Origin: Xylographa opegraphella
Lineage: Eukaryota
Reading direction: 5' to 3'
NCBI GenBank assembly: GCA_022813865.1
Contig: JALDZX010000001.1
Location: forward strand, 248,001-312,000
DNA length: 64,000 bases
Below are positions 1 to 64,000 of this stretch, piece by piece. Numbering within the stretch: the stretch's first letter is position 1; each line of letters starts with the position of its first letter. Made by a program: the position numbers and the translations under genes. Below the pieces are notes generated by a model that made no database searches, was not told where the DNA came from, and saw only the letters and a program-made list of their open reading frames with translations.

Positions 1-521
1 GCTGCAGCTCGTCGTCTCTTCCGCAGAGAAATCGAGCCCAGACATAGAGAATCGGGTTATCACAGCAGCACCACAGGCCGCTTCAGCGCGCAGCGCGTGC
101 ATTTTTTTCATGATTGGTACCTTAGGCTCATCAATCTTCGAGCGTGCTTGGAAATTGTTTCGTATAGTCTGGTACTACTAAATTCTCAGAAATAATGCAA
201 TCGGAAATAACATTGAAGTAAAAACAATTGCATCTCATGGTTGATGGACGTAGCTCGCTAAGCCAGGAATTCCTATAATAAGGACATACTGTTGAATAAG
301 ATCTCCAGGTATTACTACTCTTATGTTACAGAGCCAAGTATGTTTTGTCGTGGGCAATCAAAAGACATTCCGCGACCTGGTGGAAAGAGACAAACGAGGT
401 CAAAGTGGCCGGTGCGCCTTACTCCTTACGGCTAGAACATTACATTGGAAGCTGTCGACAACTGGCCGTGTAACTACCGTAACTTCTTGTCATAACGTCA
501 AGCAGTCCCAAATTGGCCACC

Positions 522-1058
522 ATGTATCCAACCCGTGTATTAAGGATGCAGCCTACAATGGCGTTGATGAGGCCTGTTCCTGTGAGTCCGTCAATACAAA
601 TTGGCTTCACTCAGAGCTAATGTATCCCCTAGAAAGAAGAGCATAGCGGTACGTGAACTGGTTCTGCGTCATTCTCACAAGCAGCAAGCTTTGCGAGCAT
701 CACATTGGTTGTGGCGGGGACCGCATCGTATGGCTGACCATACACGTACAGCACACACTATATCACAGCGCCTACGAACGCTCAAGAAGATCCCCCCCGA
801 ATTGATACCCTTGGGTAAGTACTCTATGATTGTCTGTGTGAGAGACCGGCTTCAACCCTCTGCTGATACTATTTTGTATTTAGGCATTGTGCTTGCGTAA
901 GTTTCAATCCACGCAGAGATTCGTCCTATGTATAACTGATATCATCTCCCGACCTTAGTGTTGCCCTTGGTGCCGCAGCCTGGTCCATGGGCAGTAAACT
1001 CGTTACCGACAAGACCCTGCGCCTGACGAAGTCTAATCGGTCGGATACATTCAAGTAG
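522..1058 (+). CDS. NADH-ubiquinone reductase MLRQ subunit / NDUFA4 (B12D)-like small mitochondrial membrane protein
   Basis: Kozak GCCACCATG at 522. Exons 522-581, 633-648, 752-814, 884-896, 959-1058 are all joined by GT-AG introns. The spliced product is MYPTRVLRMQPTMALMRPVPKEEHSAHTISQRLRTLKKIPPELIPLGIVLAVALGAAAWSMGSKLVTDKTLRL..., with the family-like PELIPLG motif and one TM helix. Confidence 0.8.
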
Positions 1059-1283
1059 GGAGTTCGTTGATGGTTGTCTGGAGTAAAAGTTGGTACCCTC
1101 CATGCAGCTCTTTTCGACTCCATGGAAACACGACAGGTGGAAGCGTGGTTGAATAACAGCAGCATGTGGTGCAATTGGCAATAACATTAGTCTTTCTGCA
1201 GCCGAAAATTGTACATAAACAAGGCTTTTCGTATGTGTATGCAAGGTCGCACAATCCGAGAAAATACTAAGCCTTTCTGACAT

Positions 1284-1802
1284 TCATGCTGGTTGAGGTC
1301 CAGCAACATCAAGTCCTTCTAATCCCTGCATTGGATCATCAGGCCTACTTTCTAATGCATTTCGCGCCTGTTCTGCTGCTAGCTTGTCCTCGTCACTAAC
1401 AGCATGCTTGGCTAGCCAGCCCTCCTGTGAATAATATTTAGCAAAAGATACCCTCGGTGCAATCCTGCCTCTGTAACTGACCTGTTCCCAAACGGCAGTT
1501 CTGCTTCCCAAGCCTTCGTTGCTTGCTTTTTGAGGCTTGGCTGCAGACACTTTGATAACTCGGCCAAAAATTTCGCTCTGATCCATGTTATCGATGGCTT
1601 CTTTAGCGTCTCCTGGTATCTCGAACTCCACGTAGCCAAACCCGCGATGTGGATCTGTAGAAGACGGTAGCTCCGGTTTGGGCAACGAGACCTCTACTAT
1701 CTCCCCGAACGGAAGGAAAGCATCTGCAAGGACTTTTTCGTTGACCGCATGATCCAGACCGCCCACGTAAACAGTGGCTTTCAGACGTGCAGCGTCTGTC
1801 AT
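1284..1802 (-). CDS. RRM-domain protein, cyclophilin-33 (PPIE)-like N-terminal RRM without a cyclophilin domain
   Basis: RNP2 VYVGGL and RNP1 RGFGYVEF. AIDNMDQSEIFGRVIKV matches the Cyp33 RRM. One 57-nt in-frame intron at 1425-1481. Confidence 0.85.
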   Translation of the reverse strand: MTDAARLKATVYVGGLDHAVNEKVLADAFLPFGEIVEVSLPKPELPSSTDPHRGFGYVEFEIPGDAKEAIDNMDQSEIFGRVIKVSAAKPQKASNEGLGSRTAVWEQVSYRGRIAPRVSFAKYYSQEGWLAKHAVSDEDKLAAEQARNALESRPDDPMQGLEGLDVAGPQPA

Positions 1803-2190
1803 AGTGGGTAACTCCGGGCTTATATTTCTCTGATCTGAGAATGGTCCGAATCAATTACCCATGTCCTGAGCAAGGAGACTGGATATCACGTGGACGCCCT
1901 GCAGGGGGCTGGCGTGCCTTTCCGCGCGGGTCATTAGAAGTAAAGTTGGCGGGCAACTGCGTAGCGCCGTTGGTTCGGCAAGGCCACATTATTGAATAAT
2001 ATTCAGCAAGCTGATCCCCATTTCATGTTTTCTGCGCATTGAAACTTCTTCTCTAGAGAGTACCCTGGCAGAAGCTTTAGTATACTACAACGAACGTTAT
2101 GCTTTCATGATTCATTGAACGAAGACTACTTTCGAGTCTACATCTCAACCGGACGCCCCACAAGCCCCTGGTTACTAAGATCTGGTCAAT

Positions 2191-5100
2191 ATGGTTCGAC
2201 TCAGAGAGATCCCTCGAACAGCAACCTTTGCCTGGTCGCCTGGTACCTCTTCACCGTTTCTGGCTACCGGCACCCGAGCAGGTGCTGTTGATGCGGATTT
2301 TTCAAATGACACCCAGCTCGAGCTATGGGACCTAGACTTAAACAACACGGAGCAGGCCATTGAGCTTCAGCCGGCAGCGAGCATAGCGACTGACTCGCGG
2401 TAAGCTAGCACTTTTTCTGAATATCTGGAAATATCCCGGACAGTGCTGACTGGAGAACCCGTGACCAGATTTCACGATATTGCATGGGTACAACCAAAAG
2501 ATGGATTCGAGAGGGGAATAGTCGCAGGGGCTTTGGAGAACGGCTCATTAGATCTTTGGGATGCTCAGAAGCTTCTGAATGGAGACGAGTATGATGTGCT
2601 CCTCTCGCTTTTATTGACTGTCTGACGCTGTTCAAGGGATGCTTTCATGTCCAGAACCTCAAAGCATAGCGGCGCTATCAAAACACTTCAATTCAACCCG
2701 TTCCGGTCAGAGCTCTTAGCGACAGCGGGCGCCAAAGGAGAGGTAAGCGATTGGCACCACTTCATTTGTTTGCGGTCTAACGCCGGCCAAGCTATTCATT
2801 TCTGATTTGAACAATATTGCAAACCCTTTCCGGCTTGGGAATACCGCAGCCCGAGCGGACGACTTTGAATGCCTGGACTGGAATAAGAAGGTCCCTCATA
2901 TTATGGTAACAGGCAGCAGTGGGGGTTTCGTCACTGTATGGGATGTGAAAGCAAAAAAAGAAAGCTTGACGCTAAACAACTTGGGTCGGAAACCTGTTGG
3001 TGCTGTTGCGTGGGACCCAGAAAAGGTTGGTTTTGTGCTCCATATGGCTAACATCTACTCGCTGACCATACCATGTTCCTCGGTAGCCCACCAGGTTGAT
3101 TACTGCTGTGCCTCTTGATACCGATCCGTTGATACTTGTCTGGGACCTTAGGAACTCTAACGCGCCTGAGCGGGTAAATTTCTCTTACTCGTTGACGTAA
3201 CTTGTCTGACATCTCCCAGGTACTCCGAGGTCATGAAGGGGGCGTATTGTCCTTATCTTGGTGTCAGCAGGACAGTGATCTGCTTCTGTCGTGTGGCAAG
3301 GACAATCGTACTATCTGCTGGAATCCTCAGACAGGCGAGCCGTACGGTGAATTCCCTGTTGTCACTAATTGGACGTTTCAAACGAGGTGGAATCCTCACA
3401 ATCCCAGTATACTGGCTACTGCATCATTCGATGGCAAGATCTCTGTGCAGACTATACAGAACACAAAAACGGAAAGTGAAGGTGTTGGTATGCAGGCACA
3501 AGCTCTTGATGGGGAGGACTTCTTCAACAAAGCGCAAACCCAGCCTCAAACTGCTTCTTTCACTCTGCCCAAAGCTCCGAAGTGGCTCGAGCGACCTTGT
3601 GGGGCATCATTTGGCTTTGGTGGAAAGATCATTAGTTTCACTCAAGCGGAGACCGAAGGTAGTCGAATGAGAGGTTCCCTGGTGCGGATATCCAATTTTG
3701 CAGTCGATTCAGAGATCGGGAGCATGACAGAAGCTTTCGAGAAAGCGATGAACGAGCACGATCTTACCTCTATCTGCGAAACTCGAATTACTGATGCTAA
3801 ATCGGAAGCGGAGAAGAATGACTGGAAAGTAATCGAAACTTTGACAACCGAGAATCCCCGGAAAGAGTTGATAACTTATCTGGGACTGTCACGTAATGAT
3901 GATGAGGCTGCGGACGATTTATCTAAGCTGAATATCAACGGAGATGAAGACCCGCTCGCGCCTTCGCAAGCCAATGGCGCAAAGAATAATCGGCTATCTG
4001 CCTTTTTCGACAATAGCCAAGAAGGTGACAACTTCCTCTCAGATTTGGCAGCTACCAAAGGGGCTAAAACCAATAATCCTTTTCATATATACTCTGACTC
4101 GGAGCCGGAGTCTGATAAAAAGATCATTCGGGCTCTCATGCTTGGTCAATTTGACAAGGCAATGGAGGTTTGCTTGCGAGAGGATCGAATGTCAGATGCG
4201 TTCATGATTGCGATTTGTGGTGGACAACAAGCTATTGACAAGGTCCAAAAGGCATACTTTGCCAAACAAGCTTCAGGTCCTAAATACCTTCGACTTTTAG
4301 CATCTGTCGTGGGGAAGAACTTGTGGGATGTCGTGTATAATGCAGATCTTGAAAATTGGAGAGATGTGATGGCTATTCTTTGCACCTACGCAAGTGCAGA
4401 AGAATTCCCAGATCTCTGCGAAGCATTGGGTGACCGTCTGGAAGAACATTTGTCGCACGAGCCTGACAATTCCACCCTCCGCAGTGATGCATCTTTTTGC
4501 TATATCGCAGGCTCAAAACTGGAAAAAGTCGTTGGCGTCTGGATTGCGGAGCTTGAAGATAGCGAGAAGTCTGGTATGCAAGATGGTAGCAAGGACTCAA
4601 CTTTCTCTATTCATGCGAAACTACTGCAGAGCTTCGTTGAAAAGGTGACCGTGTTCCGAGATGTTACTCATTATCAAGATAAGGAGCGCCGTGCTACTTC
4701 TGGATGGAAGCTTGCGCCACTATATGAGAAATACACTGAGTATGCTGATATCGTTGCTGCTCACGGACAGTTGCAAATTGCTGAGAAGTACTTGGATCTT
4801 CTGCCAGATAAATATCCAGCGGCAGAGGTAGCACGCAATCGTGTCAAGCAAGCCACTCGGAAAGCTGTTGTACCAGCAGCAACCCGGCAACCTGTGGGCA
4901 CAACTATGCCGTCACAAAGAGCTCCTACGAATGCGCCTAGCTTTGAGGACCAGCGTGCGCCTGCTTTGAAACCACCGAGCCAACCGGCAAACCCCTACGA
5001 CTCGATCGGTCTCAATCAACCGCAAAGCCAGTACGGGCAGGGTCCGTACGGAGCGCCTGGTTATCCACCACAACAACCTCGACAGCAGTTTGGTATACCG

Positions 5101-6320
5101 CCACCTCCGAGCTATGGTGCACCAATGCAAGCTTCGGCTCTGGGACCCCCACCGAGAAATCAGAATGCCACCCCATCTGCACCTCCTCCGTCTAAAGCAC
5201 AGAACGTAGGCAATTGGAATGACATACCAGAGAGTTTCGTAAAGCCTCCAACATCACGGCGAGGCACTCCCAGTGTGCAACCTAATACTATAAATGCTCC
5301 ATTTCCAAATCAGGCAACAGCACCAACTCCACCGATGGCTAACCAACCCTTCAATATGCAACCAAGATCTGCTCCATCTGTACCACCACCACCAAGAGGT
5401 TCAGCACCTCCACCTAGGACGATGACCCCTCAAACGAATGGGCCTCGATCTTATCAGCCTCCGGATCGACCATCTTCGTCTGCAAGCAATCTGTATGCGC
5501 CAGTAAATCCCAATGAACCAACTTCAGTACTACCACAGCCTCAAATCCCTCGTGGTCCTTCGCCGTATAACGCGCCCCCAGCAGGAGCGCCATCTGGGAA
5601 TCGTTATGCACCTGCGCCCATTACTCAAGCACCAGCTCAGCCTAATCAGCGACCACCTCCGCCTCCAAATCCTTTCGCTTCTCGGCAGAGCTTCTCTGGG
5701 CCTTCAGATCAGTCCCGTAATCAGTATGGAGCACAGGCTCCTCCACCGCAGCAGCAGGGTCCACCCACTCAGTCTAACATGCAGGGCGGTCCTCCTCAAG
5801 GACTCCCTCCGGGTGTAGCTCAATCACAACGTGGTAAGCCTGCCAGACCTGCCACGCCAAAATATCGTAAGTCGCTCGTTTGACACTCTAATTTTTCAAT
5901 CGTTCAAGCTGATATGTGTAAAGCGCCGGGAGATCGGTCACACATACCATCAAACGCTCAACCGATCTACGAAATACTCAACTCAGACATGCAACGTGTC
6001 AAAGCTAAGGCACCTGCTTCGTTCAGGCCTCAGGTCATAGACACTGAAAAGCGACTGAACATTCTGTTTGATCATCTCAACAACGAGGATCTACTGAAGC
6101 CGAACACTGTTCAAGACATGGTAGAATTGGCGCAAGCTCTGCAAGCTCGGGATTATGACCAGGCGCAGGCTATCCACATTGATCTTTTAACGAACAGGTT
6201 AGACGAATGTGGTAATTGGATGGTAGGTCTTTCCTTTAGAGGCTGCTCAAACGTGGATATACTGACAGTACATAGGTTGGAGTCAAGCGCCTGATCGGCA
6301 TGAGCCGAGCGACGCCGTGA
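2191..6320 (+). CDS. SEC31: COPII coat protein Sec31
   Basis: N-terminus [19 protein letters not shown]40 repeats, [18 protein letters not shown] motif, Pro-rich region and C-terminal helical domain ([12 protein letters not shown]...WMVGVKRLI). Seven GT-AG introns traced; stop TGA at 6318-6320. Confidence 0.97.
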
Positions 6321-6570
6321 ACTGGACAATAGAGCTTATAGCATTCGGTTGGCAAAAACGTTCAGCGATATCCTTCAAAGCTAGGACCTTAGCTTTGTTT
6401 GTTTAACATAGAGCATGTTGACTTCCTGGCGACGTACACGAGGATGAAGAATGCTGCGTGACATATCATATCCGGATTCTCTATGACAATAAAACCTTGG
6501 TTCTCGAATGTTACTTGTGGCCATGATAACTCGGCCTGAAGGAATCAACCATTCCCACCAACAGTGACAA

Positions 6571-7491
6571 TCAAGCGGTCGCTTTCCCTTTCCCTTTCAC
6601 ACCAGTCATAAGCTCTCCATTTGGCACAGTTGACTTCTCCCCAGAACTTTCGTCCACGCCTTCGTCCTCCTCTTCCATGTCGTCACTCATGAACTCATCG
6701 TCCTCATCAAAGCCAAAGTAGCTCCTCGCAGCAATCCCCTTGCCCTTCTCCTCTGGCGGTGTCCCCTCCTCGGAACTCTCCCCCATTTCCTCATCCCCGC
6801 TGCTGCTATTGATCCCCTCGCCCGCGCTCCTACTCCCACTGCTCGTCCCTAGCACCCCTTCCCACTGCCCGCTCTCCATCGCATTCTTAACTGCTTCTCT
6901 TGTCCGCTCCCCGGCTTCCTCCTTATCCTCCACCCACTTGCCATCCACCCTCCCCTTCGCCCCGCTCCTGATCTCCTCCTCCCTCCTCTCCGCCAGCTCC
7001 ACCACCTGCTCCCACCGCTTCCTTCTCGCCTCCTTCTCCTTCCTCTCCATATCCGGCTTCAACGCCAAGTACTCCGCTAGCGCTTTCGCCTCGTTCACGG
7101 TGCGGATGCGGCGTCCGTCGAGGTTGCGGTTCGAGCCGTTGTTTTCGCCCGCGTTGCGCTTGCGCTTCGAGGACATGCGCCCGCCGGCGGCGCGAAGTTG
7201 CGAGCCGAATCCGCCTTTGCCGCCGCAGAGGGGGACTGAGAGGCGGAGGGGGAGGATGTTGTCATGGCTGGTGGTGAGGAGGGTGGATATGGGCAGGGGG
7301 GAGGTCGAAGAGAGTTCTTTGTTGGAGGTGGTGGTGAGGATGAGGCGTGTGGAGAGGTCGGGGAGGCGGTCGGTCAAGAGCGAGGTTAGGTCCGAGATTG
7401 GAGTGGAGGCGAGGACGGGGAGGGAGAGGGTGGAAGGGAGATTGAGGCCTGGGAAGGAGGTGAGGAAGACGTTGATGGTTTTGTCGGCCAT
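6571..7491 (-). CDS. SDE2: Sde2 splicing/silencing factor (ubiquitin-fold precursor)
   Basis: Single-exon 306 aa ORF with a ubiquitin-like N-terminus, the [16 protein letters not shown] processing motif and [15 protein letters not shown]. Confidence 0.93.
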
Positions 7492-7805
7492 GATGGCGTG
7501 TGTTTTGTGTTAGTTATGGAATAAAATTATTCGTTCTGGGCCAGTCTATACTTTATAGCTAAGCGTCCAGCTGTGTGGGGACTATGTGAGAGGTGAAAAT
7601 GTTTCAAGATGGAAGTATTTCGATAGAGGCGGGCATCTCTTATGGTTGGAAGTTGAGACTTGGGGCGCAGAAGGTGCTAGTCTGCTTACGGACTAGTTTC
7701 TTATTGAACGCACACATTCAATATCTCACATTAGCGATTTAATCAACATAGAACAATCGCATTGGTAGAAAGCGATTCCCCGAAGCACGACAGGAACTCG
7801 CCACC

Positions 7806-8482
7806 ATGTGAGCTCTTACATTACTCCTCAATGTCTATACCGTGCTAATCGATTCATCCAGGCTCATCCCAAAAGCCGACCGCAAGAAGATCCACGAGTA
7901 CCTCTTCCGCGGTATACCAGCCAACCTCCTTCTTTCAGACTCCCACCAGCTAACACTTCCCAGAGGGCGTACTCGTCGCCAAAAAGGACTACAACCTCCC
8001 CAAGCACAATGAAATCGACACCAAGAACCTCTTCGTGCGTTTGTTCCTGTCCAACCCCATGTTCCAAAAACCCGAACGTTAACCAACCTGAGTTTCGACA
8101 GGTCGTGAAAGCTTGCCAATCCCTCACTTCCCGCGGTTATCTCAAGACCCAGTTCTCCTGGCAATGGTATTACTACACCCTCACGCCTGAGGGGCTGGAC
8201 TACCTCCGCGAATGGCTGCATCTCCCCGCCGAGATAGTGCCCGCCACGCACATCAAGCAACAGCGCTCGCACGCACCACCGAAGGGTATGATGGGCGGAG
8301 ATGACCGCGAGCGCCGTCCTGGAGGACGAGGTGGACCGCGTGGAGAGCGTGGGGACCGTGAGGGTGGGTACCGGAGACGTGATGCCGGAGATGGCAAGGA
8401 GGGCGGAGCGCCAGGAGAGTTTGCACCTCAGTTCCGTGGTGGGTTCGGAAGGGGTCGTGGAGCTGCTCCTCCGTCTTCTTAG
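7806..8482 (+). CDS. RPS10: 40S ribosomal protein S10 (eS10)
   Basis: Exons 7806-7807, 7862-7911, 7964-8034, 8102-8482 give [26 protein letters not shown]...[43 protein letters not shown] and an RGG-rich tail. Confidence 0.97.
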
Positions 8483-8737
8483 GCTAGACCTCAATCGCGC
8501 GGACCGCCCTGTTGCCAGGATGGTATTTCGCTGTTAGGGCTCAGAGATAACGTCGTCGTTGGCTCTCGAGTCAGCTGCCTCTTACTAGGGGAGTTGATGG
8601 CATATGAACATATCTATCTCCTTCCTAATACTGCCTTGTATACTTTGATTGTTGCACAGTGGGACGTTCCCCTTTCTATATGCCCCACATTACGGACTTC
8701 GTCTCCAGGCTCCTCCTCTCACTTCCCTATATAAACC

Positions 8738-11158
8738 TCATCCACTCGCCCTCTCCCTCCTCAACTCATCATACCTCAGCACCGACCCCATCAGCACCTG
8801 CGCCCCGTTCGCACAATCCTCCTTCTTGCAATACTCAGCCGGGTTATGGCTCACGCCATCCCTGCACGGCACAAATATCATCGATGTCGGCACGCGCCTG
8901 CTCGTGAAGACGCTATCATGCCCTACCGCATCCAGTCAGCCAGCCACACATCCCCCCCATTTCCAGCCCCTCCCCTCCCCAGCATCAAAAACCCCCGCTC
9001 CCACCCTCCCCCCCCCAAGAACAAAGAAAATAAAGAAAGCAGACAACGCCCACTCACCAGCCCCGCTCCGCATCTCCACGCTCTCCAACCCGGCCGCGCT
9101 CGCCCGCACACAGCGCACGCAATCGGCGTCGAAGACGACAGCCTCGCTCGGCGCGTCCAGGCACCACTGCACCTCGCACGGCCGCCCGCGGACCTCCCCG
9201 GGCGCGAGCTGCGCCCCGCTCGCCAGCGCGGCGAACTCCGCTCTCATGGCTTCCTCCATGCGCAGCAGCGTCGCGTCCACTGGGTGTCGGATGTCTAGGC
9301 TGAAAGTCACGAGGCCGGGGACCGTGTTGACGGATGAGGGGGAGGGGGTGAGTATGCCTGTGTGGGAAAAGAGCGGGGGGTTAGGTGGGGGGTGGGAAGG
9401 GGAGGGAGGGATGGGGGCACGCACCGGTGCTGGCGAGCCCGTCGTGGGCGGCAGCGATGCGGTGCGAGGCCAGGATCAGTTTCGCGGCTGTGAGGAGCGC
9501 GTCGGCGCGTAGGGCGAGGGCCGTGGTGCCCGTGTGGCTGTCCCGGCCGCGGACGGTGATGGTGTGCCAGCGGTAGGCTTGGACCTGCGGCGCAGAGGAG
9601 GGGTGGTTAGAGTGCGTGTGAAGGTGGGGATCGGAAAGGGGGCATGGCATACGCCGCGGACGATGCCGATGTCGCGCTTCGTGGCTTCGAGGTGCGGGCC
9701 TTGCTCTGCGTTGGTAAAGGGGGGTCAGTCGTGATCTGCGGGAACGGCGGAGGGCTTTCGAATGCACGGAATGTGCGAGGGACATGTCCAGTCAGGGGGT
9801 GGGTGGGATGGAAGGGGGTACCTATGTGTAGTTCGAAATGGGCCTTGCAGTAGCCACGATTCAGCAAAGCAAGCACCCACTTGAGCTCCCCAAAAGGACA
9901 GGATACTCACCCCTATCGGCATCGCCTCGTAGCTAGCCTCCATCTCGCCCAGGTAGCCTATGCGCTCCAGCTCCTGCTTCATCGTGCGCCCGCCCGTCCC
10001 GACCTCGCGGAGGCCATGGGCCGTTTGCAGAGGGATGGCCCCAGCCCACACGCCGGACGACACCATCGAGATGGGAAAGCGGGCCCCTTCCTCGCTGCGG
10101 CCGCAGTTCAGCAACTGTCTCCCCCCCCCCGCTCCAACACGCAGCAGCCGTGCCCCCGACTTCGCAAAAAGCCGGCGCGGAAAAGGGCACTCACTTCGTC
10201 CAATTCACCACCCCAACCGGAAACTCCGTCTCGACGCCCCCCTCCTCTAGCACGCGCAACATCTCCACGCCCGCACAAACACCAAGGATACCGTCCTAAC
10301 GCCCGAACGCATCAGCCCAATCGCCGCTCCCGCGCGGCCGGGGCACGAGCACACAAACGCACGTATCGCCCGCCCGTAGGCTGGGTGTCCAGATGCGAGC
10401 CGGCGCACGTCGGGGGCCCGGGTCGCCGGCCCGGACGCACAGCGAAGGTGTTGCCCATGGCGTCGACGCGGACGCGGCAGCCGAGGGATCGCGCCGTCGC
10501 GGCGAACCAGTCGCGGGCGTGCTTGTCGGCGTCGGAGAGGGAGAGGCGCGACATACCGGTTGAGGTGGGGGCGCTGTGGGAGGTTGGGGGATTAGCACGC
10601 GATTTTGGGGATGGGAAGGGGGAGGGAGGGAGGGGAGGAGAGGGGGGGATGGGTGATGAAGGGATGACAGGAGTTGCGAAATGGGGAAGATGCGGTATGG
10701 TCATGGGAGAAAGGAAGTAAGTGACGCGGATGGGAAGGGGGTATCCTCCTCTTCGACATAAACCGCATCGGCCACAATGGATAGACAACAGAGCAGAAAC
10801 AGTAAAAGACACCCCCTTCTCAAACCACCACAATACAGAAAAACCAAAAACAAACCCAGCCCACCACACCACAANNNNNNNNNNNNNNNNNNNNNNNNNN
10901 NNNNNNNNNNNNNNNNNNNNNNNNNNNCTACCCTCCCCACCGCTCCCCCTCCCCCCACCGACACGAATAGTGAATATCACCCCACAACCGCTCCGCATCC
11001 ACCTTAAGCGCCGAGATCTCGCTCCGCCGCGGCGCCAAGGCGACCCGTGGCGAACTCGCAAAGCATCGCCGGAGCGGGGCCGAGGCGGCGGCTGCTGCGC
11101 GGCTTCGACGAGGGGCTACGAGTAAGCCGCAGGAGCGAGGGAGGAGGCGGATGGACAT
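8738..11158 (-). CDS. Beta-alanine synthase / N-carbamoyl-L-amino-acid amidohydrolase (M20 Zn hydrolase), probable mitochondrial presequence
   Basis: Nine exons traced. Motifs GSHLDTQPTGGRYDGILG, WTNEEGARF, AHFELHIEQGP, SGAGHDS and IFVPCRDGVSHNPAEY. Arg/Ser-rich N-terminus. Intron 1 contains the N-gap, so its interior is unverified. Confidence 0.9.
10875..10927. other. Assembly gap (53 N)
   Basis: Run of N just after the intron 1 donor of the M20 hydrolase gene. Confidence 1.
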
Positions 11159-11721
11159 TGTGCGCAAAAATGATGATGGAACTGTTCGGTTGAGCATTGA
11201 AGGGACACCGGATGGGTTATGGGGGAAAAAGGCTACGCAGGAGATGGATTGGATGGCAGGTATCTTAGGGTGCAAATGTGGGACTACTGGGGGTGTTTTT
11301 GGGGATGGGCGATTTGGATTGTGTACGGTGTGCAGTAGTGGTAGATCAGCGACGCACCGCCGATTTTTATCATAGGACCGTTGTGGAAGGTATCGAGGAC
11401 GGATTGGCGGGCACTAACTTACGCACATGAGCAAGGGTTTGGGTGATGAGATCGTACTACTAGCTACTATTAATAGAATTCGTCACTCGTCCCATCGATA
11501 GCGAGGCCTCTACAGCTGTCACCTCGGAAGCCACCGCTCTACCCAGCCATACCGGTTCATACCCCGTCCTGCCCCAGCCAATGGGGTATCCGAAGTACTG
11601 CAGCCACCGATGCAAAAGCTCCATCCGTATCTCATCATGCATCTGGTTGTTCCACCGCGCCCCTGAACGCCGCCCAATGTAAACATTACGTGTAGTGATC
11701 GTTCCAGTATGTACAACATTC

Positions 11722-14193
11722 TTATGCGTATCGTACACTCGGCCGTGCTCCGTAACCGTAGCTCGAGAAATGTGGTGGGACAGGTGGCGGTGCGGATTCC
11801 CATTGAGCTGGGAGGCCTCCCCAGCCGCTCGTATGTTGTGGCCATTGTTGCTGCATGGGAGGACTAAGTGCCTTGCCTCGCCGTCTTGGAGCCCGTCGAC
11901 CACCACCACGGCAACGGCGGACACAACAGCCAAGGATGAGAATCAGGAGAAGACCCCCGACACCACAAGCTATGCCGATAACAAGTGGTTTGTTGTCGGT
12001 AATCCAGGATCCAACCTCTTGGATGACAGATGAGCCAGTACACTGACCCTGAAAAAATGTCAACGAATATTTCCCTGTAAGAACAATGTACAACTTACAT
12101 TTGTGCAAGATCCCCCTCCACCACAAGTGGTTCCATCCAAGAAGTTCTGTTGCATACTGTAGCACTCACCAGGACCGAAAGAAGGGGAGGCACAGGTCAG
12201 CGTACAGTCTTGGCTGTTACAAGCATAAGTATCGTTGTTGGTCGTATAGGATCCCATTAATGTTTTGCACTGCTGATCTCGAGATGTGCATTGACCACTG
12301 GCGCACGAGAGACCGTTTCCACAAGACTGGCCATTTGGAGCGACTTGATCCGTAGGACATGTGGCATTAGTTCCTGAGCAGACCTCTTGAGGGTTACAGA
12401 CACCAGTACTGGCTCTGCAAACGGTGCCTTTCGCTGCGAACTGACAGTCCATGCAACACTCGTCATTGGATGGATCACAAACAGCATTGTTGGTGAACTT
12501 GCAGGTCGTCGGGTTGCAACAAGGGTTATCACCACATCCTCCAACTCCACCACAGTCACACTCTTCTCCTGCTTCGACAATACCGTTGCCGCATTGTTGC
12601 CCAGAAATGGTGGTCACGCCCTTGTTATCAGATAGACAGGTCGAATTAACGCTATTGCGGAGCATAGCTGAGCAAATATTGCCTACTGTGCAAGGGCTGA
12701 AGTTGGTGATGTCGTTGCCGGTAGACGGGTTCATGATAAATTGAGCACCAGCGTCGCAAGTTGATGAGCTGCGAGGACAGCACTGCTGAGCATTCTCTGA
12801 CGTGCCGTCACTGCAGGTCTGCGAATCGCAGTCGTGTACAGCGCCAAAAGTATGGCCAGACTCGTGTGCTATGACCTGCCATTCGGTCAAGGTTTTCGCA
12901 ACAACGTTCGCACCGCTTACGGTCTCGCCAGAACCAGAAACAACATTGCCAACACAAAGCATGCCAAGCCATGCCAAACCGACTTCAGCCCCGGTAGGAC
13001 AATTCGTCAGAAGAGTCCAAAATGCATTGGAGTCTTTCTGCTGTGCTCGCCATGCTGAGAAACTGTTCAGCCTATCCGTGATGGTGGTATTTCCGCCGCA
13101 TCCAACATTCCAAGGGGTGGCCGGCGAAGGAGAGCCAGGACACTCCGCATTATTGACATTCAGACTCTGAAGACCAAGAGTGATATTGAAGGTTTTCTCG
13201 TACACCGCCGACGCCGAGTTGATCTGGTTGATCACGTTTGCGCGAGCAGTCTCTGACGAGTTGAAGGATGCAGTGTAGCTACAGTCAGTCGCAACTCCAA
13301 TGAGGGCGACTTTTCGAGTACTAGGACATCCGTTGGTGCTGCCGATAGACGACGCCAGGTTAACGCTTCCAGAGTTTCCACCGCTGGGGACTGTATCAAT
13401 CTGTCGTTTCCCAAACAGCGAACGAAGAGACGTGGAACCCCATGATCCAACACTTCTGGAAACCATGCTCTTGTGTATAGGATGGTTGCTATTGGTATTG
13501 AACTTAAGTTTGTCATGTCCGCAAGTAAGAGCAGCTTCTTCATTGCGCTTCAATCCGGTGTGCTGCGGAAGACCGATGTCCGAGTCTCGAAATATGACCA
13601 TGTACTCATCATCCGTAGGCTCGAGATGAGGATCCAACTCCTGTTTCGTCTGCATGTAATGGGAGCGGAGGAGAACGTGGTGAGAGTCGTGGGAGACAGT
13701 AAAAGTTCCTTCGAACAGCGGGTCGTCGCCATCTTTCAGCACCGATATCCTTGCCCATCCAAGATTACTCCAGCTTCCATCTTGCTCTTGAACCCAGGTA
13801 TCCCCCTTGAAGATCTTATGCGCATTCCGATCTATGGATTCTGTTCGGACAATCTTGCCGTCCGAGTCCAGGTAGTTCACAGTGGCACCCTCAGCAAGAA
13901 CGCCATGACTCGGTTCTAGTGTCAATTTTATTCGCTGCTTCCTCCGATGTAGGTTGAACGATAGGTCAAAATTCGAAGAGGCATGTACACGATGTGATGG
14001 AGTTTCTATTGCAGGATTCTCTACAAGAGATAGATAATCGAGGGGACCACGGGCCTTGGAATGCGCTATAATCCAGAATTAGCAGCTGGCCCGTTGCGAC
14101 CTCTGTTGTCAATTTCGGGGTTTTACCGTTCGTAGGGTCATAAATTGAAGTCAGGGCGCTGACGACTGAAACAAGCCGCCATGATAATCTCAT
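11722..14193 (-). CDS. ADAM-family (reprolysin M12B) disintegrin metalloprotease
   Basis: Signal peptide, prodomain, HESGHTFGAVHD zinc motif, Met-turn FIMNP, CGNGIVEAGEECDCG disintegrin start, Cys-rich domain, TM helix and Pro-rich tail. Two introns (about 14068-14126 and 12049-12098). Confidence 0.95.
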
Positions 14194-15418
14194 AACGATA
14201 AACAAGAAGCACCTGGTAGTCAACGCCCTCCGGTGTGGGTCGAGTAACAACGAACGATCTCCCGCGCTTGGAAAAGAAGATAATAACACACAATATCAAT
14301 AAGGATGCAGTGTAGCGATGATTTAGGACTGTTGAACGAGTGCGTGGATTGTTGCTTAGAAATGGCGATCCAGTAAGAGCAAATAATACGAGGGACGAGG
14401 AGGGGGGGGGGTGGTCTTGTATCGATAGGATGTGGTGAGAGCCACTCGGTAAAGTGCGCCCAGCAACTCCAGTTAAACGGCCGAGGCCTGAAGTGCTGCT
14501 TGAGTCTTGGGACGCCGCGCGTAAGGCCGGCAAACCCCAAACCAAAGCCTCTTGGAGGCCCGTCTTACCACTTTGGCGCAAGGCTCGGTGGCTAGGGAGA
14601 CCAACGAATTATTGGGGGAAGGAATAATGGAGGAAGGGAGCGCAGCAAGATCGGCCTGCCGTGGCCGCAATTCCGAGAAGATCTTTCGAAGATCTTGAGC
14701 TTCAATCCGAACGGTGCTTGGAGGGGGAGGAAGAGATCATCAAGTAAAATGGAAGTTCGTGTTGCAGGATCCGGACGAGCATGATCAACGGTGGTACAGG
14801 AGCACTTCGACGAGGACTCGATCAATGCTGAGGGGGGGACTTTTGTTGGAAGGGAGGTCATGCAATCCGATACGCTGCATGGATGCGCCTGGTCGCTGGC
14901 TACCTTAGGTGACGGCCAGAGGCGACCGGATCTCACACGAGGCTCTGCTTTGACGCTGCTCCAATTGAACCTACTCTGCGTGCCACTTGCATTTCACTGT
15001 CAGAAGAGCCCTGGCACATCCTTCATCCGCCGTTTCAGCCCCCCCGGGACTGCCCACTTCACACGAACATCCGACTGTCTTCATGCCTTCGGTGTCCCGG
15101 TACAACGCTTGAGAAACATCCTAATAATAAAACAAATGCCCTCTCGCTACCTTTGTACTTGGTGACGGAGCAAACACTGATGTGCTCGGCTTCCTCCGTC
15201 GACTTCCTCTGATGACTATGCTGCAGTTTTCAAAAAATAGTGGCGATTCATTTGTGATTCATTTGTGATTCAAGTGTGTGAAGATATTTTGCATCTAAAT
15301 CAACAATAGATTTTTCAATAGTATTAACAAGATGAATATTGCGGTGGCGCCGTTCAATCGTACTCCCCAAAACATTCAGACATATGACAAGCCCACCAAG
15401 TACTACTCCAAGAGCCGC

Positions 15419-17694
15419 CTACTTCGTCCGTGATGCTTTGACTGTCTCGATGATCTTTTCAACCACACTAGGGTCCGCCAGCTACATCCTGGTGTCAGCC
15501 ATTCCCATGATTATTACAAGAACGCAATATACGTACCGTTGAGATATCTCCCAATGAATCCTCCTCGCCGGACAGGATCTTACGGAGGATACGCCTCATG
15601 ATCTTGCCAGATCGAGTCTTGGGCAAATCATCGACGACGAAGATGGCTTTGGGTGCGGCGAACGGTCCTATGGATTTTCGCACTTGCATGATGAGATCTT
15701 TCCGGACCTGGTCATTCGATTCGTTTCCATCTTTCAGTGCGACGAAAGCATTGACCGCCTGTCCGGTAAGCTCATCGTTGACACCTACGACCGCGGCCTC
15801 GGCCACCTGGTCTACAGATAATCAGTCAACCAAAGCCACTGCGGGAAGACTCTTGACGTACGATGCTCGATCAGAGCTGCTTCAATCTCAGCCGTGGAGA
15901 GGCGATGTCCGGAAACGTTGACGACGTCATCGACACGGCCACGAATCCAGTAGTAGCCCTCGTGGTCGCGTCCAGCGCCATCGCCAGTGAACTATTGGGG
16001 TCAGTGACATCGGTCGAGACGAACACCACAAGCCGGGGAAGCACATACATAGTACCCAGGGTATACGTTGAGGTATGTATCCATATATCGCTTGTGAGCA
16101 CCCCATACCGTCCGAGCCATGCTTGGCCAAGGTTTCTTAATGGCCAAAACACCTTCCACATCATTTCCATGGATCTCCTCGCCGGATACGGGGTCGATGA
16201 TGGCAGGCTCGATACCGAAGAATGGTAATGATGCACTTCCGGGCTTCGTGGGAGTTATGCCGCCGAGAGGTGTGATGACATGAGATCCAGTCTCCGTTTG
16301 CCAGTATGTCTCTCAAAATGTCAGTTGCGTTGCTCTGGTTGCAGTTGAAAGTTTTGGCTTACATCCACTATGTGTGCTTCTTCCTTTCCTACAATCTCAA
16401 AATACCATTTCCACACCTCAGCAGCAATTGGCTCTCCTACCGAACCCAGCACGCGAAGATGCTTCATAGGGTGCTTCGCATGTGAATCGCCTGCCCGCTT
16501 GAGAAGACGCAATGCTGTTGGTGCTACATAGAATTGTGTGACTTCGTGTTTGTCGACAACTTCCCAATAGCGCGAGAAGTTGGGGTATGCTGGAGTGCCT
16601 TCGAAGACAACCGTCGCAACTCCTAACAACAGCGGTGCATAGACGACATAGGTATGGCCGGTAATCCAGCCCACGTCTCCACCACAGAAGAACTTATCGC
16701 TATCGTGAATATCGAAAACATACTTTCCGGTCGCGGCCGCACCGAGGAGGTAGCCACCCGTTGTGTGCATTACGCCCTTTGGCTTCCCTGTCGATCCACT
16801 GGTGTATAGCAAGAACAAGGGATCTTCCGAGTTCATAGACTCTGGTGCGATGTAGCTTGGATATTTCTCGAGCTCCTCATGCCACCATAGATCTCTTCCC
16901 TTGGTCATTGGAACCTCTGTGCCCGTGCGCTTGAAGACCAAGCAGTGAGTGACATCCGGGCACTGCTTCAAGGCATCGTCAACGATTTTCTTCGTTCCGA
17001 TGACCTTGCCTCCTCTTTTACCCTCATCACTTGTGATCACCACGGTCGATTGTGCGTCAATAACACGATCACGTAACGAGTCCGAAGAAAATCCAGCGAA
17101 GACGACGGAATGCACAGCGCCGATACGGGTGCATGCCAGAAACGCGACAACGGCCTCCGGAATCATGGGCAAGTATATGGCGACGGAGTCTCCTTTCTTG
17201 ACACCCATCTGCTTGAGGACGTAAGAAAGCTTACAGACCTGCCGTAGTAGCTCGCCATACGTAATGGTGCGGCCCTCGCCAGGTTCGTCCGCTTCATAGA
17301 TGATGGCTGGCTTATCGGGGTTCTTGATCGCGTGGCGATCGACACAGTTATAGGAGGCATTGAGACGCCCCTCGAGAAACCAGGCGTTGTCCCCATGTTC
17401 GAACGTTCCGGAGTGTACGGTCTGGAAATCTCTTTCCCAGGTCAGAAGCTCTCGAGCCAAGTTGCCCCAGAATTTGTCTGGCTCCTCGATACTCTGCTTG
17501 TACATCTGCTTGTACTCGTCCAGGCCGCTAAGATGGGGCTTCGAAGGGTGCTTGTCGTGCATCGCCTTGGGGACGTTGAATGTGTCTGGAAGCCGTCAGT
17601 TGTAGTACAGGATGGCGCTATTGCCGTACTCACCAACATTGTGGGCCTCCACCACTACGGGGCCTTTCGGAGGTGCGACATCTCCTTCCGACAT
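15419..17694 (-). CDS. facA: Acetyl-CoA synthetase (FacA/Acs)
   Basis: [14 protein letters not shown]-binding motif, TYWQTETG, and [11 protein letters not shown] containing the acetylation-site Lys. Six exons traced. Confidence 0.97.
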
Positions 17695-17799
17695 CTTGAC
17701 AGTTGCCTAGTAATACTATCCACAAGGTGATGTTCAGTGTTTTTGTAGAATACAGGAGGGCAAGCAGCACGGATTTCGACTGCTGTTCTTGTTTACAAT

Positions 17800-18112
17800 G
17801 TGGGGCTGTGGATTCGCAAAGAATGCGGTAGGTACAAGAAGTAAAGGATCGGAGCAAGGCTCAAGCTGGAAATAAATGCCAATGAATCTCTTGATACACT
17901 AAGCCAGCCTCCGTCGTACGTGTAAAGCGTGTGCAAGGGACCAATGGATCTTTTACATGCCACCCGCAGGTCTGGAGTGGACGAAATCGCTCCGTTGCAG
18001 CTTCGAGACCCGAGAGGCGGGGTGAGTGTGGGGTTGGCACGCGATGTCGGGCAGAAGGGAGAGCACGAGACGAATCATCCTCCGCGGATAAAATAGTCCG
18101 CTGCGCCCCCAC
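17800..18112. promoter_or_regulatory. Cluster of CreA/Cre1-type SYGGRG sites upstream of acetyl-CoA synthetase
   Basis: GTGGGG 17800, CTGGAG 17972, GCGGGG 18017, GTGGGG 18028, CTCCGC 18080 and CCCCAC 18107. facA orthologues are known to be carbon-catabolite repressed. The motif is short, so some hits may be chance. Confidence 0.5.
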
Positions 18113-18347
18113 CAGTGCTTCGAATATATCAAGATTGCTTGGAAATGATTGACAGCCATCGCATTTCTGGATATTGGATGGCGACTCTCCATCCTCTCAC
18201 CGCACAGCGGCTTCTGCTCGGATGGAGCAAGAGCGTCTACCAATTCCGATCCTCGAATCTTGCACCTTTGATTGTTGTTTCAGCAAGGTATATTCCGCTA
18301 ATGTAATTGCCAAACAGTCTATGATGGAAATGCAACGTCCACTACTT

Positions 18348-20070
18348 TCAAGCAACTTTGCGCCCTTTGATCCAGACGTCCTTCACATGCCCTTGCGCGT
18401 CAAGCATCACGAGGTCAGCCCTGCGCCCAGGTGCCAGGACACCTCTGTCGTATAACCCCATGAGATTGGCGATATTCTAGATTGATCAGTCAATGCACCG
18501 AAGACTCTACGGGATAGAAAGATGAACAGACCTCAGTAGCACACCGGATCGCTTCGGCGAGGCTGCATCCGCTAAAGCTTGCAAGATTACGGACACACTC
18601 GTCCAAGCCGATGCAGCTGCCGATGAGGGTGTCCGTACCCTCGATCGTGACCCTGTTGCCAACCTTTCTCTGCATATGAGGCACTTGTGCATGTCCAGGA
18701 TACACACCGTCCGGCTTTCCAGCCATCTCGACCGAGTCTGTAATGAGAATACATCTCTCTGGGTTCGCTCGATAGGCCATGGCGACGATCGCTGGATGTA
18801 AGTGGATTCCATCAGCTATAATCGAATAGTAGGGCTTATGAGGAGATGAAATAAGGCCTGCAAGACCTGGATTGCGGTGATTGAGAGGTTCCATGGCATT
18901 GAAGACGTGTGTTATGGTACTGGCACCTGTCTCGAGTGCTTTGATACCTGTGTCGTAGTCTGCCTGAGAATGACCCTAGGAAACCAACGGAGTCAGCAAG
19001 ATCTGCGTGTATGAGATTGGAGTGGAATGATAATGCGCGTGAATCGATAGCTATCCACTTTCCTGATCCTATCTCGAGCCGTGGAATGACTTCAGACACA
19101 TCACAGAACTCACATTCCCCACAGATGAAAGAAAAGATGAGTCCGATAGCACGTACCATTGATACAACCATGCGAAGATTTTGACGAAGTGAACTTATGA
19201 GCTTGGAGGAACCAGCCAACTCTGGTGCAACCGTAACCATCTTGATACAAGATCTGAGGTTTTCTGCACCATAGATGTCGTTTATGTCAGTAGATTCTGG
19301 TACTTGCATCAATGCAGCATCTGTGATAATTAGTGGAGGTTGCTAATCTTGCCCCTGAAAACATACCATGGGCTCCTTTCTTGGCAGGATTCAACCATGG
19401 CCCCTCACAATGGGCTCCCAGTAATTCGGCGCCATTGACAAACGATTGGGGTTTCAACGATGGTAAGACCTGTAGTGAACAGTTAGATTGTTTGACTGAA
19501 ACCGAATCTAAATCAATATATATTCTTTTCGATGCAGTAAAAGAATGAGATATGTCAACGGGCTGCAAACTTTCGCATTGAAGCACCGTCGGCGTTTTCC
19601 TTCAACGGCGCTGGTGGTGAATGCCACAAGCCATACACGACAAGAGACAAGGTGAGACGGTCACAGTCCGAACATTGGGCACCCCATAGTCCCGATGGGT
19701 AGTGTAAGCAAGATAGAATGAAGTACTCAAGACAACGTACCTTTTTGAAAACTTTGGGACTGACGGTGGGAATGGTAGCCCAGAAAGATCCTACGCCAGT
19801 TGAGACGAGGTACCTGGAGACGGCTTTCAGCTGCGCCTGGTAGGATTCAGGGGTCTCGAAGTTCGTGAAATGGAAGCCTGCGCAGCCATTGGTCTGGAGC
19901 TCCAGGAAGGCGGGAGCTATGATCTGCCCGTGTAGGTTGTAGATCTCGTAAGCTTTGACTTCTCGGCCATCGACGATGCAGCCCTTCTTGACATCCACGT
20001 AGAGGGATCGTTTGTGAAGCTTCCCGCCAAGGCAGATATAGCCTTCGACGAAGGCCACGATGTTGGACAT
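18348..20070 (-). CDS. DAC1: N-acetylglucosamine-6-phosphate deacetylase (CE9, NagA/Dac1)
   Basis: Five exons. Motifs PAFLELQTNG, GAHCEGPW, VAPE, MGHS, THVFNAM, IIADGIH and LITDS, with C-terminal RGVLAPGRRADLV. Confidence 0.93.
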
Positions 20071-20567
20071 CCTAAGTCGACTGAGTAAAATGTATAGTCA
20101 CTGCACATGTGCCCGAAGGCTCGAGTTTTATAGATTCTTACGCAGCAGCGGTGTCCACACCGCAGAGGTCCATCGTTGTGCCGTATTATGACCAGTACGT
20201 GCCTGGCAGCTTCCTCCGGCGTCAATATATACAAATTTGCCTGTCGTACTGACGAGGTTGAGGCTGCGGAGTTCGGAGACGAAACAATCTGCCTTAGTTC
20301 CTTGGCCATGGAGGTCATGAACCGGGAATGACTCTGGTCCAGAGCGCCACCGTTCTATACAGAACGGTCAAGGCTCAAGTCGATCTATGAAGATTGCCAT
20401 CTCCATGAGAGAAAGATCGGCTAACAATCCCTGTTTCCTCAGCAGTTATCGGTGTAGGCCTGAAAGGGCTAGTGTAGCTTACCGCGCGGTGGTAAGCTTT
20501 CTCAAGTGCATCGGGTTAGGATAGTTGCGGCGTTGCTGGTAAAAAGATTACTAAATCCCGGAGGGAT

Positions 20568-20602
20568 TACTTAACTTAACTAACTTAACTTAATTTAGTT
20601 AA
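20568..20602. repeat. Degenerate (TTAAC)n microsatellite in an AT-rich patch
   Basis: TACTTAACTTAACTAACTTAACTTAATTTAGTTAA. Confidence 0.7.
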
Positions 20603-22456
20603 GACTTTGACAGATTACTAAGTAGCACTGCTAGTAAGGCCACTCCAGATCAGAGCTCTTCCATGACCCAAGTTGCCGTATAGACTGATCGATCATCCCG
20701 AGGTTTCATGGCAATGGCCATTGAGTACATTCAAACGAAGTGTGCGATAACGCATTCATCATCAACAAGACCATTTGTGTCACTTTGTACTGTATCTGCT
20801 CGACAACCTACACTGGAGATTTATTCCATACTCAGCGATTATCACTGGAAGCATTGCACTACACGTTCCCGTATCAGCAATTGTAGACTGACCTCACGGT
20901 CGTGAATACACTTCTGGTCAAATCGCCGTAACCAAGACTCGACAATCGAGCAGGTCTCTCATGCCAATGCCGAATCGGATTCGTGTTACTACAGACTGTA
21001 GTGCCAAAATACTCACCTGTGGCTTGGTGAAGTTCAGTCCTGCCCGAATAAGAACCTTGGCAAGCTAGTGTGATACGCTGCACTAGCCATAACAGGCAGA
21101 CTTTACGGAGCTAAGCTCGAAATAGCTCACGCTAGGCGCCAAGCCATAACGACTTTGCGATGTGTACCGAGCGGAGTGCGGCGTAATGATCAATCAAATC
21201 ATCAGCACGAAGCGAATCGAGCTGATTTGTGGTCATGTTTGGGGACAGAGTATAGCCACGCATCTATGTGCTGCATTCCCTAGACAGACTCCGGGAGTTA
21301 TGATTACGGAGCTACTGCACTACAAAAGCGGCAACATAAAGCGCACCTGTTGGACATCACCGAAGAAGCCTGCTTTATCTCAATCAGACAGTCCTGTCCA
21401 ATTGCATTGTTGTAAATGGTCTTGAACATCCGGAGTACTGTCACAGAAGTGGTAAACATCTCCGGAGAAGTCTCGAGGCAAGAAACGTGTGGTCTGCCAA
21501 TTGACGGAACGCTTTCAATTGCAGACATAAGTCGCCATTCATGATGTACCGTCATCAGAAGCGGTGATCATGCTGGATGATTCTGCTCGGGCTAATCCAA
21601 GAGCTTATGGCCCGGGGATCCATACGACTGGACAGAAGAGCACGAAGTGAAGGAGTATAGAGATTTCGGCTTACAGTATCGAATGCACAGCGTCAGCAGA
21701 GTCATCGCAGTATGTTCTGGCTTCTGACGCGTCAGGGGCAGGAATGCTCTCCCAAGATCCCAAGCATCGGCGAGCCATCCTCGCTCGGCCTTTCATGACA
21801 GTAGCTCTGAGGCGTACAGCCGTCGGATGCTCATGTCTACCTTGCGATCCGACAGCAGCTTGACATGCACTATGGTGTGAAGAGCAAAGTGTACAAAAAG
21901 CAGCGTTTGATCTCTCTGTTGCCCGTACCTACATTCCCAGCTTGTGTATCTATCTACTCCGCGCTCGCCCTCGACCGCAATCCCGATATCCACCACCGTG
22001 CAACCCCGTTAACTTCTCTCGCAGACACTTCCCCAGCAGCAAAATTCACAAGTTCCATTACCCTCCCTTCGGCCCCATCTCCTCCATTACGAGCTCCGTC
22101 CCCCATTCCCCTCTCTCACTTCCCCCCTTCCTCTCACAACCACCACCCTCATCACGAACCACGCACCCCCCGCAACTCACCGCATAGGTCGATTCTACGG
22201 CCCGTGCGCAATACGCCCCACTTCACATATCCCGCTTCGCGCAGTCCGTTCCCATCGTGGAGGCAAGTCATATATAAGATCGCAGAAACCCATATACATA
22301 TACAAGAACGATACCTGCGTAAAAGCCGTTTCAGAAGCGCGCTTTGTGCGACGCGTGGGTTGAGAGCCGGTGCCGGTGGATAAGAGATGAGAGAGAGAGG
22401 TTGGAAAACGGAGGGAGGAGGTGAGAGGGGGAAAGGGATGTGTGCGGGTCGTATAT

Positions 22457-22675
22457 TGGAGGGGGGGTGGTGCTTTGGAGGGGGGGGTGGTGCTTTGGAG
22501 GGGGGGGTGGTGATTGAGATGGAGGATAATGCTTGCATCAAATGGTAGTGCTTTGCAATGAAGGATAGTGATTCCGATGAAGGATAGTGATCCCGATGAA
22601 GGATGGTGATTCTGATGAAGGATAGTGCTTTGCAATGAAGGATAGTGATTCTGATGAAGGAGAATGCTTGCAATG
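22457..22675 (+). repeat. Compound ~19-20 nt minisatellite
   Basis: About three copies of (T)GGAGGGGGGGTGGTGCTT, then about six copies of TGAAGGATAGTG(ATTCYGA/CTTTGCAA). Confidence 0.85.
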
Positions 22676-23022
22676 ATATGTGCAGAAGATATTGCATAGA
22701 CAGATTATTTCCCGCTCAAAAACCGAACGTGTGAATTGAAAGACCGATCTGAAGAGTAGAGTGCCAGACACTTGCAAAAACCGTGACGAACGAAAAGCAG
22801 CCGAAGCGAGCTTTAAAGACGACCGTCATGGCAAATATATAAAATAAAGGGGGAAGAGCCGGGATTTACCAAGCTTGGCTTCCAATGCCCATCCATCAAG
22901 AAACGCCATGCTAACCTCCCCATCCATGATGCCCCCACCAGATGCTGGCAATCTATGCTCACCCAAAACGCCAATCCATCACGCTTCTTTTTACCTCTAC
23001 ATATTCTTACTGTAGTAGTCTT

Positions 23023-23997
23023 TCACAGACCAGCGCCCCTGACCAACCAGCGTTCCCACCACCCTCGTACGCCGCGCACCGCCGCACGCCCATCGTTATC
23101 GAGTCGATTTGCCCCCTGAGGGTCGCCCAGGATGGCGGAGTAGAACCAGAAGACAGCGGCGACCCATGACGCCCCGGCAATGCCCACTGCATATATGGGA
23201 GAAAAGATACTGACAAGGATGAGCATGGGAGTGTGAGTCGATGAGCTCGTCGAATGGTTCGAGTGTATCAAGCGCAGCTGCCAGCGGATCTGTGGATGGA
23301 GAGCCTCGGATAGCTGCTGGTCGAGCGGCTTTCGAGATGTGCAGTAACGAAGAGGATAGACGACAGAAAGTACGGCCAGCGAGGCAAGGGCGTAGACGCT
23401 CAAGACGACAGTCAGGAATGGTGAAATGATGGACAGATGAAGCTATTCGGATATTGGGTCAGCTCGATGATTACCGTAGCACGCAAGAATACTGACTAGT
23501 ATCCGCTTCAGATGCTGGTCTATATCCCGTTCCCTCTCTGTTGCACCACCATTCGTGCTCATTTGTGGATATCCTCGTGGTTGCCCATGCCCTTGCTCTG
23601 AATAAATACCATATTCCTGGCCCGCTTGTTTCTCAACATCCGAAATATTGTAGTAGTCTGTGCTATGGCTCTTTGGGTTCCCGCCACCGTAGCTATCTGC
23701 AGATCCGCCTCCACCTCCATTGTACTGCCGCCGATCCGAGTCATTCTTGGGAAGCGGAACAGATGACGTCGTCGGTATCGATAACCGTGGAAGGCGCTTC
23801 TCATTTTCGCTGCGTAGGGTTTCAGTAGGCCCCAGCCTGTGTCTTCTCTCGGGGTGCCGTTGGTGGCCAAGCACAGCCACAGGCTCAGGCCGTGCAGGCA
23901 GGTGAGCAGAGGAATCGCTTGGGGATACGGAAGCGGTCTGGTGCTTATGGCGCTGGGTGGCTTCCGGCTGAGGCAGCAGCGAGGCTGCAGAATACAT
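23023..23997 (-). CDS. Uncharacterised fungal membrane protein (disordered N-terminus, several TM segments)
   Basis: Exon 23997-23497, GTCAGT...AG intron about 23443-23496, then an in-frame hydrophobic exon ending ...AAVFWFYSAILGDP...DGRAAVRGVRGWWERWL, a pattern typical of conserved Pezizomycotina hypothetical proteins. Confidence 0.75.
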
Positions 23998-26547
23998 GGC
24001 GAAAATGAATTTCAGCCCACTTTCACCGATGGCCTTCAGACTCAAGCACGAGAGAGCTGGACATGATACTCCAGTGTTGCAGGACGGCACGAGGGAGGAA
24101 GAGAGGGAGACCGGGCAGGAAGGCAGCAAATCTGCCCATCATACCAAGGAATCCAAGCCGGCATCGTGCGTGAGCAAAGCATTGGCATCATCAACTGCCC
24201 GCGCAAGAAAAGGCTTGAAGGGTGATGGGGGACGGCGGTACTTTCCCTTGCTGCGCCAAGGTCGTTGGAGCATTAATTGTCTTGGTACTCTGGGCGCCAA
24301 GGCCAGTCGTGCTCCCACAATCGAAGCCACACTGATGGAGGTGTGGTGGAGAGAGCGTTTCGTGCCTGGCCATACTGCGAGAAGTCTTGAGAGAAGTTTC
24401 GGAGCTCGATGAACAGCATGGCCGGATCCAGAATGAGAAAGACTGGGGGTGGACGTTGCCTTAGCCACTTCGAAGTATGTTATCATTCCTATTATTTATC
24501 ATTCAAGCGATGTTGTGAATGGCTGCCTCATTCGGACCTGGTGACGGGGGGGATCTGGAACATTGGTTGACGATCGCCAAGCTCGCTGCCTAGCGCCTTC
24601 CTTGGCGGCAGTGCTGACAGAGGCGCCAAGATCCACGCGGGAACCGGGACCGTTTTCGCTGACACGCACACCCGACGGGCAGCTGACATGCCGAGGTCGG
24701 AGCACAGCGCAAGACCGGCGTGCGTAATCCGTAATCCGTGCTCCGTAGTTGGCCATCTCCAGAGGCAACGGCAAATTGGGAACGAGAGGCAAGCCACATA
24801 TCTCCATGGATAAGCTGTGTTTATGCCAGTGGAATAAAATGCCTTCTATCGACGGGCTTCATATCACCCCGAAATGAAGTTCCGTTCAAAGGCTCTGTCT
24901 GTCCTGCCTCGTGTTGCAATTGCAGCATGTCTTGCACAGTCCCGTACCCACTACCTAAGCTAACTCTGATAGGAGCCGGCTATACTGCAAGATCCCGAGC
25001 GAAAGGGGTCACGCTACGGAGTCCTGGAAGGGGCATTTCGTGATCCCGACGACAGATCTCGGAGAATGAATGATCCAGGCCCTCACTCGGACCGACGCCT
25101 TTGGTACCTTAGTCTACAGGTTACCTTACCTATGCTCGACTCCCTAGCCGCCTGCCTCATGCGGAGGACTACCTGCCTGAGCAGTGAGCACCATGGCGTA
25201 AGCATCCTCGACAGCAGAGAAAGATCAGGTACCTAGCTACCACCATCCTCCACTGTCGAGGAATCTACCTATACTACGGAGTACGTACCACCCAAACAAC
25301 GTCCACGCTAGGATAGCACAACCCGCGTCCCCTCGCATAGGCCACCCAGCTGCTGAGCTGCATCTCCCACCGAGGGCCACCTCGCACGGACCGCGTCTAT
25401 TGCGCATATATCGTCCGCGACAACCTCACTCTGCCATCGGACGCACATCCCCCCTCCCTTCCCGACTCCCCCACACGCACCAGCCGCACCGCTAGAAAGC
25501 CGCAACCGACCTGGCCTTTCAGAACCCCATCACTTCCACCGCAGCGCCCACTTCTGCACTCTCGCTTGCGAGGGACTACTGTCGAGGGAAGGAGGTCCAT
25601 CCAACGTCCTGCTCGCTCTCTCGATCATCCGTGCAATCTTTGTTGACATGATGGAATCGGGTGTGGCGTCGTCGTCATGTTGGTTCCGGATGATTCGTTC
25701 CCCCACCCGCAAGTGTGAACCGCATGGTTTTCTGGAGGTTCCACGGTCGCCATGTGTAGATATCCCATACGGCCGACGGTTTGCAGCGAGGAGATATTGC
25801 CCTCGTAGTGATTCCTTATATAACCCTTTTGAGGCCTTTCCTCCATGAACCCTCGTGAAAGGAGTCAAAGTCTCGATACTTGATCGTACACCGTCCACCA
25901 CCTTTGCTTTTTCAACGAGCAATTTTGTGCATTTATACAGAGTATCGAGGCGTCTATGCTTCTTTAATTTAGCTTCGAGTTTTCAGCTGACGGAGGAGAA
26001 TAATCGCTGCTGCAACAGGCATTGCCAGAGGCGTGGAAAAGGCACAGCTGGTTTGAATAGGGCCAAGCTTATGATACCGTTGCTTGACCCATGACTGGCG
26101 AGCAGTTAGTTAGGTTTGCACGTCTTCTGTCATGATTCTGAATCTCAGTAGTATAGCTCGACTTAGGGTCAGGGTTGCTTTCGTCAATGAGTAAATCAAA
26201 GATACACAGTAGGCCGATTTAGAAAAACCTGTAACACGAACGTCCTGCTATAATTGTCAGGCAGTGGTGATTTGCATTGAATTCTGTATGGCGTCACAAG
26301 TCAGATGGTTCCCGCCATGAATGGGAATGGGGTGAAGCCACTCCTGGAGGAGAACAACTCGAACACACCTCGAATGGCGCATCGGTGCATCCGCAGTGCT
26401 GTTAGTTTCTTGATTTTGTCACCAAGTATTCCAATATCTTGTACTTGCTTCACAACGCAATACTTTCGGTTGGGAGCCGATTGGTATATATATTGCTTTT
26501 ATACCAGACGGCCTTTCCACCCGTCAGCGGTGTCCCACTCTCTCTGC

Positions 26548-27864
26548 TCACACATCGCGGAACCATTTATGCTCGAGGGCTTCACGCGCGGTGAGCCTTC
26601 TCGCAGGGTCAAAGTTCGTCAGGCCGCCGATGAGATCTTTGAAATCCGAGTCCAGGGGCTGCATGTTCCATAGGACGAACGGCTCACGCGGGTTCTCCTT
26701 GTTAAAGCCGTCGCGAAGCGTTTCCAGCACCTGGCACCAAGGGCTGTCGCCGAGGTGCCTTAACAGCCCATCGAGACTTTCCCGGTCCGCAAAGTACGAA
26801 ATCTGGCGTTCTAGGACATGGGCCAATGCTACCTCACCGTCTGGAAGCGCTTCTTCATCAACATGAAAGATGACGTGCTTCAGCACAGCGTATATACACT
26901 ATTCCACGGTATCAGCAATCATCCGAGTCCCACGCGAATCAAGGCTGAGCATTCTTCAACTTACAACGATGCCAAAGGAGAATATGTCAGAGGGCTTGTT
27001 GACGCGGCCTTCGGCATGAGCTTCCGGGCTACGCCAATTCTGGTTGCCCACTTGTCTTCCCCGAATATTGTTGCCGTTTGGGACATAGGCTGAGTCTTCG
27101 AGATCACCGAGACGGACCTCATCAATGACGATTCCATGACTGGTTTGGCTTCACTGGACCAGAATGTTGTTTGGTTTGATATCTATAGCGTCTTAGCGGT
27201 TTTCATCACGGAAGCCGGGCGTATAAAGAGGTCGGGCTAACCGGTATGGACAATATTTTGATGGTGTAGCTCAGCAAGGCCCCGCAATGCATCTTTCAGA
27301 ATCCGCTTGGTGAGTAGCAGTGGCAAACTCTTTCGGGCCAGAGAAAGCAAATGATCCTTGAGATATTTGTAGACGAACATTGACTTGTCAGGGATCGTGT
27401 CTTGCACGAGACGCAGATAACGACTATTGCCGAGCGCCTGTTGCATATCCTGGTAGTATTGAAAGTCGGCCAGGACGGTCTTCGCTACGAACTTCTGGTT
27501 CCCATACCTGTCACAATGGCTGTCAGCATGTCATCCTGTGCTGGCAACAAAAATTGTTGAACACCCACGTTGCAAGATAGACGTGGGCCGGCGGAACTTC
27601 TTTCGATTAAAGGACTCGCTCGATAACATAGTGGCGGCCGGATTGCCCTATCAGATCCTCATCCGCCTGTATCGTGGATTGCGCTGCATGCTGCGTCAAG
27701 TCGCCCAGCGACCTACTGATAATGTGACGGGCGAGTTTGACAGCAGTATGAAACGGGGTGTAGGCTGACTTCGATGGCCTCGTACGCGGTAATAACCTGT
27801 TCGTAGGCAAACAGGTCGTGTTACAGCAGACAATCAGTAGGGAAGGAACGCGCCGTAGACACAT
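26548..27864 (-). pseudogene. Ser/Thr protein kinase pseudogene (two in-frame nonsense codons)
   Basis: Spliced frame shows VYLAT, FVAK, HTDIKPNNILV, LGDLED, WRSPE, SDIFSFG and DPARRLTAREALEHKW. It is interrupted by TAA at 27607-27609 and TGA at 27151-27153. Confidence 0.85.
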
Positions 27865-28837
27865 GTTGCAGGACCTCTTACAAAGACTACCGAAAGATGC
27901 GCGTCTCAGCTAGCCGTGGTAGCTTTGAAGTCATTTCTAGCATTCAAAGCGCCGTCAACGGCGTATAGCAATGTCGGCAAGATACGTGTCTACTCATTTT
28001 ATCAGGAATCTTGGGTAAAAGGAGGACCGCGGTGGAGTACGTTGACCAAACAACTGGATTCGATACGACCTACAGGCCTTCCTTCGGCAAGTACCACAGT
28101 GGTATACAGTGATGTCGTCGATAAAAACTCCGAGTTATTCAAAACTGAAACAGTCAAGGTTGCAATGAAGTAAAGCTGGAATAAGGATCTGGCTTGAATT
28201 CGTTGATGAGTAAACAGAGAGGCACAGGAGGCAGTCTTGAGGTTCCAAAATTCTAACAATTTTCGTGCTAAATTGTGTTTCAATCACCTGTTATCTATAG
28301 GTAAAATGATCATACAAGTTGAACACGATCACTGTCCAAGAAAGATGCTTTGTTTTATACAGCGTCCTGTCTCTGGTTGCTCCCCAATGGTTGGTTGTTA
28401 CAGGACTACCAGGACCGCCCTATGGTCCAATGCCAAGCAAGAGGAACTACCCATCGGCGCCAAAGGTCCTCAGAGTCTCCGCTGACTCAAAACACCCATT
28501 CACCCCAATACTCCGCGCCATTTTTTTACCCTACACTGCCCCCCGCGCGAGAGCAATCCTTGCGCTGAGGCACGCCTCACGTGCCTATTCAGCCCCGGGG
28601 CTCGCCTAAGAAGTAGTAACCTTCGATTCCTCGCCTAGAGAGGTAGTCTATAGCAACCCCCCCCCGTGCCCGAGGCAAACGGTACGGGAATGGGCCTCGC
28701 CTGCGCACCGCATCCCCACGCCCGATAGGGACCAAGCACTTGCTGGGACGTTTTCGGCAGGCAGGCAGCCTGGACCCGGACCCCAAGTGACACGGGGACC
28801 GTGAGGCCTTGCGCGCAGCGCCAAGGTCAAAGCACCC

Positions 28838-28908
28838 CCATCCCATCCCATCCCATCCCATCCCATCCCATCCCATCCCATCCCATCCCATCCCATCCCA
28901 TCACATCC
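28838..28908 (+). repeat. (CATCC)n pentanucleotide microsatellite
   Basis: About 13 tandem CATCC units; the source of the spurious MGWDG/HPIPS ORFs. Confidence 0.97.
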
Positions 28909-29774
28909 AGACCCTTCCGCATGGCCGCCAAACGCGGCCTGTGCTCCGAGCATCGTGTGTCGAGGGCTGCGAGGACGGGATGCGCTGCCGCCTGTTCTAA
29001 GTAGTCAGTTTCTCCCGTGGGAGGACGAGTTGGTGAAGACAGCTCGTGATAATAGTTCTGGCCGTCTTCATTGTTAGGGTCGTATATCAGTATCAAGAGG
29101 CACTGTAGATTCATCCCCTTAATGCCCCCCCCTTTTCCCCCAAACATGATAACCTTGTCGCCATACAAACCGAGCAGCAAGAACTAGAACCCACAATCCC
29201 CCACACTCGACTATCCGCCCGAAAACCGACCAGCTAGGACTTCGTGGAGCGTAAGTGGAGCACCGACCGTTCGCCCCAACGGGCGAAAAAGGCCCATTCC
29301 CACACGGGGGTAACGGTTCGTTGTAGCAGTTCGTCGTAGCAGAGGGACAGAGGGAGGATTTACATATTACACCACAGACAGCCATGCCCGAGATCCAAAG
29401 CACGGGTTTTCTACGCATCACACCCTGATAGCGCAGACGTCTAGCCCGACCTCTCTCGCGGTGGCATCGACCACTGGTCTGGAGCCGTCACGCACAGGAA
29501 AAACGGTGGTTACCACAGCAGCAAATAATACTATATTCAATACACATCCCCTTCGGATCCACTATCGACGCTCACCCCCGGTCTGCTATGCTTTCACCGG
29601 CAGTTTGCCCCTCCGCGCCCCCCACAACGCGCCCTCTCCCCCTTAAATGGCCCAACGGACCCTCTCACCGGGAGCCAAAAGACAAAAGCCCAAAAAGCCC
29701 ATTGCATCATAAAGACATCAAGGTAAAACACACGAACCAAATGCTGCGAAAGAACTATGCCCAACCAAGGTGTA

Positions 29775-32609
29775 TCAACTAACCGGCTCCACCTTTGTCG
29801 GCCCGTTCATCAGGCTCCGCTGTGGGCTACTCCGCCCGCCCGAGCCGCCCGCTCTCTTATCGTCCTCTGGCTCGTCATTGTAGTCCTCATCCATGTCCAT
29901 CTTCCTCGCCGCAGGCTCGAACGCCTCTCTGCGCTCATCTCGCGGCGGTTCAGCCATGGGTGGCAGATGCTGTTCAGGCTGCGTGTGTAATGCGGGGAGA
30001 ATCTGCGGGTGATGAGCCGCGTCCGAGGGATGATAGTTCTCGTTGGCACGATGCTGATCTTCGCGCCGAAGCTCGGACGAGCTCCGTCGTAATCGCTCGC
30101 GGGGTGATGATGGCCGTTCGGTTGGGGATACCCGGTGATAGTGGTGATCCTCAAGCCTTCCGCGGATGTCACCATTCGCAGGCTTCTTGTTGGGCAATTT
30201 GTAGTCCTCCTCTGTATCAATCACTCGCTTGAACCCTCCCATTGGCCGGTCATCTCGCTCACGAGCTGCAGCAGCCTCCGCGGCAGCCAGTGCAGCTGTA
30301 GGCGGGGGTGCGCCAGCAGCTATGCTTGCAGGCTGCGAAGTGTTCGAATGATGTTGGTACGGCTGGTGTGGGTACCCACCGCCTGGCGACGCTAGTCTAT
30401 CCTCAGTGATTGGCCTGATCTCCGGTGGTGGGCTATTACCCCGGCCGATAGGTGGCATCAAGCCAGGGCCACCCAGGTTGCCATTCGGTGGTGGTGGAGG
30501 TGGCGGGATAGCTGCGCTCGCAGCACCGTAATTCGGGTTTGTGATACGGGTCGGAGGAGCTTGTTGTGCTTGGAGAGGCTGTGGTTGAGGTAAGCCTTGT
30601 TGTAAAGGATACGAGGTAGGCCCCATGTGGTTCATGTTCTGGGGTGGAGGTGAAGGCCGTCGTACAGGAGTATGACGATGTTGTTCTTGGTATCGGATCT
30701 GTTCCACACGTGGACTTGGTTGCCTGGGCTGCGGCGGTGGTCTGATGGCGTCACGAGGGCCATACAAATTAGAGGGCGGTGGCTGAGGGTTATCGATGGC
30801 AGCTAGTCTTCGGTCCCAGTCACCCGCAGGACCAGGTGGAGCAGGTACCTGACCAAGAGGGCCAGGTGCTGGAGCTGGAACTCCCCATTGCACGCCAGGT
30901 GGTCCTGCAACACTGGCAGCCTGGTAGTGTTGCGGGTGTATGTCTTGAGGAACAGGAGCGGAATGATTAGGCATGCCATTAGAGTGCCCATTTCGGAGAA
31001 GCTGTAAGCGTGCCTTGATGTGAACGTTGGTGGGATCCAAGTCCGCTGCCCGTTGATAAGCATCGAGGGCGTCATTTGTCTGGTTACTGCACGATTCGTA
31101 CTGGTGTTGTTTCAGTGAAAAAGTAATTTGGAGAAATTCAATGACAGCAAACATACCAGCGTCCCGAGGTCATACCAGACTTCGGATATGTAAGGATTCA
31201 ACCGAATTGCCCTTGAATACGCGTCTAGTGCATCTCGGTACTGGTTGATTTGATAGTAGAGGACGCCAATTGAGCACCAGAAGGTAGGGTTCCGACCGTC
31301 CCGGTAAACTGCTTGCTGATACGCTTCATACGCTTTCGAGTACTTTTGTTGCGACATGTAGCAGCGGCCCAAAAGGTACCAACTTTGAGCATCGTTGTTG
31401 TCTAGAGCATTATCACTACTAAGCATCCGTCGTAGAGATCAAATCATGCTGGTACTCACCTGAGCTCACTGATTTCTCAAGGTACTCAATTGCTAGCTCC
31501 TGGCTGTGAAAGCTGTTACTCTGCAGATGATGCAGCCATCCTAGCTGTTGTAACACCTTGGCATGATTGGGATCTCGATCAAGGACCCGGCGATATGCAG
31601 ATTTTGCGGAATCGTACTTGTACACCAGTCAGTATATATACGCAACATAGGGAGGCTCGCTCACGTCTTTCTGTTGTTCATGAACGTGCCCAATTTGAAA
31701 CCAAATGTCTTCTTCTGTTAAAGGTCTTGGAGGGTCGTGGACGATATATGTAAAACACTATCAGTAGTATCAGCATTGGAAACATGGGTAACAGGTGATG
31801 ATGCGCGTACCTCGAGACTTTGCCCGAATTTCTGCTGTTGTTTGTATATTATTCCGAGACGGAAATATATTTCATTTGCCTTTTCGAAGTCTGGCTGCAT
31901 GCGCATCACTTGCGAAAAAGCCTCCTCGGCATGCTCCAGCGATCCATAACGGTCGTAAAGGATGCCGATCCCATACCATAGCTTTGGCTCCTAATAAGCT
32001 CACAGATTAGGATGCATTCCTCCGGCTAACGGGACGACTTCATACCTTGGGGTCTCTCAAGTAGTATAATGCCTGCTGATAAGCAGAATAAGCCTGTTGC
32101 AGGTCCTCCATCATTAAATAGCAGTGTCCTTGCTCCGGATTTAGCACAATATAGAAAGCGTCCGTACCCATGAAAACATACCTAGACTTCCCCAGACCTC
32201 GCCGTTGTTCGACTCCAGTTTCACAATTGCTTGTAGATACTCGACAGCTTTGGGGAAATTTTCTTTGGTCCGGAGTATACATGAGATAGCGTTCATCGCA
32301 GGTATGGAGAATTGGTTGTGACGAAGAGCTTGCTCGTAAGCAACAATAGCACCATCGAGGTCACCCATGAGCTCTGTCAGGTTTCCTACCGATATCGTCA
32401 GGCGAGAATCCTCGTCTCTGCAAAAGCTGTCAAGGAAACGTACCAATTTGCAGCCAGACAACTTCATTGAGTTGTGACATGTGCTGTGGAGTTATCGTTG
32501 GTTTCTGTTGCTGTGGCATATGGCCGTTCATTTGAGGATGAGCACCTGGCGGTCCATGATGTGGATGGAGTGCGCCAGGTGGAGAAGGCTGTCGCAGCTG
32601 GCTCGCCAT
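29775..32609 (-). CDS. SSN6: General transcriptional corepressor Ssn6/Cyc8 (TPR repeats)
   Basis: TPRs such as AYEQALRHN, WGSLGHCYLMMEDLQQAYSAYQQAL and AYEAYQQAVYRDGRNPTFWCSIGVLYYQINQYRDALDAYSRAIRLNP, followed by a Pro-rich tail. Eight exons traced. Confidence 0.96.
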
Positions 32610-35600
32610 CGGCGCAGAGCGCTCTCAGGAGAACGGTCCGTTCGAAAGGCAACGGTCGAATCGGCCGCTACGGAGCTGTCGATCGAGCTCTTGCGCCGCC
32701 TATGGTTCCTGATATCGACAGCAGATGAAATGAATTGCAAGGCGGCTGGATCGAAGACAGGCGGTGTCGGCAGGTTGGTGTTCCTATAGATCTGATAGGC
32801 GAAGACCCTCGAGTTGACCCCAGCACCGTTTAGGCCGTCCAAAATTGGCACAAACGAAGTTATTAATCACAATTTACAGTCGAGATGACATGAAATGATG
32901 AGCAGAACAGCGAGAGAATGCGGATGGGGATGGATCGCGAGTTTCAAGAGCACTCGATGGCAGCGTGGAGGACACGCCAGCGGATGGAAGAAGTGAGGGA
33001 GCCAGCTGCCGCGAGAGGAGACGGAGGTGGGATCTCGGGCTGCGGGCTGCGGGTTTCTAGGTGAGAGGAACACCACTAGCGCCTCGAGATGCTAGTGTGG
33101 AAGAGTGCTAGCGTGCCATCATTGAGCTTGACCAGTCAATCGTGGCGTCGAAAGGGTGGGGCCAGGGGGCAGGGGTGCGGGTGCCGTCAGAGCAGTGGCT
33201 CCCCTAGTGCACAGGCGGGAAAAGGATGAGGGTGGCATCGATCCCTGTCCATCCCGTGCACAGTAAGCGGATCCTTCTGCTGGCCTTACCCAGCCGAGCC
33301 AGCCCTGGTCGTTCCAGACTTGCTTCATATACGGAGGTACGGAGGACCACAGCTCCACCGTGTCTGTTATTTAGACGGTACGGAGGTACGCCGTACTGGG
33401 TGAGCTACGCGGGGCGCGGGTATCGCTCTGGTTGCTCGCTCACTACAACACGACGCCATAGGTGCTTGGATGAGAAGGCGGGGAGTAAGAGGTAGAGGTC
33501 GAGGTCGACATGCGACACGGCCGTTGTTCTTCGTGCCTGCCTATCTTATATCATTCCAACGGTGCTGGTCCCGTTACCGCGTGTTCACAAGGTGTCGAGA
33601 GCAGAAAGAGGCGCTTCACGATGCCGGCTGTAGGGTCCTTTCTCCCCACGGGCGGCAGTGAAAGGAAACAAACAATATGATTCTTTGCCATCCCCACTCG
33701 AGGACTCAATGCGCGAATACGGTATGATGTCATGTTCACGATCTTCGTTGCTGTGTTATCGTGAGCCGATCCGTCCTCGGCCATTTCACTTGTTTACACA
33801 AGCTGTTCACTCGTCGTTTCAGCGGTCTGTCCTTCAAGAAGGGAACCTACCGCACCTTGCTCGGCCCTGCTTTAAGGTACTTCTTTACCGCCTGATCCTT
33901 CTCCCGTCAATGGTAGCGAGAGATGAGGTACAGGATAATATTATCCGTCCACTAATCCCGGATTCGACACTGTCAGCCGCCGTCGTGCGCTTTTTAGAAA
34001 TTAGGACGGGTTGTGATTTGCACACCCCGAGCGGGTGAGGATACTTTCTGACTTCATCCTTTCTGGCACAGCAGCCGTTCGGTAGGTTAGACATGGGGGG
34101 CAACACCACCAAATCGCTAGAGGAAGTCTCCGACGTGTCCGCCCAGGGTGGTTTCACCTGCACATTCGGTCACAGCCGCATAAACACACTAACTAGGTAA
34201 GCTGCAGATCGGTTGCCAGCCTCTTTCCGGGTGCTCCAAGTTACAGTCGCCTTCCTTGCGCGGAGGGCGTGGGCGAGCGAATGATTGGCGGTTGCTTTCT
34301 GCTGTACACGACATGGTCATACAACCCGGCGGGCGTGCGAAGAGGGCAGATGGGGCGCTGCGCATATCAGATGCATCTCCGGTGACCGTTCGTTGGGCGA
34401 GAGAAAGCGATCACCCGGGGGCCGCTTGGCACGCTGGACAGGCTCATCCTGACCTCCTCGCGCTGACTGCAGGGTGGCTCACTACTCCTACTGGCAGGGC
34501 ACCATGACACTTCGCCGGTAAGCGCCATCGCTCCACGAGGCAGGAAATTGGGTGTTGCACGACAGGCGTGAACTCCTTGCTTGGGCGCCCGGAGGCCCAC
34601 GTACGGAAGAAGGAGGAGCACACCACCTCAACTTAAATAATGCACTTCGCATCCTCGTCATCTGCCATTCCTTCGGTGTAGTCTGTATAAGTATACACCA
34701 CTGTCGGACCGCTCCAGGAACTTCCACCGCCGGTAGTGTGTTGCGTTATGCTCGTCCTCGGTCCTTATGCGTCAACTATCCCCCCTTCACGTGGCTGGCT
34801 AGCACTGTGGGGTTGCCTTTCCCGCAGCCAGTAGTTTTTTTCAGAATCGCTTGTCTCGCTCCAGAGCTTCAAGCCACGCCCCCATTACGCTTCGTATGGT
34901 GCCTAAACTCGCAGGAAGACGATGAAGTCAAATCGAAATCAGCGACACAAATCCCCGCAGTCCACACATATCTGCACGCTTATTAGACACGCCTTTGGCA
35001 GAATGCGATGCTTGTGCACTGACGTTTGGAAAGCATCCCCGGACCTTACCGCATTTGCATTGCGCCATAGGTAACTATGATCTCCAGCTTTCTTTTAGCA
35101 GACCTATAAGCGCCTACCGACAGTCACATTCGGAATTCTACGAAACCCAAGAAGATGCTGCATTCTCCACGCAGGCGATCCGTTTTGATCTTGGTCGCCA
35201 CCACGCCAGCCACGAAGTACCAAATTGACGGCTTGTTCTTTGTCGGTCTCTTATCTGGTTCGAACCTTTGTACTCTATCGATGTTGAAGTTGAGGCGAAA
35301 GAGATACGACCCCACCAGAACCTGCAAGTCGTACACGAAGCTGTGCCGTGGTGAATAGAACTACTTTCCATGGATATAACATGACGGGGTAGACTACCTT
35401 ATATTCATGTTGATTGTGGAAGAACATTGGATCTGCAGGTCTTAATGTAGAAGGCTACGTTGATAGATATGCCTTGCTTCGCGACACTACTTCGAGCTTG
35501 CAGCTGCTTGAAGAGGGACATCACAGGAAGTAATGAAAATCAAACAAATGAATTCGCAAAGGTCTGTAAGATGTGATTGTGATTGCAAGTGCTCAAATAA

Positions 35601-35744
35601 ATGTTGGTGTACCTCCGTAGTTTCGCCCGAGGCCCGATCCCTCAGCGAGCCCTGTGGCTCGCTTAATTTAGTTTGCCCACACTTAAAAACCGCATCTTCA
35701 GATTTTGGCGTCTGAAATAGACGAAGACAACTGCCAACGCCAAC

Positions 35745-37224
35745 ATGTCACATAGGTAAGTCGCTGCAATTCTGCTGTCCACTTGTACTCCTTCTGCTGG
35801 TGATCTTTTCTCGCAGCTGCCAAGACCACTTCAACCTGTAAGCATTTACCAACTAAAAAACATTGCAGGAAGTTTGAAGCGCCTCGCCATGGCTCTCTGG
35901 CCTTCCTCCCGAGAAAGCGTGCTGCACGCCATCGGGGTCGTGTCAAGAGTTTCCCCAAGGATAACCCAAAGGCGCCTGTTCATCTGTATGTATACCTTTC
36001 TCGGCAATACAGCTTTATCTCTTGGGCTTGCACGACCATGGTGTAAATCTTGCTAACCCCAGCACAGGACGGCCGCCATGGGTTATAAGGCTGGTATGAC
36101 CACTATCGTCCGCGATCTTGACCGTCCTGGTGCAAAGATGCACAAGAAGGAAATTGTCGAGGCCGTCACGGTTATCGAGACTCCTCCTGTAAGCCAAGTC
36201 ATTGTTCAATGAGCATAAGCGCAAGCTAAGTCAATGCTACAGATGGTCGTTGTAGGTCTTGTTGGCTACATCGAGACTCCCCGCGGCCTTCGATCCCTAA
36301 CTACTGTCTGGGCTGAACATCTAAGCGATGAGGTTAAGAGACGGTTCTACAAAAACTGGTACAAGTCAAAGAAGAAAGCTTTCACCAAGTACGCCAAGAA
36401 ACACTCTGAGAACTCCGGGCAATCGATCACTCGCGAGCTCGAACGTATTACCAAATACTGCACTGTCGTCCGAGTGCTCGCCCACACTCAAATTCGGGAA
36501 ACTCCTTTGAAGCAAAAGAAGGCGCACTTGATGGAAATCCAAGTCAATGGCGGTAGTGTGGCAGAAAAGGTTGAGTTCGGCAAAGGACTCTTCGAGAAAA
36601 AGGTCGAGATCGACTCTATTTTCGAGCAGGATGAGATGGTTGATTGCATCGCTGTCACGAAGGGTCATGGTTTCCAGGGTGTCACGAGCAGATGGGGTAC
36701 CAAGAAGCTTCCGAGAAAGACGCACAAGGGATTAAGGAAGGTCGCTTGTATCGGCGCATGGCATCCGTCGCACGTCCAATGGACTGTCGCTCGAGCCGGT
36801 CAAGATGGATACCATCATCGTACTTCAGTGAACCACAAGGTTTACCGTATTGGCAAGGGTACAGAGGAAGGGAATGCCTCTACTGACTTCGACATCTCGA
36901 AGAAGCAGATCACACCGTAAGTACCATTTGCTTTACGACAAATGAAACCGAAGCTGACCTTGCAATAGTATGGGTGGTTTTGTTCGGTATGGTGAGGTCA
37001 AGAACGATTTCGTTGTACTCAAGGGTTCGGTTCCAGGTGTCAAGAAACGTATAATGACACTGCGCAAGTCAATGTTCGTACACACAAGCCGGAAAGCGCT
37101 GGAAAAAGTGGAACTCAAATGGATCGACACATCCTCGAAATTCGGCCATGGTGCGTACCAAACACCGTCGGAAAAGCGTGCTTTCCTTGGCACCCTCAAG
37201 AAAGATCTTGCGGCTGCTTCATAA
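35745..37224 (+). CDS. RPL3: 60S ribosomal protein L3 (uL3)
   Basis: Exons 35745-35755, 35869-35985, 36068-36188, 36243-36916, 36969-37224 give [21 protein letters not shown]...[21 protein letters not shown]...DTSSKFGHG. Confidence 0.98.
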
Positions 37225-37622
37225 TCATTGTGCAGAACTTTGTTATTGGTATGTCTGGAGCATGGGTTGAGATACTAGTGTTGCACCTAGGCTAGAATGA
37301 AAAAAAAAAGCCAAGTGCTTCCCTTGATTGTGCAACTGTCCAGTACCCCGGCGAGGTCATGACAAGAATACGTCGCCAGTGAATTCCTCTTAACCAGTTT
37401 TCGGTATGATACTTTGAGGTCCAAGTGAAGCAGATGCCCATTATCGACAGTGGATTGCGCACCCTTGCCCCTAGCTTAACCTTAGTGCGTCATCGTCTTT
37501 CCCAGCCAAGCTGCCTTTACCTCAGAGTTAGGAATAGAAATACAGTAACCGCAGGCTCTGGATCGCACCGAAACTTATCACAGCGTGAAATCCCCCCAGT
37601 TGCCCGCAATCGAAAGTGCGCA

Positions 37623-38201
37623 ATGTCATCCGACGAAGGTTACAGCGCCTTCCTCGACCAGGCCAACCAAGACACCGGCGCCGGCGATGCTTCGACTCAG
37701 TCAAGTCACGCACCGCTCAAGGCTACAGATACGGACGTTCCCGCCGCGCTGCAGGGGATCGAGCAAACGTACGTGTCCGAAGCGGACGAGCCGTTCGAGC
37801 CCGTGAGCTTGAAGTGGACGGGGCGGAGCATGCCGAGCGAGAGTAAGTGATCTTCTCTACTCTCCGACTGCCGACCGGCAAGGGCTCTCAAATCCCCTCT
37901 GATTTCTGGATAGCGAATTCCAGCAACTATGGAGCGATTGCTGATGAGCCTTGATGGTTGAGCAGATGATTTCGCGAGCCTGATCGGGCACAAAGCGGAG
38001 GTGTCGACGCTGTCGACGCGGGACTTCGATCCCAAGGGCGAGTACAAGGGGGTGATGGAGGCGGTGGAGAAGGCGGGAGATGGGAAGGTGCGGGTGTTCC
38101 GGGTGGAGGTGGGGAGCACGCGGGTGTGGTATTACGTGGTGGGGTGGGAGAAGGCAGCGGGGAAGGTGGTGGGCGTGAGGGCGAAGGCGGTGGAGAGTTG
38201 A
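37623..38201 (+). CDS. Small acidic protein resembling nuclease A inhibitor NuiA (151 aa)
   Basis: Exons 37623-37842 and 37966-38201 join in frame. Motifs YVSEADEPFEPV and YYVVGWEKAAGKVVGVRAKAVES* resemble NuiA FMSESEYPFEV and YVIGETPAGNLAGISTKVVET* as remembered. The gene model is firm; the family call is from recall. Confidence 0.75.
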
Positions 38202-39784
38202 TGTTGGGAGGGAGGTATCTGAGATGGAGGATATGACGGGGCTTTTGCTGAGGGGATCTGGAGGCATCCACCAGCTGGTTCTGAGGATCGGGATGGCTAG
38301 GCGCTGGGAATCGAACTGGTCAGGACCACGGTCGAGAACACCAGACGGGCGCGAAAGATGGAAAGCAAGTGTATTTCACGATGCATGGAATTACAGCGCT
38401 CTGTGAAGGTATGAGACCAGCGATTGTCTCTCTCGGGAACAGGCCTTGTGGACTTCACGATGCTGGCTCGACTTGTGACCCTCACCATCAGGCATAGAAG
38501 ACCCTTTTCTCCAGAAGTTCTCGCACAACTACTTGGCTTTGTATCAAAGACTGAAGCTACAGTGTTCCCAGCCTCAACAAATCCGGCCGCAGCAGTTCTT
38601 AATATGGAAGAAATACGGAAACATGGCAGCTGGACACACGTATGTGACAGCTGAGGCTCAATCGTTGCCAAGCGATCGGCGTACTGGCGAATGGGCGATC
38701 TTGGGGAGTCTTCTCCGTGGGATATTAATAGATCGCATTGCCGTGAAACTGCCGCAACGTCATTGGATGGCCCGGCAGCAAGAAAGAAACTGACGGGCCA
38801 AAAGACCTTGGAGTGGAATTCGGTTACCGAGCAGCATCTGAACCAGAAACAATCATGCTGCTCCGGTGAAGAGTGAAAGCTGATGGCTGGTCGTTTGTGG
38901 ACGAGCTCGATGGCGAATTATTGTCGCAATAATATAAAGCCAATTTCAGGGGCAGACATACTGGATGGGCCGGTGGGATAGATTGCAAGACCGTGCAAAA
39001 CGCTGGACATGATCATCAGTCTATCTCACTGTTCTCAATGTGCTGTACAGAAAGTACTCCGTAGTCATTTAGCATTAGCGGGTCTGGATGATTTCCCAAG
39101 TACAGAGACTTGTGTTCCATCATGCGTTGCTGACGCAGCTCACATTGCCACTGTAAGATTAATCCGGTTAGAGAACTCAGGCACACCGACAGGGGGGTGG
39201 TTCGGAATGACCCAGGGGATGGACGACCACAAAATTACCTTAGTGACGGCTCATTTTGCGTCGCCCCAAGCTCGTTTCTGCTCGACCGAAGGGAAACTAC
39301 CAACAAGCCAAAGCCATCTCAAAAAGACTGTCGCTCGTGAACACTTTTCGATCCTGCTTGAGCTTCATTCTATCTCATAGACTTTCGCTTTGATTCACAT
39401 TGACGATCCAACACGACGTTGACGCCTTCTCTCCCGGCCTTTTGACGTCCGGTCCTGCCTATTCCAAGCCTCTCCCTTCGATAGGAGACCACCCGCGTTA
39501 CTCGCATCAAAACACCCTTCTCTCAGCGCTGACAACCACAATCTTTCCCTCGTTCGCTGCCCGGTTGTCGCAATCGTGTTTGGATATGATACTGGAGGAC
39601 AACGTTTCAGGATAGAGACAACGAAAGAGGAGGCTGGTACCTGCTTTTTCTGCGACAACTGAAGTCTCAATTTATCACTCCGATCAGCCACAATCCACTC
39701 ACTGCATAACCATACCACTACGCGACAGAGGTAAACATCCATTCGTTCCACGTCCGAAAGGACAATCGATCTTTATTTCCGACC

Positions 39785-42124
39785 ATGTCCGACTCCAGCT
39801 CTTCTCCCATGCCACCCCACATCAGACTCAACTCCGCGCAAGAAAATATCCTCATCCAAGGGTCTCCGGACAACAGGTCAATACCCGCGCCATTGCAATC
39901 TCCTCCAGGAGGCAGATCTCTCATACCTCAACGGCCATCTACCGCAAATACAATACATCGGGCACCATCGACGCGAGGATTGCACAATGTCGGGCCAGCA
40001 GAGTCTGCAGAACTATTACTTCCTCCGTCGAGATCACGGACCCACCGATTTCGAGATGAAGACCCCTCGGCACGAGGTTACCCAGACGCAAACGGCTTCA
40101 GAACGCCAAGCGGCTTCTCGTCGAGGAGGACGAGTTGGAGCTCCGAAGGTGGCAGTAGGGATAGCAGGGTGTACGACTCGAATCCATTCGCTGACTCAAG
40201 AGCACCATCAAGGGCTGGTAGCGACGACGACAATGTCAATACACAAACTGTCTCCGAAAAATACAACATATTACCCTCTGCCGGATTGTTATTGTTCCCG
40301 GAAGATGTGGAGAAGGACGACTGGCTCCACAACCCCGATCCCAATGAAAAAGAAAAACGGGAATGTGACGTATTCACGAGGCGGGGAATGGTTAACGTTG
40401 GAGGACTCGCATTCATAACCCTCGGTGTTTTGATGCTCTTTATAGGATATCCCGTATTGTGAGTCTTCAAGATCAGCTGTTCTATTCATAGATTCCAGTA
40501 CCATTCATTCATCTAGCTGCAGCGTCACAGAAAGCACCAGCTAACGGGACACTTTACAGAACTTTTTTGAAGGGCATTGCGGATCCACCGGATCCATGCG
40601 CTTCTAATCCGGATTGTATCAATATCAAACAACCACTACTCGCCAACATACGGCCTGGCCTTATCGACAAGGACACGCCAAAATCTGCATACACGAAGAC
40701 TTCCGTCGATGGTTCACAGATGCAACTCGTTGTAAGTATCAGCACCGTTGCTCGATTGCCGAATGATTCGGTGCTAATTGTGATAGTTTTCGGATGAGTT
40801 TAATACACCTGGTCGTACCTTTTACCCCGGCGATGATCCGTATTGGACAGCAGTTGACATATGGTATGGAGTGACGCAGGATCTAGAGGTAAATAGATAA
40901 CGCCCATGCTTAGTGTTATGCTAAATCCATGATAGTGGTATGACCCCGATGCCGTGACAACCAAGGATGGCGCGCTGGAGATACGCTTTGATGCTTTCCA
41001 GAATCACGGGCTTAACTACCGCTCGGGGATGGTACAATCCTGGAACCAGATGTGCTTTCAAGGAGGACATCTCGAAGCGTCAATCTCATTACCTGGCCGC
41101 GGGGACACTGTTGGTTTTTGGCCGGGATTTTGGGCCATGGGCAATTTGGGCAGACCAGGTTACGCAGCCACTACGGATGGTCTATGGCCCTACAGTTACG
41201 ACAACGTATGTGATGCTGGAATCACCGCCAACCAGAGCCAGACAGATGGTCTCAACGGGTTACCTGGCATGCGATTACCGGCTTGCACTTGTAGTGGGGA
41301 GGATCACCCATCTCCCGGTGTTTCGCGCTCAGCACCAGAAATTGACGTAATTGAAGCCAGTGTGGGACACTTGGACGCGGTGGATCAAATCGGGCTTGTT
41401 TCACAAAGTGCCCAGTTCGCGCCATTCGACATCTGGTATGCACCAGATTATGGTAAGCCATTCGTTCCGTTCGAAGGACATATCAGCAGACTCTCTAACT
41501 CTTATACCAGAGTATGTCGAAGTGTATAACCCTCTCATCACCACAATGAACACTTATCGAGGCGGCACTTTTCAGCAAGCCATGTCAGGGGTTACGACGT
41601 TGAACAACGAGTGGTATGATGGTAATGCGTACCAGACGTACGCTTTCGAATATACACCAGGAGGCTCAGGTAAAATTAATTGGTTTGTGGGCGAAACATC
41701 TAGCTGGGCTATGGATGCTCGATCAGTGCGGCCGAACGGAAATGTTGGTCAGCGGATCATTCCCATGGAGCCTATGGCGATGATCATGAACTTCGGCATG
41801 TCCAACGGATTCTCGGCCCTCAATTTCACTGGTCTTGGTGCACTCTTGCCTGCGACCATGCGTTTTGACTATGTCCGAATATACCAAGACAATGATGCGA
41901 TAAGTGTCGGCTGTGATCCTCCCGGCTATCCGACATACGATTACATTCAGAATCACCCCGAAGCATATCAAAATCCTAACAAAACCCAATGGTACGTGTT
42001 ATGTGAGAGCATCCCGGGGCAGTACTGATACCTCTATAGGTCCCAAACCTCTCACCCACAGCCTAAAAACGCCCTTGTACATGGCTGTGAGGCTCAGGTC
42101 TCTGTTCCCATCACCTCCTCTTGA
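39785..42124 (+). CDS. KRE6: Beta-1,6-glucan synthesis-associated protein Kre6/Skn1 (GH16-like, type II membrane)
   Basis: Cytosolic N-terminus with [13 protein letters not shown] helix, [27 protein letters not shown], catalytic-like EIDVIE and [10 protein letters not shown]. Six exons. Confidence 0.95.
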
Positions 42125-43520
42125 CACTAGAAGTGTTCTCTGCATCACAGATCGCGTGTTCAGAAATTTCTTGTACAAAACAAACTTTTATGCATAGCGG
42201 AGTCAGCGTCATTTCACCACATCAATCTGCGGCCTCGAGTAATGCACTTGCGCCTACGACCTCTGCACCACTACCAACACGAAACACCACCTTACGGCTG
42301 TCTCACTTGCCTTCTGCATGCGCTCCTGTGCATAATTGCCTCGAAGGCATTTTGTCCGCTCGCAGTGAGAAGGCCCACGCTTAACCACTAGCCGGGCTTT
42401 CCTATACGCATATCATAGCATTGGGAGGTTCTCCTCGATTTTTATTTTCGTTTTCTAGCGGAAATTTACGCGCACAGGCATTTCCCCCCCCGCTGCGCTT
42501 GTACGGGCGTTTGCTGCTGCTGCATACGCGGAAGGCCCACTGCATCATAGATATTAGGCCTGGTGGCCACCCGGCGTCATTGTTGCTGGCCAAAGGGAGG
42601 ATAATCAGGCATTAACGTTGAATCAGCTACGACTACCAAGCTAGCTAGGCTCTCGTAGTCGACCGCAGTATGTAACATATTATGCGATATACCATATGTA
42701 GTGTGCCTTGTGACCTTCGCTGCCCCGTTGGTGATGGTCGTCGATAGGACCGCGGATGCTGTGGATGCGTGCGTGGATGCGGAAGCGGGAGCAAAAATCA
42801 GCATTTCGAGAGGGGACGGCTTCCTGCAGATGCAAGTGTCCGGCATGCATGGCGGCTGGGGGCGTACAACGGTGATTATCGTTGAGAGGAGGGTGGGGGT
42901 GGTGGTGTAGTGAGCGGTTGAGTACCTTACCTACTCCGTACCCTTTCCTTTCCTCCCCCTTTGATGGGATCTGGGCGCGGCAATGCTCGTCCACCCTCGT
43001 TCGATGTCCCTCGCTGCGTGATTGTAAGTTGCCTTTTCATACTTCTCGCTGTGCTTGGCTGAGCCTTTCTGTCTCTCTTTCTCTCGCTCTCTCTGTCTGG
43101 CTTTGGTATGTCTCGCGAAGTATCTGTCCGCAAGGGTGCGACTGAGTAGCATGCCGTGGTTGGAACGGCAGGAGGGTTGTGTCCGATAGTATAGCCCAAG
43201 TTTTGCCTTGTGTGCGCCGTTGAGTTAACCGTTCCGCTTTCCTCGCGTCTTGCGTTTATATATCACTCCTTTCTATTTTCTGTTCTCTACGTTCGATTTA
43301 CCGCGTGACGCTTTCTTACATTGTACGTCTGCATCCTAGTCCCCCTTGCGTTCTACGAATCCCCTATCGTCTCCGCTCACGCCCACCTAACCTACCCACC
43401 GCACCACCTCCTCGTCCGCGACGCTGTTCCTCCACATTTTCTACCCTCCATCGAAAACCAAGCTCCACCCTCACCAGCCTACCTCGCCCCGTCTCCCCAT
43501 CCTCGTCCCCCTACCACCAC

Positions 43521-43580
43521 CACCCCCTCAACCCTCACCACCCCCTCAACCCTCACCACCCCCTCAACCCTCACCACCCC
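43521..43580 (+). repeat. 18-nt tandem repeat (CACCCCCTCAACCCTCAC) x3
   Basis: Three direct copies immediately upstream of the ATG at 43594. Confidence 0.85.
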
Positions 43581-43593
43581 CACCCAACCAAAA

Positions 43594-44119
43594 ATGCCGC
43601 GCCCCACCGCGCTCCAAGACCGCCAAGCCCGCGGCCACCCCCCGCCCGCGCGCCAAGCGGCCCCGAAACGGCCGGCAGGCGCCTCCTCCTCCTCCACCTC
43701 CGCCGCCACCACTTCGGCAGCCTCTGCAACGACCGTGACGAACGCCACCGCAGCGACGACCGAGAACCGCACGCTCACGTACGCGGAGGAGCAGCGCATC
43801 GACGCCGCGGCGCGCGTGCTGGGCAGCTGGGAGGCGTTGGCGATGCATGCGAGTGCGGCTTCGGAGGTGGGTCGTTCCCGCTTTCTGTCTTTTGTAACAA
43901 AGTGATGGCGGGCTACGCAAGCAGGGTTGCTGACGCGTTGAGGGGAAGAGTATCCCGCAGACGAGACTACGGTTTGAGAAGATGTTGGTGGGGGTGGAGG
44001 AGGAGGGGGGGAGGGAGGAGGAGTGGGAGGATGAGCTGGATGAGGGGTGGGTGGCGGAGGGGGAGGGGGTGGGGGTGGGGACGGGGAAGGGGAAGGGGAA
44101 GGGGGGGAGGAAGCGGTAG
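43594..44119 (+). CDS. Small uncharacterised protein
   Basis: AAAATG start, exon to 43866, GTGGGT donor, GCTGAC branch site and AAG acceptor near 43948. Spliced core AARVLGSWEALAMHASAASE|SIPQTRLRFEKML, then an acidic/Gly-Lys tail. Confidence 0.6.
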
Positions 44120-45185
44120 CGGTGGGAGGGAAAGGATACGGACGGGCGTTGGTAGGCGTTTAATTTAAGAAACTCTCGAAGAAAAGAGGGGGGTAAATGG
44201 CTAGCTTAAATTCAAGCCCTAGGGAAACATCTACAAGCCAGGTAATAAAGATGATGATAATGGGCACGACACAACGCCCTCACCCCCCCTGACCCCTCTC
44301 TACCATTGCCCGTGCGGGAACATATGCACCGCATCTGCTTCCCCATTTCTCTCAGAACCCATCGACCGCGGAAGGAATGTGTCATGGCTCGCTCCCGCTA
44401 TCGTGGTGATGGTGTGCGGTTTCGATGCGTGCCCTGTTGCTCGTTCTTTGTGGCGCCCGGAGGGAAAGGGCAAGAATCCGGTTTGTGGAGTATGGGTTCG
44501 AGCGTTGATTGGTGTTTGGGAATGTTGTTTCTTCGGCTTACTATCGCTTGTCTGATTCGACTTTTGAATTTCCCGGGGCTCTCTGTCTCGTTCCTTGGGT
44601 GGGTAGGTGGCGAATGCGAAGGTTTCGTTGGATCTAGTGTCATTATCACGCATCGAGGATGCTGGCACTGCTTTTGGGTGGGGGGGGGGAAAGGGGAAGG
44701 AAATGGGCATCGTGAAGAGGATTTCTAGTGAAGAAGCACCAATCTCCCAGTTGCACGCGGCGGGACTGTCTGAGGAGAGCCTAGAAGGGGAAGGTGCGGA
44801 AAGGTGCAAAACCACATATACAAAAGTCAACGAGTTGGAAAGTGTGGAAATTTCCAAAGCCGGACTGGGCTCGTAGATGGCCGGACCTTACTGAGAACAC
44901 CCGATCTAACCGCGAAACGGTGGTAAGGTTCATCTGATCCCTATACATTCCCACCGATATGCGTGTGAACTTGTACATAACTTTGTCCATACGCTACCTT
45001 ACTGCCAGCCCATGCTGCGTTCACAACGAGTCCTCGTCGTCTCTTCTCGGCACGCCTTCCTCGTTGACCATGCTCTCCGCGTCGCCGACCTGTTTCCGCG
45101 TGCTGATCTCCCGACTGCGCAAGCGCGACCGCATTGCCGATTTCAGCGTCAATCCTTGGGTGTTACCCCTCATGACTGCTAATTG

Positions 45186-46741
45186 TTATTGCAAAGGTTC
45201 TGAGCTGGATGACAGTCGATTGAGATGGAGGTACACATCGGTTCCATAACTGGCGAGTAGGGGATCAGCAAAGGGTTTCACCAACGCTCAGGCTCTGGTA
45301 GGAGAGAGTAACTCACCCTTCCATACTAATAAGCTTCAGGTCTCCGCCGAAGTATCTTGCATATAATCTACTAATGGGTAGTCCGTATCCAAAGCCAGCC
45401 ATGGGTGCCTTGAAGTCGCTTTTGTCAAAATCCGGATCCAAATTGGGAGTTGCTTCAACAGTCGTATACATATATGTCCACACCAGCGGTATCACGCTCC
45501 GAGGTATCCCTCCACCTTCGTCCGAGATTTTTATTGTAATGTCTTCTTTCCCTTCTGCTACGACAACTTTGGTTACCGGAAATTCGTCCTTGTGCTGCCC
45601 ATGCCTCTCCACTACTGCTCGAAGCGAATTCTTGAGCGTCTCGAAAAGCATATGCGACAAGTGCCCCGGCACGTACATGAAATGTAGATCAGGTTTGCAT
45701 ACGAGCTGCACCTTTGGAGCGTCGAATAGGCCGTAATGGTCCTCGCAGACAAAGCGGGCATTGTCGATGGCTTCTTGAGCCAACTCTCGCACATTTGTTT
45801 TCGTACATATTATGCCCACATAGTTAGGGTCCACCGACGCTCTTTGATCTGTGAGAGCAATATGCTGCCCTATAAGCATTCGTATTCCAATCCGTGACAT
45901 ATAAAACCTATCGAGGAAAGCCTGAATATTTGAGTCGATTTGCATACGTTGTCGTTTACGTTTGTATTCAAGGATACCCTGAGCTGTTCGAATGAATAAG
46001 CTGGCGGTCATCGGTATCATAAAGGATGCACAGACCAACTGTTGTTACCACGCTGTCATGCCGCCGCTTGATGCCCTCCAGAGTCTTTGCGAATCTCTTG
46101 TTATAGTCATTGAGCTCTGGAGGCCAGTCATCTCCATCATCCGCAGCGGCATAGTATCTTCTTGTTGCGCTCTTGGTTCCGTTGCCATTCCCATTCTGCT
46201 TCCCTTTTGCGGACGGTAGAGATCGATATTGGCCTTGCTTGACACTAGGATTTGCTGTGGTTTCGATCAGGATTTTGGATTCCCGACCAGTAGATCTGGC
46301 AGGCCTGAGTAATCTTTCCCGAGTATCTGAAGGTAAATTTGGGCGCGAAAGAGTCGTAATATCCTAGATCTTTGATCAATAGGCATTATGGCGCGGCGCC
46401 AAGACTTCTCATGTACCTCAAATGATTGTGCATACCAGTCCTGCACCTTCTTTATCGACGGCATCTCATTCAAGCTATCTGGTAGATCTCCAAGCTCCTG
46501 CACGCGATGTGCTAACCGAATGGGGAGCTCTTCGGACAGGAATTGAGAAGCACGGAATAGAGTACCTATGATCGTTGCAAAGAATAAGCGGTAGCAATTG
46601 ACATGGAGCCTCCTTGTGGCTGGTACCTGTTGAAGGCTTCTCGCCAAACTGAACCATCTGCCTCAAACTCACACCCGTGGCAGGAAATTGCGAGTAATGC
46701 TTGATGGTGTCCATCAGCTTGTCCGTCTTTTTCCACGACAT
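45186..46741 (-). CDS. Mitochondrial pyruvate dehydrogenase (alpha-ketoacid dehydrogenase) kinase
   Basis: ELPIRLAHRV, FLDRFYMSRIGIRMLIGQH, N-box ETLKNSLRA, G1 SDEGGGI, G2 GFGYGLPISRLYARYFGG and terminal GYGTDVYLHLNRLSSSSEPLQ. Five exons. Confidence 0.96.
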
Positions 46742-47849
46742 CTCCTCGAGCCCCTGGACGTGGGGCAATCCCTGGAATGAGGGTGGATACTGCAAATATG
46801 TAAAGGGTAGAATTTCTGGACCATGAGGTTGAAAAGCAATTCGAGGCCCGGTGACAACGCTTGGGGACCAGTGAAGTTCGCAATGCTGACTGATGTGTTG
46901 AGTTTAAGGATACTTGTGGATCAGGTAATGCGGGCAGTTGGTGATGTGACCAGAGCAAGAGTGAAGCGGTATGCGACTTTGTTCCTGGCTCGGAGAAGTG
47001 TCCGGGAAGTTCCTGAGTCACTGTCTCGAGCCCTAAGACCGACCTCGGGACGATGGAAGCTTTGACAGACTATCGACCGAATGTGATCTAGCCGTTTCCC
47101 CACATTTCGCTTGGACGGATCCCTGCCCACAGATCTTCAATCACTTTTTTGCCGTTCATTCACAATGCCGTTGTGGTTGTATCGGACGGAATGTGGTTGC
47201 ATCGGAAAGCAAGTAGGAAGCCACTCCGAGTCGACTGCCATCGTTCAATTATTGTACAGCGCCCTTCATATCCCTCCATCTGAATGCTTCAACTTTAGCT
47301 CCAGATCCCTCCTCCGCTAGCCTTCGGCAGTTGCTCCTGATCATTCCGATATGGTGTGCTTCGGACCCGTTCCCTACGGGGGAAACCAGAGCAGCTTCAT
47401 TCGACTTGAGAACCTCATAAGATGACGGGGCATACACAGCGTGCAGACGGGGACGTACGACTACAGTCCAAGCATTTGTTTTAGCCGTGCTATAAGTCAA
47501 AGATGTTCTTTACATTATCTAGATAAATTGTGAAACCGCAGTCTCATTTCATTTGCTTATTATATGGAAAGTCGACTAGTCTTCTCTATATAACATTAGC
47601 TCAGCACTCATTGCTTGACACCATATAGACACTATACCATTGATCTCCTAATTCAAGAAATGTGACAGGCCCCAAGTCAATGCGTGCCTCACATGAGTAA
47701 TTTGCTCAACCACAAGCCCTAAACGCTAGAAACCTCGCCTGGGATATGTTACGCCGAAGCTCCGCACTCTTTTCATCACTTGTAGCTTTTGCAGTGCTTC
47801 TTCAGTCTCCGCAAATTGAATCACATCGAGATCGGCCCAGGTCTTCACA

Positions 47850-49230
47850 ATGGCATATCCTTTCCCTCGCTTTGCCAACACTCCTCAGACACCTCAGTAC
47901 ATTCAAGGCATTGAAAGCCCCAGCACGAACATATCCCGAAGCCTCAAATCCCGATCCAGTTTGTCACAAAAGCGATTCGTCGCTCTACTTCTCTTTCTCG
48001 TCGCTATTCTTCTCTGGTTGATTGATCCTTTCTCACGGCCCCCGAAGGAAACAGATAAGATACCATTCTCTCACGATGAGATTGACGAGTAAGTCCCTGC
48101 ACCACTTTCCCGAAGGTGGCATGACTAGAGCTTAGGCCAGCTACCTTGCCCACTTTGAAGGTCATCAAGACTGTGGTATCACATCGCCGTCCCTTTACAC
48201 AGCACCATCTAGACTTCCACATCATGATAAGACGAATGCTCTTCCGTACTGCAGGAGCCGTGCGACACTTCTCGAAGCCATGAGCGGAGGTGGACGCCAC
48301 GGCTTCGACACTCCCTTCTTTCCGGCCGGCTGCCACTACCGTTGGTATACGACTGCAGAAATTTGCATGATCCTTGATCGCTTTGATGCCGTTGTATTTA
48401 TCGGAGACAGCATGCTGCAGAACATCTACTCCGCCTTCAACATGCTTCTCCGGGAAAACATCGCCCTGGGTGGACTCAAGCAATGGAACCTGAAAGATGG
48501 CGAGCGCTCGTCTTGCCACTGCGACAACCAAATCATGAGACCCGAGTGTGCAGGCCAGAGCATAACCTCCAGCGCCGAAGTCCGCGAAAACGACGGTGGA
48601 AGTGGACACCGTAGCCCGTACTACTGTGACCGTAAGCTCAGCCAGCATTTCATTTCTCTCCCATCAAATCTGTCCGGATATGTTGCTTACGTTGCCATAG
48701 GCGCACCCCACACCTTCCTTGGTATCGGCGGTTCATCAGATTCGTCCTCTCTGCACTCCACGTTCACAAATATTCTCTCCGCCTCTCCAGACTCATACAA
48801 ACCGGTCGCTGTGATCCACTCCCTATCTCTCAGCACATCCCTCTCCTGGCCTCTAGCAACCGCCTCGATGGACGAATGGCTCTCCATCGCTGACGCCTCG
48901 GCCCGTAACGTGCCATTTCTCTGGGTGGGCCCTACAGCCGCCGGTCATCTCAAGCCCCCCGGCCTGATCCTCAGCCAGGGCAATAATGCACTCTGGCATT
49001 ATACCGTGGAGATGGCCAAGGAGGCGCGGGCGAGGGAAGTAGATGCGCTGGGGATGTACAATATGACACTGCAAGCCAGCAGTTGGGATGGAAGCGGATA
49101 TGGGACGCGGGTGGGATTGGTGCAGGCGATGATGGTGAGTGAACGGGCTCGATCCTGTTCCTGTCCGTCACAGGATACTGACACATTCACCCAGGTTATC
49201 AATTGGCTGTCGAGATTGGAGTCCACTTAA
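47850..49230 (+). CDS. Type II membrane SGNH/GDS-motif protein, CAP64/CAS3-like
   Basis: Four exons joined in frame. N-terminal TM anchor, LLEAMSGGGRHGFD, GCHYRWY...ICMILDRF...FIGDSM and C-terminal SWDGSGYG. Family assignment is from recalled similarity to the Cryptococcus capsule proteins. Confidence 0.7.
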
Positions 49231-50049
49231 GTGTAGGCGGTTGGAAGATTCTGTCGACGAACGGACTGGCATTGTCTGCAGGGGGTGACTGCATTAGCGT
49301 CGGCGAGGGAGTTGGGGATGGATAAGAGGTAGAGATGAAATTTCCGGTACGAACCATTGCTGCAACGCGCTTGGGGAGTCGACTTTGGAACGGATCACAG
49401 GCACGCAATAGAGATCAGGGACAAGATAAAGGAAGCCACCATGGGAGCAAAGAAACCACAAACCCAGATATACGTATCAAACTCTCTTTCTCTCTCACAC
49501 TCTCTCTCTTCGAATCTATGACCACGAATGCGCTGTATTGAACACCACCACCACCACCAATCATCGCCCTCCTCCCCGCCATCCCCCCCTCCCCAACGCC
49601 GCGCTCCCTCCCCGCCCGAGCATACGGCCTCCCCACCCCTCCACCGATCCAGAGTAGTAGAAAACCAACAGACCCCTCACCAAGCGTGGGAAAACATGGT
49701 ATCTCGTAATCGCTGCTGGGAAACCTCCCCCCCCCCCTCAATAGACGCCAGACGCTGAAACCCCGCCTTTCCATGTGCGGCCCACCCCATAAAGACAGAG
49801 ACAGATGCGCGGGGACGGAGCGTTGAAACAGAGGCAGAGCGGAAAAGCAAAGTGCCTGCACTGCGGATATGTGGTGAGATAAGGGGGAGGGGGGTTGCTG
49901 GTGTAGGGCATTTCGTTGGCGCTCCGTTCTGTCCCGCAGCACACCTCACACTACAGAAAGGGACTGAATGTGAGGGGATGGCGCTGGTGTAGTCGGTGGA
50001 ATAGTTGCAACCAAGATAGAGGGGGTGTATACGAACGCCGCCGAGGGAA

Positions 50050-52328
50050 TTATCTCGAAAAGTTGATGATTGCAATCTGCGTGCTGGTGAGCTATGAAAA
50101 ATAGATGGGTGAGTGGCGGGTGCCGATACATACCTGATCCCTCAAGCCGTACGCCAGCTTCTTGCCATGTGCATCCCAGCTCAAAGAATGGGTGTCCATT
50201 CGCATTTCGTCGTCGTCGTCGTCATCGACGCCGTCCATGTGGTGGTCAAGGCCGGTCTGCCACTCGCCGTCTTTGCCCCTCCACGTGGCCGTCGGCATGC
50301 CCCTCCCCTCGGCCTTCCAGAAGAGCACTTTGTCCCAACTGGCAGCGGCCACGAGGTAGCCGTCGGGCGTGAAGCTCATCGCCAGCGCTGGCGAGGCGGA
50401 GCCGAGACCGAAGGACTGGACGAGGTCGAACGGGCGTCTCGCATCCCAGATCTTGATGGAGCCATCGATCGAGGCCGTGGCCAGCAAGCGAGGTACGGAG
50501 TCGGGGAAGGTGGCGGGGTTGGACAGGGGTTGGTAGACCAAGCCGGTGATCTCAGCGTCGTGCGCTCGCTTGACACGCATGGTACCCGAGCTGTCGACGA
50601 TGGCAAGATCTCCCGAGGTCTCGGCAGCGATGGCCATGCTGTGGGTGACGTCGTCGTACCGAATCTTCGACCATTCGCACGACGAGTCGACTCCCAGGCG
50701 AGTACTCCGTAGGGCGTCGATGCTGTGGTCCTCGATGTGAGACTCGGCAATCAGTCCGTTGCCACAGACCACAAATTTGCGATCCTCGGTCCATGCGGCA
50801 TCGAGCACGGCGGTCGGTAGGTGGAACGGCTGCATGGACGACCCGGTCTGGACATCCCACACGACCAGTGTACTGTCCACATCGTCCGAGTGGGTGACGC
50901 CGAGTATCAAAGAGCCAGACGCATTCCAGGCCAGGTTCAGCACCATGTCGGTCCCCCCCGGAAGCTCGTCCAGCATCGCTCCGTCCTTCGTGCATGTAAC
51001 GATCATTCCCCTCGACACCGGGGAGGAGGCGTAGTGGGCGACGGCCAGGTACTCGCCGTCGGGACTCCACGCCATGGACGTGACGAAGCAGTTCTCCGAG
51101 CCATCGAGCAGATCGGTGGGCGTGTACTGCTTCGGGCTGCCGTCGGGCGCATCCACGCTGGGCGACGTGGGGGCCGCGGGCACATAGGCGAGCGTCCAGA
51201 GACGGCATAGCGCGGTGCCCCCTGTCGCCAAGATGCGCGGGTCTCGTGGGTTCCAGGCGGCGTGCGTGACGTTCTTCTTCTCCGGCACCCTCAAAACGGT
51301 CGTTCCGGGCCCCAGCTCGGCAACCTTGTCGCTTTGCACTCCCACACTGCGGCCATTCGTCAGGGTCGGCGTAGGCGTCGGCGTCGTCGTCGTCGGCTGT
51401 ACCTGCAATGCACCCTCATCTGCACCCAGCGCCGTCGCTGCTGCATCCACGTCCATGCTCATGCCGCCCGCTGTCGCATCCGTGGGCCCTGCTGCTTCTG
51501 CTGCCGCGGCCGCGGTGGAGGGGGATTTCGCGGACGGGAAGTCGTGCTTGATCGTCGCCTCGGCGTGTTGGCTAGGTGGATGGCCACTCTGGTCCACGTC
51601 CATGCTGTCGCCGCTTTTAGGCACGGCTCCATTCGTTGTCGCCGTGCTCCCATTGCTGCGGCGGCTGCGTTTCACCGCTCGTCCTTCGAATTCGTAGGAG
51701 TAGCCATTTTCCGGTGGTTCCTTCCGCGCCACTTTGGTGGAGCGTGGTCGGTGTGAGAAGGTCGACGACGTGCACGCTGCTTCGTCTTCATCCAGGTTGC
51801 CGTTCGGTGTGACAGGGTCCTGGGCCGTTTCGGGTCCGAAGTAAAACATCGAAGGCGTGGGCGATCTTGGACGGCCATGCTAGTTGTCCAATTAGTGGGA
51901 GGAAGGACTGGAGCTTTCTTCACTCGAATGCAACATGCCTTGTCGAGAGAATGCTCGATTTCGTGATACAGAAGGCCCTTCTGCACCAGGGAGATGAGCG
52001 CATGCGTTCTGATGTGTCGCGCAAACGGTAGAGTTTCAGGATTCAGCCCCCAGTCCCGCTGGAGTCGGGCAGCCGTCTGACCGTGACCTTTGATCAAACT
52101 TGCAATTAGTATCTATCACCTTGGACCATAGAAGCAGTGAAAGGTCGTGTTCCTACCTGATTCTTGAAGATATCTATAGTTGATCAAAGAATGTTAGCGC
52201 TCCGGCGATTCCTGGGGGGCCGGAAGTGTTGGAGGAAGGACAACTGGACGGAAAGGGTTGACTCGATCCACGACATACCTCCAGATCAAGTAATTGACTT
52301 GATTCGACGTCAGTGGTCCGGCAGACAT
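50050..52328 (-). CDS. SIF2: LisH + WD40 protein Sif2/TBL1 (Set3 HDAC complex subunit)
   Basis: LTSNQVNYLIWRYLQESGHGQTA LisH motif, ALISLVQKGLLY and multiple WD40 repeats. Five exons, including a 17-nt microexon (52157-52173) and a GC-AG intron. Confidence 0.9.
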
Positions 52329-53206
52329 GATGCTACTCGGATCTCATCTAGTGGCAGCATGCAATCCACGATAGGCGAATGTTGCTATAGGCGGAGCGAG
52401 CTGCGATGGAAGGGAAGACAACGATGGGGCGCACTGTGTACAAAGATGGCGAAGGTGGAAAAGGCGCCAGCCAGGTGGTCCGACTAGAGCGCTTTGGCGA
52501 CTGTGTGAGCGATGCTTGAAAGAATTAAGATGGAGGTTGCAAGACCAGTCAAGATTCCTGGGCCCTTGGAGATGGTGGACTCTAGAACATTAGCTCCCGG
52601 ATCCTGGCTGGCCTATCACCAAAGCGCTGCAGCCTCCTGCAGGGGACGCCAACGCACGCCAGAGACAGGCCAGTGAGCTTTTTGGGTGGGTGGATGGTGG
52701 TCAAGAAGAAGGACGACGTGACCCGACACATGAACGGTTCCTCGGTCGCAAAGCGCAAGACGGCCTGACGTGAGATGAGTGGACGGGACGATGAGCTTGG
52801 GCGCTATATCTGACTTGCATGCCGTTGATGTTCACGAAGTCTGCTGGAGAGGCCCACGGTCCATGTTGGTCATGCACGGGAAATAAGGAACAAGGGAAGA
52901 TTACTGTGTTGGGTAGGGAATAGGGAATAATCATGAAGCTTCTACTCCGTCCTTCAGGCAATCGGCTCTTCGACCGGGGACGAGCAACGTTTTACTGTGT
53001 ACCACAGTACTTTACCGTAGGGTGGCCTGCTTAGTGGATGCGCTAGGACCCGCCTTAGAATGCTTGGCATCTCTTTCCAACCCGAGGCCCGCTCCGTGCT
53101 CCGTACTGGAGATTTATGACCTGGTCGTTGTTGACGAAAAGCTATGCACCAAGTCCCCTCAAGATATCTGTCCCTCCATTCACGGCTGTGTTGAGCCTTC
53201 GTGGTC

Positions 53207-54339
53207 ATGGCGCTGCGCATTAACATTCCCCCGCTGACACGCGTTATTCTCGTGCTCCTCGTCGGCTTCTCTGTGCTCTACCAAGCTGCCTCATACCGAC
53301 AATATACGTCGGGTGACTCGCAGGTTCGAACGGGAGTCCCTTGGATAGCGTTGACTCCGCAGCTGTCGATCTACTATCCGTGGGCGTATGTCACCTCGAC
53401 CTTTGCGGAAAAGAATGTGCTTACCTTGCTGATCGGTGCTGCGACGCTGTTCTACGGTGGGAAATACCTTGAGCGCGCCTGGGGCTCAGCCGAGTTCGGC
53501 AAGTTTCTCTTGATAGTAGTCCTTCTCTCGAATGTCGTGGCGTCATGCCTTTACGTGTTACTTTTCGCTATCACAAGAGCGGATGCTCAAGCGTTGGTTT
53601 GCCCAGGTTGCGTAACTCGACCTTGGACTAACTATTTCTCAGATGGGTATCGTTACAAGGCTCAATAGCCTTGCAGGCCGCTTTCCTTGTCGCATTTAAA
53701 CAATTGGTCCCAGAACACACCGTCACCATCTTGAAGGGCATAATCAAAATCCGTGTCAAACACTTTCCCGCAATCTTTCTCACCGCGAATACAATATCTG
53801 GGGTAGTGTTTGGCACCCATGTGGCGGCCGTCCTTTCGTGGCTTGGATTTCTCACGAGTTGGACATATCTACGCTTCTACAAGAAACAGCCCGATCTGTC
53901 GGGAACGAATACAGGCAGCACCACGCTACAAGGAGACGCTTCCGAGACCTTTGCATTCGCATACTTCTGGCCCGATATCGTGCATGGACCCGTGGCTGCG
54001 GTGTCAGATAGTATCTTCAATCTCTTGGTGGCGGCCAGGATCTTCACACCATTTTCTGCGGAGGACATTCAGACGAGCAATGACCAGGCCAATGCTAGAG
54101 GAGAGGCTGGTTTGCCGAGTCTTTTGAATCAAGGAAACCGACGCGGTGGCAGCGGAAAGAGAGAAGAGGCAGAGCGAAGGAGAGCGCTCGCACTCAAAGC
54201 CTTAGATCAGAGATTACAAGCTGCCACAGCAACTCGACAGCAACCCGGACCTTCTGCACCAATGCCGAGCAGCGTGGGCAAAGCCAATCCTGCAATGGAA
54301 GCTGCCACTGACAAGAAAGATGATTCGACGATGGTATGA
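53207..54339 (+). CDS. DUF1751 / TMEM115-like rhomboid-fold Golgi membrane protein
   Basis: IPPLTR, GKYLERAWGSAEFGKF, AFLVAFKQLVPEHTV, SWTYLRFY, GDASETFAF and EAERRRALALKALDQRL. One intron at 53593-53642. Confidence 0.92.
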
Positions 54340-54682
54340 GGAATGTATGACGTGAAATATTCTATCGATTCGCTCTAAATGTCATATTGAGATTTATAAC
54401 CTTTTTGGTTTCCTGAAGTCTGTTCTCGACTGGGCGAAGATACCATGGCGCTGGATGAAGTTCTTTTGTAGCTTAGAAGGATATATAGAGAACAATTACA
54501 TGTACAATACAGCTTACTTCTAATAAAAAAAATAGCCAAAGCACTGAACTCATGTAGCTGCGGTTCTCGCCAAGAGCCAGAGGGCCACTAGTGCAGGCTG
54601 GCAGCTTATCGATAAACACAAAGTTAGTGCGATATTTCACGAAATAATGTGATTCTACACTTTGGTTTGGAAACTGAGCTTC

Positions 54683-57600
54683 ATGATGGAGGAAGCAGTA
54701 TCCTTGACGGAGAAGCTTGAGAAAATCAAGTCCCCGAAGCTCCAAAACCAGCGAGAAGTACACTACGAGCGCTTATATATTCTGTGCCCTTTCTCTGACT
54801 CTCGAACAGACTGCCATAGTACTCTCCGCAATTGAGGATACCCTGAAATCTCAAAATCATGATTCTACACCTACCGCATATTTTGCTGCATTATTGGCGC
54901 TCCTCAGTCAGGCAATATCTCCAACGAAAGGCCCTGTGAACAAGGAGCTCGCTACATCGGTTGTATATCTCCTCGATCTTGTCACGCCTTATGTCCCAAC
55001 GCCAATCCTACGATCCAAATTCTCACAAATATTGACAAGTCTTGCGCCGGCATTAACGCACCAAGATATCGAGGCGCCTTTGTTGCGTTCGTCGGTAGGA
55101 TGTCTCGAGACGCTTTTGGTGGCCCAAGATGCCGCAGCATGGACATTGCCGCCGACACAGATTGGCCCACGAAGGGCGATTGCCGGTCTCCTAGTACTCG
55201 CGGTCGATCACAGGCCCAAAGTACGAAAGAGATCACTCGATACGCTGATCAAAGTACTGAAGAACCCTCCCCCAAGCCCATCCTTGGATCATCCGGCTGC
55301 AGATATGTGCGCCGAGACAGTGTTGCACAATTTGAATGATCTCGTGCAGCTTGCCGGGAAAAAGCACAAAGGTCGGGCTTCTGGGAACGAAGAACATCAT
55401 CCAAGTCTCATGCATACCTTGCAGCTTGTCAAGAGTATTGCCGCAGCGTCAGGCGGATGGCCGACGAAGAAGATAGATTCCCTGTGCGAGTGTCTCCTTG
55501 GTATATCAAAGTCGAGCAACGAATATCTGACAATGGCCGTATTTGAAATATTCGAGATTATATTTGCTGGTATGGCCGAGGAGACTACGTCCTCGAAATT
55601 GCCCAGGCTTATGGAGGTGATCTCTGATCTGCGACCGTCACAAAATGACTCTCAGCTATTGCCTCCATGGATTGCAATCATGTCAAGAGGGTATGACGTT
55701 TCTGCTCAGTTACACCCCGAGGAGACTTTTCAGAAGCTCCCTGAGCTATTCCACTTGTTTTCTGGCTTTTTGGCCTCGATGTCTCACAGTATTCGAATTT
55801 CTGCCTCTGAGTGTCTGATTTCCTTCATAACCAATTGCATACCGACTACTGCTATCACAGAACCCTTTGTGTATGATGAAAAGATATTAGAAAGACTAGG
55901 CAGAGCAGCTATTGATCTTCTGAGTGTCAAGTATCAAGCTGCATGGATGGAAGTGTTCAACGTGATTTTTGCCCTCTTCGATGCTCTGAAGTGGAGAGCA
56001 ACGCCCCTACTCGACGAAGTCGTCAAAACTATTGGTGAACTGAGAGGCAATGAGTCATTCAGTGGCAAAAAGGAGGCCGACATCGTTCTAGGAAAAGCTA
56101 TTGAAGCAGTAGGGCCAGAAACTGTACTTGGTATACTGCCGTTAAACCTCCTAAATCCGAAAGCTGGACAACCTGGGAGAGCCTGGCTTTTACCTATTCT
56201 TCGAGAACATGTTATAAATACAAATCTCATGCACTTTAGGCGGGAGTTTGTTCCACTTAGTGAAACAGTGTATCAGAAAGTTGTCGACAACGGTGTCGTT
56301 GAGAAGACTATAGAGGTCAAAATTTACGAGACGCTGGTGACGCAAATCTGGGCTTTGTTGCCTGGGTATTGCACTTTGCCTCTTGACGTGACAAAGGCGT
56401 TTGACCAGACGTTCGCTGAACTTCTAGCCAACCTACTATATAAGCAGACCAATCTGAGAGCCGATGTTTGCAAAGCGCTGCAATTGCTTGTGGACACGAA
56501 CAAGGAGATTTTGTCAATAGAAGGCGTCGAAGAGAATTTTCTTCTACAGCGACGTATCACAAAATCAATTGCTAGAGGAAATATCGATCACCTGGCATCG
56601 TTCGCAGGAAACATTCTCGCTGTGCTCTTTAATGTGTATAGCCAGACGCTGCCGCAGTTTCGGGGGTATATCCTTCAGTGTATAAATGCTTACCTTAGCA
56701 TTACTCCCGAGAAGGTTTGAAAGAATGACTGCCCTACCCGATTCTAGAGGCTTACATCAATCTAGGAACTTCTTGAGACATTTGCGCGAGTTACTAGCAT
56801 GCTAGAGGTGGCCCTCGCAGAGTCCACAGCGCAATCGCAAGCAGACAAACAGAAGCAGAAACAATCTGAGAACAAAATGCCGCCCACAAGTCATACACTC
56901 ATGGATCTTATTATCACCCTATCAATCTATCTCCCGCGATCCAGCTTTCCTACTCTCTTCTCTCTTGCGGCGCTCATTCTTCCACAATCTGCAGATCCCC
57001 AGTTGCAGAAGAAAGCTTACAAACTGATACCACGTCTCGCAACTTCTACAACTGGCATACTCGCGCTTCAAGATCGTAATGCCGAGCTCCAACAACTTCT
57101 TCTTACAAGTGCTTCGTCAGCTTCCGCGCCATCAAGAAGAGATCGCCTGGCTGCTATTGCTGTTGTCACTACTTACCTTCCATCCACATCTCTTCACTTT
57201 ATTCCTTCAATCCTCTCAGAGGTTGTCATATCCGCAAAAGAAGTCAATGAGAAAGCTCGTACTGCCGCCTTTGATCTTCTCGTGCTTATGGGCAAGAAGA
57301 TGGCTGAGGGAGGCACAATCGCGCAATCGCAAATTCCACATTTGCCAGCAGACGCTCCAGATGCGGAAGCCACTTTGGAAGAATTTTTCACCATGGTTTC
57401 GGCAGGCCTAGCAGGCTCGACACCTCATATGATTTCAGCTAGCATTACAGCCTTATCGCGAATACTCTATGAGTTCCGCACACAGCTTCCCGACCAAGTC
57501 CTTGAAGACTTGGTTTCGACTATGGCAATCTTCCTTGACTCTAACAATCGGGAGATTGTCCGTAGCGTTCTTGGTTTTGTCAAAATTGCAGTAATAAGCC

Positions 57601-58622
57601 TACCGGAGAACATTGTTCGACCAAGGCTCGAGGCGTTGATTCCAAACTTGATGGGCTGGAGTCATGAGCACAAGGCTAGATTTCGAGTGAAGGTCAAGCA
57701 TATCGTGGAGAGAATGATCCGAAGATTTGGTGTTGAGGCCGTTGAGAGATACTGCCCCGAAGCCGATAAGAAACTCATCCACAACATTCGTAAGAGCAAA
57801 GAGAGAAGCAAGCGGAAGAAGGAAGCTGGCGGAGATAATATGGACGGTGAAGTTGATGACAAGCAGAAGAGTAGGAAAGGTCGCTTCGAAAGCGAATTTG
57901 ACGAAGCCATTTACGGTAGCGGGAGCGATGCAGATAATAGCGATGTGGGTGATGATCTCTCAGACAGTAATGATGATTCCAAGGCGCGGCAGCGGAGAGG
58001 CGGGAAGACCTACATCGTCGAGGACGAAGATGAACCTCTGGACCTACTGGACCGGAAGGCCCTTGGTAACATATCCAGCACAAAGCCAGTGCGATTTAAG
58101 GCCGGCCCAGCAAACGGCAAGGGAAGAACGAAAGCAAAGACCGATTTGGATGGAAAACTCGTGTTTGGAGGCGATGATGATGATACGATGATGCTTGATT
58201 TTGATGCTTCGGGAAATACTAAGAATGCGAAGGGTGGAGAAGAGCCAGGTGATGGGAGCCTTGAGGGCGGGATTAATGCTTACGTTGACGCTATCCGAGG
58301 CCGTGATGCGGTTCAGAGGGGTAGAGGGGGCAGGTTGAAGTTCAGCAATCGTAAGGAGAAAGCTGACGAAATGGAAATCGACGACGATGGAGAAACGCCG
58401 CGAGGAGCGAGTAGGGCCAATGGCAATAATGGGTCTCGGAGGACTGGATCTGCCGGTAGAGGTGGAGGAGTCGCGAGAGGGGCGCGACATAGTAAAGACC
58501 AGAGACAGGCCTTCGGTGGCGGCAGAACCGGAAGCGGGAGGGTTTCGAAGAATGCAGGAAGAGGAGGTGGGAGAGGTGGGAGAGGTGGGAACAAGGACGG
58601 CATCGGTAGAGGTAGGAGGTAA
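54683..58622 (+). CDS. RRP12: Ribosome biogenesis HEAT-repeat protein Rrp12 (NUC173 domain)
   Basis: KLEKIKSPKLQNQ start, TPTAYFAALL, DHRPKVRK, GRAWLLPILR, QIWALLPGYC, NNREIVRSVLGFVK, EPLDLLD and an RGG tail. Three exons. Confidence 0.96.
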
Positions 58623-61316
58623 ATGGTGGAGCACTAAGTTCGGGACTGCAGGGCTTCTTGAGGCAACGAAGCTGAGGATTTGGAAATGCCTGCATGATAG
58701 TGAATCGTGTACCAGAAGCTCGTTGCGCTGAAGCATTATGGCCGTGACCAACCAACAGTCAAATAATTACCTCGGTTTGGGTAAGAGAAGGACTTCCACG
58801 CCTTCATGTCTTACCTATGACGGAGGTGTAATGAAGCGGACCGAAGATTGTCATTGTGGCTATTTATTCTACACATGACTTTTCAAGCATTACAGCCTCC
58901 TACCTCAAACCATATGTCGCGCTCATCCTTGACAGTATATTCACGACTCTCCCTCTCTATTTACTCCCCGCCCCATTCCCAGGGTCCGAATGAAGGCAAA
59001 ACATCTCAGGACGCTGCTCAATCGCAGCTCATCTCTATCCTTACTGTTCTCTCTGCTTGCTACTCATGCGTACCTTCGTTCCTCGCTAAGTTTGCTATTC
59101 CCGCTTGTTAGAATGGTTGTGGAGTTGGGGATCTGGTTGAGGTTTCGATGGCCCATTTTTTTTTATTGTTGGGGTGCCTTCCGGAGCTGGATCCGGTTTC
59201 TTTGGCGAGGTGAGAGAGTATACAATGGCGGACGTAGTGGTGAAAGAGGGCTGGCTGCTCCGAGAATTTCAACTCCGATATCTTGTCCGAGAGATCATGT
59301 AGCTCGTTGGCGAGCTTTCATTCTACTCCCGCTCTTCATCCACCTACGCTCAATATTCTCTTACTCTCTCCGTCGCACTCACCCCAGATCCCTTTACCCA
59401 CCATCTCATTCACGCTAAACTCTCATCCTCTCCTTGGTCTTGCTTCACTCCTGCTCACCGCACACCCTTTCATAATTGTAACTGGCGGAATGCACGAGCG
59501 AGATGAACGGCCACTGCGTATATGAAAGCCACCGCTCTCTCGCTCCTTCCTTTCTCAGGCCACCGGCACATTACAAGCGAGGGCCTACGTAAGAATTAAC
59601 ATAGAGTTTACTGCGGAGAGCTGTTTTCCAAGCACACAAACCGAACGGTATCAACATCCCACAATCCCTTTGCAATCTTGGAGTCCGGATTAACCCATCC
59701 TACACAAGTCTGCACCCATCAAGGTCGTCCGCACCATTTACACTCCATCGCCTACGTCCATTCTCGCCAGCACCATTACTACGACCTACTCCAGCCACGA
59801 CGTCCCAGAAGCTCGTCCAGCACCCGGCACTCGAAGCCCAGCGTCCGAGATGCCCTACTCCAAAGCCGGTTTCCGATTATATGCGATGCGTATACGGGGA
59901 CGGCAAGAAATCGGAGTATTCAAGAGAGTCCTGAATCCGGCTAGAGGAATAACGAGATAGTGAAGCAGAGAGCACCGGAGGCCAAAAAAGCCCGGGAAAA
60001 CATGCCGGAACCGTGGGAGGACAGGTGCGAAAGCCGGGGCGGATCGAACTAGGAACTGCTCTAAAGCTGGGTTGGAAGGGGCCGGGGTTGGTGGTATTTC
60101 GATGATGGCATCGAATAGTTGTCTTTAGTTCTGCCACTGCTGTCTGCATAGTTACCTCTTTGAGATCGCGAAGAACGGTTGGTCAGAATTTGCATGCATG
60201 CATGCGTGCACACGGGCGAGCGATTGCCTAATTTTGGGAACTGTGACAGCTGGATTGTAATTTGATAGGAGTCCAATGAACGCAATAAGAAACCTCCTCC
60301 GACGTGACTTGACCGGCGTGACATTGCAGAACCTACTATCAGTGATGTAGCGTGGCGGATCTCGGGGTGAATTCAGCCTTGCCCTCTTCCAGTGAATTCC
60401 GCGAGCTGGAACCGGGAGGAACGTACATCCCTTCGATACCCTGGATTGGTAGCCGTCTGTTCTAGCTAAACTGCAAATATATCGAATCCCAACAGCTACC
60501 GACGCTCATAAAAGCCCATGCGTAAAGACAAGGGACCTGGGCCCATTTAACGTCATTAGGACCTTTTGTTTAATGCGCCTCCTCGTTGCAACCTACTTCT
60601 CTGGAAGTAGGCACACATCGTTTGATCTTCCTCAACCCTTCCTTCACCACTGCCCACCAGATTTCTCATTTGCGACGTAACACCACCGATCACTTCGTGC
60701 CCCATTCCGAGCTTTCCCTGCGCCGTACAACTCGTGTTCGCGCTCTTCAGGGCGTACTCTCGCTGTTCACTGCGTTTCTTCGATGCTCCACGCCTTTAAT
60801 TGGAGTTCACGACACCTCCTCCTTCCCAGGCGTCGGGTTTTCCTTGATCTTCACGCTCGCGCTCCGGTCTTCACGTTGCGCTTCACCCTCCACAGTATCT
60901 CTGTGTCACCTTGGTACATAGGAAGCCCTCGAAGTATATGAGCAGCTGGAAATATGGCTGCTCTCTCTCGCGTCCAGGCACACACACAAACACGGGGGAA
61001 GAGAGACAGAAGCAGGATATCACAACACACATACATAAAAATACACAACACACACAACACCGAGCCATCTTCTCAATTCCTCGAGAAATTCTTCAACACA
61101 GAGGGCCTACCTCGCCAGCATAGCACTCGGACTTGTGCATCTGGTACTGTTTCCGAGAGGCCTCTCCCAGACCCGTCCGTCTCTCACGAGGCTTCGACTG
61201 AACGATCCGGTAGCAAAAGCTATCTTGCAAGGGGAAAAAGGTATCACATTCTGTGACTACGAGTCAAATGAAACTGCTTCCGAAGCCATAAAAAGAGAAG
61301 AGACCGCTTCATCACC

Positions 61317-61799
61317 ATGTCCGCCCCTAGGAGGCCAAAAGACACCATCAACTTCTCGTGGCCTTTCGAGAACCCCAAATCTGCAACGTCAGGGGCCGCT
61401 CCGCGTCCTTCCAACGAGAACATAGATCCGCTTTCGATCGCTCGCCCGTTCAGCGTCATTCAAGTCCCGTCTTCGACTGCTGGCCCTTCCAACGTGGGCC
61501 GAATTCGGCCTTCAGATGTTGGTGCTTCCGATGCGTATCAACATTCGCGTCAAACCGCAGCCGGTTATCGCCCTGGACCCGCAGGATCTATGGTTAGTAA
61601 GTGGAGTGCTGATAGTAGCATAACCGATAAACCAAATGTAGGTGGCAGCCTGCTTGGTGAAGTGTTCGAATCATTGACATCACCCAGACGATACAGTCTA
61701 TCAAGAATGCATTTAGCAAGGCCGGAAAAAAGGAGGAAAAAACGAGTGCGTGGGCAGACCCGAGTCAGGGAAGAAGACTCAGACAGAGGAGTTCCTTGA
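61317..61799 (+). CDS. Possible orphan ORF (160 aa, low complexity)
   Basis: Good Kozak context (TCACCATG) and a basic NLS-like stretch RPEKRRKKRVR. No recognisable family, and exon structure uncertain. Confidence 0.3.
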   Translation: MSAPRRPKDTINFSWPFENPKSATSGAAPRPSNENIDPLSIARPFSVIQVPSSTAGPSNVGRIRPSDVGASDAYQHSRQTAAGYRPGPAGSMVSKWSADSSITDKPNVGGSLLGEVFESLTSPRRYSLSRMHLARPEKRRKKRVRGQTRVREEDSDRGVP

Positions 61800-62560
61800 G
61801 AAATCTTTTCAGGAAAAATTCGGACATTGCTGAGGAAGATTTACCGGGTTCAAGTCAGAGCAAAACATGAAGGATCTCTTCTTCTGGATGAGGTAGGAGC
61901 CCGATGGCTGAAAAGTTATAATTAATGAATGATGAAATCTGCGTGCACCAGTTTATTGTCAGCCAGAGGGATTCGCTTATGTATTGAGACTTCTGCGAGC
62001 ATGCCTTGATTCTGTGGCCGATATTGTGTAATTGTGGCAAGTGCTGCACACAGGCATGCCGGTTTTCTGATATTTTACATTAATTATCATTGAGTTGTGC
62101 TTGTTTTGGTTAACAGCCATAGATACTATAATCACAAGCCCTGTTCTCGAGCTCAAAGTCTCTTGAGGTGCTGGTGTACACACCGAGTCTTGATAAGGTA
62201 GGCGCTGCTTATGCAGACTGAGATAATCGTGTATGTATGCGTATAGATCACCCATTCATGGGTAAACCATAGTATACTCCAAGCTATGAGAAGCTCTACG
62301 ATCGACTGATATGTAGATTTTCCCCGGGTATACCTTTATAAGTCAGTTCTCATATTACTCTCGGACCTGGGTCTGTTACCATTATACCAGGCCTTCAATT
62401 GGAGGCTTGAATCCATGTGAAATTTAGCCGATTGAGAGCTATCTGAAGTCCGCGGCCGAGTGAGTCTTCTGACCCTAGCATTCTTCTTCGCTTCTAAGCT
62501 TTTGATGCTTTGCTATTTCTGATACCCATATCCGCTCTGCCGACTTGCCGACTTCTCCAG

Positions 62561-62720
62561 TTCTCGTGCCTGTTCTTCACTTCTCGTGCCTGTTCTTCAC
62601 TTCTCGTGCCTGTTCTTCACTTCTCATGCGTTTCTCACTGTCTTCACAGTGTACCACCTTCTTCACAGTGTAACACCTTCTTCACAGTGTACCACCTTCT
62701 TCACAGTGCACCACCCTCTT
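62561..62720 (+). repeat. Two adjacent minisatellites (20-nt x3-4 and 19-nt x4)
   Basis: TTCTCGTGCCTGTTCTTCAC x3, then TTCTTCACAGTGTACCACC-like x4. Confidence 0.9.
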
Positions 62721-63127
62721 CGCGCCGGTTTCCTCAACCTTCACAGAATATCATGAATTTCTTCGCGGTGGCCATACAGTCCCGGCAGCCTTCCCCTGCC
62801 TATATATACCCCAACAATGTCCAAAGATGTTCAACTTCCCAGACAACCACCAATATTTGTCTCCCAGACCATCAAGTACCAAAACTACCACCCACACAAG
62901 AGCTTTATCAACATTTGTCGAGCACGTATCATCCAGCCACATTTGGATAGACTGCCTTGAGAGTACTCGGAGCCCCAACATAAATCTCTCTCCAACTTGC
63001 GAAGGACACATTGTCTAACATCTTTACCCTCTCTTCTCGCTGGACCTTTCACCGGGTACTTCGCCAGTTTTAAAAGTCTCCGTCGCCAGAACTCAAGCTC
63101 TCCCGCTTTTGATTTCGAAGCGCGAAG

Positions 63128-63712
63128 ATGTGCATACAGCATGTCGATGTCATCAAGTGCAGGAGAGAGGAGTCCGAGAAGAAAGCGAAATTGTTGCACG
63201 TTAATTTCACGAAATTTGCGAAATGCAATGCTGCAGCTCCTCACAACGCGCTTCCTTGCGAAGGAGATACTGTCACATTCGAAGTGGATGAAACGATCAA
63301 GGCTGTACAGAAGACCGATATTGAGCAGAACAAGTGTCCAGTCTGCCACAAGCTGCCCCGTGCAAATGCGACACCTGTTACAGGACATACAATCGGTGAT
63401 ATATGGGTACATTACCTGTTCCAGCACCAGCGAAAGTGTTATGCTATATATCGAGATGTGGAAGAGAAGATCGGGAGAACAATGATCGATGGAATGAAAG
63501 TACACACACGCCCAGAAGGCTGGTTCTCATTCTTCGTAGATGTCAGCCCAAACAAGATTTATAAAGTCAACCCTGATTTCAAAATTGAGTATGTCTTGGT
63601 TGAGGTGGGGCAAAAAAGGCACAAGTATGAGTTCAAGGAAATTGCGAATATCAAGTTTTTAAGATTTGGAAAACCGGGTGAGGAGTTGGTGGATAAGGCA
63701 GGTAAGAAGTAG
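63128..63712 (+). CDS. Possible orphan protein (194 aa ORF) with CxxC...HxxxxH motif
   Basis: Natural-looking, Lys/Glu-rich globular composition with CPVCH...HYLFQH. No family recognised; the start is uncertain. Confidence 0.4.
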   Translation: MCIQHVDVIKCRREESEKKAKLLHVNFTKFAKCNAAAPHNALPCEGDTVTFEVDETIKAVQKTDIEQNKCPVCHKLPRANATPVTGHTIGDIWVHYLFQHQRKCYAIYRDVEEKIGRTMIDGMKVHTRPEGWFSFFVDVSPNKIYKVNPDFKIEYVLVEVGQKRHKYEFKEIANIKFLRFGKPGEELVDKAGKK

Positions 63713-64000
63713 CCCGCAAAAGGATCAGCAAGGGTGTTGGCTTGATAAAGAGGTATTCGACTCGATGATGGGTATGGTCGTTGATCTTTATCCAGTATTA
63801 CGATTTCACTGGTTTAGCATGCTTTTCTTGCCCAGGAAGGATGCTGATGATACCTTCACGACCGGGTTTCTTTCCATCATTGTGTATGAGTGTTTGTAGT
63901 TTGTACTGGCGTGCGAGTCTGGCTTGCTTTGAACTTTTGTGAATTCTGCATGCGGTATGATTAGCACTATCTTCAGCATGAATTCAAATACATCACCAAC

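Follow-up and report, generated by a model that had tools for sequence, protein, structure and literature searches.

What does a relative of a bacterial nuclease inhibitor do in a fungus, and which enzyme might it bind? The question is raised by a gene on the forward strand of the window, by which we mean the whole 64,000-nucleotide stretch of Xylographa opegraphella DNA that was analysed (contig JALDZX010000001.1, positions 248,001 to 312,000). Read from the sequence alone, positions 37623-38201 had been described as a clean two-exon gene for a 151-residue relative of NuiA, which inhibits NucA in Nostoc/Anabaena PCC 7120 (PF07924; PDB 2O3B chain B, 1J57).

An old fungal gene of the NuiA-like family

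Splicing reproduced that gene, and its product of 151 residues plus stop was identical to the GenBank hypothetical protein MMC26_000093 (P0001) of X. opegraphella. Exon 1 (37623-37842, 220 nt, codons 1-73 plus one base) matched positions 1-78 of the Pfam profile PF23151 (NuiA_2, 'NuiA-like') with 82 bits (E 4.9e-23). It is followed by a phase 1 intron of 123 nt (37843-37965, GTAAGT...CAG, GT-AG) and by exon 2 (37966-38201, 236 nt, rest of codon 74 to stop), which scored 86 bits against PF23151 (E 3.5e-24) and also matched PF07924 (E 0.017). Since both exons separately exceeded the PF23151 cut-off of 27, the gene is not a chance reading frame. A genome search found it in single copy. In 33 of 53 distinct loci from fungi a phase-1 intron could be read 20-25 codons past the S-[DE] motif. 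In several database proteins (P0002, P0007 and other calls of 170-190 residues) a short in-frame intron has been read through, giving false insertions after residue 73.

The whole protein is a plain member of PF23151, without sequence difference (183.2 bits, profile positions 1-154), as are all 91 aligned relatives by their profile match. Against PF07924 it passed narrowly (24.2 bits, cut-off 22.1), and 50 of the 91 relatives matched that profile at E 0.01. The predicted structure is a single alpha/beta domain which matches the NuiA alpha/beta sandwich, so that the fold is common to both. Profile alignment (HHalign), PF07924 score and predicted fold agree, and uphold the homology to NuiA claimed in the sequence-only reading; the NuiA motifs quoted there agree with those of the Nostoc PCC 7120 protein. 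Its guess that a fold-level annotation might already exist was borne out by PF23151, an entry that carries no more than the label 'NuiA-like'. A search of the literature found neither a paper naming PF23151 nor a functional description of NuiA-like fungal proteins, and in GenBank almost all relatives are called 'hypothetical' or 'uncharacterized'; within the literature searched, the resemblance to NuiA has been recorded but no function. Two relatives, P0008 ('AP-3 complex subunit sigma', Physcia) and P0079 ('PepSY domain-containing protein', Cryomyces), look mis-annotated because the sole match of both is PF23151.

The neighbours give context. The 3' coding part of a ribosomal protein L3 gene (36219-37224, forward strand, PF00297) lies upstream, and a SKN1/KRE6 glucan synthesis-associated gene (39710-42028, forward strand, PF03935) downstream. 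Where the flank was long enough, L3 preceded the gene on the same strand in 18 of 26 distinct fungal loci and SKN1/KRE6 was present in 18 of 21; one or the other adjoined the NuiA-like gene in all 20 distinct loci with 4 kb on each side (best segment 36-71% identical). Positions 29775-46363 of the window hold a conserved block of a TPR protein (presumably SSN6/CYC8-like), L3, the NuiA-like gene and SKN1/KRE6; of the 80 fungal loci, 28 have a TPR gene close by.

Among the 150 best of the 808 representatives (50% identity level), relatives named in the database come from lichen-forming fungi and from Geopyxis, Dactylellina, Penicillium, Blastomyces, Cladophialophora, Fusarium, Sporothrix, Thermothelomyces, Blumeria, Diplodia, Xylona and Trichoglossum, a range which we take to span the Pezizomycotina. 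In a tree with bacterial rows, a long branch separates the fungal rows from the others. By these comparisons the gene is old in fungi and vertically kept, and its product descends from a bacterial nuclease inhibitor. A recent transfer from a lichen partner was considered and rejected, as the fixed neighbours, the matching phase-1 intron and the position of the fungal rows in the tree all speak against it.

Active-site plug and second contact site

According to the passages cited, the C-terminal Thr of NuiA directly coordinates the catalytic Mg2+ (PMC5587815, PMC2790893), and a D121-E24 hydrogen bond is noted (PMC5374557); by their sequences, D121 belongs to NucA and E24 to NuiA. The acidic loop S52-E53-x-D55-x-P57-F58 of the fungal protein (37776-37796) corresponds to S23-E24-x-E26-x-P28-F29 of NuiA, and codon 37779-37781 (GAA) encodes the equivalent Glu53, as had been claimed. 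Likewise, the last strand, G143...V149-E150-S151-stop (38172-38201, last codons GTG GAG AGT TGA), aligns to G127...V133-E134-T135-stop, which confirms a free, hydroxyl-bearing last residue with the stop at the NuiA position.

Both features are kept across the family. Among the best 150 of the 808 representatives, 129 reach the profile end and 128 of these stop exactly there (Ser 117, Thr 11), the remaining one being extended; of 146 gene calls, 80 carry more than 20 extra residues at the N-terminus. In the DNA itself, [VI][EQ][ST]-stop closes 77 of 80 fungal loci, and the other 3 gave no C-terminal match. The C-terminus, which might have varied among orthologues, was therefore fixed as Ser or Thr in 128/129 representatives and 77/77 readable loci. 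At the nucleotide level, 49 distinct fungal ends used Ser AGY (34), Ser TCN (11) or Thr (4), and all three stop codons; the codons vary while the C-terminal hydroxyl and the stop position stay fixed. For the loop, an invariant SE motif had been proposed, which proved too strict: among 144 loop-pattern matches from the same best 150 of 808, the residue 53 equivalent was Asp in 88, Glu in 55 and Leu in 1, so that an acid is kept in 143 of 144 and the motif is better written S-[D/E].

Another part of NuiA's contact surface is different. A short turn, F94-D95-P96...Y100 (38025-38045), stands in place of the 21-residue NuiA segment with Asp75 and Trp76, which, as Ghosh et al. 2007 reportedly showed, form the second contact site of NuiA and give strength and specificity. 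For comparison, rows were drawn from every second of the first 30 rows of the cyanobacterial alignment, from all 30 fetched Cytophagales loci and from every third of the fungal alignment. The segment between NuiA F66 and F88 measured 21 residues in 15/15 cyanobacterial, 19-21 in 30/30 Cytophagales and 3-5 in 31/31 fungal rows, and Trp76 was present in 15/15, 22/30 and 0/31, respectively. HHalign also opens a gap at the Asp75/Trp76 segment, in a slightly different register. Neither this deletion nor the N-terminal gain described next had been noticed in the sequence-only reading.

What the fungal proteins have gained is a fungus-specific N-terminal motif, D-x-x-Y-x-x-F-L-x-x-A-N (residues 4-15, 37632-37667), followed by a variable linker (residues 16-33) and lying beyond the part aligned to NuiA. 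Y7, F10 and L11 are invariant in 91 aligned sequences, and D4, A14 and N15 are kept in at least 90%. In the predicted model residues 4-15 form a short helix at low pLDDT on the variable linker, and we infer that a conserved motif, a low-confidence helix and a variable linker together may represent an element that folds on a partner. As far as these comparisons go, the X. opegraphella protein looks like NuiA at its active-site end, yet it is not a canonical NuiA, since it departs at the Asp75/Trp76 site and in gene linkage; the sequence-only interpretation is upheld in part.

Seven Cytophagales proteins also lack Trp76. In these HIT-NuiA fusions (L091, L092, L094, L095, L098, L100 and L105, from genomes G054, G037, G102, G070, G118, G017 and G086), NuiA occupies the C-terminal end of frames of 281-339 residues and ends ET or ES, the N-terminal part is a HIT domain in L094 (Pfam) and L091, and a PF01223 gene in a frame of 498-566 residues lies 3.6-16 kb away. 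As they lack Trp76, the Asp75/Trp76 segment is dispensable in such fusions, an observation silent on function.

Candidate target, gene linkage and rival explanations

The X. opegraphella genome gave one PF01223 match, an intronless 341-residue Nuc1/EndoG with a hydrophobic N-terminus and a pI of 9.3. Its alignment to NucA (31%) brings the DRGH motif, Asn, Trp and Glu to matching positions, and these are invariant in 110 fungal sequences; we assume for them the usual residue roles of DRGH nucleases, including the metal-binding Asn. No other NucA-type nuclease scored above the cut-off when four nuclease families were searched in this genome, a count to be read as a lower bound. A secreted NucA-like partner, which the sequence-only reading had also proposed, was not among the matches in this genome, and this leaves Nuc1 as the one endogenous candidate; because Nuc1 is near-universal in fungi, its presence counts for little by itself. 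Acidity is general among the NuiA-like proteins (90 of 91 have a pI below 5.5), and none of the 91 has a hydrophobic leader, which fits the cytosol or nucleus; the cytosolic placement suggested earlier thus agrees with the lack of a targeting signal. Nuc1/EndoG is described as a homodimer in a passage of PMC2790893.

We therefore favour, with a probability of roughly 0.55, a small acidic cytosolic or nuclear protein that would inhibit the fungus's own Nuc1/EndoG when the nuclease is mis-sorted or leaks from mitochondria. The basis of this reading is the NuiA fold, the acidic loop, the exact hydroxyl end, the absence of a targeting signal and the finding of one DRGH nuclease with an intact site; the loss of the second contact segment, Asp75/Trp76, counts against it. 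By analogy with the NucA-NuiA complex, the last Ser or Thr would bind the catalytic Mg2+ of Nuc1, and the Asp or Glu at position 53 would sit in the nuclease active site as a phosphate mimic. More speculatively, the added N-terminal helix on its flexible linker might replace the second contact. Inhibitor and Nuc1 would act in trans, as Drosophila EndoG and EndoGI do, and for a pair working in trans gene linkage is not expected.

Indeed, no cognate nuclease lies adjacent to the gene, as had been noted from the sequence, the sole PF01223 match being on another contig (C209). Of 80 fungal loci, none had a NucA-family nuclease beside the NuiA-like gene, and none of the 20 distinct loci whose flanks reach 4 kb on each side had Nuc1. 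This differs from bacterial nuiA: a convergent nucA lies within the 3-kb flank at 62 of the 68 bacterial loci that are close to Nostoc NuiA. A sample of 121 Cytophagales genomes (the order of Larkinella) contained 37 with PF07924; 0 of 30 fetched nuiA loci had a nuclease within 1.5 kb, and for 30 of the 37 nuiA genes no PF01223 gene lay on the same contig within 25 kb, so that linkage to nucA is not a strict NuiA trait. PF01223 was present somewhere in the genome in 36 of these 37 and in 37 of the 84 others (Fisher p 3e-9, kinship uncorrected), and the association in 38 size-matched genomes gave p 0.027 (kinship likewise uncorrected). Across 151 cyanobacterial genomes, PF01223 was carried by 10 of 11 with a strong NuiA match, 1 of 4 with weak tandem matches alone and 8 of 136 others (again uncorrected for kinship). 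Canonical NuiA tracks PF01223 in both bacterial groups tested, kinship uncorrected, which makes an unlinked NuiA acting in trans ordinary.

The tandem NuiA-like proteins of cyanobacteria (L199-L202 and L204, genomes G533, G501, G498, G241 and G258) have 270-420 residues, with an S-[ED]-S-[DSC]-Y-P loop in the first domain and a second domain ending W-T, W-S, W-S-G or D-T. Four of six fetched end in T or S and a fifth in S-G, and three occur in genomes without a PF01223 match, so a hydroxyl C-terminus alone names no NucA-family target; it is a better sign of a conserved mechanism than of the enzyme bound. Two further bacterial loci were recorded: a stand-alone gene of the nuclease A inhibitor family on a Deinococcus plasmid (L189:3854-4387), with no nuclease annotated within 4 kb, and a cyanobacterial-type nuiA-nucA pair in a MAG titled Acetobacteraceae (L014, G125), a title that is probably wrong because the class sampled by way of it and the cyanobacterial sample overlap.

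Such tandem relatives without PF01223 lend something to the idea that the fungal protein is a metal-bridge inhibitor of another endogenous Mg2+-dependent enzyme, a nuclease or phosphoesterase, with the N-terminal helix setting a new specificity. Plug residues kept, a specificity segment lost and a new invariant element gained would suit it, but it is made rather unlikely by the tracking of PF01223 by canonical NuiA in both bacterial groups and by the fact that the genome has a fitting DRGH nuclease whose site is intact. A former inhibitor turned adaptor or chaperone on the NuiA scaffold, with loop and hydroxyl kept for folding or for a non-enzyme partner, is a little harder to credit: a purely structural role would rarely forbid extension at the C-terminus while allowing long ones at the N-terminus, and it explains the kept acidic loop less well.

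Immunity against foreign NucA-type nucleases, bacterial or from rival fungi, that reach the cytosol was judged improbable. Retention of the universal active-site plug alone would make the inhibitor broad in range, and the lost specificity segment, the bacterial origin of the family and the frequency of NucA-family nucleases in bacteria (73 of 121 Cytophagales and 19 of 151 cyanobacterial genomes) all accord with it; however, the gene is single-copy, keeps its neighbours in 20/20 distinct long loci and occurs throughout the named Pezizomycotina classes, Blumeria among them, and this has the look of housekeeping and not of an arms race.

Inhibition of the fungus's own Nuc1/EndoG, the reading we prefer, can be extended into a fuller scenario, offered tentatively and as a whole with odds clearly below even. 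A bacterial immunity protein would have been taken up once, long ago, had its specificity loop cut and a docking helix added, and become the guard of mitochondrial Nuc1/EndoG; it would be identical with the uncloned proteins that inhibit Neurospora endo-exonuclease and Aspergillus oryzae nuclease O, would act as a set-point in cell death driven by the nuclease, in autolysis and in the control of mycoviruses, and would be convergent with Drosophila EndoGI. In the parts of PMC10089162 cited here, Nuc1/EndoG is described as cutting the DNA of dying cells and, in yeast, as holding back the L-A mycovirus, and the question of how a mitochondrial nuclease works in the cytosol without harm to the cell is left open; a passage of PMC3971528 states that EndoG in the cytosol kills cells. 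If true, the reading would yield a natural inhibitor, and a compact one, for a eukaryotic EndoG, and a gene present once, whose mechanism can be predicted, brings the question of fungal nuclease inhibitors within reach of a direct test. C-terminal tags should abolish the predicted NuiA-like function, so tagged libraries would have missed the protein.

Relationship to known nuclease inhibitors

NuiA and the fungal protein share, besides the fold, the S-E-x-[ED]-x-P-F loop and the G...[VI]-E-[TS]-stop end, and both are small with a low pI. They differ in sequence (20-21% identity), in the deletion of the Asp75/Trp76 segment and the addition of a conserved N-terminal helix, in having Asp or Glu at the position of Glu24 and Ser more often than Thr at the end, and in that the fungal gene is eukaryotic, with an intron and no nucA alongside.

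NuiA-like relatives in Thermothelomyces and Penicillium have 165-177 residues, 18-19 kDa and a pI of 4.3-4.5; we take these genera to belong to the Sordariales and Eurotiales, orders shared with Neurospora and A. oryzae. The Neurospora (1989) and A. oryzae (1976) inhibitors are said to be of about 22-24 kDa and low pI, and nuclease O is presumably a Nuc1 orthologue. To our knowledge neither inhibitor protein, both purified decades ago, has ever been tied to a gene, and we know of no sequence link between them and the NuiA-like family; similar size and acidity offer a lead to their identity, and only a lead. Both, for A. oryzae nuclease O (Uozumi et al. 1976) and for N. crassa endo-exonuclease (Hatahet and Fraser 1989), are cited in the relevant part of a 2026 review (PMC13522737), and resemble the candidate in role as protein inhibitors of non-specific nucleases in filamentous ascomycetes. 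By the passages cited, their inhibition is largely non-competitive whereas that of NuiA is competitive (PMC13522737, PMC5758888), and the Neurospora enzyme is treated as an EndoG orthologue (PMC3971528).

Drosophila EndoGI (PDB 3ISM) is closest in proposed role, a backup inhibitor held apart from mitochondrial EndoG and reaching the active-site metal, where, as a passage of PMC2790893 describes, it binds the metal's water shell, having evolved independently of NuiA. Its fold is unrelated and helical, with tandem helical solenoid domains as against the single alpha/beta domain of the fungal model.
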